This document shows positions 1-64,000 of a stretch of 64,000 nt of DNA, one piece after another. Origin of the DNA: Fistulifera solaris. Lineage: Eukaryota. The notes under the pieces are model-generated. The model worked only from the letters and a program-made list of their open reading frames with translations, was not told the origin of the DNA and ran no database searches. The stretch spans positions 1-64,000 of the forward strand of contig AP026155.1 of assembly GCA_030295235.1 (NCBI GenBank), read 5' to 3'. Positions within the stretch are counted from its first letter, which is position 1; each line of letters opens with the position of its first letter. Position numbers and translations under genes: made by a program.

Positions 1-380
1 ACCCTAACCCTAACCCTAACTCCTAACCCTAACTCCTAACCCTAACCCTAACCCTAACCCTAACCCCTAACCCTAACCCTAACCCTAACCCTAACCCCTA
101 ACCCTAACCCCAACCCTAACCCCTAACCCTAACCCTAACCCTAACCCTAACCCTAACCCCAACCCCAACCCTAACCCTAACCCTAACCCTAACCCTAACC
201 CTAACCCTCAACCCCAACCCTAACCCTAACCCTAACCCTAACCCTAACCCTAACCCTAACCCTAACCCTAACCCCAACCCCAACCCTAACCCTAACCATA
301 ACCCCAACCATAACCCTAACCCTAACCATAACCCTAACCCTAACCCTAACCATAACCCTAACCCTAACCCTAACCCTAAC
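1..380. repeat. Telomeric repeat array (CCCTAA)n, i.e. TTAGGG on the minus strand, with variant units
   Basis: Continuous CCCTAA units from base 1, with CCCCAA, CCCCTAA, CTCCTAA and proximal CCATAA variants; unique sequence begins at 381. Confidence 0.98.
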
Positions 381-659
381 GATCGCGCCTGAGTATCTCA
401 CTGGTCCGGTCTGTCAGCATGTTGCTGCGCGCACCGAGGGATGGAGCCCTCCGCGCGATAGACCCACCTGGGATGGCTCAGGTCTTTTGCTCTATTAGAG
501 CTGCTGCTCTCCCATCTGGAGTCCATTCTTCTCTTGTGCAACCTGCCACTTGCATTTCTGGCTGCATCATTCTCATTGCATCTTCCCCATTACCCTACAT
601 GTCTCAACAGGCTGGTTTTCGAAGTTCTAGCTTAATTTCTTCCTATAGCTGCTTTTTCC

Positions 660-1063
660 ACCCTAACCCTAACCCTAACAATCCGAGCAAAAATCACGTA
701 GCAAGATGGTCCAAATGTGCAAATATATTTTTACAGGAGCAAAACATTGATAGATACAACAGTTTTTGCAAGTGCTCATTGTTCCTCATTCCTCTAAATT
801 CCCTATCCTTTCCTTCTTATTCTTCCCCTTATTCCCCCTTTTTTCCTAGCTTCACTTCTTCCCTCTATTGGCTGCTTTGATTCCTACTTCCATGTGCATT
901 ACCACTACTCAAATTCCTACTTCCTACTTCTAAGTTACCGCTTCTCTAATTCCTACTTCCTACTTCTACGCTTTCCTTGTTCCAAGTTCCATGTTCCATA
1001 TCCCAATTCCCAAATTCCTAACCCTAAATTCCATATCCAACTTTCCAAATTCCTAACCCTAAC
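660..1063. repeat. Subtelomeric low-complexity C/T-rich region with interstitial telomere units
   Basis: ACCCTAACCCTAACCCTAAC at ~660-679 and CCCTAA units at ~1016-1027 and ~1052-1063; TTCCTACTTCCTACTTCTA occurs twice (~913 and ~950). Confidence 0.7.
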
Positions 1064-1126
1064 GCTTGTTATTCACATTCTGGTAATGACGTGACTAATT
1101 TAGTTATTGCTGTAAGTTGTCTATTT

Positions 1127-2493
1127 TTAGGGTTCGCCTGATAGCTCACGTAAAAGACTTGTGACAGGTTTTGCAAATCGCGATTTGGTTTTTCTCAACT
1201 GCACGGTGAATAGCCATGAGCACTTCCATTCGGTTATCCCAGTATTCGGCCCACAATTGGCTTTATTGTAAAGTACGAGTTGACTGTTACTTCGAGAAAG
1301 TCCCGATGATAGTCAGTCCAATGTACTCGAAACGGTCGAGTGCCATCTGTAATGAGTTTAGGACATGACTTTTCAATTTCTTGCTTGATATCTTTAATCA
1401 ATGACGGTAATTTGTTGACGTCTTGATAGTGAAAACGCAAAACCTGCCGCGACTTGGTTGTAATATACTCGACTCAGATTGCTCACTTTGGATTTGGCTA
1501 AATCACTGTTAGGGACACTGACACTAGCTTCATCCCCAGCTCGCACGAGAGTCTCCATCCACCCTTGTCGCGGTAACGACACCAACAACTCCATTCCCAA
1601 AAGACACGACATCGCCTTCATAGAATCGGGATTGCTACTTGCTAGCATTAGTCCATTGAGTAGTTGTTTCGCTAGATCTTGAAAGGCCAAAGATATGACC
1701 AACGTGGTAGCTGAACCAAATGCCAAAATTCCCGGACGCCGCTACACCCAATTGTACTTTCAACACATCGAGAACTAGGAAGTAAGACAGTCCCCGCAAT
1801 ATCACATCCAGTATCCGATCGAGAACTTTGGCACGCCCGTACAAATTCCCTTTGACGTTCAGTGCTGTGGCAATTGCCCATCGCTTGATAGCACACAATC
1901 GGTTCGCGGCCCATAGCGTGTAAACGATTTCGCATACAGAATGTGCAAGGGCGGTAAGTTGGGTATTCCCATATGCTTCAATCCTACCGTAATCATATCC
2001 ACGCCGTAGACTGAAGTTGCGATTTGGGCTATTTGCGATCCAGCTGTTGCTAAATTGTAAGGCAATTTCTTTTTATGACGCGTTCTAAAGCTGGGTCATC
2101 TTTATTTCGAACACCGATGATCCAATCGAGCCACGGCATCATTCCCCATCCTACAGCTGTCAGTAGGAAGATGTCTCGCCAGTGTACAATACTCAAGGCC
2201 CCATGCACAAAGAGATTTAGATTTTCCAATGTCCACCATTTACTGAAAGCCGCGAATCTACCGGCCAGTGTGGTAGGATGTGCATGTGCAGCTGCGCGCG
2301 CTGGGAGTGCAGTTGACGTGATAGGGATGGTTTTTGCGGCAGCTGGAAAAGAAGAAAGCGATAGCGTCTTCAAATGATGCCTTTGCAATAGCGGAAGGAC
2401 GACAAAGGCGTGTGTTGTCGTCGTAATCGATAAGCAGATTATGGAGAAAATTTGAAGTGATGTGATAGCTTGCTGTTGCTGTTTTGTTCTCAT
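1127..2493 (-). CDS. Mechanosensitive ion channel (MscS family), frameshifted in this assembly
   Basis: ORF fragments 2050-2604, 1859-2065, 1635-1898, 1394-1726 and 1234-1440 join into a paralogue of 3083-4519 (LAFQDLAK, CPKLITDGTRPFRVHWTDY, EYWDNRMEVL). The N-terminus is a hydrophobic signal followed by THAFVV. Confidence 0.8.
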
Positions 2494-3082
2494 TTTCTTG
2501 TTGCTTTTGTAATGCCAATATTCCGTGTGTGATGTGAATTCGTTGATCCTTTGATAGTCAAAGAGGTTGACTAAGCAATGATCAATGTGCTGGTGTTGGC
2601 TCACTTGATCGTTTTTAAACTTGTTTCCAGTACGTAGCGGTTGTTCGCCCTAATAGTTGACGCTTGAGTGAGCCTATTGAGGATCGTTTTGTGAAATAAG
2701 GATTTAATAAAAGAATAATTGTTGCCTACACCTTTTCGAAAGGATGCAAAACGACAAATGGGCGTTGTAGCGAGCGCAACAACCACAAAAAATCCGCGAA
2801 ACAACAGCGCGTCATAGTCGCGGTGATTTCTATCGAAGAAAAAAGGCCAGCAACCTAAACATCGAGAACCGGAGCGACTACAGATCCAGACCCGCAAGCT
2901 CGTCCTGTTTTTCGTTCGAAAGCGAGAAAGATCGTCAAAGCGTTCGTAAGTATTTTTGACCATGGCGCTCATTTCCGTTTCATTCTGTTTGTCAGTCACC
3001 CACAACACTCTATACTAGAATATTCAGTCTTTTCTATGATTCACAGAGGAAAATTCTCCCTGGTTATCGCAAACAGTGTACA

Positions 3083-4519
3083 ATGAAGACAAACAATTGT
3101 AAAGGTATCTCCAGCATGTTTTGTTGGACCATTCTGTTTCTTATTGTTTCATCAACATCGAGAAAGAGCGAAGCGACAAGGTCCGCTTGCGTTTCCGTGC
3201 AAGCTTTCTCTTTGACATTACCACAATTCGCTCATCACGAATATCGTAGAAACAATGAACATGCATTCAGCCATAAATTCAGCCTATCTCAATTATCCCG
3301 ACCTTCATCGCAAAGATTCGCTACTTCTCCTATCGCAACATCAGCGACAACTTCACTGACCACGTCAACTGCGACTCTGTTAACCCGCGATCTCATTTTG
3401 CTGGCTTCCTTTGGGTGGTTTTTGTTACCAGTTGTGCGACAACAAATGAATCGAATGATAGGCCAACACAAAGTACGGCATTTATTCCGATCGAATACAG
3501 GCTTGCAAATATTACAAGCCCTCACGCAGTTGTTTCAAGTTGGAGCAGCTGTTTATGCATGGGATGCATTACAATTAATCTGGAGAGGTCATGCCTGGTT
3601 TCCGCCCAATCTGGTATCATCAGCGGGTCTGACTTGGTGGTGTACGGAGCAAATTGTTCGTCTGCAACATATTTTCCTACTGCAATCGCAAAAGAGTACA
3701 CAACAATTGCGCGGACGACGTCAAGTGGTCGACCGAATCGGGCAAGTCTTTTGGCGGGCACTCGGTATTTATGTGTGGATGGATTCCATGCAGATTCGAT
3801 TGCCGAGCCGGTTCTTGGCACTCAGTGGAACTACTACTTTAGTTTTCACTCTGGCATTTCAGGATCTGGCTAGATCTTTTCTCAGTGGACTATTTATCGC
3901 CAGTAGCAATCGATTTTATGAAGGGGATGGTATCGAAATTGATGGACTTAAAGGAAAAGTCATTCAACAAGGCTTTATGGAAACCATTATCCGCAAAGGA
4001 GATGAAGTCTTGGTCAGCGTCCCGACGATCGATTTGGACAAGAAGCAGCTTGTCAATCGCAGTCGCGTGTATACATCGCAGGTGGAACTGACTTTGCGTG
4101 TGAACTACGATCATGTAGGACAGTTGTCGCAATTTGTACAAGATGTTCAATCCGAAATTAAACAGGCGTGTCCAAAACTGATAACGGATAACACACGCCC
4201 TTTTCGTGTTCACTGGACGGATTATGAAACTGATCATTTGACGGTAGCTATCAACAGCTACTATCGAATTCTTCCAGGATCTGACGAGTACTGGGATAAT
4301 CGTATGGAAGTGTTGAGTGCGGTAAATCGCGCTGCCGAGCGCAATGGAATTCGCTTTGCTCATGCAGCTGCTCTTTTGGGACGTGACGGAGTGAGTCGTC
4401 GTACGGATCAAGGGGACAATACAGCGAGCGAAGATCTTTCCAGACACCAAGAGTTATTGAGATCGGAAGACGTGATCATGGAAAACGAAATCACAACCCC
4501 TGATGACTTTGTGACGTAG
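3083..4519 (+). CDS. Mechanosensitive ion channel (MscS family)
   Basis: TM3-like LSGTTTLVFTLAFQDLARSFLSG, beta domain FYEGDGIEIDGLKGKVIQQGFMETIIR and MscS C-terminal domain; signal peptide-like N-terminus. Confidence 0.88.
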   Translation: MKTNNCKGISSMFCWTILFLIVSSTSRKSEATRSACVSVQAFSLTLPQFAHHEYRRNNEHAFSHKFSLSQLSRPSSQRFATSPIATSATTSLTTSTATLLTRDLILLASFGWFLLPVVRQQMNRMIGQHKVRHLFRSNTGLQILQALTQLFQVGAAVYAWDALQLIWRGHAWFPPNLVSSAGLTWWCTEQIVRLQHIFLLQSQKSTQQLRGRRQVVDRIGQVFWRALGIYVWMDSMQIRLPSRFLALSGTTTLVFTLAFQDLARSFLSGLFIASSNRFYEGDGIEIDGLKGKVIQQGFMETIIRKGDEVLVSVPTIDLDKKQLVNRSRVYTSQVELTLRVNYDHVGQLSQFVQDVQSEIKQACPKLITDNTRPFRVHWTDYETDHLTVAINSYYRILPGSDEYWDNRMEVLSAVNRAAERNGIRFAHAAALLGRDGVSRRTDQGDNTASEDLSRHQELLRSEDVIMENEITTPDDFVT

Positions 4520-4611
4520 AGTATTGAACTCATAAAAACTTATGCTTTGCGGTGTTCCTTTTTTATTTACACTAGGTTGCTAAGCGGGCATCCTTTCATG
4601 CGTCTTAAACG

Positions 4612-5367
4612 CTAAACTAGTAGAAGCAGCAAAGTCCACCAAATCCCAACGACTTGCGCTCGGTATGCACTGGAAGGTGATATAGGTTGAGGTTCACTGG
4701 GTGCTCGATTTAACGGAGTTGTTGCCGTTGGAGTTGCTTCGGGAGGCGGTTTCGCTGCGGGAGTCAACGAAGGCCGAGTGGTGGTTACTGGCTGGTCTCC
4801 ACCGGTCGGATTCACGCTTGAAATGACGCTCACAGTGGAAGGTTGAGGAGTTTGCGGCATACTAGGCGATGACGTCGGAGGACTGGCTGTCGGCTCGTAC
4901 CATGTTGGCCACTCGCTTTTAATACTACTCGGAGCAACGGATGTCGATATACCATTAGGTATCGCGCATCGATCTGGATTACAAGAGCCACTTTTGATAT
5001 TAAACGACCAACCTGACTCGGGTAAAGGAATGTAAGGGGAGTTGGTCGACCAACCCGATCCGTCAAAGTTGTTGTTGTATCTAGGCTGATCGTCGCAATC
5101 ATTGCACGCAGAATCGCGACAGTTTGCTTTAATGAAGAAAACGCGATCGTTTTCACAGACAGCTTGATAATAAGGTCCAGGGCCAGTCGGTCCGGTAGAT
5201 TGTCCTCGGCATTTGCCGTCGGCAGTGATCGTCGTTTGTACAAACGCTGTGTTGAATCGTTCGCATTCGTCTACGTCAAAGAAGCGCATGCTGTAAGAGC
5301 ATCCTTGCTGTGCCGAGGCGATCCGTGAGATGACGAAGAATGCGATGATTATCGTAAGGGATTGCAT
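4612..5367 (-). CDS. Secreted Cys-rich / Pro-Thr-Ser-rich cell-surface protein, possibly GPI-anchored
   Basis: Signal peptide (MQSLTIIIAFFVISRIASA), Cys-rich N-terminal domain, PTS-rich stalk, and terminal hydrophobic tail SSAYRAQVVGIWWTLLLLLV. Confidence 0.75.
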   Translation of the reverse strand: MQSLTIIIAFFVISRIASAQQGCSYSMRFFDVDECERFNTAFVQTTITADGKCRGQSTGPTGPGPYYQAVCENDRVFFIKANCRDSACNDCDDQPRYNNNFDGSGWSTNSPYIPLPESGWSFNIKSGSCNPDRCAIPNGISTSVAPSSIKSEWPTWYEPTASPPTSSPSMPQTPQPSTVSVISSVNPTGGDQPVTTTRPSLTPAAKPPPEATPTATTPLNRAPSEPQPISPSSAYRAQVVGIWWTLLLLLV

Positions 5368-5982
5368 GTTTGAGTTATTCTCTTGGTTGTCTCACAAGCG
5401 GAATTGGCGTCTTTTGTCTACACTTCTTGTTTGAGCGCTAAAAGCGATTATTCTATCGAAGGCAATCTTTTATTGTTCATGGAGAGAGAGAGAGATGTTC
5501 ATGTTCAGCGCGTTTCATGTCGAATTTTTCGAACCATCCACCGACGCCATCCTATCGTCATTTATTTGTCGACCGAAGTCATGAAACGTGTTCGCTCTGT
5601 CACCTAAAGGAAAAACACGTCCAACCGCAAGCAAAAAACGCCTTCACGCACGATCGGCCAGGTTGAGCTGTTGTTGGCATTAGTGATCGAATTTTGTCTC
5701 TTGAGTCCTGAGTACATGTTCAATGCAGGCGCGACGTATAAGCTTGAAATGCACCCGATCGCACTACGAAAAAAGGTGAATTAGAAGAAGAATGAGGAAA
5801 GTGCCGGTTTTAGGTTTTACGAATTTGCTTGTATAAGAAACCTTCCTTTGTGAAAGTGAGCAATCATTGTCCTAGCCATGCATTTCATATAACAAAAAAA
5901 ACATAACAAGACGAATCGTTCGCTTTGCAGTGTTGGTAGTTGCTAACTTAAATTTTCAGAAGTGAGCTGTAGTAACATATAT

Positions 5983-6944
5983 CTAGACTTCTTGAGGAGC
6001 CGCTTCTTTCAGGGGTGCCGGGGCTGTCGTTGTGGTCAACCGAATACCAACAAGACGCTGCTCTGCATCTACCTTGACAACTTCGGCTGTCACACCTGGT
6101 CCAAAGAACGTTTCGTACTTCTTGACACGGCGTTCGTCCGCCCACATCTTGTACGGGGTATCCAACGATTGCCAAACCATGGTGAAGGCCAAGTCAACAC
6201 CATTTTCAGCGACCTCTTCACGCAACTCTCGCAATTGAGGGTACGCTTTACCAGGAACGACGAGGCCAAGCTTTTTTACGGTAGTATCTAGATGCGCTTC
6301 GTCTCCGTAGCGGTGGCGTGTGACGTCCTGCTTAATCTTTCTCATAGTTTCCGTAGCTTTCTTTTCAAACAAGCCCTCCGCTTTAGGTTGCGTAAATGCC
6401 GGCACTGGCTCAATTTCGGCATACTTTAATGCAGACCCCGCCAAGAAGATCGGAATTCCGTATACGAAACCCAAACCACTCATGGACCCTTCATCTTGCG
6501 CCAAATATTCGGCAAACGATGCGATGGTAATGAGCAAACCCAATCCGATGACGGAGTTTCCCAATGAAAATCCACGAATCTCGAAAGGAGGTTCTCCTGC
6601 ATTATTCACACCGGCGCCGCCGATCATGGCTGATTTAGGGGCATTCCAACCGCTATCCTGTGTTGATAAAAAGGGACAACATGAGTTAAAATGAAAGCAC
6701 GGCAAAAGGTGACACAATGTGAGAAATCTCATCGAGCACAATCAACGGTGATGTAAATTCTAAGCGTTCCTCAACTCACCTCCTCAGACATGTGCAATGG
6801 TCTGGTATTACTGTTGTAAGCACGTCTTATCGATTTCTCCTGCGTGAACGAAGTCGTCGACGAAGTAGGGCTGAGGACAAAGGCGCTTGTCGTTGAGTAG
6901 AACAACGCACTTGTAAGGGTTGCAACAAATACTTTCGAATGCAT
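5983..6944 (-). CDS. APE1: DUF2854 thylakoid membrane protein (APE1-like); exons 6944-6780 and 6657-5983
   Basis: GFVYGIPIFLAGSALKYAEIEPV, DVTRHRYGDEAHLD and YETFFGPGV motifs; exon 1 encodes a signal plus TSAFVL plastid-targeting motif; GT-AG intron 6779-6658 keeps the frame. Confidence 0.85.
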
Positions 6945-7271
6945 GATAAATAAAACTACAATTGGTCGATTGAGGAAAGAGGTTGTAGGAAGTAAATAAT
7001 GAAAACAGGAAGTCTCCAATCATGCAACAACAACTTATTTCAGTTGACGCAGACAAAACGAGGCCGCGTTGGAGTTTGAAGTCATCTTGAGAGTTTACGT
7101 CGGAACGAACACATCATCGATCTCGCGTAGCTCGTATCTCGTCCGCGCGTGACGTAGCCACACTCGCTCGTGACTCAAGGCTCCCTGACTAATACAAAAG
7201 AAAGTACGTCCGTCCTTTACACGTTTTGCATTCGGTTGGTTTATCGATCGATCGTTCTCCCAAAAAATTTT

Positions 7272-10200
7272 GGCAGTTGAACCATGCTGGTGGACCTTTT
7301 TGGACCGTACGTCGTCCGATTTACATAGGAAAACGACATGCCAGAGCGACATTGTTATCCAAATACTTTTTGGATCCAGCCAATCAGATGGCTTACATCC
7401 AAAAAGTCGAGCCAATCCAGCCAATCACAAGCGTCCCATCCAGAAGAGACTTTTAGCCGTCTGCTAGTTGTCCGCGTTGAGCAATCGATAGCCTACCGGT
7501 ACTCACTATACAGTAAATCGAGGTTTAACCTTACGCACTCTCAATGTAGCTGGCCAAAAGAATGCATCCGTTCCAATTTTGGGCGCCGATAATTATTTCT
7601 GCAAAAGAATGACATCGGCACAAACGAGAATAACTTCGCCTCATCTTTTCGATTGCAAAGTTATCACACCTAAAAGAATGCCAGGAACATCAAAAAGAGG
7701 TCGGGCCCCGACAAAGTCCAGCGAAGTCGCCGTCAAACAAAAAGAATAGTTTGAAAAAGATGGAGCTCGAAAAAGCAAAGAGAAAAGAGCAAGCTAGTGT
7801 GGATGCCACGTCCGCTGTAATGCACTCTTTTTAGGCATAAAGGTTCCCTAAAAGGCCTCCCTGTAGAAGAAGAAGTCTGTGAAGATGTTGACATGACTGG
7901 CGAAGAACTAGAAAAGCAATTTACTGAGCGTCTTGTGATCGATGATACAAGAGGTCAACCTGGCGGACGTTGACGCCGACGATGATGACGACGACGCTCT
8001 TGGCTTCCGAGGGAAGACGGGGACTATAATGAGGATAGCAATGAGTTGAACGACGGGCGGCATCATGTCAAATTATCTTTCTAAGATTCAGACGAGGCTG
8101 AGAGATGAAACGCGTTGTAACTTCAAAAAGGGAGACGAGAAAATTCCTGATGATCAGAAATGGCTTCTGAAAATGCTTGAGGAGCACCAGTTCTCTCTTC
8201 CGTGGCAGCTTGCTTCAACACTGTGCAACAAGCTTGGGATAAATTGGGCTCCTTCTACGTACTATTGCACTGTACATGTGTGGTTAACAGATGTCCAATT
8301 CAACGAAATGCCACCTTGCGGAGAATGCAAGTCAAATGCCCATGTTGGTCGTCATGCATTTGATTCCAGTTATCCTGGGCGTCGTGATATCTGGCTTAAA
8401 AAAGGACGCAGTACGTTATGACAATGCGGTATTGTTGTTCGAGGTGCAAGAGCGGAGAAAAGTCCTACACGCTTTCAGCGGATACAATCTGAAAAGTTTG
8501 GAATCGATGCCGCTTAGTCGAAAGATTTGCTTCCCGGCTCTCTTAACGCACAAAAGCGGGGTCACTATGGAGCTAGCTCGACTCATTCGCTCACTTGTAT
8601 CGAAAAATGTGCTGTCAATTCTCTTGCTGCAATGATTATGAAATGCACCAGCTTGAGCACAAGCAGCAAATGTTGCTCTATGAGTCGGAGGTAGCAGCTT
8701 CTCGCTTCTACCCGAACAGATGACAATAAAGCACCATTGTTTAGCGACTTCAATGATCGGAAAGGATACAATGGCCGATTGATTACCGGAAATATATTCA
8801 GAGCATCTATCAACGCCTCATTCACTCCTTCCGGAACTGGCTGACGACACGAAGAAGAGGGATTCTGAGATGATTAAGATTGACGCATCTTATAAATTTA
8901 CAAAGCGCTTTGAAACGGGTTGGCGGCAGAAAGTGTTTGATGGTCTAGTCACAGTGATGAATGAATTTAAAGAGATTCGCTCGCATTTTGTAATCTTTGG
9001 AGAGAGCCACGACCAGATGCGCGGCCGCCGCTACAAGCCATGAAGGCAACAATGGATTCAAATGGCCAAGCCGGCCCCAAACTTGCTTTCACTGACAGCC
9101 CCAAGCGAGACGACATGCTTATTTCCGTTTTCGATTCCTTGGCAGTAACTCAAGAGGCTTATAATACCATTGCAGAGGAGGAAAATAAGCAGCTAGGAGA
9201 CAAGTCGGAACCCACTGAGTTGCTCAAGTCAGCATGGCAACGCTCTTCTCACGACCGTCGCTTCCAATCTGTTCGATTGTGCATCATAATTATTCAGTTA
9301 TTGAGGCTGATAAGGACATTACAATGTTTGCAGGAACCGCCATGGATCTGATGAAAGACAGGCAGGCAGAAAAGCGTATCATGGCGCTTTGATCTTGAAT
9401 GGCCGGTCCACTTCAATAACAACGGTCGCATCGAAGGACAGGGAAAAGTTGCGACCATACAATTGTCATATCACACCTGTCAGGGCAACCTGGATAACGA
9501 CATTTGTACTACAGTCATTCGCTCAACAGACGACAACTAAATTGAATGCAACACTTGTGCTGCCTACTGAGCGAAGACTCTATCCGATTTGTGGGTGTGA
9601 ATGTTGCTGGTGATGTGACCAAGCTAAAAAAAGATTTCGCCAACATGAACAATGTGTCTGTAAACAAGATTGACTTGAGGGTCATGGCAAGGCCGTGGTG
9701 TTGTGCCACGGAATGGATCGATAGTCTTGTTGCACTAGTCGAAGCCCAGCTGAAGGAATCGATGGAAAAGGATCAGAGAATGTCCGATTGGTCGGGTCCA
9801 CTACAACCAAAACAGCTGGACTATGCCGCCTTAGATGCAATCAAAAGTCTGCAAGTATACGATTCTCTCGATAAACTGCCAGATTTAACAAGGGAACTTC
9901 AGCGCAAGGAGATTTTAGCTGGAACTAAGGTCACTATTGTTGCAAGTAAGGGCAGTAAGGCATCCATTCCGACGCCCGGTGCAGAGGGGGAGATACTTTC
10001 TCAAAAACAGATCTGGACAGCACCAAAAACATTTACATTCGTTGAAGGTCAAGCAAACCAGGCGGTCAATTTGTACTTGTTCGAATGAAAAGGTTCTGGC
10101 TACCGGGCTTGATAATGGATGGTTATAGGAAAGGCAGGAAAGGTGTCTCGCTGGGAGATTTTGTAAAAACCTTTGCAGATGACGATTTCGTGATGATGGT

Positions 10201-12358
10201 TAATCTTTCACAGTTGGCGCTCTCAGCACCAGCAGCAATCATCGTCCAGCTCATCAGACGCTATCAACCCTAATCCGGTGATCCATACTACAGAGCTCAA
10301 CAAGGTGAACGCGAGTATAGTGAACGCCGACAACTAAAACAGCTACAACGACCGGTTTCGCAGAAGATGATTTGTTTACCCACGATTACATATTTGAACA
10401 CGAGAATGAAGAAGATATCAGCCCTGATCCTGATTCTACGGATGCTTTTGACGACTTCTCAGAACTTACCCCTGCTAAAATCCGAGAAATCGATGATATC
10501 ATAAGGCGCTGCCGGTCGATAAGATGGGCCCTCTTACTGCACAGGACGGAGAAAAATACCTGGATCCGCCGCCTAAATCGATACCGATTTGCTACTCCGC
10601 TGTGCTTGGAGACATTATACACGCAATTATGCGAATAAAGGTTCCAGCAAAGCACGAATGCCGCAAAGCTTACTCTGCTGCGCTTGTACGAGCATTTTTA
10701 GAATGGGATCCTGAACGGTTAAAAGAGGTCAAAGAAGCATTGGTCAAATTAGGTATTTCCGAAAAGGAGATAGAGGCACGATTGTACTACAACATACAGT
10801 GGTTCGCAGCACGTGTTGAGCGACGTAGCCCTTCCTCCGCATCTCCTTTACTGGCGTGTTTGTGCCGCTCTATCATACTTTGGCAACAAAATCGACAGCG
10901 TGTCCAAGAAGCCTCTCTTCGGAAAAAAATGAATGGAACAAGGCCAAAAGTCTGCTCTCCGACATACGGAAAGGATATTTTTCCGACCCACCCGGTGTAT
11001 CATTCTACCGATATAGAGTGGATGGTCGGGGACAAATAATTCGCGACCGGAAAGGATTTGCGCTTCTTACGTGTACCAGAGGAACAAACGATGTCGAGAA
11101 CGAACATAGGAATCTCCTTGGGCCGATCGGAAACTCGCCAGTGGGACTTGAAATGATGGACTGTCTTTTGACCGACATATCGCCTCCGAAGAAACATGAT
11201 TTCAGCCCGAAAGTACCGACTGAACTTTCCAGACATTCGACATTTTGATCCCTGGTTAGTAGACCTAATTACAGATTACGGTAGAAGAGGGGCGAAAGTA
11301 CTATTGTACCCAAACTGGATAAACTCATGTGATCTTGCAGAGACCCCGAACGTTTTGGTTTCGTCGGTCTTCCCAGATCAGAGCTGACCGACGCGAATAA
11401 ATGAACGCTGCAACAATTGAGAACCTTGAGAATTGTGTTATCGAGAAACGCTCTTCGAAAGACATGCAGTATATAGCCAAATGCATTGGAACAAAATTGC
11501 CGTATCAACCTTTTTCGACTGCCGAGGAAATATTGATGTACGCACAACTGCGAATCAATGTAACCGAAAATCAACGAATCAAGCCAGATGACCCAAACTT
11601 TGAGCTAGCTATTTGTCATGCCATTTTACCCCGTGGTCGATGGAATTCGGATTTTTCCAAAGACGCCCCATTTATGTTCGGCAAATGGAAAAGAGATATC
11701 TTGAGAGGAAACGGATAGGCTCAGCCGTGAGAAGTATGTACAGTGCATTGGACGCACTCAGTAGTCTGAATGAAGCCACATCTACCATAGCAATCAACGC
11801 TTTGTCCGCCTCAAACGCACTGCAGAGCGGTGAACATATCGAAAAGGACGACAGCACCCAGATGCGAAAACTCTGCCCTCCTATCTTGCTGCCGGTGACC
11901 AATCTTCGGCGTGAGTGGAAACATGATACAACGGCGTGAATCTGTACCAATCGCACAGAAAAGGCAAAGCCGACCCCCAAAACATGGCCGGAGTGTGGAT
12001 AAGAAACCACGTCAAGGAAGACATTGCAAAACTTGTAAGCGTCCACTTGCCCAATGCCCTGCTGCCGCAGTAAGTAAGTCAGCTAAAAGGGTGTGCACTT
12101 ACATCGAAAACACAGAAGCACAACAAATATAATCATTAATGGCTGCATGTTAAATAAAAATATCATTTCAATTTTCATTGACGTATTCCTAACACTGGCG
12201 GCATTCCAATGATGCAAATCGTGGACTTTACTGAAGGTCCCGTAGGGTCTGCATAGAGACTACTATCTCGGAAAGGGATAAAGCATTTTTGCGTCTAGTG
12301 CTCGCCCGCTCGCGAAGCAATAAAATATCAAATGGTCCACCAGCATGGTTCAACTGCC
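7272..12358 (+). mobile_element. TIR DNA transposon, copy 1 (~5.09 kb), Mutator-like DDE transposase with embedded 3'-5' exonuclease
   Basis: Perfect 25-bp TIRs GGCAGTTGAACCATGCTGGTGGACC (7272-7296) and its reverse complement (12334-12358); flanked by AAAATTTT (7264-7271) and AAATTTT (12359-12365). Confidence 0.92.
7609..12132 (+). CDS. Transposase-exonuclease fusion, copy 1 (multiple frameshifts as assembled)
   Basis: Fragments carry CGECK..CSRC, IKIDASYKFTKRL, AFTDSP, DLEW..VAGD..YAALDA, GDIIH, RGTNDVENEH and a C-terminal CKTC..C..C cluster. Confidence 0.8.
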
Positions 12359-12365
12359 AAATTTT

Positions 12366-15300
12366 GGCAGTTGAACCATGCTGGTGGACCTTTTGGACCG
12401 TACGTCGTCCGATTTACATAGGAAAACGACATGCCAGAGCGACATTGCCATCCAAATACTTTTTGGATCCAGCCAATCAGATGGCTTACATCCAAAAAGT
12501 CGAGCCAATCCAGCCAATCACAAGCGTCCCATCCAGAAGAGACTTTTAGCCGTCTGCTAGTTGTCCGCGTTGAGCAATCGATAGCCTACCGGTACTCACT
12601 ATACAGTAAATCGAGGTTTAACCTTACGCACTCTCAATGTAGCTGGCCAAAAGAATGCATCCGTTCCAATTTTTGGCCGATAATTATTTCTGCAAAAGAA
12701 TGACATCGGCACAAACGAGAATAACTTCGTCTCATCTTTTCGATTGCAAAGTTATCACACGAAAAGAATGCCAGGAACATCAAAAAGAGGTCGGGGCCCC
12801 CGACAAAGTCCAGCGAAGTCGCTCGTCAAACAAAAAAGAATAGTTTGAAAAAGATGGAGCTCGAAAAAGCAAAGAGAAAAGAGCAAGCTAGTGTGGATGC
12901 CACGTCCGCTGTAATGCACTCTTTTTTAGGCATAAAGGTTCCCGAAAAGGCCGCCCCTGTAGAAGAAGAAGTCTGTGAAGATGTTGACATGACTGGCGAA
13001 GAACTAGAAAAGCAATTTACTGAGCCGTCTTGTGATCGATGATACAAGAGGTCAACCTGGCGACGTTGACGCCGACGATGATGACGACGACGCTCTTGGC
13101 TTCCGAGGAAGACGGGGACTATAATGAGGATAGCAATGAGTTGAACGACGGGCGGCATCATGTCAAATTATCTTTCTAAGATTCAGACGAGGCTGAGAGA
13201 TGAAACGCGTTGTAACTTCAAAAAGGGAGACGAGAAAATTCCTGATGATCAGAAATGGCTTCTGAAAATGCTTGAGGAGCACCAGTTCTCTCTTCCGTGG
13301 CAGCTTGCTTCAACACTGTGCAACAAGCTTGGGATAAATTGGGCTCCTTCTGCGTACTATTGCACTGTACATGTGTGGTTAACAGATGTCCAATTCAACG
13401 AAATGCCACCTTGCGGAGAATGCAAGTCAAATGCCCATGTTGGTCGTCATGCATTTGATTCCAGTTATCCTGGGCCGTGATATCTGGCTTAAAAAAGGAC
13501 GAGTAATGCTATGACAATGCGGTATTGTTGTTCGAGGTGCAAGAGCGGAGAAAAGTCCTACACGCTTTCGCGGATACAATCTGAAAAGTTTGGAATCGAT
13601 GCCGCTTAGTCGAAAGATTTGCTTCCCGGCTCTCTTAACGCACAAAAGCGGGGTCACTATGGAGCTAGCTCGACTCATTCGCTCACTTGTATCGAAAAAT
13701 GTGCGTTCGAATTCTCTTGCTGCAATGATTGCGGAAATGCACCAGCTTGAGCACAAGCAGCAAATGTTGCTCTATGAGTCGGAGGTAGCAGCTTCTCGCT
13801 TCTACCCGAACAGATGACAATAAAGCACCATTGTTTAGCGACTTCAATGATCGGAAAGGATACAATGGCCGATTGATTACCGGGAAATATATTCAGAGCA
13901 TCTATCAACGCCTCATTCACTCCTTCCGGGAACTGGCTGACGCCGACACGAAGAAGAGGGATTCTGAGATGATTAAGATTGACGCATCTTATAAATTTAC
14001 AAAGCGTTTGAAACGGGTTGGCGGCGAGAAAGTGTTTGATGGTCTAGTCACAGTGATGAATGAATTTAAAGAGATTCGTTCGCATTTTGTAATCTTTGGA
14101 GAGCCACGACCAGATGCGGCCGCCGCTACAAGCCATGAAGGCAACAATGGATTCAAATGGCCAAGCCGGCCCCAAACTTGCTTTCACTGACAGCCCCAAG
14201 CGAGACGCCGACATGCTTATTTCCGCTTTCGATTCCTTGGCAGTAACTCAAGAGGCTTATAATACCATTGCAGAGGAGGAAAATAAGCAGCTAGGAGACA
14301 AGTCGGAACCCACTGAGTTGCTCAAGTCAGCATGGCAACGTCTTCTACGACCGTCGCCCAATCTGTTCGATTGTGCATCATAATTATTCAGTTATTGAGG
14401 CTGATAAGGACATTACAATGTTTGCAGGAACCGCCATGGATCTGATGAAAGACAGGCAGGCAGAAAAGCGTATCATGGCGCTTGATCTTGAATGGCCGGT
14501 CCACTTCAATAACAACGGTCGCATCGAAGGACAGGGAAAAGTTGCGACCATACAATTGTCATATCACACCTGTCAGGGCAACCTGGATAACGACATTTGT
14601 ACTACAGTCATTCGCGTTCAACAGACGACAACTAAATTGAATGCAACACTTGTGCGCTCTACTGAGCGAAGACTCTATCCGATTTGTGGGTGTGAATGTT
14701 GCTGGTGATGTGACCAAGCTAAAAAAAGATTTCGCCAACATGAACAATGTGTCTGTAAACAAGATTGACTTGAGGGTCATGGCAAGGCCGTGGTGTTGTG
14801 CCACGGAATGGATCGTATAGTCTTGTTGCACTAGTCGGAAGCCCAGCTGAAGGAATCGATGGAAAAGGATCAGAGAATGTCCGATTGGTCGGGTCCACTA
14901 CAACCAAAACAGCTGGACTATGCCGCCTTAGATGCAATCAAAAGTCTGCAAGTATACGATTCTCTCGATAAACTGCCAGATTTAACAAGGGAACTTCAGC
15001 GCAAGGAGATTTTAGCTGGAACTAAGGTCACTATTGTTGCAAGTAAGGGCAGTAAGGCATCCATTCCGACGCCCGGTGCAGAGGGGGGAGATACTTTCTC
15101 AAAAACAGATCTGGACAGCACCAAAAACATTTACATTCGTTGAAGGTCAAGCAAACCAGGCGGTCAATTTGTACTTGTTCGAATTAAAAGGTTCTGGCTA
15201 CCGGGCTTGATAATGGATGGTTATAGGAAAGGCAGGAAAGGTGTCTCGCTGGGAGATTTTGTAAAAACCTTTGCAGATGACGATTTCGTGATGATGGTTA

Positions 15301-17450
15301 ATCTTTCACAGTTGCGCTCTCAGCACCAGCAGCAATCATCGTCCAGCTCATCAGACGCTATCAACCCGAATCCGGTGATCCATACTACAGAGCTCAACAA
15401 GGTGAACGCGAGTATAGTGAACGCCGACAACTTAAAACAGCTACAACGACCGGTTTCGCGAGAAGATGATTTGTTTACCCACGATTACATATTTGAACAC
15501 GAGAATGAAGAAGATATCAGCCCTGATCCTGATTCTACGGATGCTTTTGACGACTTCTCAGAACTTACCCCTGCTAAAATCCGAGAAATCGATGATATCA
15601 TAAGGCGCGGTCGATAAGATGGGCCCTCTTACTGCACAGGACGGAGAAAAATACCTGGATCCGCCGCCTAAATCGATACCGATTTGCTACTCCGCTGTGC
15701 TTGGAGACATTATACACGCAATTATGCGAATAAAGGTTCCAGCAAAGCACGAATGCCGCAAAGCTTACTCTGCTGCGCTTGTACGAGCATTTTTAGAATG
15801 GGATCCTGAACGGTTAAAAGAGGTCAAAGAAGCATTGGTCAAATTAGGTATTTCCGAAAAGGAGATAGAGGCACGATTGTACTACAACATACAGTGGTTC
15901 GCAGCACGTGTTGAGCGACGAGCCCTTCCTCCGCATCTCCTTTACTGGCGTGTTTGTGCCGTTCTATCATACTTTGGCAACAAAATCGACAGCGTGTCCA
16001 AGAAGCCTCTCTTCGGAAAAAATGAATGGAACAAGGCCAAAAGTCTGCTCTCCGACATACGGAAAGGATATTTTTCCGACCCACCCGGTGTATCATTCTA
16101 CCGATATAGAGTGGATGGTCGGGGACAAATAATTCAGCGAATCGAAAGGATTTGCGCTTCTTACGTGTACCAGAGGAACAAACGATGTCGAGAACGAACA
16201 TAGGAATCTCCTTGGGCCGATCGGAAACTCGCCAGTGGGACTTGAAATGATGGACTGTCTTTTGACCGATATACGCCTCCGAAGAAACATGATTTCAGCC
16301 CGAAAGTACCGACTGAACTTTCCAGACATTCGACATTTTGATCCCTGGTTAGTAGACGAATTACAGATTACGGTAGAAGAGGGGCGCAAAGTACTATTGT
16401 ACCCAAACTGGATAAACTCATGTGATCTTGCAGAGACCCCGAACGTTTTGGTTTCGCCGGTCTTCCCAGATCAGAGCTGACCGACGCGAATAAATGAACG
16501 CGCTGCAACAATTGAGAACCTTGAGAATTGTGTTATCGAGAAACGCCTTTCGAAAGACATGCAGTATATAGCCAAATGCATTGGAACAAAATTGCCGTAT
16601 CAACCTTTTTCGACTGCCGAGGAAATATTGATGTACGCACAACTGCGAATCAATGTAACCGAAAATCAACGAATCAAGCCAGATGACCCAAACTTTGAGC
16701 TAGCTATTTGTCATGCCATTTTACCCCGTGGTCGATGGAATTCGGATTTTTCCAAAGACGCCCATTTATGTTCGGCAAATGGAAAAGAGATATCTTGAGA
16801 GGAAACGGATAGGCTCAGCCGTGAGAAGTATGTACAGTGCATTGGACGCACTCAGTAGTCTGAATGAAGCCACATCTACCATAGCAATCAACGCTTTGTC
16901 CGCCTCAAACGCACTGCAGAGCGGTGAACATATCGAAAAGGACGACAGCACCCAGATGCGAAAACTCTGCCCTCCTATCTTGCTGCCGAGACCAATCTTC
17001 GGCGTGAGTGGAAACATGATACAACGGCGTGAATCTGTACCAATCGCACAGAAAAGGCAAAGCCGACCCCCAAAACGTGGCCGGAGTGTGGATAAGAAAC
17101 CACGTCAAGGAAGACATTGCAAAACTTGTAAGCTCCACTTGCCCAATGCCCTGCTGCCGCAGTAAGTAAGTCAGCTAAAAGGGTGTGCACTTACATCGAA
17201 AACACAGAAGCACAACAAATATAATCATTAATGGCTGCATGTTAAATAAAAATATCATTTCAATTTTCATTGACGTATTCCTAACACTGGCGGCATTCCA
17301 ATGATGCAAATCGTGGACTTTACTGAAGGTCCCGTAGGGTCTGCATAGAGACTACTATCTCGGAAAGGGATAAAGCATTTTTGCGTTAGTGCTCGCTCCG
17401 CTCGAAAGCAATAAAATATCCAAATGGTCCACCAGCATGGTTCAACTGCC
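12366..17450 (+). mobile_element. TIR DNA transposon, copy 2 (~5.09 kb), direct tandem repeat of copy 1
   Basis: Same TIRs at 12366-12390 and 17426-17450, followed by C then AAAATTTT (17452-17459); near-identical to copy 1 apart from small indels. Confidence 0.92.
12700..17224 (+). CDS. Transposase-exonuclease fusion, copy 2 (multiple frameshifts as assembled)
   Basis: Same motifs as copy 1: D at ~13981, D at ~14189, exonuclease ~14473-14960, DxxH at ~15706, E at ~16190. Confidence 0.8.
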
Positions 17451-17619
17451 CAAAATTTTGCAACAAAAACGTTTCCTCCTCGACGCATTTTCACTTCATA
17501 GTATCGCAAGAGAAACACTCCCTCTTCATCTCTTTTTTCGTGGAAACGCATCATGAACAGATTACAATCATTACTAAAAACAGGTGACCGGAAAACGGCA
17601 AAGAGTAGATAGAAGGAAG

Positions 17620-18683
17620 ATGAAATTCCGACAACAATATGATTTTAGTTCTGTTCTCCTACTTTGCCTCATCTTGACGAATCTTTCGTCGGCAAACGTA
17701 TTTAATACGACAAGTCGACTCCGCGGGACGTCTACTCCTGAATCTTCTTTTATCACCACTGTCGAGCACCCCTTCTCGCTTTCTTGTGGGACGCATCGTA
17801 GCTCTTTGGATGATGAAGAAGACGATGCCGATCTTATCAGCTACATTCATTCTCGAGAAAGGCAGTTGAATCTGGAACAAGTTACGATTCCCGTGTGCTT
17901 CCATATTCTGACAGATGACAACGGTGTGAATGATCTTTCTTCCGAGCAGCTCCAAAATCAGTTGGACGTTCTCAATCGCGCATACAGTTCGGCTTCGTGT
18001 TGCGATTCTACGATGGAATGGTGTAGTACTCAATCTTGTTCTGTCGAAACAGGATTCCGCTTTGCATGGGCGCAAATGGAGGCATCAAGACAAAATGTAA
18101 TTCAAGGTGCAACAGTATCACACACTTCGGATGCTTGCATCATTGCCCACAAAAAGCGAAACTGGACGAGGTTCTTGTTTTCTGGGATCCTCGTCTCCGT
18201 CAAATGAAACGGAGACTGCGTAAAGGTGATGCGACAACATTGAATGTCTATTGGACAGATTTTATGATTCTGAAAATTGCCGGATACTCAACGTTCCCCT
18301 CCACATATTGGCGTAAGCCCAAATTGGATGGTGTTGTCATGCGTGTTGGAGTATGTGTTGGTGGATCAATTACTGAGTACTCAAAAGGAGCCATGCTGGC
18401 TCACGAAGTAGGTCACTGGCTAGGCTTATATCATACGTTCGAAGAGGGTTGCTCGGAGCGATCGGATAGAATCGATGATACACCTCGCGAACTTGAAGCA
18501 TTTCGAGGTTGTGGTCAAATAGATGGTTTCCCGCTCAATCGCGATTCTTGTCCCAACGATGAAGGAAAAGACCCCATTCACAATTACATGGATTATGCTT
18601 ATGACGAATGCAAGTTTGAATTTACACAGGGTCAGGTGTGGCGCATGCAAGCATCCTATGAACGATACCGAAAGGGGAAATAG
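17620..18683 (+). CDS. Secreted zinc metalloprotease, M43 (pappalysin/ulilysin-like)
   Basis: Signal peptide, propeptide CGT, IPVCFHIL, HEVGHWLGLYHTF and Met-turn DPIHNYMDY; one frameshift in a T run near 18180. Confidence 0.9.
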
Positions 18684-19473
18684 CACGTCAGTCGACCACA
18701 GCTGATTTGGGTCATCCTACTTGCGCCTCATTCATTTCGTCGGGAAACAGAAGAATTGTCTTTGATCACTTCATGGCCAGCTTTTATTTGACTCGATCAC
18801 GCGCGACTTTGGGATATTTCGTGTCTGTACCGGCGGCATCTCTCCGTTTTGGGGGCATCACTCGAATGTGGTCAGTCAGTTGCGAATAATTCATGGTAAC
18901 CGGTGCATACACAATCAAATTGCATTTTGCCGAACTGTCTAGAAAAGCCCAAAATCACGCCAATAGCAAAGAATTTGACAATGAATATCTTCTATGCAAC
19001 TGCAAATGCGATAGTCAATCACCAAGATGCTTGCGTGGTGGAATGCAAAGTTGGGCGATTGGATGGAAGTGGTATCAAGTGCCTGGAAGAAATTGTAAAA
19101 TGTACGATTTTGCTATCGGTCGAAGGCGTTAAATGCTAATCAGACCCTGCACACGGCCTTACAGTTTCATTACGAAGACCATGTTAACGTGTTGCATCGC
19201 TACATGCAACTGCAGCAACCTTGGTATGCTTTTGAAGTTCTCGAGCTGCGACGTGTGTACTACTGCTGATGGTGCAATGAAAGCGAGCGCGCTACTCTTC
19301 CAAGTCGTGCGAGATTGCTGCTTTACCTTTCGAGCCCAGGAATTTCACTTGAAGCCGTCCAAATGGATTTAAGGCGCTAGTTCCGTTGTGGTTTGAGTAC
19401 AGTTGAGGGCCTATTGCAACATGAGAACGGCGCTTTCGAAGAATGGTATTCGTACCGTCCTGCTCGGTCTTAT

Positions 19474-20924
19474 TCAACAAAGACGTTTCAGTTTGTTTTC
19501 CGGAGATAGATCCGGTACCATGACATCCGGTGAACTACAGTCGGAATACAGCGACAGTGAATGTAGTGAAATATCCAGGATGTGCTTGGTGCGATCGATG
19601 AAATGACGCTTCGCGGACGGATTTACGGTTGCATCTATCTCGGCACGCAAAATGCTGCATACATGGTCAATCGACGGACGATCTGCTCGATTAGCTGACC
19701 AGCAGTCTTCGATTAGGTTTTGCATATCCCCAGTCAGGATGGGAAGCGGTTGAGGGCGGATGCCTTCTTCGGAAATTAAATTGCACAAATCTTTCATAGA
19801 GGCAAAGCGGACATTTTTGAATGGCTTCTCTAAACTAAAGAGAAGCCACATCATCAGGGAGAATGAGTATACATCGCTAGAGAGACCGTACGGAAGTCCT
19901 TTCATCACTTCGGGGGCCATAAATCGCACTGTCCCTGCCATAGCGGAGGCTTTGTAACCGTCCGGATGCTCAATTAGCTCCTTTTCCTTTAGCTCTTTTG
20001 CGCAGCCGAAGTCTACCAGGATCAAATGGCCACGCAAGCTTATTCCTAAATTTTCGGGCTTCAGATCACGAAACACAATATTGTGTTTATGAAGGAAGCG
20101 AAGGGCACGCGCTATATCGAGAGCAACTACCAGTCTGTGTGAATAGAAGGCTTCCAATTGCTGTTTTCGAGATCTTGAAACAAAAGTCGATTCACAACGG
20201 CGATCCGACGCCCTTGTCGGCATTCAGGATACTGCTTGATCCACTCAAGTACCTCGTCGGCCAATGTGCTTGTCAGCCGATCGAGAACGAGTCCAAACGA
20301 AAGCGTTCCTAGTTCACCTACTGTAGCACGTAGTCGAATGATGTTGGGATGCTTGATCTGCTGTAGAAAGCACGCCTCTTTGGCCAAGTCAACTATCGAA
20401 AAGGTCTTTGTTTCATAATCTAAATCATCATTCACCACTTTGATCGCATATCTAAACTGATTTTTGCGTACATGCATTTTGCAAAGCATTTGAATGGACT
20501 TTTCATGTTGCTTTTCCTTTCGTGAATCCTTCTTTTCGTCCAGCAATTCATCATCGGGAGCGACTTGAATACCCTTTAACGAGAAAAGCTGTCTCCGTTG
20601 GAAACTTTTCGAGGATTCTTTGCCGATTCAAAAGAAGTGATTACTTTTACGCGACCATATTTTCCTTTTCCTAGTTCGTTTCCTGTACTAATGTCTGTCG
20701 AATCAGCATAAATAACTGAGTACATTCGTATGCAAGACAAATTAATTAGTAGCTCAGGACTTACCGTTAAAAAGCAGCGATGGAACTTCCCTGCGTGTCT
20801 GGTAGTTGCGAAAGAAGAGCGAGTCTGCAAATAGCTCTTGCAAGGAAGCGCGTGTCAGCGCTTTCCATCGATCAGTTTGAGAGGGCTGAGCATCATTACA
20901 GGCATCTATTGTCGTAAGCGCCAT
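19474..20924 (-). CDS. Protein kinase (TKL-like, diatom-type family)
   Basis: LGKGKYGRV, YAIK, DLAKEACFL, FRDLKPEN, DFG, MAPE and DVYSF motifs; probable intron near 20764 and frameshifts; start uncertain. Confidence 0.85.
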
Positions 20925-21464
20925 TGTTATCTGCAAGGCAAAGTTTGCAATTAGTGGGGAATGAATTGCCGCCGATAGGTTGAAAAAAGCGTCGTCATGA
21001 ATCTTTGCAGCATCTTTGTGGCTAAAACTTTCAAGACAAATATTCACTCTTGCTTATTTTGTACCTTTACTGTGTTCCTCCGATAATAAATAAATAATGA
21101 ATGATTTGTATAGGATGTGAAGCACCAAAACGGCACCGTCGACTGGGCGGCCTTATTACTTAGAGTTACTACTTTATTAGTACTCCGTATTTCTCTTCCT
21201 GCAAAGGAGAATATGTTGCTTCCTGTGACACGCAAAGGAGTATATGTTCCTTTGTGACACGTGACATCACGTGACTGATTCATACGTCATGAGTCACGAG
21301 AGATGTCACACTCCAGTCGAAGGAGTATATTCAGTACTAGTATAATTTTCTCGATGTTGTCACTTCTTGTCACGCAAGACGAAAAAGAGTAAGCGCTTTG
21401 GTGTTGCTAGTCTACAATATTCTTGTAGCGCTTATTTATTGAAGGATTGCCTTGAACTCGTAAG

Positions 21465-22973
21465 ATGTTTTTCGGCAAAAGCATAAATCGACAAAAACTT
21501 GGTCTCGTGACGGCGAGCACTCTTGTCGCTTCCGTAGCCGCTCGTGGTGTCACAAAGTTGCTGCAAAGCTCAGACGACGAAGAAGAAACAGAAGTCATGC
21601 AAGAGCATCAAAAGCTGAGTCCCTCTTTTATGGATCGACTAGCGAAAAAACCCTATCTGGAATCATTCATTGAGGAAACGGAGGGAACTCGTCCTCCTGC
21701 TGTACCGCAGACTCTTCGACTCATGACTGTGGATCTCACGGCTGTGCGCGAAAAAGGCTTAGGTAGTAGTGCCGAGTGTCACGCGTCTCCAAATGAGTTC
21801 CGACATGGTGTTGCGGCACCTAAACGAGTCTATGTAGGCTCAGAAATTGAAGGAGAGTCATCTATCGATATTGCACAGAAAATCTGGATTCGCGCCTTTC
21901 ATCAATGCTATTACAATGATTCAGCTGACAAGACGAAGAAGTTGGGGATCGAAATCATGGAAGCCGATACAACCAGCTTGAACCCTGCAGTATTAAGACG
22001 CATGCATAGTTTGATTCGATACGATCACGGAAAGTACGCTCGGCGAAAAGGACGCCAAAAATTAGAGATAAAGGCTGAGGAACAAACGGCAGAAGATTTG
22101 GACAGCGTAGATCAGCAAGAAGCACCGTGGAATCAACATGCGTGGATTGAAGAAGCCATATTACGCATCGGAGGAAAGGTCAAGTTTGGCGAGCCGATGG
22201 ACGCTGTGAAGTATCGGTGGTGGAATCGCTGGAGAAAGAGCGAATCCTTGTATCGTACTACGGTGTATGCTAGAAAAGGTGCATGGTGGGATTTATTTTC
22301 ATATGTGGATCCTGCAGGAATGGATGGAGCAGCGTGTAGTCAGGAGGAGTCATCGAACTGGGCATCGGAGAAACCACACGCGGTGATCGTCAATGGCTCC
22401 GTCTTGCAACAGCGGCTACCTAAAGCATTACGCCTTTTGCAACAAATCTGCAAAGAAAATGATGTACCATTGTATGTGCTGCATGATCCTAGAAGATGGG
22501 GCGAAAATACGCATGAAACACTTGGTGATGTTTTAGAGGATGTACGGAGGACCACAAAAAGACGGATAGTTCGGAATTCTCTTCAATACACAGCCGGTCG
22601 TCCCTTTGCGAGAGGTAGACGAATGGGAAAACTGGAGACAGAGGCAAAGTGGAACCTAAGAAAAGCACAGCGTAAAGCGAACGAGTTGTTAGCGCGCTCA
22701 ATTGTTTCAAAGAACCAAAGCATCGAAGACGACTGGAGCCGTCTTGACATCGAGGCTTTGAGCCGCAAGCTAGCACAACATGGCTTGTTGCAGATTCAAC
22801 AGAATGAAGGCAGAATCAAAGTGCTGTCAACTGGCATGCTTGAGTTAACAAGAAGCTTGTCCTTTTCTGAGAACGAAAAACTCCATGAAAATGAAGCAAT
22901 CGAACGAAATAATAAAGCTACGAATGAAATTTTGGGGGACACTGATTTGGAGGCGTCAAGATTAAATTCGTAA
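21465..22973 (+). CDS. Hypothetical protein (502 aa)
   Basis: Long uninterrupted ORF with N-terminal hydrophobic segment; no family recognised. Confidence 0.75.
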   Translation: MFFGKSINRQKLGLVTASTLVASVAARGVTKLLQSSDDEEETEVMQEHQKLSPSFMDRLAKKPYLESFIEETEGTRPPAVPQTLRLMTVDLTAVREKGLGSSAECHASPNEFRHGVAAPKRVYVGSEIEGESSIDIAQKIWIRAFHQCYYNDSADKTKKLGIEIMEADTTSLNPAVLRRMHSLIRYDHGKYARRKGRQKLEIKAEEQTAEDLDSVDQQEAPWNQHAWIEEAILRIGGKVKFGEPMDAVKYRWWNRWRKSESLYRTTVYARKGAWWDLFSYVDPAGMDGAACSQEESSNWASEKPHAVIVNGSVLQQRLPKALRLLQQICKENDVPLYVLHDPRRWGENTHETLGDVLEDVRRTTKRRIVRNSLQYTAGRPFARGRRMGKLETEAKWNLRKAQRKANELLARSIVSKNQSIEDDWSRLDIEALSRKLAQHGLLQIQQNEGRIKVLSTGMLELTRSLSFSENEKLHENEAIERNNKATNEILGDTDLEASRLNS

Positions 22974-23054
22974 TCTAATTTGTCAAAGTAAAACCGCGAT
23001 TTATGAAAAAAGTATAAAAGTTGCTTAATGAAGTGGTTTACAACTGTCTCCTTT

Positions 23055-24262
23055 TTATTTTCGTTTCTTTGGTTTGACTTCTTCCCAAACGTCAACGTTA
23101 CTTTCGATAGATTCGCTTGCCAATGCGCGCTCTTCGTATTTTTGCAATTCCATAGCCAAGGCAGCGTCTTCTTCGATTCCGTTAATCTGTTCAATGGCAT
23201 TATCATGATTCGTGCTAGCTCCGTTCTCTTGCTTTTTCTTATTTTTGTTCTTCTTTTTTTGGCTTGGTCGCCACAGGCTGAAATTCATTTGTGCCCGTGG
23301 GGGCTTTGTTTTTCTCCGAAACAGCTACCGAAGCGTCAATTTTAATTGCAATTTGGGACGAGCCGTTCTTAGCTTCTGCCTTCGGTTTGGGATCGGACTC
23401 TTTACCGACGGTTGTCCATCCATCATCATGGTTCGACGTCTCCATAATCGCAGATTTCGTCTGCGACATGAATGTGGTACCGTTCTCCTGGGTTGTGGAC
23501 GAGGCAACTTTTGTCTTCTTCGTCTTCACCTTTTTCTTTCTCATAGAAGGAGACGACTTTTCGGAGGCACTCTGCTTAGCGGGTGGGATGACCTCCGTTT
23601 CGGTAACCAACAGCTCTTCCTCAATTTCCTTTGCGTCTTCTGTAGCCTTGTTTTTCACACTACTATTTTTAACAGCTTTACCATTCTTCGCCTTGCTCGT
23701 CTTTTTTAGACCGAGATTTCGTCGCCGAAGGAGTCAACATGGATTTGTAAATCTGATGAGTAGCTAAGCCCAGCAGGAGCAAGAGTACGGCCCACTGCAC
23801 GAAAGGGAATCCTCGTTCCTTCAAGCCATCGACTCTCTTCACCGTTTGAAGTTTGGGGATACCGGTCTGCCCGGCAGTATTGCTGCTCCCAAAGCCGGAT
23901 TTGTCAGCCGCTGCTGCAGCAGCCGCAGCGAGTTCGGGGTCTTCATAAAGAGCCCGCATGACTTCGTCTTCGCTCATTCCCTGCAAATCTTCTAATTCTA
24001 GTTTTCCTCGAGGAGGGATTCCGCTACTTCCGCGCGCCCGAGTCGCGATTTTGGGGCGACCGTCTTCGCTCGTCTGGTGATACTCTTGAGCTCCTTCGTC
24101 CGCGTCTTCAAGGTTGTTGCTATTCTTTTGACTACCTTCACCACGTCCCGTCGGGCGAGATCGTTTACGATCGTTACCGTGCAACTGATCACCAGCATAA
24201 GCGTTCGATCCATCGATACGGTCGGATTCGTCTGGCTTGGTTTCTGCAGTAGAGGAAGACAT
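23055..24262 (-). CDS. Hypothetical single-pass membrane protein, Lys-rich C-terminus (frameshifted)
   Basis: ORFs 23678-24262, 23239-23658 and 23055-23288 are colinear and break at homopolymer runs; TM segment FVQWAVLLLLLGL; EEDAALAMELQ near the end. Confidence 0.65.
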
Positions 24263-25157
24263 TTTTAATTTAATTGTGTGCTTCGGATCGAAAAAGAATC
24301 AACGAGAATAAATGATTTAACGGGAAAAAGTAGCTCCGCTGTAGAAAATAAACTATAAATCTCTATCGAAGTTGAATAACGTTGCTGTAAACACAAATAA
24401 AGAAATGCAAGCACAATGTAAGGTTAAGAGGATTAAGAGGGAACAAACAACCTTTTGGAACCGCAAATGTCAAAACAGATCCATGACGCATCGCAAAACT
24501 CGTCCTCGAACGTTGTAGGGACTAAACGAAGAATTCTTTTCTTCTATAATCAACTTTGATCTTCTATCCCCTACCTTGTCAAGATATAGTCCGAATAAAT
24601 GAAGCTTGATACAAAAGGAACACAAAGGGAAAGACTTTGAGGTTCGTGAATGATGTAACTTTCTCCGTAGCAAAAGCAAGGACATGCCTTGTTTGCAACT
24701 TCCACGTGCAGATCTTTTCATGACCCAAATGTCCCTTGCCTGCGATGAACTATACTACTACGATGTACTCGCACATACCGATCCAGACAGACGATCGGCG
24801 GGCCGTTTTGCGCCGGGCGTCTCTTCCGAGTCGCTCCTCAACCCTCTACATTTCTATGACTTTATAGTCTATAGCTCTACAGTTTGCTATAGGGTGTTCG
24901 TGAGTCCGGTCAAAATTGGCCGTTAGTGTCATCAACGGAAACTATCCCCATTCCCCGCGCCATTATCGAACACGCCCGAACGGCGGATCGAGCGCAACAA
25001 ATAAACCAGCTCGTCACAATCGTTGCGATTGAATTGCGAATTGTAATCGAAGTCAATCTGCATCCCTTTGTTTCGTCAATATCGGCTATATAAGACTACT
25101 TTTGAAGTAGTAAAGCAGGCCAGATCTACGACATACGTTTTGCTTGAGTCATTCGAC

Positions 25158-25358
25158 ATGGTTTCCTCCACAGTCTTCCAAACGAAACTCGGGCAACATT
25201 CACGTCGCTTTCTTTCGCAAGCACCGCGTAGAACTCAACGTCAACAGAAACATTACAATAATTCGAGCGGCATCGCAATAGCGGCTTTCGCCTTTCTGTG
25301 TGGAGCGGGAAGCACTATTCTCATGGTGCGATTGGATGGAGAGGACAGCGTCGCATAA
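25158..25358 (+). CDS. Small putative mitochondrial membrane protein (66 aa)
   Basis: Arg/Ser-rich N-terminus ending RRFLS followed by one hydrophobic helix. Confidence 0.4.
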   Translation: MVSSTVFQTKLGQHSRRFLSQAPRRTQRQQKHYNNSSGIAIAAFAFLCGAGSTILMVRLDGEDSVA

Positions 25359-25482
25359 AAAGAACTTTGATCGAAATTTCTAGTGCACAAACAGAGTCTG
25401 GTTTTGTTGCTCTAGAATATAGAATATGAAAAGAAGAACTCTTTCGATCAAGGAGAACAACCGTCGGATCGTATGCCAGTGG

Positions 25483-27488
25483 TTAAATTTGACCAGCAAG
25501 ACTGTTCTGCTGTTCCAAAACCTCGGCTTCGAGTTTGCGGATGCGCTTACCCCATCCGTGAAACCCACTATGATTGCCAAACTTACGATACAAATCCAAC
25601 AACTCGAGCTCCGCGGCTCTTAGTTTCTCTGTCCGTTTTAGTTGATGCTGGGCTTTTTCCTTCTCCAGCCGGGCTTGCGTGTGCAATTCCTTTTCGATTC
25701 GAAGCTTGTTTCTCAAATTATCGCGGGCGGCGGTCAAGTTCTCAATGCCGGCTCGAAGCGAAGCGATCTGGGAGTGAAGACTACTTTCTTGGCTCAATTT
25801 ATCTTCGAGACGCTGGTTCTTCTTTTAGCTTCCTCCAAGAGAGCCTTCTTGTTTCGCAAGTTCGCAATGACCTTTTCGTTCTTGGCACGAAGTGCTTCTA
25901 CCTCTCTCTGCAACTCGGAAACAGAATTTTGAGGAATCTTTCCATCACGAAGCATAGCAAAAACAGATTTCTCAAGGCTCAAATCAGGCACGTCGCTGGG
26001 TACTTGCTTGCTCGCAATTATAGAAGCCGCGTCGTCCATGTCGGTACTCGTTGCTGCCTTGCGAAGCTCGGGTGATTTTGTTGCCGTCTCTGCCCCTAAC
26101 GACTCTTCTTCTGAAGGAAGAGCCGCCCGATCGCAAGAGATGCGCTTGCCCGGAAGATCGCCTTTTGATTGCCCGTGCTTTGACCTGGAATATGCACAGA
26201 GTTGACATCGGCGTCTGGGTGGTTTCTCCTTCTCTGACTCGACACGAGCCACTTCTTTTACATCTTTGTTTTGCTTGGCTGAAACAATGTTTTCACTAGC
26301 GTAAAGTTCATCCTGCGAACCCGTCGTTCCTTTGCCATTAGCACTGCAAGAATCAATTTTCTTGAGCTTACTTTCATTGGAGGCTGGATCATTTTCTTTG
26401 ACCGCCTTCTCAGCGGGTACTTTTTCGGTCTCCTTTGGAAGCTCTACCTTCGCTGCGACGGTATCAGGAACGTTTGCTTTTCTGTTTTCTGAGAAGACAC
26501 TTGCGCTCAGAAGCTTATTAGCATCATGTTTCTCCTCGTTAGTGATACGTCTTTCCTTCGCGGACACCGCAGGCTGCGTCTTTGCAGGGAGAGATTTTTG
26601 GTGACGGAGACTAAAGTAATCAATCAGTCCGAGCTCTTCTTCGTCGTCGGACTCATCACTCTCGGAGTTCTCCGCTGCGTCGTCGTCGCTATCATCTGCT
26701 TTTGGCTTTAAACCGACGATACGCACGTGAAAGGCTTTCTCGGTAGCGTCTCGAAGCTGTACCGCCGCTGTCAAATGTCGCATATAGATTTGGTTGTAGT
26801 GTGCGTAACTTTCATACCTACCCGTGACAGCACGGTGGTTCATTTGTCCAGTCAGTCCGATGAACTCAACAGTCGCATAGGCTTCTTCGAGTTTGAGCTC
26901 AAGGACATTAGCGGAATCAACCCCTTTCCCGTCAAAGTAATGTATCTGGACTGGTGTAGAAAAGTTCAGTTGTCTCACTACTTCCTTGTAGAGGATGACA
27001 GCCGGTAGCTTGTAGCATTCTTCTTGTGGGCCTGCGTGGACCTGCAGCATTTTCATGGTCGACAGGAAAGCGCTGAATGACTTATACTTGCACCATTTGT
27101 ACTTCCCCTGCTCCAGAAAATCAAGCAAATATTTCATATGCGACTCGCAGAGGTCATAAGCTTCCAGGGGTGTCAGTTCAATAAAGGGAGAGAATACAGG
27201 AACGTTGAAGGGACGCTGACTGGGCGAGACTTGAATTGCAAACTCTTCTCCTATCGGACTAACTTGCACAAAGTCGTTCTGTATTTGCTTTGTCCATCCT
27301 CTTTTAGTCATTTCTTGATTGAGTATTCGCAATGCCGTTCTCAATTCCATAATATCAGCATCGTCGCGTCTTCCATGATATGGCTGATTGCTTTGCAAAC
27401 GGTTTCGGAGAGAATACTGTAGAATGAGCAGATAGATTTGAGAATACGAATCATTCAAGGTGCAATGTAGATCTCTGCTCAATTGCAA
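25483..27488 (-). CDS. Hypothetical protein with acidic tract and C-terminal coiled coil (start uncertain, frameshift ~25797)
   Basis: 564-aa ORF abutting a 104-aa coiled-coil ORF on the same strand. Confidence 0.65.
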
Positions 27489-28482
27489 AATGATTTCTTT
27501 GGCAAATCATCATAGATTTGTAAACCCGCGTCCCCGTCACTTTACGAGTGCCGCAGGTCACTTTTCCCGTTCCAGTGGATCTCATTCCTTCGTTCTTTTG
27601 TCACGAGCGCCTCCATTTACTTACGCGATTTCTCATGATTGTAATAGTGAACACAGCAGCAATAGAATTCAGATAAGCATGACAGGAGATGCTCCTCAAT
27701 GATGTTGCTTTTGTTGTGGGAAAAAGTAAAACAAAACGTTTTGGAGGCGGGACTCGATGGCGGAATGTCCACGCTCGTCGCGCGATCTGGCATGGCTAAA
27801 CCTCAAAGATCTATTTTGCACAGTCTCATCTACATACAATTTTTTGTAGCCTTTTGTGGAAAAAGGTTCTGTTTTGAGTTTGAGGGGGCGGTGCGAGGTG
27901 CGACACTCTACCTGGTACAAAAGAAAAATTCAATCGATCTAAATCTAAATACGTCGATATTCGAAATCAGAATAAACCTAGGCTATCTGTTTGTTTTGCG
28001 AGAATTAAAGGTAAAGTAACCATTCTCTTCTCTTTCGCAGCATCTGCTAGACTAAGCTCAATTCGATTAATCAAGTCGAACAAGCTCTCAGATCGTTTTC
28101 CAATCGCTACTGCACCTCACTCATGAGTCATGAGTCATGATTCATCTGTTGCTGAGCCAACACATGAATGCTAGTCATCATTCGTCCCCAATATATTGTT
28201 ATAAAAATTCGTTTTACCCTTGATTATTATTTATGATTTATGTCGATAGGCCCCCGTAGAGAAATGTACCAAGCAGTTGTGTATTCCCGTGTCTCCGCCG
28301 TTGCTTGATGCTTAATTTGGTCTGGCAGACTTACAGACGATGGTTGTTGCCGGCCATAAACAAAACGATAGAAACGCAAGAAAATCGTCATTCAGCTCGT
28401 GATCTTCCATAGATGAATCTGCCGTTCAATTGCAACCAAGGTTACAGCAAAGATCGAACGATTCAAAGTTTACAAAAGCATC

Positions 28483-29383
28483 ATGTCGCATGTGAATCGC
28501 ATTAAAGGGTACTTGCCGGTTCGCTTGCAGCTGCCGTCGGAAGATGGTAAACGAGATGAGACATTTATTTACGTCAAAGAGCACACTGAAAAAGCTTCAA
28601 ACAAGTCGACTACACCCACATTATTTGTCGTGAATGCTCCCATATTTCCAGGCATATCAACGCGTATTTTACTCAAAGCACTCTTGGGATCATGGGCCGA
28701 TATTCAGCGCGTCACGGTTGTCTCTCATGCGACACGAACCCAACTATCCATGGCACCCACGTGGTTGACGAAGAACACGGAAGGAACTTACGCACACGTT
28801 ATCTATGCATCGCCACAGTCTCTTAAAAAGACGATGAAAGCGTTGGAAAAGCGCCCTGAACTTGCACTAGATGAAGCAGAGCTGAGCACGCTTCAGGACG
28901 CGAGCGCAGATGATGACGCAGAAGAGGAAGAGTCGGACCAGAAAGGAAAAAAATCTGGAAGCAAAAGTATTGTTATGGAGCTGGCTAAGCGGTATCGGCA
29001 GTCCATACCGGATAGAAATAAATTGTTAGAAGAATGCAATCAAGCTATGGAGAAATTCGAAGAAACGTCCGAAGCTCTTCGCATTGAACGCGAACGCGCC
29101 GCCAATGAGCCCGATGAAGATGGCTTTGTGACAGTAACATACACAGGCAACAACAACAATATTGCATTGGAGACATCACAGCAGACTTCTAAAAACAAGC
29201 GACCTAGCAGCAAAAGCAGTCGCCACCGTAAGAAACAAAAGAAAAAATGCGAAGACCTCACTGATTTTTATCGGTTTCCAAAACAAACAGCAGAAGAAAG
29301 ATGCTCTACAGGACTTGCGAAAACAATTCCAACATGATATTGAAAAAGTCCAGAAACTACGTGAAAACTTTCATCCGTTTTAA
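28483..29383 (+). CDS. RRP7: Ribosomal RNA-processing protein 7
   Basis: TLFVVNAP RRM-like start, EPDEDGFVTV and LTDFYRFQ..L..LRKQF..DIEKV motifs; one-base frameshift at ~29277. Confidence 0.85.
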
Positions 29384-30260
29384 GCAGCAATGGGAATATT
29401 CAATTTTCTCTTTTATGGATTCTGTCGCTGTGTTAGTCAAGCGGCATACGTTTTTGGCTTAGATTGTAAAGCACGCCGGATGATAGTTCTTCTAAAACGA
29501 GTTTACGCTGATGCCTGTAGTGGTAGATACTGGTAGGTAGGAAGCTAACCCCAGAAGTCCTGAATCTTGCATTGGAGATTCATTTGATAAAAGATCTTTT
29601 CTTGTGGAATATAACGCGTCCACCTAAGTCCTTAGCTAAAATCACATGGATCTGGATTCTGAATGAGGCGCTTATATTGTCCCCTTGATTATTAATCGTG
29701 GTTCACTTGTCTTGGAGTTTTGGTCTGGATTCTGGATCGTGAACGTGCGAGCAAAGGAGTATGGTGCCAGTGCCTCCTTCTTCGTACAAAGTACAAAGTA
29801 TAGTACTTTGCAAGATTGTAGCAGTATGACATTACAGTATTAAGGGTGTCTATTAAGGGTGTCGTCCTGTCTCTTGGCTAAGCTTACAAAGAATAAAGAG
29901 CGCTAAATCATGAGACTTAATGACTTTCTAAATTAGGATTGTTTCTTGTAACACCTAACACTGCTTACTGCTCGCTGCTGCGGCCGCTGATACGTACTTC
30001 CGTCAGATGATGTCAGATGAGTTGAGTCACAGTTGCAGTTCTTACGTCCCATACTTAATGCTTGTCCTCGCATTTCGCACTGCATTAGGTCTTTTATGTG
30101 TTAAATCTGAATCTAAATTAAGTTTTATTTAACGTCTTTTCACATCAAGTCTCATAGAAACGGTATCGGTGCGGCTGGTCGTAATGTCTGCATCATTCAA
30201 AGAAGCAGCAATCGGCTGGTTCTTCTGATAATCAAATTTCAACAAGCGATCATCATTATC

Positions 30261-31118
30261 ATGCTGACAAGGATGTTATCGCCCCATTTACCTCCTGAAA
30301 GGAAACAAAGCTTTCGATTGAAAAGCAGCGTGCCAGTCTATGAAGTTATCTGTGCGGAAAAGGGCTCGCGGTGCAGCCCACCCTCGCCTACAGAAAGCAT
30401 GCCGAAAGTAACATCGTCGGGTGGACTTTATCGCAACTTTTCGATTAACAATAAGGACATTGGCGGCCGTAACCCACCAAAACGCTCATCGGCTCATTCT
30501 AGAAGTATCGTCGCGTTAAGGTCACCCGTTTCTTCGCAAGACACTATGAAGACCTCCGTGAACGTCAGAAGATACTCGGCATCGGAGGCTGAACCTGATC
30601 GAATTGAACAGCTTCATAAAGGCCCAGTTCGACAACCTCCTCGTCGTATCAAAAGTTGTATGTCTCCGCTTTCTTTACGCATTTTCGCACAAAATGCTTC
30701 CCCCGTTCGAAAACCCAAACGAACAGTGTCGTTTGGCCGCGTGGAAAATGTCATCGTAAAAGATATAGCTCGCGAGAACAAAACCCAGTTGTGGTTTTCC
30801 TCAAAGGAATATGAAGCGATGCGAAACGAGGCCTTTCAGATTGCCCTAACCATTCGAGACAGAAAGGCGGTTGAAGACAGTTCCGCTGTAACCTCGCGAG
30901 GACTCGAAAGGTTTGTCAACAAAGAGTCGACAACAATCAAGACCGCTCGGCTGTCCGTACTGGAGCATCAAGATTTGACCATGTACGCCCTAGCATCGCA
31001 TCGGGCGGTCCTTGAAGCGAGAGAAACGGCGTTGTTGGATGCACTCGAGGCAGTTGCAATTCAGAAAGAGAGTCAAATACTGTCAGTACCTTTACGTCGC
31101 TCAAAGCTGAATCCTTGA
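30261..31118 (+). CDS. Hypothetical protein, RVxF / LWF / RGLE family, type A copy 1
   Basis: Disordered Ser/Pro/Arg-rich N-terminus, then KRTVSFG..V, LWFSSKEY and RGLE. Confidence 0.8.
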   Translation: MLTRMLSPHLPPERKQSFRLKSSVPVYEVICAEKGSRCSPPSPTESMPKVTSSGGLYRNFSINNKDIGGRNPPKRSSAHSRSIVALRSPVSSQDTMKTSVNVRRYSASEAEPDRIEQLHKGPVRQPPRRIKSCMSPLSLRIFAQNASPVRKPKRTVSFGRVENVIVKDIARENKTQLWFSSKEYEAMRNEAFQIALTIRDRKAVEDSSAVTSRGLERFVNKESTTIKTARLSVLEHQDLTMYALASHRAVLEARETALLDALEAVAIQKESQILSVPLRRSKLNP

Positions 31119-31484
31119 TCTGAACAAAGTAGATTAGTGGGTAATACTGAACATTTTTGGGAATTTGTTGTATCCTGTGTTTAATTTTTGTATGGAAGAA
31201 AATGAAAGCAATGAGTAACCAGACCATAGGAAAAGATATAGCCCTGTGTGCTCTGTGTCCTTCGTTCTTCAAACGCATTACGGATTACGGTACCAAAAGA
31301 AACAAAGAACAAGCTACACAATGACCATCGTGTCATAAAACACTCATCAAAAGCCAAACGATTCTCGTTAGTTACTCCGCAATCTGAGATGCCGTTGTTC
31401 GTCTGTTTCATCCTTCAGCCCGATACAATTCTCTTATCACAGTTTCAGCTTGCGGAGCTGGCAACATTTGTGTTCGTAAGAACT

Positions 31485-31696
31485 ATGGCAATGTTATAGA
31501 CAGATTTTACTCTCCTTGATAGCCATGAAAGAAGGCGAGGTCCTATCCTGGTTGTCGATCGTAAAGCTTCCAGTAGAAGGGAAGCGTTCGAAAGGACTGG
31601 TTGTATTCGATCGAAGAGCAGTCGCACCGCTCCTGCCGATCGGGCAAGATCTAAACCAACACATGTTCCGGAAACCGATTATACAAACACGAATTC
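31485..31696 (+). pseudogene. Truncated 5' fragment of the type B gene (paralogue of 34711-35496)
   Basis: ATGGCAATGTTATAGACAGATTTT aligns with ATGACAATGTTACAAACAGACTTC but has an in-frame TAG; upstream sequence is also homologous; similarity ends after KPIIQTRI. Confidence 0.75.
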
Positions 31697-32727
31697 ATTG
31701 CAGCAAATAGGGGGGACGTGGTGCCTGGTGCCTGGTGTAGTGCAGTGGTGCATCTGCGTTAAGCTACGATGAAAAAAGAAGACATGGATCACAGGGATTC
31801 TTTCAGGATTTCACAATTACGGACTATGGAAGTCGGGAAGGAACAAGAAAAAAGGATCAAGGGTCATGGATCGAGGATGACGTCTTCACGTTTCGCACGT
31901 AAAGGACATGACCGACTCTCTGGAAAGTACCAGGTGATACCGCATTATGCATCATGCATTATCAGCAAGAAGAGAATACCAGTACAACCTTTTAAAAGGA
32001 TCAAGGAAAATACAGTAGCTTCATTCTACATCAAAAGTTCAAACTTAAGAGATCGAAAGCTACTACGTAAAATGACCGACGACGATGACCCTCCTCCCTT
32101 CTCCTTCATCGGTATCGGTACTTTATGCTTCGGAAGCTTTTCGTAAACCGAATACTCGCAAATTGTAAATTCGGAATTTCTTGTAAGTTGAAGCATTTCA
32201 CTTTAGGTTCGACTCTCTATAATCTTTAAGCCAAAAGGGTTCGATACAACGGTATTATTACGAGACCTTAAATAAATTCTTCTCTTTAGTAGCAGTTCCG
32301 TTGTTCATGGATCTTTTCTCTTACCACTTGATGTTAACAAGATGCCTACGTAGTATGAAGGACTTCTTGATACATCCTGCACGTCCCAAGTCCGAACCCC
32401 TAATGCTGTCGGAAGATGTGAGATGAGTGAGTAGTGAGTGAGTCACAGTTGCAGCTGCCATGTTGAACCTCAAATTTCACTGCACTGCCCCGAGCCCGAG
32501 CCGTTCTGTTCTGTTTTAAATCTAAAATCTAAAATAAGTTTTTGGTGTACATCTTTTCGCTTCACATCTCAAATCCTTTACAACGCGAAGAAGTCGATAC
32601 CAGATACCAGTAGTCGTGATTCGTAATGTCTGCGTTCCTTCGGAAATGATAACACAGCTGTTTCTTGCTCTCGCCAGAGTTATTCTTCCTACGCCATTAG
32701 CTCTTCTCTCTTCCTGGAGCAATCACC

Positions 32728-33567
32728 ATGCCAACAAGAATGCTTTCACCTCATTTACCCCTTGAGAGAAAACGAAGCATACGGTTGAAAAGCAGCTTGC
32801 CTGTACATGAAGCGATCAGCACGAGAAAAGTCTCGAGGCAACCACCCTCGCGTACGAAAAGTTTGCCAAAACAAACATCGTCTGGTGGACTCTATCATGA
32901 CTTCATGAACCACGATAAGCATACCGCCGGCTATCACCAACCAAAACGCTCATCACCTCATATTCGCAGTAAAGCTTTACGATCGCTCGTTTCGTCGCAA
33001 GATATTGTAAAAGCTTCATCAAACTTTAGAAAAAATTTGTCATCGGATGCTGGGTCCGATCAAACCGAGCAGCTTGAACGTAAAGCTGAATCACCGATTC
33101 GACAAGCTCCTAGCCGGATCAAAAGTTATATGTCCGCACAAAATGCTTCCCCCGTTCGAAAACCCAAACGAACAGTGTCGTTTGGCCGCGTGGAAAATGT
33201 CATCGTAAAAGATATAGCTCGCGAGAACAAAACCCAGTTGTGGTTTTCCTCAAAGGAATATGAAGCGATGCGAAACGAGGCCTTTCAGATTGCCCTAACC
33301 ATTCGAGACAGAAAGGCGGTTGAAGACAGTTCCGCTGTAACCTCGCGAGGACTCGAAAGGTTTGTCAACAAAGAGTCGACAACAATCAAGACCGCTCGGC
33401 TGTCCGTACTGGAGCATCAAGATTTGACCATGTACGCCCTAGCATCGCATCGGGCGGTCCTTGAAGCGAGAGAAACGGCGTTGTTGGATGCACTCGAGGC
33501 AGTTGCAATTCAGAAAGAGAGTCAAATACTGTCAGTACCTTTACGTCGCTCAAAGCTGAATCCTTGA
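32728..33567 (+). CDS. Hypothetical protein, RVxF / LWF / RGLE family, type A copy 2
   Basis: N-terminal half diverged from, and C-terminal half identical to, 30261-31118. Confidence 0.8.
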   Translation: MPTRMLSPHLPLERKRSIRLKSSLPVHEAISTRKVSRQPPSRTKSLPKQTSSGGLYHDFMNHDKHTAGYHQPKRSSPHIRSKALRSLVSSQDIVKASSNFRKNLSSDAGSDQTEQLERKAESPIRQAPSRIKSYMSAQNASPVRKPKRTVSFGRVENVIVKDIARENKTQLWFSSKEYEAMRNEAFQIALTIRDRKAVEDSSAVTSRGLERFVNKESTTIKTARLSVLEHQDLTMYALASHRAVLEARETALLDALEAVAIQKESQILSVPLRRSKLNP

Positions 33568-34710
33568 TCTGAACAAAGTAGATTAGTGGGTAATACTGAA
33601 CATTTTTGGGAATTTGTTGTATCCTGTGTTTAATTTTTGTATGGAAGAAAATGAAAGCAATGAGTAACCAGACCATAGGAAAAGATATATCTTCCAAATT
33701 TTGAACGAGTGCAATTGAACAATGCAAATGAGGCGGCTTCATAATGACGTCTCTACGAGGTGCAGCATCCATTATTGTGACACAAATAGACTGCATAGCT
33801 TTCAACCTCATTGGAAAACGGGTTCAGGACATGCACTCCTCTAGCACTAGCTAGAGCTTTTACTCAGCACAGGGTTTGAACTATTTGTGAGAAAATGAAA
33901 ATGGACAACGAAAAAATCAGTACGAATTTCAAAGTTGCATTTTGACAAGGAAATTAGGGAATAAGATTAATAATTAGGATAGTTTGATTTAAGTAGTAAC
34001 CAAGTAGTAATTGTTGGCACGGGGACTACCTCAAGCGTTTTTTAAAAAATATTCCAAAAGTACCGGATCGACCGAAGTATTTTCCGTCTTTGTCATAGAA
34101 TGCCACGAAAGTGGATGCAATTGAGCAGGAACAGAAATAAAATGAAGGCGAAAAGCGAAAAGTAAATATGGAGTATTTGGTACAGGTGGGACGAACAGAA
34201 ATGACCGACAGGAGGACAGATCACAAAGCTTCAAAAGTGGGGACAAACGTAGGTCCACTTCTGATAATAAAATAATCATCATCTTTTAATTTAATCAAAA
34301 AATCAGAATCGTCAAATGGAATTTTTTTAAAGAATTTCGTGCGTGTTACGAATTATTCTTAATTTCCTAAAGTCAGAATATAATTGCTTATGACTTATGA
34401 CTTTAAAATTCAATAGCTTTAATTTTCTCCGCCAACCGCCAACGGCAACGAGCAATGGCCTCTCCGCCTCCTTCCTGTTCTTCAATTTTTAATGGAGCAA
34501 AATGCAAAATATAGAGGAACAACTAAAGCACTGACCACTGTGTCATAAAACATTCATCGAACAGCCAACATCGAACGATTCTCGTTGATTAGTCCGTACT
34601 CCGCAATTTTCAATTTGTAGCGAGCCGTGACAATCAATCTTTCATAACAATTTCAATTACAATTCGCAAGTGCTTTCAACGTTTGCCTTTCACTGCTAGT
34701 ACAAAGAACC

Positions 34711-35496
34711 ATGACAATGTTACAAACAGACTTCACTCTACTTGAAAGCCACGAAAGAAGGCGAGATCCAATTCTGGTTGTCGATTGTAAAGCTGCCAGC
34801 AGACGAAAAGCGCCTGAAATGACTGACACTAACCGATCGAAGAGCAGTCGCAAAGCCCGTGTTGGGAGAGCAAGGCCTTGTGCGGAGACTCAGGCTGCAG
34901 TGGTTGCCAAACCAATACATGTTCTGAAACCGATTATTCAAACACGAATTCCAAGAGCTTTCCAACAAGTGTACATTGCAGCAAATCGAGGAGAGGATAT
35001 AAAAGACATAGATCCATGTCCACCAATGCGGCAAATGCCACGTCGTACCAGGAGCTGCTTGTCCTCTAAGTTGTCGCGAACTTTTATTGACAGGGATGCG
35101 ACCCGTAAAACTGCGCGCTCTGTTTCATTTGGCGCTGTCAAAGGTGTCACAGTCGAAAATATTGCCGAAGATAACAAAAACGCATTGTGGTTTACGCGAG
35201 ACGAATACAATTCTATGCGACAAGAAGCTAAGGAGATCGCATCCGCCACTCACAAAAGAGGAGGTTCACTGAAAGAAACATTCAGAAGGTGTACACGAGG
35301 ACTCGAAAAATACATCGATCACGACTCATCAACAGTACAGGTCGCGAGACTTTCGGTGCTGGAGCATCATGATCTGGCCATGTACGCGCTAGCCTCAACC
35401 CGTGCCGTCAATGAAGCTCGACAGCTGGCTGAGAAAGACGCATTAGAAGCATTTTCTATTCATCAAAAGCGAATAATCACCCGAAGAGTGAATTAG
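34711..35496 (+). CDS. Hypothetical protein, RVxF / LWF / RGLE family, type B copy 1
   Basis: RSVSFG..V, LWFTRDEY, RGLE and ARLSVLEH.DL.MYALAS, shared with type A. Confidence 0.8.
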   Translation: MTMLQTDFTLLESHERRRDPILVVDCKAASRRKAPEMTDTNRSKSSRKARVGRARPCAETQAAVVAKPIHVLKPIIQTRIPRAFQQVYIAANRGEDIKDIDPCPPMRQMPRRTRSCLSSKLSRTFIDRDATRKTARSVSFGAVKGVTVENIAEDNKNALWFTRDEYNSMRQEAKEIASATHKRGGSLKETFRRCTRGLEKYIDHDSSTVQVARLSVLEHHDLAMYALASTRAVNEARQLAEKDALEAFSIHQKRIITRRVN

Positions 35497-36311
35497 TTGG
35501 GAAGTGGGGCTACATCTGTCCACTATCCTATCAACAACATAATATAAATATATTCTCGTTACAATAGCTCCGTCTTTATTCTCTTTGATTTAAGTAGTAA
35601 CCAAGTAGTAATTGTTGGCACGGGGACTACCTCAAGCGTTTTTTAAAAAATATTCCAAAAGTACCGGATCGACCGAAGTATTTTCCGTCTTTGTCATAGA
35701 ATGCCACGAAAGTGGATGCAATTGAGCAGGAACAGAAATAAAATGAAGGCGAAAAGCGAAAAGTAAATATGGAGTATTTGGTACAGGTGGGACGAACAGA
35801 AATGACCGACAGGAGGACAGATCACAAAGCTTCAAAAGTGGGGACAAACGTAGGTCCACTTCTGATAATAAAATAATCATCATCTTTTAATTTAATCAAA
35901 AAATCAGAATCGTCAAATGGAATTTTTTTAAAGAATTTCGTGCGTGTTACGAATTATTCTTAATTTCCTAAAGTCAGAATATAATTGCTTATGACTTATG
36001 ACTTTAAAATTCAATAGCTTTAATTTTCTCCGCCAACCGCCAACGGCAACGAGCAATGGCCTCTCCGCCTCCTTCCTGTTCTTCAATTTTTAATGGAGCA
36101 AAATGCAAAATATAGAGGAACAACTAAAGCACTGACCACTGTGTCATAAAACATTCATCGAACAGCCAACATCGAACGATTCTCGTTGATTAGTCCGTAC
36201 TCCGCAATTTTCAATTTGTAGCGAGCCGTGACAATCAATCTTTCATAACAATTTCAATTACAATTCGCAAGTGCTTTCAACGTTTGCCTTTCACTGCTAG
36301 TACAAAGAACC

Positions 36312-37097
36312 ATGACAATGTTACAAACAGACTTCACTCTACTTGAAAGCCACGAAAGAAGGCGAGATCCAATTCTGGTTGTCGATTGTAAAGCTGCCAG
36401 CAGACGAAAAGCGCCTGAAATGACTGACACTAACCGATCGAAGAGCAGTCGCAAAGCCCGTGTTGGGAGAGCAAGGCCTTGTGCGGAGACTCAGGCTGCA
36501 GTGGTTGCCAAACCAATACATGTTCTGAAACCGATTATTCAAACACGAATTCCAAGAGCTTTCCAACAAGTGTACATTGCAGCAAATCGAGGAGAGGATA
36601 TAAAAGACATAGATCCATGTCCACCAATGCGGCAAATGCCACGTCGTACCAGGAGCTGCTTGTCCTCTAAGTTGTCGCGAACTTTTATTGACAGGGATGC
36701 GACCCGTAAAACTGCGCGCTCTGTTTCATTTGGCGCTGTCAAAGGTGTCACAGTCGAAAATATTGCCGAAGATAACAAAAACGCATTGTGGTTTACGCGA
36801 GACGAATACAATTCTATGCGACAAGAAGCTAAGGAGATCGCATCCGCCACTCACAAAAGAGGAGGTTCACTGAAAGAAACATTCAGAAGGTGTACACGAG
36901 GACTCGAAAAATACATCGATCACGACTCATCAACAGTACAGGTCGCGAGACTTTCGGTGCTGGAGCATCATGATCTGGCCATGTACGCGCTAGCCTCAAC
37001 CCGTGCCGTCAATGAAGCTCGACAGCTGGCTGAGAAAGACGCATTAGAAGCATTTTCTATTCATCAAAAGCGAATAATCACCCGAAGAGTGAATTAG
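36312..37097 (+). CDS. Hypothetical protein, RVxF / LWF / RGLE family, type B copy 2
   Basis: Identical to 34711-35496. Confidence 0.8.
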   Translation: MTMLQTDFTLLESHERRRDPILVVDCKAASRRKAPEMTDTNRSKSSRKARVGRARPCAETQAAVVAKPIHVLKPIIQTRIPRAFQQVYIAANRGEDIKDIDPCPPMRQMPRRTRSCLSSKLSRTFIDRDATRKTARSVSFGAVKGVTVENIAEDNKNALWFTRDEYNSMRQEAKEIASATHKRGGSLKETFRRCTRGLEKYIDHDSSTVQVARLSVLEHHDLAMYALASTRAVNEARQLAEKDALEAFSIHQKRIITRRVN

Positions 37098-37189
37098 TTG
37101 GGAAGTGGGGCTACATCTGTCCACTATCCTATCAACAACATAATATAAATATATTCTCGTTACAATAGCTCCGTCTTTATTCTCTAATT

Positions 37190-38496
37190 TCACTGTCCAG
37201 GAATTGCGATCAGTAGTTGTTGTGATGCAACTTCCGCTTCTAAGACACTGAGTACATATGGAAATTTCGGTCGCTGCAGCCGATCTCGGACCCAACATTG
37301 TTGCATCAGGTGCTGTAATGCGTCTGACAATATAGGCAGCGCGCACGGTCGTTTGTGTCGATACAGCATGTCATCCACAGCAGTGCTACTGCAAATTTGA
37401 TTGTGATTGATTGGTTTTTCTAGCGAAAAAATGTACCACATCATCATGGCAAAGGAGAAAACATCGGCCGACAATCCGTACGGTTGATTCAACATGACTT
37501 CTGGAGCCATGTATCCGACAGTTCCCGTCATCGGCGTAGCACGATATCCATCTGGTTGTTCGATCAAATGTTTCACCTTGAGTTCCTTCGCACATCCAAA
37601 GTCAAAGAGTTGAAGATGCCGATAATCACTACTTTTGCTCCCATCCTTGTTGATTGCAAAACCAATGTTGGGTGGCTTGATATCCCTGTAAACGATTGAA
37701 TACTGGTGCAAATGATTCAGAGCACTGGCTAGTTGTGCGACAACCCTCACGCGTTGATAGTAAAACGCCCGCATACGTGCCGTATTATTCCACCATCGCA
37801 GTCGTCTCCCACCAATACAATTGGCGTATTCGGTTCGCCATTTGTCATCGACTAGTTCCGCGAGTGTCAGGGCAAGTTTGTCAAAGACTAATCCGTATTC
37901 AAAGGTGCCTGGACTTCCGAGAATCGCTCTCAAGTGAATGATATGAGGATGCGACGGCAAATGCTGTAGGAATTGTGCCTCACAAGCTAAATCAAAGAAG
38001 CTAATTTTTTGCTTCTTTTGTTGTTTAAGCCGTTCTTCATCGTCAAGTTCGTCCATTACTATTTTCTCATTCGCTTGGCTCTGTAAAAAGCAACGAGCTC
38101 GCTTCACAACAAGCTGTTGAGCGTCAGCATTCTCAACACCTCGAATAAACGTTACAACATAGACAGCCCCAAAGCATCCTTGCGCAAGCTGTTCACCCAC
38201 TACAATATCATTCGTCTTCAAATGAGGAATAATCTGTTTCGGGCTTTCTGTACGTTGTAGTTTCACCAAAGTCGATCCTGATTCCCATTGCAGCAGACGA
38301 CGCATGGTCTTTTGTGAATTGTGCTTTCGTTTGTTTCATCGTCTTGTGCGAGATTGATAGTTTCTGAGTTTAGTGGATCCTCTCTTGTTTGTTGTTCATA
38401 ATGTTGCTCCTGCTGTTGTTTGCTTTCGTTGTGGCTGCTTCCATTCGCCACCGATTTTACGGAGTTAGAAGAAGGAGACTCTGTTATTTCCGCCAT
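37190..38496 (-). CDS. Protein kinase (TKL-like, diatom-type family)
   Basis: LAQGCFGAV, VVK, DLACEAQFL, YRDIKPPN, DFG, YMAPE and DVFSF; the N-terminal extension joins via a probable A-run frameshift near 38310. Confidence 0.88.
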
Positions 38497-39073
38497 GATC
38501 GTGGTTGCCTTGTTACCATTCTCATGGCATTTGCCCAAATACTCCTCGTTCACCTTTCATTGTGTTTTTTGTGCAACTTCAAATTACTGCGAAACGCGGT
38601 GGTCCACCATCGCTTCCACTTCCACGCGCAACACACGTAAGTACCGGTGCGGTAGATTACACGTTGTAATCTAAAAAAAGCTAACCGGAGTAATTTCTTA
38701 GGGATTCTTTTTGGTCGCTTACTCAAAGCTAGATAGTACAAGTTAATACTGTGACACTCCGACAGTAAACAAGAAACAAGACTACTCCGTACATAATCAT
38801 AAGTCATAGATTGTGGTATTATATCCTATAGACACGAGTTCCAGACGAAATTTTACAGTTTCACGAGTCACGAATGTACATTATTTCTCCGATTACCAAG
38901 AGTAGAGTAGAGGAGCCCGGCTCCATACAAAGTACTTGTACGAGCACAAGTACTAGGGCACAGCCAAAACGCGAGTCCTCCTTTTCCATTGCAAACGAAG
39001 GAGACCTTGTGATTGCTTCCTTGAAAACAAACAAACGACAATAAGTGATGCAATGCTTCCCATTTAAATAAGA

Positions 39074-40988
39074 ATGAATCTACCATCGAGTATGAGTATA
39101 ATAGCACGGCTCATCTTCTTAGCGCTGCTTTGTCAGCAAGCCGCAAGTCAGGGATGTTTCGATTTCCGTTCCTTGTCATGTCTCACGCCGCAAGAGCAGG
39201 GAGACGATCTCATGGACGTACAAATAGCATGTTTAGCAATAGAGCAGGCTTTGAAACAACAAAAGCAATCAATAAAGCTTTTACAATTACCGGAAGAGAC
39301 GCAACAACACGAACGCGCGCTGCAATATCTCACCGTACACGATGATTTGTGTTATGGCTTGCATCAAGCGTATCACAAATGTTGGTGGTGTGCGCAAATC
39401 GTTTTACCAGAAGAAGTCGTACATTCAGACTTTTGTCAATTCCGAACTTGCTCGCGACCCCCGCAAGCGGAGGTATCGCTCACGACGTTGCGAGAAACAT
39501 GTCAAGAAATGCAAACCGTGCAAGAGTATGGTGGTTATCCAGCTACGATGGAATTTTGTCAGCGTGCGGAAGAAGCGGCTTTTCTCTGTCCTATATACTG
39601 CAAGACCTCGTATTTGGGCGCTGATACACTAGCACAAAAGCGTGGCTTAGTATGGATGGCTCGAACGACGGCTTTTTTCACATTGTTCGGGGCACTTCAT
39701 ATACTCTATGATATCGGCAAAGATGCCAAAAAACGACAATCTGTGTACCATCAATTGTTGCTCGCCATGGCGGCTTTTGATGTATCGACCGGGATTGCGT
39801 GGGGATTGTCGACATGGCCCATTCCGAGTGAATTCTTTTGGATTCATGGAGCAAAGGGATCGACAGCTACTTGCACGGCGCAAGCCTTTTTCGTGCAATG
39901 GGGTTTCACGTCAATGTTTTACAATGTCTCGCTCGCTCTTTACTATACCTTGGTGATTGTTTATACTTACAAGGAACACCAACTCATTAACTTGCGGCCG
40001 TATTTGTTGGGCGTCCCGCTGGTGATAGGAACGGGGTTGGCATTGGGAGCCATTCCTTTTTATGATTGGTTTGAATATGGTTGTCACTTTTTGGTACGTT
40101 ACTATCACTTTCTGAGATCGATTAACCCGTTGAAATTGCTCATATTTACCATTTCTGTTTTCTGCGCCTTCTTTTACGATAGCCACCACCCGATGGTCCG
40201 GCATGGCCCGTTTACATTTTCGCTGTCGTTCCTCTGGCAATATCGATTTTGAGTATTATCGCCAGCATGGGATTCATCTTCTATCGCGTTCGTGCCCAAG
40301 CTCAAGCCTCTCAGAAATGGTCGATGCAAAGGGTGCACCCAGCGGCTTGCAAACACGCGTCTTCTATCAGTGTTTGTGGTATGTTTTATCGTTTCTGATA
40401 TCGTGGCCCATTTTGTTTGCGGTCTATTTGGCCAGTATCGATGTCGATGGACCCTATGGTTTCACTCTGATCATCGCCATGTTGGCGCCGTTACAAGGCT
40501 TCAACAACTTTTGTGTGTATTTACGACCCAAAGTGCTGCATTGGAAAACGGTCTGTGACAAACGACGCAAAAAGCAACAATCCTCCCCACAGAACGGCTT
40601 GGGCCACAGTTGCTACCCAACTGGTGGTACCACGCAAATGAATTCATTGTATCAGAACAGTTCGGGCCTCACGAATAGGAGACAAGTTGTTCCCAGTCGT
40701 AGTGTAACAGACTTTTCCGAAACGGAACGCGCTGAGGATGCAGTTTTCATTTCGCAAAACCATTGTTCAGAGAATGTCTTTGCTTTGGAATTTTCCGAAA
40801 CTGGTCACGATTCTACTCAGTTGGTGGAGGCAGAGGTTGTCTATGCCGAACAAGTGATTGACAAGGATGTTAATGAGGATGAATACGTAGATCCTTCAGT
40901 TCAAATCGTTGAAATGAACGAGCATAGCGACGCTGGTTATAACAATAATGAGGAACTAATTACAGACGAGACTGATCTTCCACATTAA
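39074..40988 (+). CDS. 7TM GPCR-like protein with Cys-rich ectodomain; intron 40094-40182
   Basis: Signal peptide, Cys-rich N-terminus, TCTAQAFFVQWG...YNVSLALYY and APLQGFNNFCVYLRP (cAMP-receptor/Git3-like); frameshift near 40330. Confidence 0.8.
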
Positions 40989-41140
40989 GGACCGCCGAAG
41001 AGGACAAGTGCAAAGTGGAAACAGAATAGTCTACCGAAAGTACAGTGGATATTATAACAATTGTTAACCAGTAACAACAAACTTTGAATGCTGATAAAGT
41101 AAGTTCTTTGTTTAAGCTCTTTTTGTTGAACACGCTACGC

Positions 41141-43036
41141 TTACTCGTGTACTACATTAACCCAGCTAGGTGGTAGCATATCATCAGGCAAAGCAATGGG
41201 ATGACGGAATCCGCCAGGCAAATGCCAGTCTTGTGAAAAAGCTCGATCATACAAAAATATGCCGTCCTCTGGTACGTGACGGACTATCACTGGTTCGTCC
41301 CTATCCTTCAAATGGAGTTCCACTGTATATTCGAATGATGCCTCTCTATCATCGCCATCTCTTTTGTCGTGAGATATCGAAAAGCGTTCTAAAACCGTAC
41401 AGTACACACGATGAGGATCTTCGGGACGCAACATCGGAACCCAAACGTAGCCTTCTTCCGGATCCTCGTCGTCTTCCAAAACAACAGTACTACTGTATGA
41501 TTCGTGACACATCGTCATCAAATTGTCGGGATAGGGTTCTTCCTCCGGAGTCCGATAGTGCGTTTCATTCCATTGTGCACGCGCCACGTAGGGATCGGTA
41601 ACGGGACTATACTGCGCGGCATAGTACTCCCAGGCTTGCTCCCAAGCGGATCCATAATCCATTAGTATCTCTTCTCCGGGTTCGATATCGCGAACCGCCA
41701 CATATTCAAAAGACAAACCAATTTTATCAATCGTATCGTGCAAGAATTCGGCCGTTTGTTGCAACCAATGTGGTTTGTGAGCAACAAATTCTCTTCGCAG
41801 CCACTGCACGCGAACATTGACACGCGACTTGTCGAAGGCATGATTGATGTAATTTACCATACCGCCGTAGGGCGTTAGCAAGACGGTAGAATTGGCGTGT
41901 TGATAACTGTAATTGATGACTAAATCGTATCGATCTCCCAACCACAAGACTTCTTGCCCTTGCGTTCCGATGTGGACCAGCGGACTGTATCCTACAATCG
42001 TGCCTTGGGGGAGTGCCCGCGTGGCAAACGCGCCCCGTCCTGCTTGAGGAATCGTCGAGGGTTTGGCTTCCATATGATCTTGGCAATATCCGTTTTCTTG
42101 CAACCATTCGATGGAACGTTTCGTCGATTGCCGTATGAAGTGTCGAACAATGGTTTTATCTTTATCCTCTGTATTATCCTTGTCTTTGCTTTTGTTCTGT
42201 TGCTGTTGTAGATAATAGTCAATGACATGTTTCCAATCCGTGCGAGGAAGATTACTCAAGGCTCGATTGTTGCGTTGATAGGGAAAACTCTTCATCAATT
42301 CCCACAGCCCGTGCTGTAGAGACGCTGACGGCTTATGTTTTGTAATCCAAGGTAAGTATCGTTGTTGTAAGAAAAGTTCCGCTTGTTCCAATTCATAATC
42401 CAGGGTCACTTGTACATTCGGGATATCTGGAATCCAGAAATCTCCGTACATGGCCATTAGTTCGGTGCCAGCCTCAATATCCCGCACTGCCCGCGTTTGT
42501 GCGGAATGATAAGGTGTGAAGGCAGTCACCCCTGGATCTTTCGATCGATGCAAATCCACAGTATCATAAGTAGAGCCATGCGTCGAGAGAATATTATTCA
42601 TGTCGAGCAAACTATTCACCGTGCAACCGATGCCCGGCACAAAAACAGCTCGCGATTTCTCACGATTTGTATCTTGATACGTTTCAATGTTCATGATATC
42701 GCCTTCCCAAATGTATCGATCCCATAATATACCATCTCTATATCCCGGTTTGTGATCTCCCCATTCACGAAATAGAAGAGGAATGGCCATTTCGTGCCAT
42801 GTGAAATTCGTAGGAATATCACGTCCCGCATACATACCCAAATTTGCGTCTTCGCCTAACGTACTGGGAGCCATATATAAACCACATTCAGGTTGTGGTG
42901 GTGCCGTGCAAGCGTTGGAGTTAGAAGAAGCAGAACATGTTCCTAAAGCAGCTACTGCGATTGTTGCTGCATCGAAACGAAGAATCAAAGGGAAAATGAC
43001 AGAAAGGAGCGGCGAATAATTCGTCGCAAAAGTCAT
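41141..43036 (-). CDS. Signal-peptide protein with two SET-like domains (diatom BacSET-like)
   Basis: CGLYMAPSTL..GMYAG..AVRDIEAGTELMAMYG and PSTIPQAGRGAFATR..NYINH..AVRDIEPGEEILMDYG. Confidence 0.8.
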   Translation of the reverse strand: MTFATNYSPLLSVIFPLILRFDAATIAVAALGTCSASSNSNACTAPPQPECGLYMAPSTLGEDANLGMYAGRDIPTNFTWHEMAIPLLFREWGDHKPGYRDGILWDRYIWEGDIMNIETYQDTNREKSRAVFVPGIGCTVNSLLDMNNILSTHGSTYDTVDLHRSKDPGVTAFTPYHSAQTRAVRDIEAGTELMAMYGDFWIPDIPNVQVTLDYELEQAELFLQQRYLPWITKHKPSASLQHGLWELMKSFPYQRNNRALSNLPRTDWKHVIDYYLQQQQNKSKDKDNTEDKDKTIVRHFIRQSTKRSIEWLQENGYCQDHMEAKPSTIPQAGRGAFATRALPQGTIVGYSPLVHIGTQGQEVLWLGDRYDLVINYSYQHANSTVLLTPYGGMVNYINHAFDKSRVNVRVQWLRREFVAHKPHWLQQTAEFLHDTIDKIGLSFEYVAVRDIEPGEEILMDYGSAWEQAWEYYAAQYSPVTDPYVARAQWNETHYRTPEEEPYPDNLMTMCHESYSSTVVLEDDEDPEEGYVWVPMLRPEDPHRVYCTVLERFSISHDKRDGDDREASFEYTVELHLKDRDEPVIVRHVPEDGIFLYDRAFSQDWHLPGGFRHPIALPDDMLPPSWVNVVHE

Positions 43037-43965
43037 TCTAAAGCCCCGTTCTGTCTACACAGGAAGTAAATAGAGCGGATGAGAAGGGCACAAAACAAAC
43101 GTCTCTTCAAAGGAAGTCAATAACCACGCCCTACTTCATATTTATTGTCATCACTGTCCAACACGCATCATGGCGAGACTTTTTTGTTTTTCAACGGATC
43201 GTTGTGTGGATGGATGGACAGACGCCATGAAACACATACTGTAGTAGTTTTAGCTATTGCTATTGCTATTCTCATGTTCTTTATTAGGACCTTTCTGCCT
43301 GTCGGTGACGCCTTAATCGATACTGGTAGTAGCTAGCTATTAGTAGCCGGCTGATCGCCACGACTGGATTTCAGTCATAAAGGATCGAAGTTCGGGTATT
43401 GATTGGAATTTCCGTAGGCACAGTACCTGGTACAAGTAGTCTCTTGTATACAAAATAAAAGAGCGAAGTCGTCGGTGCTACGAAAAACTAACAAATAATG
43501 GCAAGACGCTTGCGATATTCGTTCGTGACTAACGGCTAGAGAGACACAGTCGTGAAGCCGTTGCTACATTTCGACGTAGGGGTCCTCTATCAGGCACGTT
43601 CTGTTTCACTTTTTGTTCTATAAAAACAAATTACTCAGCGACGTAAATGAACAATGACAGTGCTTTTTGCGGGGTCGAACGACACGCAAACGCAACAAAA
43701 CGAATGAAAAGGAAAGGCATTTCAATTTGACTGCATTACAAACAATTACAACACTATCATCATTAGCTGTTTTATTCTTCTCCGCATAACTTGTTTCGTT
43801 CATTCTCTTTCTGTTAGCCTATAGTTAAACCAGTTTGCATTCGCTTCCATATTACCGCTTTCTCTCCCCTTATTTTTCTGTTTTATGCAACAACAGATCC
43901 GTCGATTGTGGTTATTTCTATTCTTTCTTTTGCCCTGTTTGATATCAACAATCAGTTTATTCAGC

Positions 43966-46010
43966 ATGGCAGACACTTCCGCCACTACTTCAGCAACTGA
44001 ATCAACGAATGCGATCAACGAAACAAGTGGCGATACTCAGAATGAGAGACAGCCCTCGTCAGCGGAAGCAGCCAGTGAATCATCAACTACGGAGATCAAC
44101 GAAGGAGACGAACAGCAAGCACAAAAACAGCAACAGCCTGTTGCGAATTGTGATGTCTGGACGGAAGATTTAGCCAAGGTAGGTAACAAAGAGGTCGATT
44201 TATTTTTCTAACTAAGGCCGTATCTTCGTTCCGTACTCTCTGCACCTTCCGGGGCTCTACTTCTCTCATTCGCAATTTCTCCTCTAAACAATAGGAAAAG
44301 CAAATCTTCGATGCGCTCTTCAGTACACGCCGACCAAAAGACGGCTGGGCTGGTTTGTCATCGGGCTTGAAAAGCGTCGCGAAAGGGACGGCAGCTGGAT
44401 TGACAGCCCTCATTGCGTCTCCCATGGTCGGTGCTCAGCAGGAAGGAGTCAAAGGTCTCGCGGTCGGACTCATTACCGGAGTGGCCTCGGCTGTTACTCT
44501 TCCCGTCACTGGAGTGTGTGTTGGTGCCTATCAATTGTCGCGTGGTATTGTGAATTCCGCGGAAGCCATACAAAAATCGGCACAAGGTATGGTTTGGAAC
44601 GAACAAACACGTGAATGGTATTTCTATTCCATGCAACAAGAAAATACGGACTTGGAGCAACAAATGCAAGATTTGCAACGAAAATTGCAACAAAACGACA
44701 GTAACAGCAATAATAGCAGCAACGATCGACCAGTGCAAGACCGTCAGTATTACGATTTACTAAAAGTTCCTACGACTGCATCCAGTGCCGACTTGAAGAA
44801 AGCATATTACCGCGAAGCGCGCTTGGTTCATCCCGACAAGAACCCCGATGATCCCGATGCGGCCGACAAATTCCAAAAGCTGGGACACGCCTACCAAATT
44901 CTAAGTCAACCGGAGAGTCGCGCGCATTACGACAAACACGGCATTGTGTCGAATAATCCCTCGGAAATGAAATTGACGGACGTCGACCCTCGCACGTTCT
45001 TTGCAGTAATGTTTGGGAGCGATGCTGTGAAGCCGTATATTGGTGAATTGTGGATAGCCAACAAGGCCGATACGTTGTTGAAAGATCAAGCCTTGCAAGA
45101 ATTTGCCAACCAGCACAATGGTAACGGCGAAAATTCTGACGAATCTAGCAATAGCAAAAGTTCAGAAACGAAGAAAGAAACCAGTGAGCGCGCTCAATAC
45201 AAGGCTCAGTTGGAAGTGTTTCAACAACAACACCGACAAGTGCAGGCTGCTTTGCATTTACTCTCTCGTATACAACCTTTTGTGGAAGGACTTCAAGATG
45301 AAGCCGAATTTATTGCCCTTGCACAGGAAGAGGCCGCGATTATCAGTAAACAGGATTTTGGTGCTGTCTTTTTGAAAGCTATTGGCTACTCGCTCGAGCT
45401 GGAAGCCATGGACTTTTTGGGATCATATCAATCATTCTTGGGCGTCGATGGTCATGCTGCGAAGTTTCGTAAACGACAGTATGGGATGGCGAATCAGCTG
45501 CGTTTGCTGACGGCCGCGGTCGCTGCGGCGCGGGCAGGCAGTGCCGCCTATCATGAAGTCGATCGTTTACAGAAGCAGGCCGCGCAACTGAGCGAAGAAG
45601 CCAATCCGCAGACTATTAAGTTGGCCTCAGAAAAGATTGAAGAGAGTCTACCAGCAATTTTGGAACTAGCTTGGGCGATTAATATTCAAGATATTACACG
45701 GACACTACGAGGAGTGTGTTTGAAACTGTTTACCGATGGAGCCGAACATTTGACGATTGAGCAGCGATTGAAACGAGCAGAAGGAGTGTGGTTATTAGGG
45801 AGAGAGTTTTACTCCATGGGATCAGTTGCCGAAGCCACGGCAACTTCAAATGGAATGAATGCAAAAGATATACGGACTCGTGCGGAAGTGGCTGCTATGA
45901 CAACACTAGCCAAGGCACAAGGGCAGGAAATGAATGACAAGGACGCTGAGGAATTGATCAAACAAGCAAGAATGATGGAAGATATGCAACGAAAAGCCAG
46001 TGCTGATTAG
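43966..46010 (+). CDS. DnaJ-domain protein with DnaJ-X domain; intron 44179-44294
   Basis: YYDLLKV..LKKAYYREARLVHPDKNP..FQKLGHAYQILS and FFAVMFGSDAVKPYIGEL; the GT-AG intron keeps the frame. Confidence 0.9.
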
Positions 46011-46049
46011 TTTTTCAGTTAATAATTACCTAGGTAAAAACTTGATCCA

Positions 46050-48320
46050 TTAACGGCGCTTTCCGCTCTTGTGTGCGCCGGTCGCACTAAGATGAGCTGT
46101 ACTGGCTACATTTGAAGCCAAATTTTTGGGCTGTTGCTCTCGTGCGGCGACATCTAGTTTAGCCAAATCTTTCTCTGGAATCGCGCCAGTCCCTTGATGT
46201 TTGTTCAATGTCGGTGCGTTATTTTTCTTTCGACGGCGATTCACAGCACGATCGTATTTAGGAAGCCATCGCTCTGGATCGGGCTGCGTTGGACGTTCAG
46301 GATTATACAAACCCTTCTTCTGCAGTTGGTCCAAATGTTGCGCGCGGAGTCGGGCACGTCGTTTCAACACAGATTCATGTGACTTTTTGGAAGCGTTTGC
46401 CGTCGTGTTAGATTGCAAAACGACGGCATCGTTTGTATCTACCTTGTTTGCATGATTCCAACGCTGTGTACTCTTCTCAAGTGCTTCCATAGAGTGCAGA
46501 TCATAACCACGACCGTTGTCGTCTGTTTTCAAGCTGCGAGCCATTTCCTCCCAAAGATTTATTGCTCTGTCTGGATCTACATGAGTTAACGCTTGCACCA
46601 ACCGAGCCTGGATCATTTGCTTTATGTCGTGATCTTTGACATGAGACATGGCCATTTCGTAACATTCAATCGCTGACTGATAATTTCCCTGATTCGAATG
46701 TAAGTTCCCTTGCATCAGCGCCGCCTCTTTGATTGGCACTTTAACTTTCGTTCGAGTTTGGTCCGATTCATCACTCTGCTGTACAGCTATCATGGTAGCT
46801 TGTACAGCTGGCTTCGTCCGCAACGATGGCGGCCAATCGGCATACAATTCGTCCAAAGAAGGCTGCTGTCGGAACTGTTCTGTCGCCGCAGCCTGGTGTA
46901 ATTGTAAATACACCAACATATGATCACGGAATGGACTCTCCGCAATCGTCATGAGCGCAAAATCAAGGGCACGGACGTTGCGTAGTCCTACGCTCGTCGC
47001 AGAAGCCTTCTTTTTGTTTTTGATGTTGTCTTTCTCTCTGATATTAGGGGACTCGGGACAATACAACAGCAGAACTGCCAAACGAATTTCCCACCACAAC
47101 AAGACGGGATCATTTAGCATCGGATCATCCTTTTCAGGCGGTTTCTCTGGTGCCATGGTTTCCCAAAGCTCTTGAACCGCTGCGCGACAGTCATCGTATT
47201 GCTTTCGATGAAGGAACGTCACGCACCGGTTGTAATCTAACAAACGGTCTTGCAGCAATGTCCATTGGATCTTGTCGTTCATGTTTTGCGGCAGATCATC
47301 CAAAGTATCGTATTTGTCGTGATAGTACTGCAATATCACCCACGGGTCTTTCGTATTGCAAATCTTGGTCAGTGAAGCCGTTTCTGATGTTTGGAGTCGC
47401 ATCCCTTTCATACTCGTACTTGTCGTATTGCTGTTAAGGTGCCAAAACTGCTGACTCCATTCTAGTTGATTATGACAGTTCCTATCTTGTGCCCGACGGG
47501 AATGCAGGAATTGTTTTGCTTCGCGTGCGTTAGAACGATGTAACAATTGATATGTGGCCACATTGTAACGCAAATCAAGTATCGTTTCGGATTCTTGCTG
47601 CAGCTGTTGGTCAACAACGTCAAGCAGTTCAGTAAATATGGTGTCCTCTTCCCGTGTGACCTTATTGTTCTTGCTCTCTGGGCAATACGGCAAGGAGTAT
47701 TGATTGAGAAAGGCGGCCATGTAATTGACATAGATTTCATGGACATCGTCATCATCATCGTTGTTGCCGTTTCCGACTTTTTCTAGTTGCTCTAAAATAG
47801 ACACATATACTTCCATAGCGCCTTCGTAATCCTGCAAATGATAATACGATTGCGCTTGCAAGTGCATAGCCGCGAGGGCGTAGAGCTGTTTCAGTTCGGC
47901 CAAGTCCAAGAAATCCAAAACTTGATGGTATTCTTGCAGCTGATAGAGTGCATATGCCCGCATGACGATGCTTCGTTGATTTGGGGAGGAAAACAGAACA
48001 TTCGAAGTCGCTTCTACTACTTGAGCGTGCGCCTTTTTATCCCCTTGTTGCAGCAAAAGCTGCAGGCGGACTTGTTGTAATGCTTCTTTCAGTGTTTCTT
48101 CGTCAGGCGTATCATTGCTGTCACTGGGCTCAGCACTACTTTCTTTCTTCGCTGTTTTAGGTAGAATGCTCGCTAACCAGGCTTCATGATGTTGAATGGT
48201 TCTTTGACATTGTTGCTGTATAAGTATCCGATGATTCGATGAGGATGATTCGTCGCGCTCTTTCGTCAATTTTTGCACAAGTTCTTTCAATTCTCGCACT
48301 AAATCTTGATGTCTGATCAT
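46050..48320 (-). CDS. SRP72: Signal recognition particle subunit SRP72
   Basis: TPR-like helices (RAYALYQL, LQAQSYYHLQDY) and C-terminal PDPERWLPKYDR..HQG RNA-binding motif. Confidence 0.85.
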   Translation of the reverse strand: MIRHQDLVRELKELVQKLTKERDESSSSNHRILIQQQCQRTIQHHEAWLASILPKTAKKESSAEPSDSNDTPDEETLKEALQQVRLQLLLQQGDKKAHAQVVEATSNVLFSSPNQRSIVMRAYALYQLQEYHQVLDFLDLAELKQLYALAAMHLQAQSYYHLQDYEGAMEVYVSILEQLEKVGNGNNDDDDDVHEIYVNYMAAFLNQYSLPYCPESKNNKVTREEDTIFTELLDVVDQQLQQESETILDLRYNVATYQLLHRSNAREAKQFLHSRRAQDRNCHNQLEWSQQFWHLNSNTTSTSMKGMRLQTSETASLTKICNTKDPWVILQYYHDKYDTLDDLPQNMNDKIQWTLLQDRLLDYNRCVTFLHRKQYDDCRAAVQELWETMAPEKPPEKDDPMLNDPVLLWWEIRLAVLLLYCPESPNIREKDNIKNKKKASATSVGLRNVRALDFALMTIAESPFRDHMLVYLQLHQAAATEQFRQQPSLDELYADWPPSLRTKPAVQATMIAVQQSDESDQTRTKVKVPIKEAALMQGNLHSNQGNYQSAIECYEMAMSHVKDHDIKQMIQARLVQALTHVDPDRAINLWEEMARSLKTDDNGRGYDLHSMEALEKSTQRWNHANKVDTNDAVVLQSNTTANASKKSHESVLKRRARLRAQHLDQLQKKGLYNPERPTQPDPERWLPKYDRAVNRRRKKNNAPTLNKHQGTGAIPEKDLAKLDVAAREQQPKNLASNVASTAHLSATGAHKSGKRR

Positions 48321-48802
48321 TTGAAGGATGATTTAGTTACTCGAATGTAATTGAATGGAAATAAAAGGGATTGAAAGGAACTAAATACAATGAGAGAATA
48401 GACAGGATGAAAGGTTAAAATGCAACACGAGAGCTAAAATATATCCCAGTACCCCTCAGAGGGTGCGTTCTGTCTGGCTTTCGCTCCAATAGGGTTCTGA
48501 GTCTTTCTGACGTCATGAGTAAAAGAGGATGCGTGTCCCGTCAACTCTTTCCTTTACAGTACGGTACCGGTACCAGGTTCCTGGTACCGCACCGGTACCG
48601 TACCTGGTAGTCTCTTCACATTAAATTTTTGCTGTGGTCAAGTTTGAACGAACGACATACGCACCTTCGCTTTCTGTGCCTCGATAAACACAGCGTCAAC
48701 ATGACGCAACCGCAGCACCAGTTGCAGTAAATAGGTCGGCTTTTTAAAGTTTCCCTTTCCATTATCTGACTCTGTTTCTTTCCTCTTTTATTTACTAAAA
48801 TC

Positions 48803-49320
48803 ATGTCGTCGTCAATTCCCGAACGCTTGGCCGCGCAATACGCCGATTTGGCCTTTATGAAAGAGAAAATGGCCACCATGCAGCAAAATCAACAAATGCG
48901 CGGTCTCGAGAACTACAACAAGCGCATGACGGAGCGTGCGACTACGCACAAGACGTGGCGTCAAATGAAAGGAATGCAGTTGGCGATGCACGAAATCAAG
49001 CATCCGGGAAATCGGGCCTTTGTGATTGGTTTGGGGTAAGTTCTAATGGAACGGAATTTTTAAACAGAGCTAGAACGGGCTTGGAGTTGTTTTATTTCTG
49101 TACATTTGAGTTGTTTTAACACTCTCACTCTCTTCTCTCTCGTTCGGTTGCTTTACTGCTTTGTCGGGTTTTCTTTTACGTGCGCAGCATCATGACAACT
49201 CTCTGGGTGTCCTTGTATCGATCGGGTCTTGCCTCGGAGGAAGCTAAGAAGAGCTCTGATTATTGGCAACGATTCCATGCCAAGAATGGCTCCGCAGATC
49301 ATTCTCATGGCCATCATTAA
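48803..49320 (+). CDS. Small single-TM protein, possibly a mitochondrial ATP synthase accessory subunit; intron 49036-49187
   Basis: Spliced product continues ...AFVIGLGIMTTLWVSLYRSGLASEEAKKSSDYWQRFH...HSHGHH*; canonical GTAAG/CAG sites. Confidence 0.65.
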
Positions 49321-49558
49321 GTCAAGAGTTTATTGACACAGATTATATTTGATCCGCGAACTAATAAAGGACGATCGTTTCACTAATTTATTAAGGTAGA
49401 ATCACGTTACCTATATCGGAGGGAGTATTTAAAATGATTTACTGTCGAATCACTTAAAGGTCATGATTAATGATGCGAAAATGTCTCGAATACTTATTTA
49501 AGTGTCTACGTCAGTTTGAGTGGTCGATTGCGATAGACGGAGGTCCTTCGAAAGCTCT

Positions 49559-50765
49559 TCAACAAACACCAGGAGGTTCGTAGGTAGATCCTCGTTCCGG
49601 TAGTTCTAATGCTGCTTTGTTGTTACCGATGTCGCCACAAATAGGATCTGTTTCAAGCAGGTGACTGGCATTGTCATCACTTGTCCGATGTGGAGATCGC
49701 AAACGCATCTCCCGTGCGATTCCAAACCATACGACGGCGACGATTCCATTCAAATAGGATGCCGGTCCCAAATGACAGGTATGCTGTCGACAGATTGCCT
49801 CCGCATAGAAGGATAGTGTTGTCAATTGACAAAGACCCGCCATTATGGCTGCTCGTGAACTCCACATCCAAAGAGAGGGTCGCACGAGGCTACTTCCCAT
49901 CACCAGCGTCCACCAAAGTACCATTAGCGTCATGGTACCAAAGAAGAAGGCCAGAACATTCATAGTTCGAGCTACAAAAGGCGCTTGTTTAGCATACGAG
50001 CCGCTGTACGGGACGCAATATTCATAACTGAAGAAATGGTGAGACAGCATACGACATCGCAAAAATAGAGGCTTACAATGGCATCAAAAGTAGCACATAC
50101 CCATTGGATCCATTGTCCGCTGAACTATATTTGTAGAGACCAAAATGCATTTCCTTTTCCTTTTGCTGCACCGTCACATTTACTGAGGCGAAATAGCACG
50201 ATGTACCTACGACCGCGTTGCCCAACCAACCGACCAAGATTCCCACCATACCCAAGATCAACAATTGTGCGACGGGAAGAACGTCACGATTCGGAAATAC
50301 GAGCTGATGAGCGGGAAGCGCGACTGAAACTAGATCCGGAGGAGGAGGATTCACCGTCGTAGAAGAAGGGTCGATGTTCGTTGTTGCCGTTGTACTTGCT
50401 GTGGTAGCATTGGGATTCGCACAGCTTCTGGTACGGGCCTTGAACGTTTCCGCCCATTGATTGCTATTTTTGTTTGTTTGTGGATGATGTTGTATTTGTT
50501 CCCCTGCTAATTGCGGTAAGTGAACTCCTCCTTTTTCATTGTTATTGCGTGTCAATTGTTCTTGTTCAAATGGTACAGGTGGTGGTGGGTCGGAAGCATT
50601 TGCAGTTTTATTTGTTGCGTCAGTTATAGCGTTCATGACCGTCTGAGTTTTTTCCTGAGCATCATCATCGATCTTCTCCCTTGTACTGTTATCCATTGGG
50701 GTCTTTGTTTCCTGTAGAATCGGCGCTACGTAATGATTTTCATGATCCTTTGGTGCTTCACTCAT
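49559..50765 (-). CDS. Hypothetical 4-TM (claudin-like topology) membrane protein, one intron ~50100-50028
   Basis: TM helix, HFGLYKY loop, Cys pairs and three further hydrophobic helices across two ORFs. Confidence 0.6.
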
Positions 50766-51478
50766 TGTTCTTAATGATGTTTCAATCGATCATGAACCAT
50801 GAGTGAGTGAGAAGGTAAGCTCGTAGAAAGTATTGCAGTTTGATTATGGTTGCATCGACTGATTGCGGCGATGTTGTTTGTCAATCAATAATATTATTAC
50901 AATATTTGTTTTTGTTTGCGAAAGGATGAATGATCGATCAAAGATGATCAAAGATGATGAATGATGATCAAAAATTAATGTACACTACAAGATGTGGTTG
51001 CATGTGAAATCCGTAATGTTGTTGAAAACGGTGTGGCATTTGGAATTGCGTATGTTTGTATTTGCAAAGTACCTCCTACAGGCTACAAGCTACAAGCACA
51101 GTCAGTCAGTCATTCGGCAGATTTTCGTCCGTGTGATAGGGGTTCGGGCACGTGTCCTTTGTCCGTTTCGAGGAAGGTCATGATAAATAGAGAACGTAAA
51201 TGAAATTCAACCGAAAGTGGAGCAAAGGCTAGGGCTTGCCGCCAAGAGAGAATAGTCTAATGATTACTCCGTATTTAGACTGCAAGGCCGGGAACGCTGG
51301 CAAAAAGCTACCTACTGTACCGAAAGGCGTAGCCCGGTGTACATTGTTATGAGAATGGGCAAGAGCTAGCGCTCGAGAAGTGGCCTGAGCATGCTACATT
51401 CGTTACGAAACAGGGATCATCATCATTCATCCGGAGTTTAAAATCTCAATTAAAATTCCTATTATGTTTCTCCGTCCC

Positions 51479-52971
51479 TCATGGAATCTGGTACACGTTT
51501 TCAATGACTCCACTCTTCATCAGCACAGCTCCATCTTTCGGTTCATCGGATTTGCGACGAGAGCTACTATAGCTGAAACGACAATTGTACAAGCGAGAAT
51601 TATCCTTGGTGCGTGTCATCTCAATACCGCCACTGATACGGGTTGTTTCTCCTTTCATGGTAGGAATACTGCTCAAAAAGTAAAACGTCTGCTGTCCCCA
51701 ATGCGTATAGCCATTTTCAGGTCCCGTCGATAGGAATGCGGGGTGATGCAATTTCGGTGCATCTACTCCGCCGTGATCGGTACGACTACAAAAGTCGGCC
51801 GTGAACCATCCCGAGAAACCACTTACTGGACCCTGCACTTTGCTTCCTTCGATTTCAAAATCAAACGAGGATTCCGGGTCGGACGCAAACAATCCTTTGG
51901 CTTGTTGCAACGTACAAGTCATCATATCGTATCGTTTGATGACGGCCGGTTCTGCCAGAACAGCTTCCGGTGGCAGTTCTGTCCACCGACTAGAAAGCAT
52001 ATAATATTCTTTTTGTTCTCGTTCGTAGTCGGGTGCCAAAATCGACATGTCGACGCCATACATGGTGTTGGTAGTCTGTTCAAAGTCATTCCAGTCAGCC
52101 ATGGCATTTGAGAAATCAGTGGCAGCGTGCTTGCGTTCTTCTTCATCGGTAATTGGAGCCAAGAGCAAAGTCGTATGTGATGGAAACATTAAACCTGTCT
52201 TTTGTTTGAGGAATCGATCACGGGCGTGAATGACACTGTCCATCATACTTTCGCGCAGCAACATGTATCCCATCCTTTTGAGGTAAAGTGAGTCAACTGC
52301 ATAAGAAATTGGAAAGGATTTAAAAACTTGTAGTAGCAACAAACATACCATTCGGAAATAATGATATCGACACATCGCTCGGTCCCATCCTCTTCTACAA
52401 GCAATCGATCAGACTCAATGGGCAATTTCACATCTTCGACCGCTGTCTGCAATACCGTGACAATATGATCAACGCCATTCGCTTTCATAACCTTTTCCGC
52501 ATGTTTGGCCATGTCGGTGTATTCAATTGCGTAGACTTTACGGGCACCGGCTTGTGCTGCCCACACGGAGAGAATACCTGATCCAGTGCCAATGTCCATG
52601 ACGACCTTGTCACGAAAGACGTCTTGATTTCCCAAAATAGCACTGTGATAGGCCGCCACTGGTTAGCAAGTAAGAAGCAAGTAAGAAGCGAGACCGGTGA
52701 ACTATACGAGTGAGCAAATCAGATGGTCAAAAAGAGGAAGAAAATTACTCGCAGACTTACTTCTTTGATGATCCGATAACATGGATTTCTGATGATATAT
52801 TTGCGAGTAAGCACCTGCAAGTAGATAAAGAAATTCTTTGAAGGTAAGACTGTCATTCCTTCCAAGAACATTAACTCCCCCTTCTCTTTACTTACAGAAA
52901 TAATTGGCAAAATCGGTCGCCTTGGCTTTTTCGTCGCCGTTGAAACTCGGAATTTCTCCTTGAGCATTCAT
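51479..52971 (-). CDS. Protein arginine N-methyltransferase (type I, PRMT10/PRMT1-like), three introns
   Basis: DFANYF..YSQIYHQKSMLSD, VMDIGTGSGILS, DIIISEW|MGYMLLRESM and THWGQ motifs. Confidence 0.92.
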
Positions 52972-53495
52972 ATTGGGAAAATTTGTTTTCTCAGACACAG
53001 ACGACATGATTCTGGAGATGATTTGTTTTTTTGTTTGTTTGTTTGTTTGATTGTTTATAATATGTTAAAGCGTATAGCCTCTAGCGTTGATTACAATGCA
53101 TTCGATAGGAAGCGCATAAGAAGAAGAAGAAACGCAACAACAAAAGAAAAAAGATCGTCGGAATCTATTGGATGGACCGTGCGCAGCGGACGATGACAGG
53201 CAACAGGCAGTACCAGTACCGGTACAGCTCTAATGTTGTACTACTGCCCCTGGTGTACCTTTAACGATACCACGATTGCAATTCTCTCATGAGTCATGAA
53301 TCATCATCATTCATCAAAATACAAAGCATAATACGGAATACGGAGTACGATTTACTCCGGCCTACACTGTTGCCTCAACGATACCGGGACTACATTTCAG
53401 TCATGAATCATACGCAAATAAGCGCACGTTAATTCTCTCTCTGTAAGCAGGTATTGCTAATCGATAATTGCTGTTCTTTTATTCCAACAAATACA

Positions 53496-54298
53496 ATGAG
53501 ACGAACTATAGTCAGTTCTATCGTCAACTCTTCAAGATATATGAGGAGAAAACGAGCCGTGAGTCGCTTCTTTGCGACACAAAACGAACCTTTTACGGCA
53601 GTCCTCGACCGCCGCGCCAGCAATACTCACCATCACGTCTTACACTCGCTTGGGAATACGCCTGTGCGGCGTTTCAAGATCCGACTCGTGCAGATGCGGT
53701 TGCCGCCGTAGGAGAATTGACAGGAACGTTTGCACTTGATCGTTTAGTACAAGTCATGCGAAAAGAAGCTCCACTCTTACTCCAGGAACGTCCCATTGTT
53801 TCGAAACAGACGCTTCCCTACGAGCAACTTTTGAAAGATGCCGTCGATCCTACGACCACAGAAGTCACTTTCGGACAAGCTTACGGCTATTTTTTGAAAC
53901 AGCACGGCTTTGATCCGGACGAACGCGATCCCATTCGTTATCTCGAACCCGATTCCGATGCCGCCTACGTCATGTTGCGGTATCGACAATGTCATGATTT
54001 CTTTCATACACTGACCGGATTGCCTCCAACTGTACCGGGAGAGCTGGGGTTAAAATGGCTGGAATTGTTTCAGACGGAGTTGCCGTTGGCTGCGGTGGCG
54101 TGTACGGCGGGGTCTTTGCGATTAGAGCGTCCGGAAGAACTGCAACTAGTGTGGGAACAATATTTGCCGTGGGCCGTCCGCGTGCATCAAAATATGAAAT
54201 TCGGGCATTTACTGTGCGTGTATTACGAAAAGGAATGGGATACACCGTTGGAAGAGTTGCGACAGCGGCTGGGCATTGAGCCGGCTCCTCAAATGTGA
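53496..54298 (+). CDS. COQ4: Ubiquinone biosynthesis protein COQ4 (frameshift after the mitochondrial presequence)
   Basis: DPTRADAVAAVGELTG, RYRQCHDFFHTLTG (HDxxH) and GELGLKWLE motifs. Confidence 0.92.
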
Positions 54299-54537
54299 AC
54301 GGCTTGCTATGATTTTAAGATAGACTGACTGAAACCTTCTACATACAGTCTTACAACGATGGCATCACGTTGCATTCGAATGCGGTATTTGAGCAAGGAA
54401 ACAGAGGAAAGTACTCGATATGAAAAACACAGGGACTACTAACATAAACTTATAACATGTGACATATTTATAAAGTGACTCATCAAAAAGTGACAAAAAT
54501 AGTTGGCGGATCTGGATGGGTCGTCTGTGTAACTAGA

Positions 54538-56460
54538 CTAGCTATTCAAGTCTTTCGAACTGGCGGCGGCGATTCTTCGAAAACTTTCACTTGTAACAGA
54601 GGCTTTTCGAATACCTTCGCCTGAACCCGGAGCCCGACGAATATTCTCGCTTGTGCCCGATGTCCGTCGAATATTCTCACTGATGCCCGATGCTATTCGA
54701 AGACCCTCACCGCTTCCCGATTTTCTTCTAGCATTCTCACCCGACACCTTCCGAGAACTGGTACCCGATGGAAACAAAGTGCGCAGACTCACTTTCTGAG
54801 AAGTAGCCGACTTTCGGAAGGATCGCCATGAGTTTTGGCGCAAAAACTTGGTGCGATCTGTTACCAACGTCTCGTCTTCTTTACCCGTCTTTTGCCATTT
54901 CCACAGCTCTTGCTGTAGTTTGCGACTAATTATCGGAAACGGGGGACGCTTTCTCCAGTCATGTGCCCAACTCTCGCACATGAGCGTCTGTAATGAATCT
55001 GGTAGCAAGTGAGTTAATTTCGGGGGACGCTGTTGCTTGTGAATGATGCCATCGGTGAACTGCTTGAGCGTGCGGTAATGGCTAAAGGGCTTCTCTAGGG
55101 AGAAGACTTCCCAAAACACGAGTCCGAACGAGTATACGTCGACACTCAAACCATACGGTTCACACATGACTACCTCCGGAGCCATATAACGTCGGCTCCC
55201 CGTCAAACCTGTAGCATTCTGGTAGATCTCTACATCCCCCAACTTGTCGTTCTCGTCAAATTCCTTCGCTAAACCAAAATCAAAATTTGAATCGTCCCTC
55301 GGACGTTGAACCCGATGTTGTCTTTTCCGTGAATGCGTAGCGCGGAACAAGAAAGCGAGCGTAAGAGGCATAAAACAAGAGAGAATGACACCAGACCAAT
55401 GGCAGTTCTTGCTGAGCAAGCAAAGTCACTTACCTGGTTTCAAGTCTCTGTAAACGACAGAATGGTTGTGAATGTGACAGAGTGCTCGTGCGATATCCAG
55501 GCAAATTACCAAACGTTCTCGAAATAGCACCGTGTCCACCGGCGGCTGTTTACACGAACAACTACTTCCGTAGAGCTGAGAATAGGGCCCATATTCATCG
55601 GCCCACGAAGAAATCTTTTCTTGCAAAGTGCAGGTCAATCGATCGAGGAACAAACCGTAGTCAGGCGATCCTGGACTACCCACAGTGGCACGCAACCGAA
55701 TGATATTGGTGTGGTGCAATGCACGGAGAAAGAGAGCCTCACTGGCTAGATCTATAATAGCCATTTTACGCTTGTTTTTCCCAATATCCGGTTTCACCGC
55801 TTTGAGTGCATAGCGCGGCTGACCATCGCGACGTGTACTAGCAGCTAGATTGGATCGACTTAACTGACGAGGTATATCTTCCAGCTTGACGAACTCATCA
55901 TCCTCCGTGTCTTCCAAGTCATCTTCACAAAATGTAGCTTCGGTGAAGTCCGGCAACGACGACGCCGACACCTCGAAACTACTCAACATCGCGTTGGTGA
56001 ATATCACCGAGCTCGTGGCGAAAGATTTCTCAAACTGCCCCTCGTGTCGAAAGGGTTTAATTTCAGGTAAAGCTTCAAAATCAATAATATGATGATGCCC
56101 AGGGCTGCTCGACATGTCAAACTGATCTATTTTGCAGTGTGAACCGTGAGCTGCTGCAGCAGCATTCCGCATGAGACTACTAATGCTTTCATTGCCATTG
56201 TGCAACATATTGATCGATTCAACCAAACATACCAAGCCGAACTCGCCTGAACCGAGGACCTCTCCGATTTGAATTTCTGCCGGGTTGAGACTCGGAACAG
56301 CCGGTAGTTTTTGAAAAAGCTTGGAGTTTTCGGTTACCTGAAGTAGGTATCTTCGCGTTGTTTCCATGAGCTCCTTCTCTGGATCTCTTCCACTGCTGGG
56401 ATTGGGAAGCAAGTCATCACGGCTGAGATGAATCGAATCTTCTTCGGCAACAGTTTCCAT
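54538..56460 (-). CDS. Protein kinase (TKL-like, diatom-type family); intron ~55432-55322
   Basis: LGSGEFGLV, YALK, DLASEALFL, YRDLKP|DNIGF, DFG and GSRRYMAPE; T-run frameshift at ~55284. Confidence 0.9.
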
Positions 56461-57225
56461 CGCGATTGAGAATTGTGGACAATAAGATCTGCTTGATAAA
56501 GAGCGGCGATAATGACAAAACAGCAGTGGATAAATTCAGGTGAGAAATGAGAACGCGCCCTCCAAGTTCCTCCAATGAAACGAGAAGATTGGAATGCAAG
56601 CAGCAAGTGAAGATCCAGAAGCAATTCTGACTTCTGACCTATCTAATAAACCAGCTTCACCTGACACTGCACAATGCATACAGGCACGCGAGACATAAAG
56701 TTTCTGAAGCTGCTCAGCGCTCAGCGCTCGGCATTTATTTGGTAATATCGGCATCCCGAGTTTTGCATAATGCTGACAGCTTTCCACCATCGCTTTTGGT
56801 GACATCCTGCCATCTAAGAAGTTCCGCATCGCAACGCTTTGGGCACTTTTTAATTAGAGCAAATTCGAGTCTTATAAAGCGTGACGCGAATTCATTGCTA
56901 CGGGGCTAAATGATCAAAATTTAGCGGCTTTAGGGGCATAATCCAAGGTGCAGATATGTCCTACATGCGGTTATAGAGTAAATTTACATTGTGTGACAAT
57001 CGGATGCATGGAACACGGAATAATCTGATTCAAATTTGGCAAAGAAAAACAGAAGACGTAGCGCGTCTGTCCGTGTATCAGCGAACCAGGTGTAATAGGC
57101 AATAGGAAATGTTTTCCGCTCAACAGAGAGCGCATGATAACGCCTTCGAAAGTTTTATCGAGTGAGTTGTCATTGATACAATTATTTTGTAATAAATATT
57201 TCGAGCATTATATTACTACTTCGTC

Positions 57226-58425
57226 ATGTTCATAATAGGTCAACGCGTTGCTTCGGTTGCATCGCGAAGACTTCTCGCCGCGAGACCTTCCGTCGTCAAG
57301 CACGTAAAAAAAGCCTTCGGAACAACACAAGTAGCACAAGTTGTAAGCGAACGACCTCGTGGTGCTTTTTGGTTTCGACAACAACAAGAACTCGAGGAAT
57401 TAGAAAGAAATCTTCACAAATCACTTGAAGAATATCAAAGCTTGCTGTCAAAGCGCGACAATATTGCAGTCGGCAACGAATCCGATATCCTGATTGACGC
57501 CCTACACAAAATTGCTAGTTGCTACGAAGAATTGGAATACTGGGACAAAGCATTGCGAATCGAAGAGGAGATACGAAAGCACATATTGAATAATAAAAAA
57601 TCATCAGCAATAACAAGCCATGCAGAACTGGCAGCCAGTGCTTATCGGATAGGCAAGTTACATCATCGGCAAGAAAAATGGCAACTCGCCCACCGCTATT
57701 ACGACGAAGCATTGGAGTTGCATACGGACCAAGTGAAACGAGGGCTAGTTTACATTTCGATCGCTGGTATCCATTTTCATCGTGGTAATTATCAGAAAGC
57801 GTTGCAAACATTGCAGGAGCAAGCGGCACCGTGCTTCCCCACTTACGATATGGGTCTTTTCAAGTGTATGCAACACGAAGGACTGATTCATCGTACACTA
57901 GAAGATTTTGAAGCGGCGCTAAATTGTTATAAAAAAGCATCCGAGATTCTTGAATTTCAAGAGAGCATTGATGAAACTATAAAACGGGAGTTGGACCTGG
58001 ACACTGCAGACATGTTGACAGCCTGTGACAATTTGGATAAGGCTCTGGGCTTGTATGTCGATATCCTCGAGCGCACGCGCATTCGCAACGACTTTGATGA
58101 TGAAGAGAGTAAGCCATTTGAGGCTGTCATTGTTCATAACATAGGAAAGATATACGCCCGGAAGGGTGACATGGAGGATGCTGTAGAAAACTTAAGTCGT
58201 GCAGTGGAGTTAAGGGAACACTGGCTTGGAGAGTTTCACCCCGAACTCGGAAAGACGCTTTCAGCACTGGGTGCCGTCTACGGCGTCATGAAAGAAAAAC
58301 AAAAAGCACTTCAGTGCTTCCAAAAAGCTTTGTTGATAACCAGAATGCACGCCGATGACGAGGACGACCCAGACGTCTTCATGGCACTTCGAAATATTAG
58401 CGTGTTAAAAGGCGAAATCACTTGA
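57226..58425 (+). CDS. TPR-repeat protein, probable mitochondrial presequence
   Basis: Repeated TPR helices (HNIGKIY..A, LSALGAVY..ALQCFQKAL); Arg-rich N-terminus. Confidence 0.85.
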   Translation: MFIIGQRVASVASRRLLAARPSVVKHVKKAFGTTQVAQVVSERPRGAFWFRQQQELEELERNLHKSLEEYQSLLSKRDNIAVGNESDILIDALHKIASCYEELEYWDKALRIEEEIRKHILNNKKSSAITSHAELAASAYRIGKLHHRQEKWQLAHRYYDEALELHTDQVKRGLVYISIAGIHFHRGNYQKALQTLQEQAAPCFPTYDMGLFKCMQHEGLIHRTLEDFEAALNCYKKASEILEFQESIDETIKRELDLDTADMLTACDNLDKALGLYVDILERTRIRNDFDDEESKPFEAVIVHNIGKIYARKGDMEDAVENLSRAVELREHWLGEFHPELGKTLSALGAVYGVMKEKQKALQCFQKALLITRMHADDEDDPDVFMALRNISVLKGEIT

Positions 58426-58598
58426 GACAAAGCAAACGAATAAAGAGATGACACGTCGAGACTGGCGGACTATGCGGACAACTTCAAATTGTTGCGACGT
58501 AAAGCTGATGACTTTTCCTTTATAGAAGATTATCGGATAGTTGCATTCAAAGACACTGGTGAACGATGCACAACATATAAAATTGAATCCAGCACTCT

Positions 58599-61500
58599 TT
58601 AGCGCTTGTTCTCGATCAAATTGAGATGAGTCTTGGGCAGAGGGCCCTGATTAGAAGCATTGTGTGCATCAGGAGTGGCATCGAAACGAGCGTCATACTT
58701 CATGTCATCAGTGTCTTCACCCAAGCTTGACAGGTAGCGGCGAACCGATTTCTCTGTCTCCATGATAATCAAAACAGCCACCATGAAGATAGCAACAATT
58801 CCCCACTGCATACTATCCATAGGAGCCATTTCGAAAATAATCTCATTTACTCCAGGAGTGTACGTGATGAACACTTGCAGAATAGTCATAATAGCGTATG
58901 AATACCACGCGAGAGGGTTTCCCGACAAAGATCGCGTGTGGAAGGAACTGTTGTAGGCGAAACGAGCACTGATTGTGATCGCAACAGCTCCGAAAGACAA
59001 AGTGTTCAAGGCTTGCGAGTGGAAATCGTCTTCGGTGTAGCCTCCCAAAGCCTTGAGCCAGAAAACGGAACCAACGGTCGACGTAACCAATGCGACTGTA
59101 CCAATGGCGATACGAAGAAGAAGGAACCGACCAATGAGGCGTTTGCCAACACGGCGAGGAGGCTTCGTCATGATCCCGTCTTCTGCGGGCTCGACAGCGG
59201 CAACAAAGCCAAGCGTGACCGCACAAATCAAGTTGCAATAGAGCACCTGAATCGGAGTTAGGGGACTCTGCTCCAAACCACAGATGATACCAAATAGAAC
59301 TGAGAGACCCTGGGCGTTGTTAATAGGAGTATTGATCATCAAAACCTTGCGGAGATTGTCCCAGACGACACGTCCTTCACGGACAGCAGTAACAATAGTT
59401 GCAAAGTTGTCATCGGCAAGAATCATTTCGGAAGCCTCACGAGCTACATCTGTACCTTCCTTACCCATTGCAACACCCACTGAAAAGAGGGACGTTTGTT
59501 AGCTTTGCCATGTGCAAACATTGATTAATAGAACGTGACGGCTGAGTTACTTACTGTCAGCAGCCTTCAATGCCGGAGCGTCGTTCACCCCATCTCCGGT
59601 CATACTGCAAACCTCACCCTGAGCCTGAAGCGCTTTGACGATTTGAATCTTGTTTTCAGGTGAAGCTCGGGCGAACACATTGTACTTCATGACAGCCAGT
59701 TTCATCTCCTCTTCGCTCAAGACGTCGATTTCAGGACCAGTGATAGCGTCCGAATGCTTCTCATCAACAATCCCCAACTGAGTACCTATAGCAAGAGCCG
59801 TATCCTTGTGGTCACCGGTAATCATGGCAACTCGCACACCGGCAGTGTGGGCAGTGGCAATGGCGTCGATACACTCGGGACGAGGAGGATCTTGAATAGC
59901 GCAAACACCCATGATGGTGAGCCAAGGCTCGTCGCGCCCGCTGACCCACTCCGGCTTCAACTGATCGCCCTTACTGACGGAATCCTTTTCAACAGGACCA
60001 CGGCAGAGTGCCAAACATCGGAGACCATGGGAAGAAAGAATTGCAATCTGCTCGGTCCAGTACTTCAGATCAATGGGTTCCTTTTTCACCCAAAAGGCCA
60101 GCCTTGGCCTGGTACTTGCAGAATCGGATCAAACGATCAGGTGCACCCTTAACGTGAGCAACATATTTGCCATCGAATTCACTTCCGTCATTTTCCGCGC
60201 GGGGCTCGTGGACAGTTGCCATGAACTTGTACTCGGAGTTGAAAGGGACCTCGGCCAAGATTGGGGCATCGCGTTTCATGCCAGTGACATCAATATCCGA
60301 AAAGTAGGAAGCACGGAGAATCGAAAGTTCAGTCGGGTTCCCAATCTCACCTTAAAACAAATAATGAGTGGTATAATACGTGCTAAAGGATCAGGTGCAC
60401 GATAGCAAGCCCAAGTCAACTTACCTTCGCGACCACCATCCTTTCCGAGACTGCATTTACTGCAGAGAACACCTCCAGCCAAAGCATTGCGAATGAAGTT
60501 CAAAGACGGTGATTCTCCATTGCTGACGGGAGTAGGATCCGAAACCTTGTTGGCGGCACCACTTTGATCCGGCAAATCTTCGCCCTGCGAAAATTCCGAG
60601 TGTCCAGAAGCACCGTGCATGGAAAAGCCAAAGTCCGACTTGCCACGGTCGCCGTTGGCGCGAGACGCACTGGGTCCCGACTGAATGACGGACTTGGCGG
60701 ACTTCTTCAAAGCATGGGCGGCACGTTCTGCCAAATAGGAGTCCTCGCGACGAAAGTTGACAGCGGAGCGCTTCTTGCTATCAACATCAAACTTGTAGTG
60801 GGCGTTCGACGTGACGTAAGCAACGAGCGACATTTCGTTCTTGGTGAGCGTACCCGTCTTGTCGGAGCAAATGGTAGTAACGGATCCGAGCGTTTCGACG
60901 GAAGGAAGAACACGGATGATGGCATTGTGCTTGGCCATGGTAGCCACAGACCACGAGTAAGTCATGGTGACGATGGCGTCAAGACCTTCGGGGATCATGG
61001 CAACAGCGCAAGTAAGAGCAATGGTAAGAGCGTCCATGTAACTTGCATCAATCTGAACTACGGCGACCGTCCAGGTAATAATGGCAACAATGGAAATGAA
61101 AGTAGCGAGAACCTTGGCAATGAACGCAATCTGTTCCAACACCGCCGTCTTCTTGTCTTCCGAGTTGTTGACGAGCTTGTTGATGGTACCAATCTCGGTG
61201 TAGTCACCCGTAGCCGCTACAATACCGACAGCATATCCTTGCGACACAAGAGTAGCACTGAAGCACATGTTCTTGCGGTCACCGAGAGGCGTCTGACGGG
61301 GATCTTGTCCTGGGATGACAATGGCATCCGTCGACTTTTCAATGGGAACCGATTCACCCGTCAAAGCGGCTTCGAGAGAAGACAAGTTGTTGACTTCAAT
61401 CATGCGAATGTCACCGGGGACGCGATCACCCGTGTTCAAGATGACAATATCACCGGGGACGACTTCCTTGGCAGGCACTTTGGTTTCCTTACCGTCACGA

Positions 61501-62030
61501 ATGACGACGGCATCCGCGGAAAGCATGTTCTTGAGTGCTTCGGCAGCGGCCTCCGCCGATCCTTCTTGATAAATCCCGATGCACGTGTTGAGGCTGAGAG
61601 AAACAAAGAGGAAGAACATAGTCAGTTATTAGAGCCATAACAAGAGAGAGTGCAATATTGCAAATAGAACTTACGTGATGACAAAGGTAATGAGACCGAC
61701 TTCAATAAAGTTCGTCAACTTGTCTTCCGCTTTATCTGTGATGATTCCCTTGATGAGAGAAACGACGAGAACAAAAACCAAGATTCCCACCAAAACGTTG
61801 CCGACCTGTTTCCAGATACGCTGCAATAAAGTCTTCTTTTCCTTCTCCGTGAGTTCGTTGTAGCCGTAACGTTCCAAGCGTTCTTGAGCTTCCTTGGTGG
61901 TCAAACCAGTTTGACGAATGTTGGCATTGACACCCAACTGCGCAAAGACTTCTTCTTTTGTCATGGCATGAAACTGTGGCTCATCCGAGCGATCCTTCTC
62001 TGCCGTTACATTTGCTTGTTTCGGCGGCAT
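58599..62030 (-). CDS. P-type (P2) cation-transporting ATPase, three introns
   Basis: [33 protein letters not shown] and [15 protein letters not shown] motifs; one A-run frameshift near 60085. Confidence 0.95.
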
Positions 62031-62165
62031 CTTGAAGAACGGTTGTCAATAGAATCAAAAAACGAATAGCGCAACGATATCTTTGGCGAAAGATGTCGTT
62101 CTTGAAAATATGAGAGAAAATCGAATGAATTTGCGATAGACGACGAACTCATGAAAATCGTTGCA

Positions 62166-62433
62166 ACGTCATAAAAAGCGTTTGTCAGTTTAACTGTCTC
62201 CTTTCAGAGATTCTTACGTCAGCAAACGTCACTCATTATGATGCGTCCCACGTAGACTTACGTAGGAAAAAAGTGTGAGAGATTAAGGTTAGGGATTCGG
62301 AAGCTGGATTTTCAGTGCTTACGTCACAAAATTCGATTGGAATTCCACAGCAACTTGAGGTTATTATGCTCCACCACAAACATAACCTGTAAGGATGAGG
62401 ATTCGGAAGCTGGATTCTTTTGTGCCTACGTCA
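62166..62433. promoter_or_regulatory. Cluster of five ACGTCA (TGACGT) bZIP-type elements upstream of the P-type ATPase
   Basis: ACGTCA at 62166, 62216, 62226, 62321 and 62428, all in the same orientation. Confidence 0.5.
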
Positions 62434-62981
62434 CACCTTGGGAGAAAAATTCCGGTAAACAACAGATTGTTTGAGACTAGAAAAATCGTATTGCCCTGGC
62501 CACATCATCAACAGTCGTCAAGGTGATGGTGGAACGACGTGTTGACACGTTGGAACCTTGGAGGATCACCAACCAGTTTCCATCAAGTGGCAACGAAAGA
62601 CAAGGCGGATAAATTCGTGAATCATCAATCGACCCGTGACGACTCTAGGGACATGAACGCCGTACGACCAATCTTTAACTACAGTTTGCTGTTAAAGGAA
62701 TAATTCAGTTTAAGCTGTCTGTATGAACGAAAAGCAGTGTGAGCAAGTCACTCAGAGCACTTTAGAGCAAAATCATAGTGGCTATGGTATTGCTTAAATT
62801 CCAAAAATTGCGAGGGCCAGATCACATTGTTCTGAAATCGATACTTCATTTCATTCCCCTCTCTTTCATTCGTTATCTTATTGTAAAAAAAGCCCGTGAG
62901 TGATTCATCATTGAATGAGATCATAATGTAAACTTTCCGATCAGTAAAGTTTTCAAGCATAGACCACAGACCACAGACTGC

Positions 62982-64000
62982 CTATTCTTTCGCATCAGTT
63001 GAGGACGAATGCGTGAGTTGATACTGCCGCAAGGCAAAGTAACTGGTCGCCGACAAAAGCATCGCTGCTGACGATTGCATGGCAACAAGATTTCCTGTAA
63101 GATCCGCCAAAATACCAGTCATACTGGCTCCAACGAGGAATCCAACATCCCCACCCGTGCGAAGCATCGCAATGGCTTGAGCACGATGAGACGGTTTCAC
63201 TATATCACTGGTATAAGAGACTGGAGCCGTACTGAGCATACTGCTGCCAGCGGCCCATAAGGCCAAACATGGAGCCAATGTCGTCACATGTGTGAGTTGG
63301 TAGGGTAACGCCATCATGGCGGTACTGATCAATGTACAGCCAACTACCATGGCGGGTACTTTCCCAAATCGATCCGCACCGCTGGCGAAAATGGGGTTGC
63401 CCACGATTTGAATCATGGACATGCCCATGTACACTTGCCCCACCTGAAACGCGGATAAATTCATTTGTTCCGTCAACACAAGAGGCAATAAAGTCATTTG
63501 GGAACCTGCTAAACTGATCCAGTACGCCATGTTCATGAAAAGGACCGTTCGAAGTCTCGAATCTTGAAACAAGGGCCACCATTGTCCAAGCGCATTCTGT
63601 ACTTCAATAGAGATCGATGGTGATGTCTTGGTGGTAGTCGTTATGTTTGCTGTTGCTGCTGAGAGCAGAGATTTTTCTTCGAATTTCGGCAGCGTTTCTT
63701 TTAACAGAAAACGATTCAGCGTCGCTACACCCACATAGGAACATGCGACTGTCGCGAACGTCGCTTGCAATCCAGCAGCATCCACCATGTAACCGCCCAA
63801 GGCCGGTCCTAGTGCCGTCCCGGCCGCAAACGCACTCATAATCGGCGCCAGAGTACTAGCTCGATTGAGTGGTGTACTGTTGTCCGTGATCATCAATGTC
63901 CCCGCAGTACTCAACGCCGCCACCCCCAAGCCGGTGAACAAACGACACAAATACAATTGTTCGAAATTGGCCGCCCATCCCATACCACCAACAGCCACAG
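62982..64000 (-). CDS. Major facilitator superfamily transporter (5' end outside window)
   Basis: LCRLFTGLG, GTALGPALGG and ADRFGK motifs with multiple TM helices. Confidence 0.9.
   Translation of the reverse strand, partial: VAVGGMGWAANFEQLYLCRLFTGLGVAALSTAGTLMITDNSTPLNRASTLAPIMSAFAAGTALGPALGGYMVDAAGLQATFATVACSYVGVATLNRFLLKETLPKFEEKSLLSAATANITTTTKTSPSISIEVQNALGQWWPLFQDSRLRTVLFMNMAYWISLAGSQMTLLPLVLTEQMNLSAFQVGQVYMGMSMIQIVGNPIFASGADRFGKVPAMVVGCTLISTAMMALPYQLTHVTTLAPCLALWAAGSSMLSTAPVSYTSDIVKPSHRAQAIAMLRTGGDVGFLVGASMTGILADLTGNLVAMQSSAAMLLSATSYFALRQYQLTHSSSTDAKE

Follow-up and report, generated by a model that had tools for sequence, protein, structure and literature searches.

In the window (the whole stretch of DNA analysed, 64 kb in length), two direct repeats spaced ~5.09 kb apart together occupied positions 7272–17450, in an intergenic spot ~6.9 kb from a telomere, near a diatom chromosome end. 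These repeats, copy 1 and copy 2, were head-to-tail units of one element, with the following limits, ends and flanks:

7264–7271, no strand: 8-mer AAAATTTT on the left flank, a candidate for a target-site duplication; a read-derived contig matches 7000–7297 with 0 differences
7272–12358, forward strand: copy 1 of the element, 5087 bp, delimited by repeat, TIR and copy-to-copy comparison
7272–7296, forward strand: left TIR of copy 1, 25 bp, 5'-GGC...
12334–12358, reverse strand: right TIR of copy 1, reverse complement of the 25-mer
12359–12365, no strand: spacer AAATTTT, 7 bp, between the copies (head-to-tail junction)
12366–17450, forward strand: copy 2 of the element, 5085 bp, with TIRs at 12366–12390 and 17426–17450, the ORF from 12768 to ~17225 and an in-frame TGA at 16478–16480
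17451–17459, no strand: right flank CAAAATTTT, which is AAAATTTT after one C; a read-derived contig matches 17421–17489 with 0 differences

The 25-mer GGCAGTTGAACCATGCTGGTGGACC was present on the forward strand at 7272 and 12366 and as its reverse complement at 12334–12358 and 17426–17450, with no further occurrence in the 64-kb window in either orientation. Both copies displayed these TIRs at their tips, as an earlier note on this DNA had described for a 5.09-kb unit: they were perfect over 25 bp and, past one mismatch, had 6–7 more matching bases (~32 bp in total). As to the 8-bp target-site duplication of that note, the 8-mer AAAATTTT was found at both outer edges of the pair, but the right one was separated from the TIR by a single C, and the spacer between the copies, which equalled the left flank, was 7 bp. 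As for an RNA-gene target, Rfam models gave nothing in the window at gathering score and nothing in the two flanks at E ≤ 1, and tRNA genes were likewise not found.

Both outer junctions of the pair were reproduced by the read-derived contigs without difference. Two read contigs (1760 and 3277 nt; depth ~50) covered copy 2 in one clean path, with 43 gaps and 16 differing letters relative to it, and loose ends of read contigs began exactly at 7272 and 17450 and continued into other A/T-rich flanks. The element is mobile, with its other insertion sites starting at the TIR tips.

Each unit carried one intron-poor gene for a protein of ~1,480 aa, and the following features were assigned in copy 1:

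7678–12132, forward strand: transposase ORF, ~1,480 codons, starting MPGTSKRGR and ending after ...TEAQQI, split into many frames by small indels
8311–8560, forward strand: Cys4 zinc-finger/DUF6729 region (PPCGECK 8311–8331, RYCCSRC 8427–8447, FPALLTHKSG 8531–8560)
8873–9102, forward strand: RNase H-like core, first half (first Asp in IKIDASYKF 8873–8899, second Asp in AFTDSP 9085–9102)
9258–9890, forward strand: DEDDy 3'-5' exonuclease domain, limits approximate (DLEW 9391–9402, GVNVAGD 9594–9614, RMSDWS 9777–9794, YAALDA 9822–9839)
9930–10230, forward strand: beta-rich SH3-like module after the exonuclease, within the same insertion, limits approximate
10608–11107, forward strand: core, second half (DxxH in GDIIH 10608–10622, a helical insertion domain, and the catalytic Glu in RGTNDVENEH 11078–11107)
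11385–11387, forward strand: in-frame TGA, common to copy 2, coinciding with the end of database protein P0001
12022–12110, forward strand: C-terminal Cys cluster HCKTCK...C...C

Copies 1 and 2 differed by 27 substitutions and 55 small indels, and no open stretch was longer than 180 aa in the first copy or 199 aa in the second. The fragment 15604–16200 was 99% identical to F. solaris FisN_19Lh006 (P0001), annotated in the database simply as "3'-5' exonuclease"; with P0002, an intact relative of 1472 aa, the fragment shared 70% identity. Residues 10–1471 of P0002 were colinear with each copy, with no match in the window outside them, so one ORF of ~4.45 kb could be reconstructed, in agreement with the single ~4.5-kb ORF proposed earlier; every peptide motif named with that proposal was located in one or both copies and assigned coordinates. 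Long intact ORFs elsewhere in the window indicated that the indel noise was local to the repeat, and the frameshifts are probably assembly errors rather than decay. The in-frame TGA lay ~280 codons upstream of the ORF end; because it was shared by the two copies, the autonomy claimed for the element is uncertain, and a full transposase may be lacking unless this TGA is bypassed.

The predicted protein has a disordered, acidic stretch at its N-terminus, followed by a DNA-binding region of Cys4 zinc-finger/DUF6729 type, the RNase H-like DDE core, and a C-terminal region that contains a Cys cluster. The core is split between the strand and helix after the second Asp and the strand bearing DxxH; the ~450 aa inserted there are made up of a DEDDy 3'-5' exonuclease of WRN type, a small module with a beta-barrel, and a disordered linker, the last being acidic/Ser-rich and coming after the SH3-like module. 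In P0002, the N-terminal finger read C208-x2-C211-x35-C247-x2-C250 and stood 143 aa before D393, and the C-terminal cluster (C1445/C1448/C1455/C1468) read Cys4, being at least 90% conserved in 13 sequences, among which no conserved His was identified. DUF6729 (Pfam PF20499) scored 22.8 bits in P0001 and 15.9 bits in P0002, both below the 27-bit gathering cut-off, though all of the 32 full-length relatives matched at E ≤ 0.01 and 29 of them reached the cut-off, in keeping with a DUF6729-type N-terminus.

An exhaustive search retrieved a large eukaryotic family (2654 relatives at E ≤ 1e-3, of which 270 passed E ≤ 1e-30), whose named members included Agaricales and other basidiomycetes. Among the 150 relatives listed, 61 spanned both catalytic blocks, and in 61/61 the exonuclease lay in between, not as the separate gene that the earlier note had entertained. 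Nine residues (D445, D544, E546, D618, Y689, D693, D951, H954, and E1112) were invariant in 45 full-length members with 22–57% identity, and D375 was at least 90% conserved in the same members; at the level of sequence, both the transposase and the exonuclease catalytic residue sets are conserved.

The AF2 model (pLDDT 79.8, pTM 0.67) matched two solved structures: (i) residues 500–708 matched mouse WRN exonuclease 2e6l_A with Z 24.8 (VIA), rmsd 1.9, and 183 residues aligned (Foldseek TM 0.87 to 2e6l), accompanied by a PDB sequence match to WRN of 6.3e-08 and by Pfam DNA_pol_A_exo1 at E 1.2e-10, with a score of 42 bits where the cut-off is 23.6 bits; and (ii) residues 172–1155 matched ISCth4 transposase 6xg8_A with Z 11.9, rmsd 4.9, and 320/401 residues aligned, the match crossing the insertion and being the sole transposase among the 50 structural matches listed. 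In the model, the two core halves pack together and superpose on ISCth4 as one domain with the exonuclease inserted, which favors the RNase H fold that had been assumed and suggests that the DDE core is related in fold to IS256-family transposases. The main claims of the earlier note, namely a TIR DNA transposon with one large DDE/DxxH transposase and a complete WRN/RNase D-type DEDDy exonuclease inside its catalytic core, were corroborated. The domain shared its fold, the invariant DxE/D/YxxxD, and Pfam DNA_pol_A_exo1 with WRN (PDB 2e6l, 2fbt), Nibbler/Mut-7, RNase D, and Rrp6; unlike these, it occurs inserted into a transposase rather than as a free-standing or helicase-linked enzyme.

In nine independent metagenomic relatives from short reads, head-to-tail TIR–6 bp–TIR junctions (GCC-N6-GGC) were present, and one contig closed on itself with a 4284-bp unit; in a shuffled-locus control, 18 of 20 shuffles had no junction and two had one. 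In relatives L022 and L057, each with one outer flank, the 6-bp spacer equalled the left flank. Since nine relatives share the junction, the arrangement is typical of the family. The alternative that the locus has a single copy, with noisy assembly of long reads from a multicopy repeat having produced both copy 2 and the 7-bp junction as artefacts, is possible though clearly the less probable reading. It would account for the confinement of indel noise to the repeat and for the finding that none of 8 of the 31 read-contig records bridged the copy 1/copy 2 junction; moreover, an element depth of ~50 against ~17–20 in the flank allows ~3 copies, yet at least three other flanks exist. It is opposed by the TIR/short spacer/TIR junctions of the nine relatives and by the tandem insertions published for Dada transposons (PMC3706591), and copy number is poorly gauged by contig depth. 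A genuine head-to-tail pair is preferred.

Dada was defined as a superfamily whose transposases combine DDE with DxxH and bear a CCCC finger at the N-terminus and another finger at the C-terminus, and which shows 6–7-bp target-site duplications and tandem insertions (Kojima and Jurka 2013, PMC3706591). As far as that published description goes, Dada families with defined termini are without TIRs and inserted at specific sites of snRNA or tRNA genes, the C-terminal finger is CCHC, and the Ectocarpus and Laccaria members, in which a DEDDy exonuclease separates the second D from DxxH, belong to exonuclease-bearing families not named after a target. The DxxH of this definition (GDIIH, with D951 and H954) and its DDE triad (D375, D445, and E1112) were both found in the family of the diatom element. 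The stretch very probably represents a head-to-tail pair of a 5.09-kb Dada-superfamily transposon of the exonuclease-bearing branch in a Fistulifera-like diatom, a membership that rests on architecture, motif spacing, and taxa as published, Dada being compared by description.

Compared to the described Dada-1_ES (Ectocarpus siliculosus) and Dada-1_LB and Dada-2_LB (Laccaria bicolor), the diatom element agreed in its DDE core and DxxH, in the Cys4 finger near the N-terminus, which lies about as far from the first Asp, and in having a Cys-rich finger at the C-terminus. Between the second Asp and DxxH it likewise had a DEDDy exonuclease with all catalytic residues, and its size was similar (protein of ~1,400–1,500 aa, element of ~4.7–5 kb); a stramenopile host was common to both, and the short candidate target duplication and the head-to-tail copies with a short spacer would correspond to the duplication-parted tandem insertions of those members. 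Spacing agreed as well with the published figures for Dada-U6_DR: the first and second Asp were 70 aa apart here and 68 aa there, and the finger C-x2-C-x35-C-x2-C had its counterpart in C389/C394/C429/C432, 135 aa before D567. In contrast to the exonuclease members as described, the diatom element had perfect 25-bp TIRs, few or no introns, an A/T-rich flank repeat of 7–8 bp rather than 6–7 bp, and a Cys4 rather than CCHC C-terminal cluster; an snRNA or tRNA gene target was not found, and other copies lay in unrelated A/T-rich flanks. Because the same architecture was described by Kojima and Jurka (2013), in Ectocarpus and Laccaria families that match closely, the novelty implied by calling the element poorly classified, with Sagan and MuDR as comparators, fails, a close match to a characterised family being what the earlier note had said would remove it. 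The element is instead a new diatom example of a known Dada design; its TIRs are clear, and a target in a small-RNA gene was not found.

There is only a slim chance that the element belongs to an undescribed superfamily or a MuDR/"Sagan"-related group, its Dada likeness being convergent or shared merely at the level of the C/DxxH clade. Such a placement draws on the comparison with Dada being one with a published description, on the TIRs, 7–8-bp flank repeat, missing RNA-gene target, and Cys4 C-terminal cluster that depart from end-defined Dada families, on the nearest solved transposase fold among the 50 listed being that of the IS256 family (prokaryotic kin of Mutator), and on a single weak ZSWIM1-3 RNaseH-like match, at E 0.0088, in the set of 32 relatives; a resemblance to PF20700 by language model (score 0.83) was taken as a lead only. 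Against it, a DEDDy exonuclease placed after the second D and ahead of DxxH has one published case, which in the description cited is Dada, with which both zinc-finger positions, the D–D spacing, protein length, tandem insertions, and hosts (stramenopile, Agaricales) also agree, and no Pfam MULE, Mutator, or Transposase_mut match was found in P0001 or P0002 (E ≤ 1) or in 32 relatives (E ≤ 0.01). "Sagan" was found in the literature just as a class name in genome repeat-annotation papers. A domesticated, immobile host gene, i.e. a transposase–exonuclease fusion recruited for repair, is barely conceivable: the conservation of both active sites over wide distances and the plain exonuclease label of the database would suit it, but not the perfect TIRs with flank duplication, the near-identical copies, the other insertion sites beginning exactly at TIR tips, the three different left contexts of one metagenomic family (L006, L007, and L009), or the TIR motif conserved in distant metagenomic relatives.

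For the exonuclease-bearing Dada transposon favored here, the transposase would bind the conserved TIR (GGC...CATGNTNGTGGA) and cleave at its tips, and the 3'-OH ends would be joined into a 6–8-bp staggered target, A/T-rich in the diatom. The tethered exonuclease may trim 3' ends or flaps made in cleavage or joining, by analogy with the proposal that the Dada exonuclease processes cleaved 3' ends (Kojima and Jurka, PMC3706591). A comparable recruitment of a DnaQ-like 3'-5' exonuclease by a C/DxxH-type transposon is described for KolobokD, whose authors propose 3'-end trimming of transposition intermediates (Kojima and Bao 2022, PMC9587614); by that account, the KolobokD enzyme is of DEDDh type (TREX/ERI1-like) and an accessory or terminal fusion, whereas the diatom DEDDy enzyme (WRN/RNase D-like) is embedded in the core. 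The predicted fold alone cannot tell whether the substrate is DNA or RNA, and the degradation of silencing RNAs suggested earlier found no support in the analysis.

Among solved transposases, ISCth4 gave the best fold match in the 50 listed, and it also shared the C/DxxH, a helical insertion domain that precedes the catalytic Glu, short TIRs, and head-to-tail junctions (6 bp in the family, 7 bp in the window); it differed in being 401 aa long and without exonuclease. ISCth4 is described as favoring A/T-rich 8-bp targets and as making TIR–TIR junctions with spacers of 6–8 bp, 6 bp working best (PDB 6xg8; Kosek et al., PMC7780238). Because this nearest fold belongs to an enzyme that transposes by copy-out/paste-in, with such spacers and targets, and because of the nine GCC-N6-GGC junctions, the self-closing contig, and the window junction equal to the left flank, it may be conjectured, as a rather improbable reading, that exonuclease-bearing Dada passes through an IS256-like TIR–spacer–TIR junction (circle or head-to-tail dimer) rather than plain cut-and-paste. 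Among eukaryotic elements of this clade, copy-out/paste-in is not known to occur. What is newly seen here is the TIR–6 bp–TIR junction in metagenomic relatives, as in IS256-type circles or dimers; if the conjecture were true, it would imply a copy-out/paste-in-like path in eukaryotes, and the embedded exonuclease could act on a nicked or figure-eight intermediate.

The region 7272-17450 was very probably a Dada transposon (Dada being the superfamily of Kojima and Jurka 2013, PMC3706591), and it was taken up by two direct repeats spaced ~5.09 kb apart, namely copy 1 (7272-12358) and copy 2 (12366-17450), arranged head to tail. The ends of the copies and the genes flanking the pair were as follows.

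Ends of the two copies and flanking genes
7272, start of the left TIR of copy 1: 25-mer GGCAGTTGAACCATGCTGGTGGACC
12366, start of the left TIR of copy 2: the same 25-mer
12334-12358, right TIR of copy 1: reverse complement of GGCAGTTGAACCATGCTGGTGGACC
17426-17450, right TIR of copy 2: the same reverse complement
5986-6741, minus strand: DUF2854 gene, flanking the transposon pair on one side
18027-18680: M43 peptidase gene, flanking the pair on the other side

These positions bore out, in both copies, the claim of the earlier note that the TIRs were perfect over 25 bp and extendable to ~32 bp with a mismatch: the repeat reached ~32 bp past one mismatch, and the 25-mer was absent elsewhere in the 64-kb window. 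The flank left of copy 1 ended with AAAATTTT, copy 1 and copy 2 were spaced by AAATTTT, and the flank right of copy 2 began with CAAAATTTT. Four right flanks were seen; in two of them (window 17451 and a further copy from X1, a public sequencing run kept as contigs), one additional C separated the tip of the right TIR from the A/T-rich repeat. The window began at a telomere (~62 copies of the CCCTAA/TTAGGG-type hexamer at 1-380), and thus the transposon pair was subtelomeric, ~6.9 kb from the chromosome end; past the telomere repeat, the window was unremarkable eukaryotic DNA, dense in genes and with long intact ORFs. Rfam and ARAGORN, applied in search of the target site, gave no match to a small-RNA target gene. 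A target resembling the right end of the element itself, as proposed for Dada-U6, was also considered and rejected, since the left flanks of the window and of two metagenomic loci (L057 and L022) shared 5-8 of 23 positions with the right TIR, which is chance level. The 5' subterminal region (7365-7440 and 12458-12535), upstream of the ORF, displayed an imperfect 43-nt palindrome and three CCAATCA motifs, which may serve as a promoter or in the binding of the transposase.

The sequence comparison of copy 1 and copy 2 identified 27 substitutions and 55 indels of 1-4 bases, and the longest open stretches were 180 and 199 aa, respectively. Small-indel noise was observed only in the repeated element, the neighbouring ORFs being long and intact (e.g., 46053-48332, 760 aa); such a pattern is what a long-read assembly typically shows when polishing has missed its repeats. 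Run X1 contained 61% of the sampled words, and the element was spanned as one path by two of its contigs (1760 and 3277 nt, depth ~50). Their alignment to copy 2 showed 43 gaps and 16 letter differences, and at these differences they often matched the letter of copy 1; both outer junctions were reproduced in X1 with 0 differences. The frameshifts were judged to be errors left in a repeat that polishing had not corrected, and the genomic copies to be nearly identical. Loose X1 contig ends started exactly at 7272 or stopped exactly at 17450 and ran into other A/T-rich flanks, which placed the element at no fewer than three further sites and marked the TIRs as its true ends. Among the 8 of 31 X1 contig records listed, none bridged the internal junction (12359-12365), and thus the tandem arrangement in the diatom was a candidate one; that the second copy was an assembly artefact, a question independent of what the element itself is, was possible and somewhat unlikely.

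The 199-aa fragment shared 99% identity with the F. solaris database protein FisN_19Lh006 (P0001, 1187 aa) and 70% identity with P0002, an intact 1472-aa relative from an environmental assembly. Residues 10-1471 of P0002 were colinear with each copy, with no other alignment in the window, which confirmed a single reconstructable ORF of ~4.5 kb (7678-12132 in copy 1); all peptide motifs quoted in the earlier note were likewise located. The two copies had in common an in-frame TGA (11385-11387 and 16478-16480), ~280 codons before the ORF end: P0001 ended exactly at this TGA, and the 280 codons past it remained homologous to the P0002 C-terminus. Three readings of the shared TGA are conceivable: a nonsense mutation of recent origin that every copy carries, a very small intron, or read-through. 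Pfam gave a match to DNA_pol_A_exo1 (E 1.2e-10) and, below the cut-off in P0001, one to DUF6729.

The AlphaFold2 model of P0001 (pLDDT 79.8, pTM 0.67) displayed the following modules.

Modules of P0001 predicted by AlphaFold2 (residues)
171-267: zinc-finger beta region
371-444 (as listed): strands carrying D375 and D445
500-711: exonuclease
724-822 (window ~9930-10230): beta-rich module
826-901: disordered linker
948-954: short strand followed by DxxH
968-1069: helical domain
1109-1122: helix with E1112

Model residues 500-708 were superposed on WRN exonuclease (a DEDDy 3'-5' exonuclease) with a Foldseek TM of 0.87 and a VIA-align Z of 24.8 (rmsd 1.9, 183 residues aligned). The sole transposase among the best 50 fold matches listed was ISCth4 (IS256 family, 6xg8_A), which aligned with the model range 172-1155 over 320 of 401 residues (Z 11.9, rmsd 4.9). 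This single ISCth4 superposition covered both core halves across the exonuclease insertion and was taken as evidence that the two halves would form a single RNase H-like domain from which the exonuclease loops out. The beta-rich module sat inside the same insertion and was confidently predicted (pLDDT 86.3 when folded alone); its best fold matches were Tudor, Agenet, KOW or PWWP-like small barrels, all weak at Z <=5.7, under the level that the fold-search tool calls meaningful.

Word-indexed protein searches recovered 2, 2 and 4 proteins only, and the family was seen only by exhaustive search, which gave 2654 relatives at E<=1e-3 and 270 at E<=1e-30. Both catalytic blocks were spanned by 61 of the 150 relatives listed; all 61 had the exonuclease between the blocks, and 31 had the beta-rich module after it. 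Among 32 full-length relatives, Pfam matched DUF6729 in all (29 above cut-off) and the exonuclease in 31 (28 above cut-off). Across 45 full-length members (22-57% identity), the second Asp, the DxxH, the Glu and all five DEDDy residues were invariant, and the first Asp was conserved at >=90%; both active sites are kept under selection. Named members came from the basidiomycetes Agrocybe, Arthromyces, Mrakia, Sporobolomyces and Rhodosporidiobolus and from a chytrid; Laccaria, Ectocarpus and Danio were absent among the 7 representatives with an organism name (20 looked up). The ESM Atlas returned only clusters without a name, plus one Mutator-like match at 0.83, a lead only, and the literature search found no papers on DUF6729. 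The exonuclease-bearing branch is large, and its members occur both in diatom-like marine eukaryotes and in fungi.

The ends of relatives were sought in metagenomic loci with a closer alignment (A2), the first alignment (A1) being too diverse. Several of 74 loci carried ends with the tip and inner motif of the diatom element, GGC...CATGNTNGTGGA; an exact-seed search found clear TIRs only in L057 and partial ones in L026 and L022, and motif and junction scans revealed more ends than this search. L006, L007 and L009 represented one family in three different left contexts. The junction scan (GCC-N5-8-GGC with complementary arms on either side) contributed to the detection of head-to-tail junctions (right TIR ...GCC, 6 bp, left TIR GGC...) in nine independent metagenomic relatives.

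Junction spacers in metagenomic loci
L004: AGGCAT (scan)
L009: GCTTTT (scan)
L021: CGCCAC (scan)
L022: TACCCA (scan)
L026: CAAAGG (scan)
L047: GGGCGG (scan)
L057: CCTTTT (scan)
L064: GGAAAA (scan)
L037: CCTCGA (by eye)

All spacers in the scan were 6 bp; four further scan rows were left out, being the same GC-rich hairpin in L006-L009, not counted as a junction. Of 20 locus shuffles run as a control, 18 gave 0 junctions and 2 gave one junction. In L022 and L057 the spacer was identical to the 6 bases that flanked the first copy on its left, and the L004 contig had a 98-bp self-overlap giving a closed 4284-bp unit. ISCth4 yields junction spacers of 6-8 bp, with 6 bp preferred, and uses A/T-rich 8-mer targets (PMC7780238), and the spacer length in TIR-spacer-TIR circles usually equals the TSD length (PMC9587614). 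An IS256-like route via TIR-spacer-TIR junctions, the boldest reading considered, was unlikely. Dada tandem insertions separated by a TSD have been described (PMC3706591), and the same data fit that published account, namely re-insertion into the duplicated target.

Dada was defined by (i) a DDE transposase with DxxH, (ii) zinc fingers of CCCC type at the N-terminus and of CCHC type at the C-terminus, and (iii) 6-7-bp TSDs with insertion into snRNA or tRNA genes, and no TIRs were reported for the U6 and U1 families (PMC3706591). Dada-U6_DR agreed with the diatom element in finger spacing and D-D spacing. In the Dada elements of Laccaria bicolor and Ectocarpus siliculosus, the stretch from the second D to DxxH houses a DEDDy exonuclease whose four catalytic residues are all present (PMC3706591); the novelty implied earlier for an exonuclease inside a transposase core thus did not stand. 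The C/DxxH superfamilies include Dada, hAT, P, MuDR and Kolobok, and KolobokD carries a DEDDh exonuclease (Kojima and Bao 2022, PMC9587614). That the element formed a separate superfamily was very unlikely, and that a unit bounded by such TIRs was a host gene was scarcely credible. The diatom element is a new member whose central feature was already in print; the literature search found no papers on Dada in diatoms.

As a Dada transposon, the element would move by a transposase that uses the conserved TIRs as its recognition sites and inserts with a short stagger, and the built-in exonuclease may trim 3' ends or flaps. Knowledge of transposon kinds is unchanged, an exonuclease in a transposase core having been published since 2013. 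The value is modest: (i) an exonuclease-bearing Dada element with sharp ends, its 25-bp TIR sharing tip and inner motif with distant relatives, (ii) the size and host spread of the branch, with selection on both active sites, and (iii) a core tied to the IS256 family by predicted structure. Literature searches found no bench studies of how Dada elements move, and the recurrent TIR-6 bp-TIR junctions provide a concrete testable handle on that movement.
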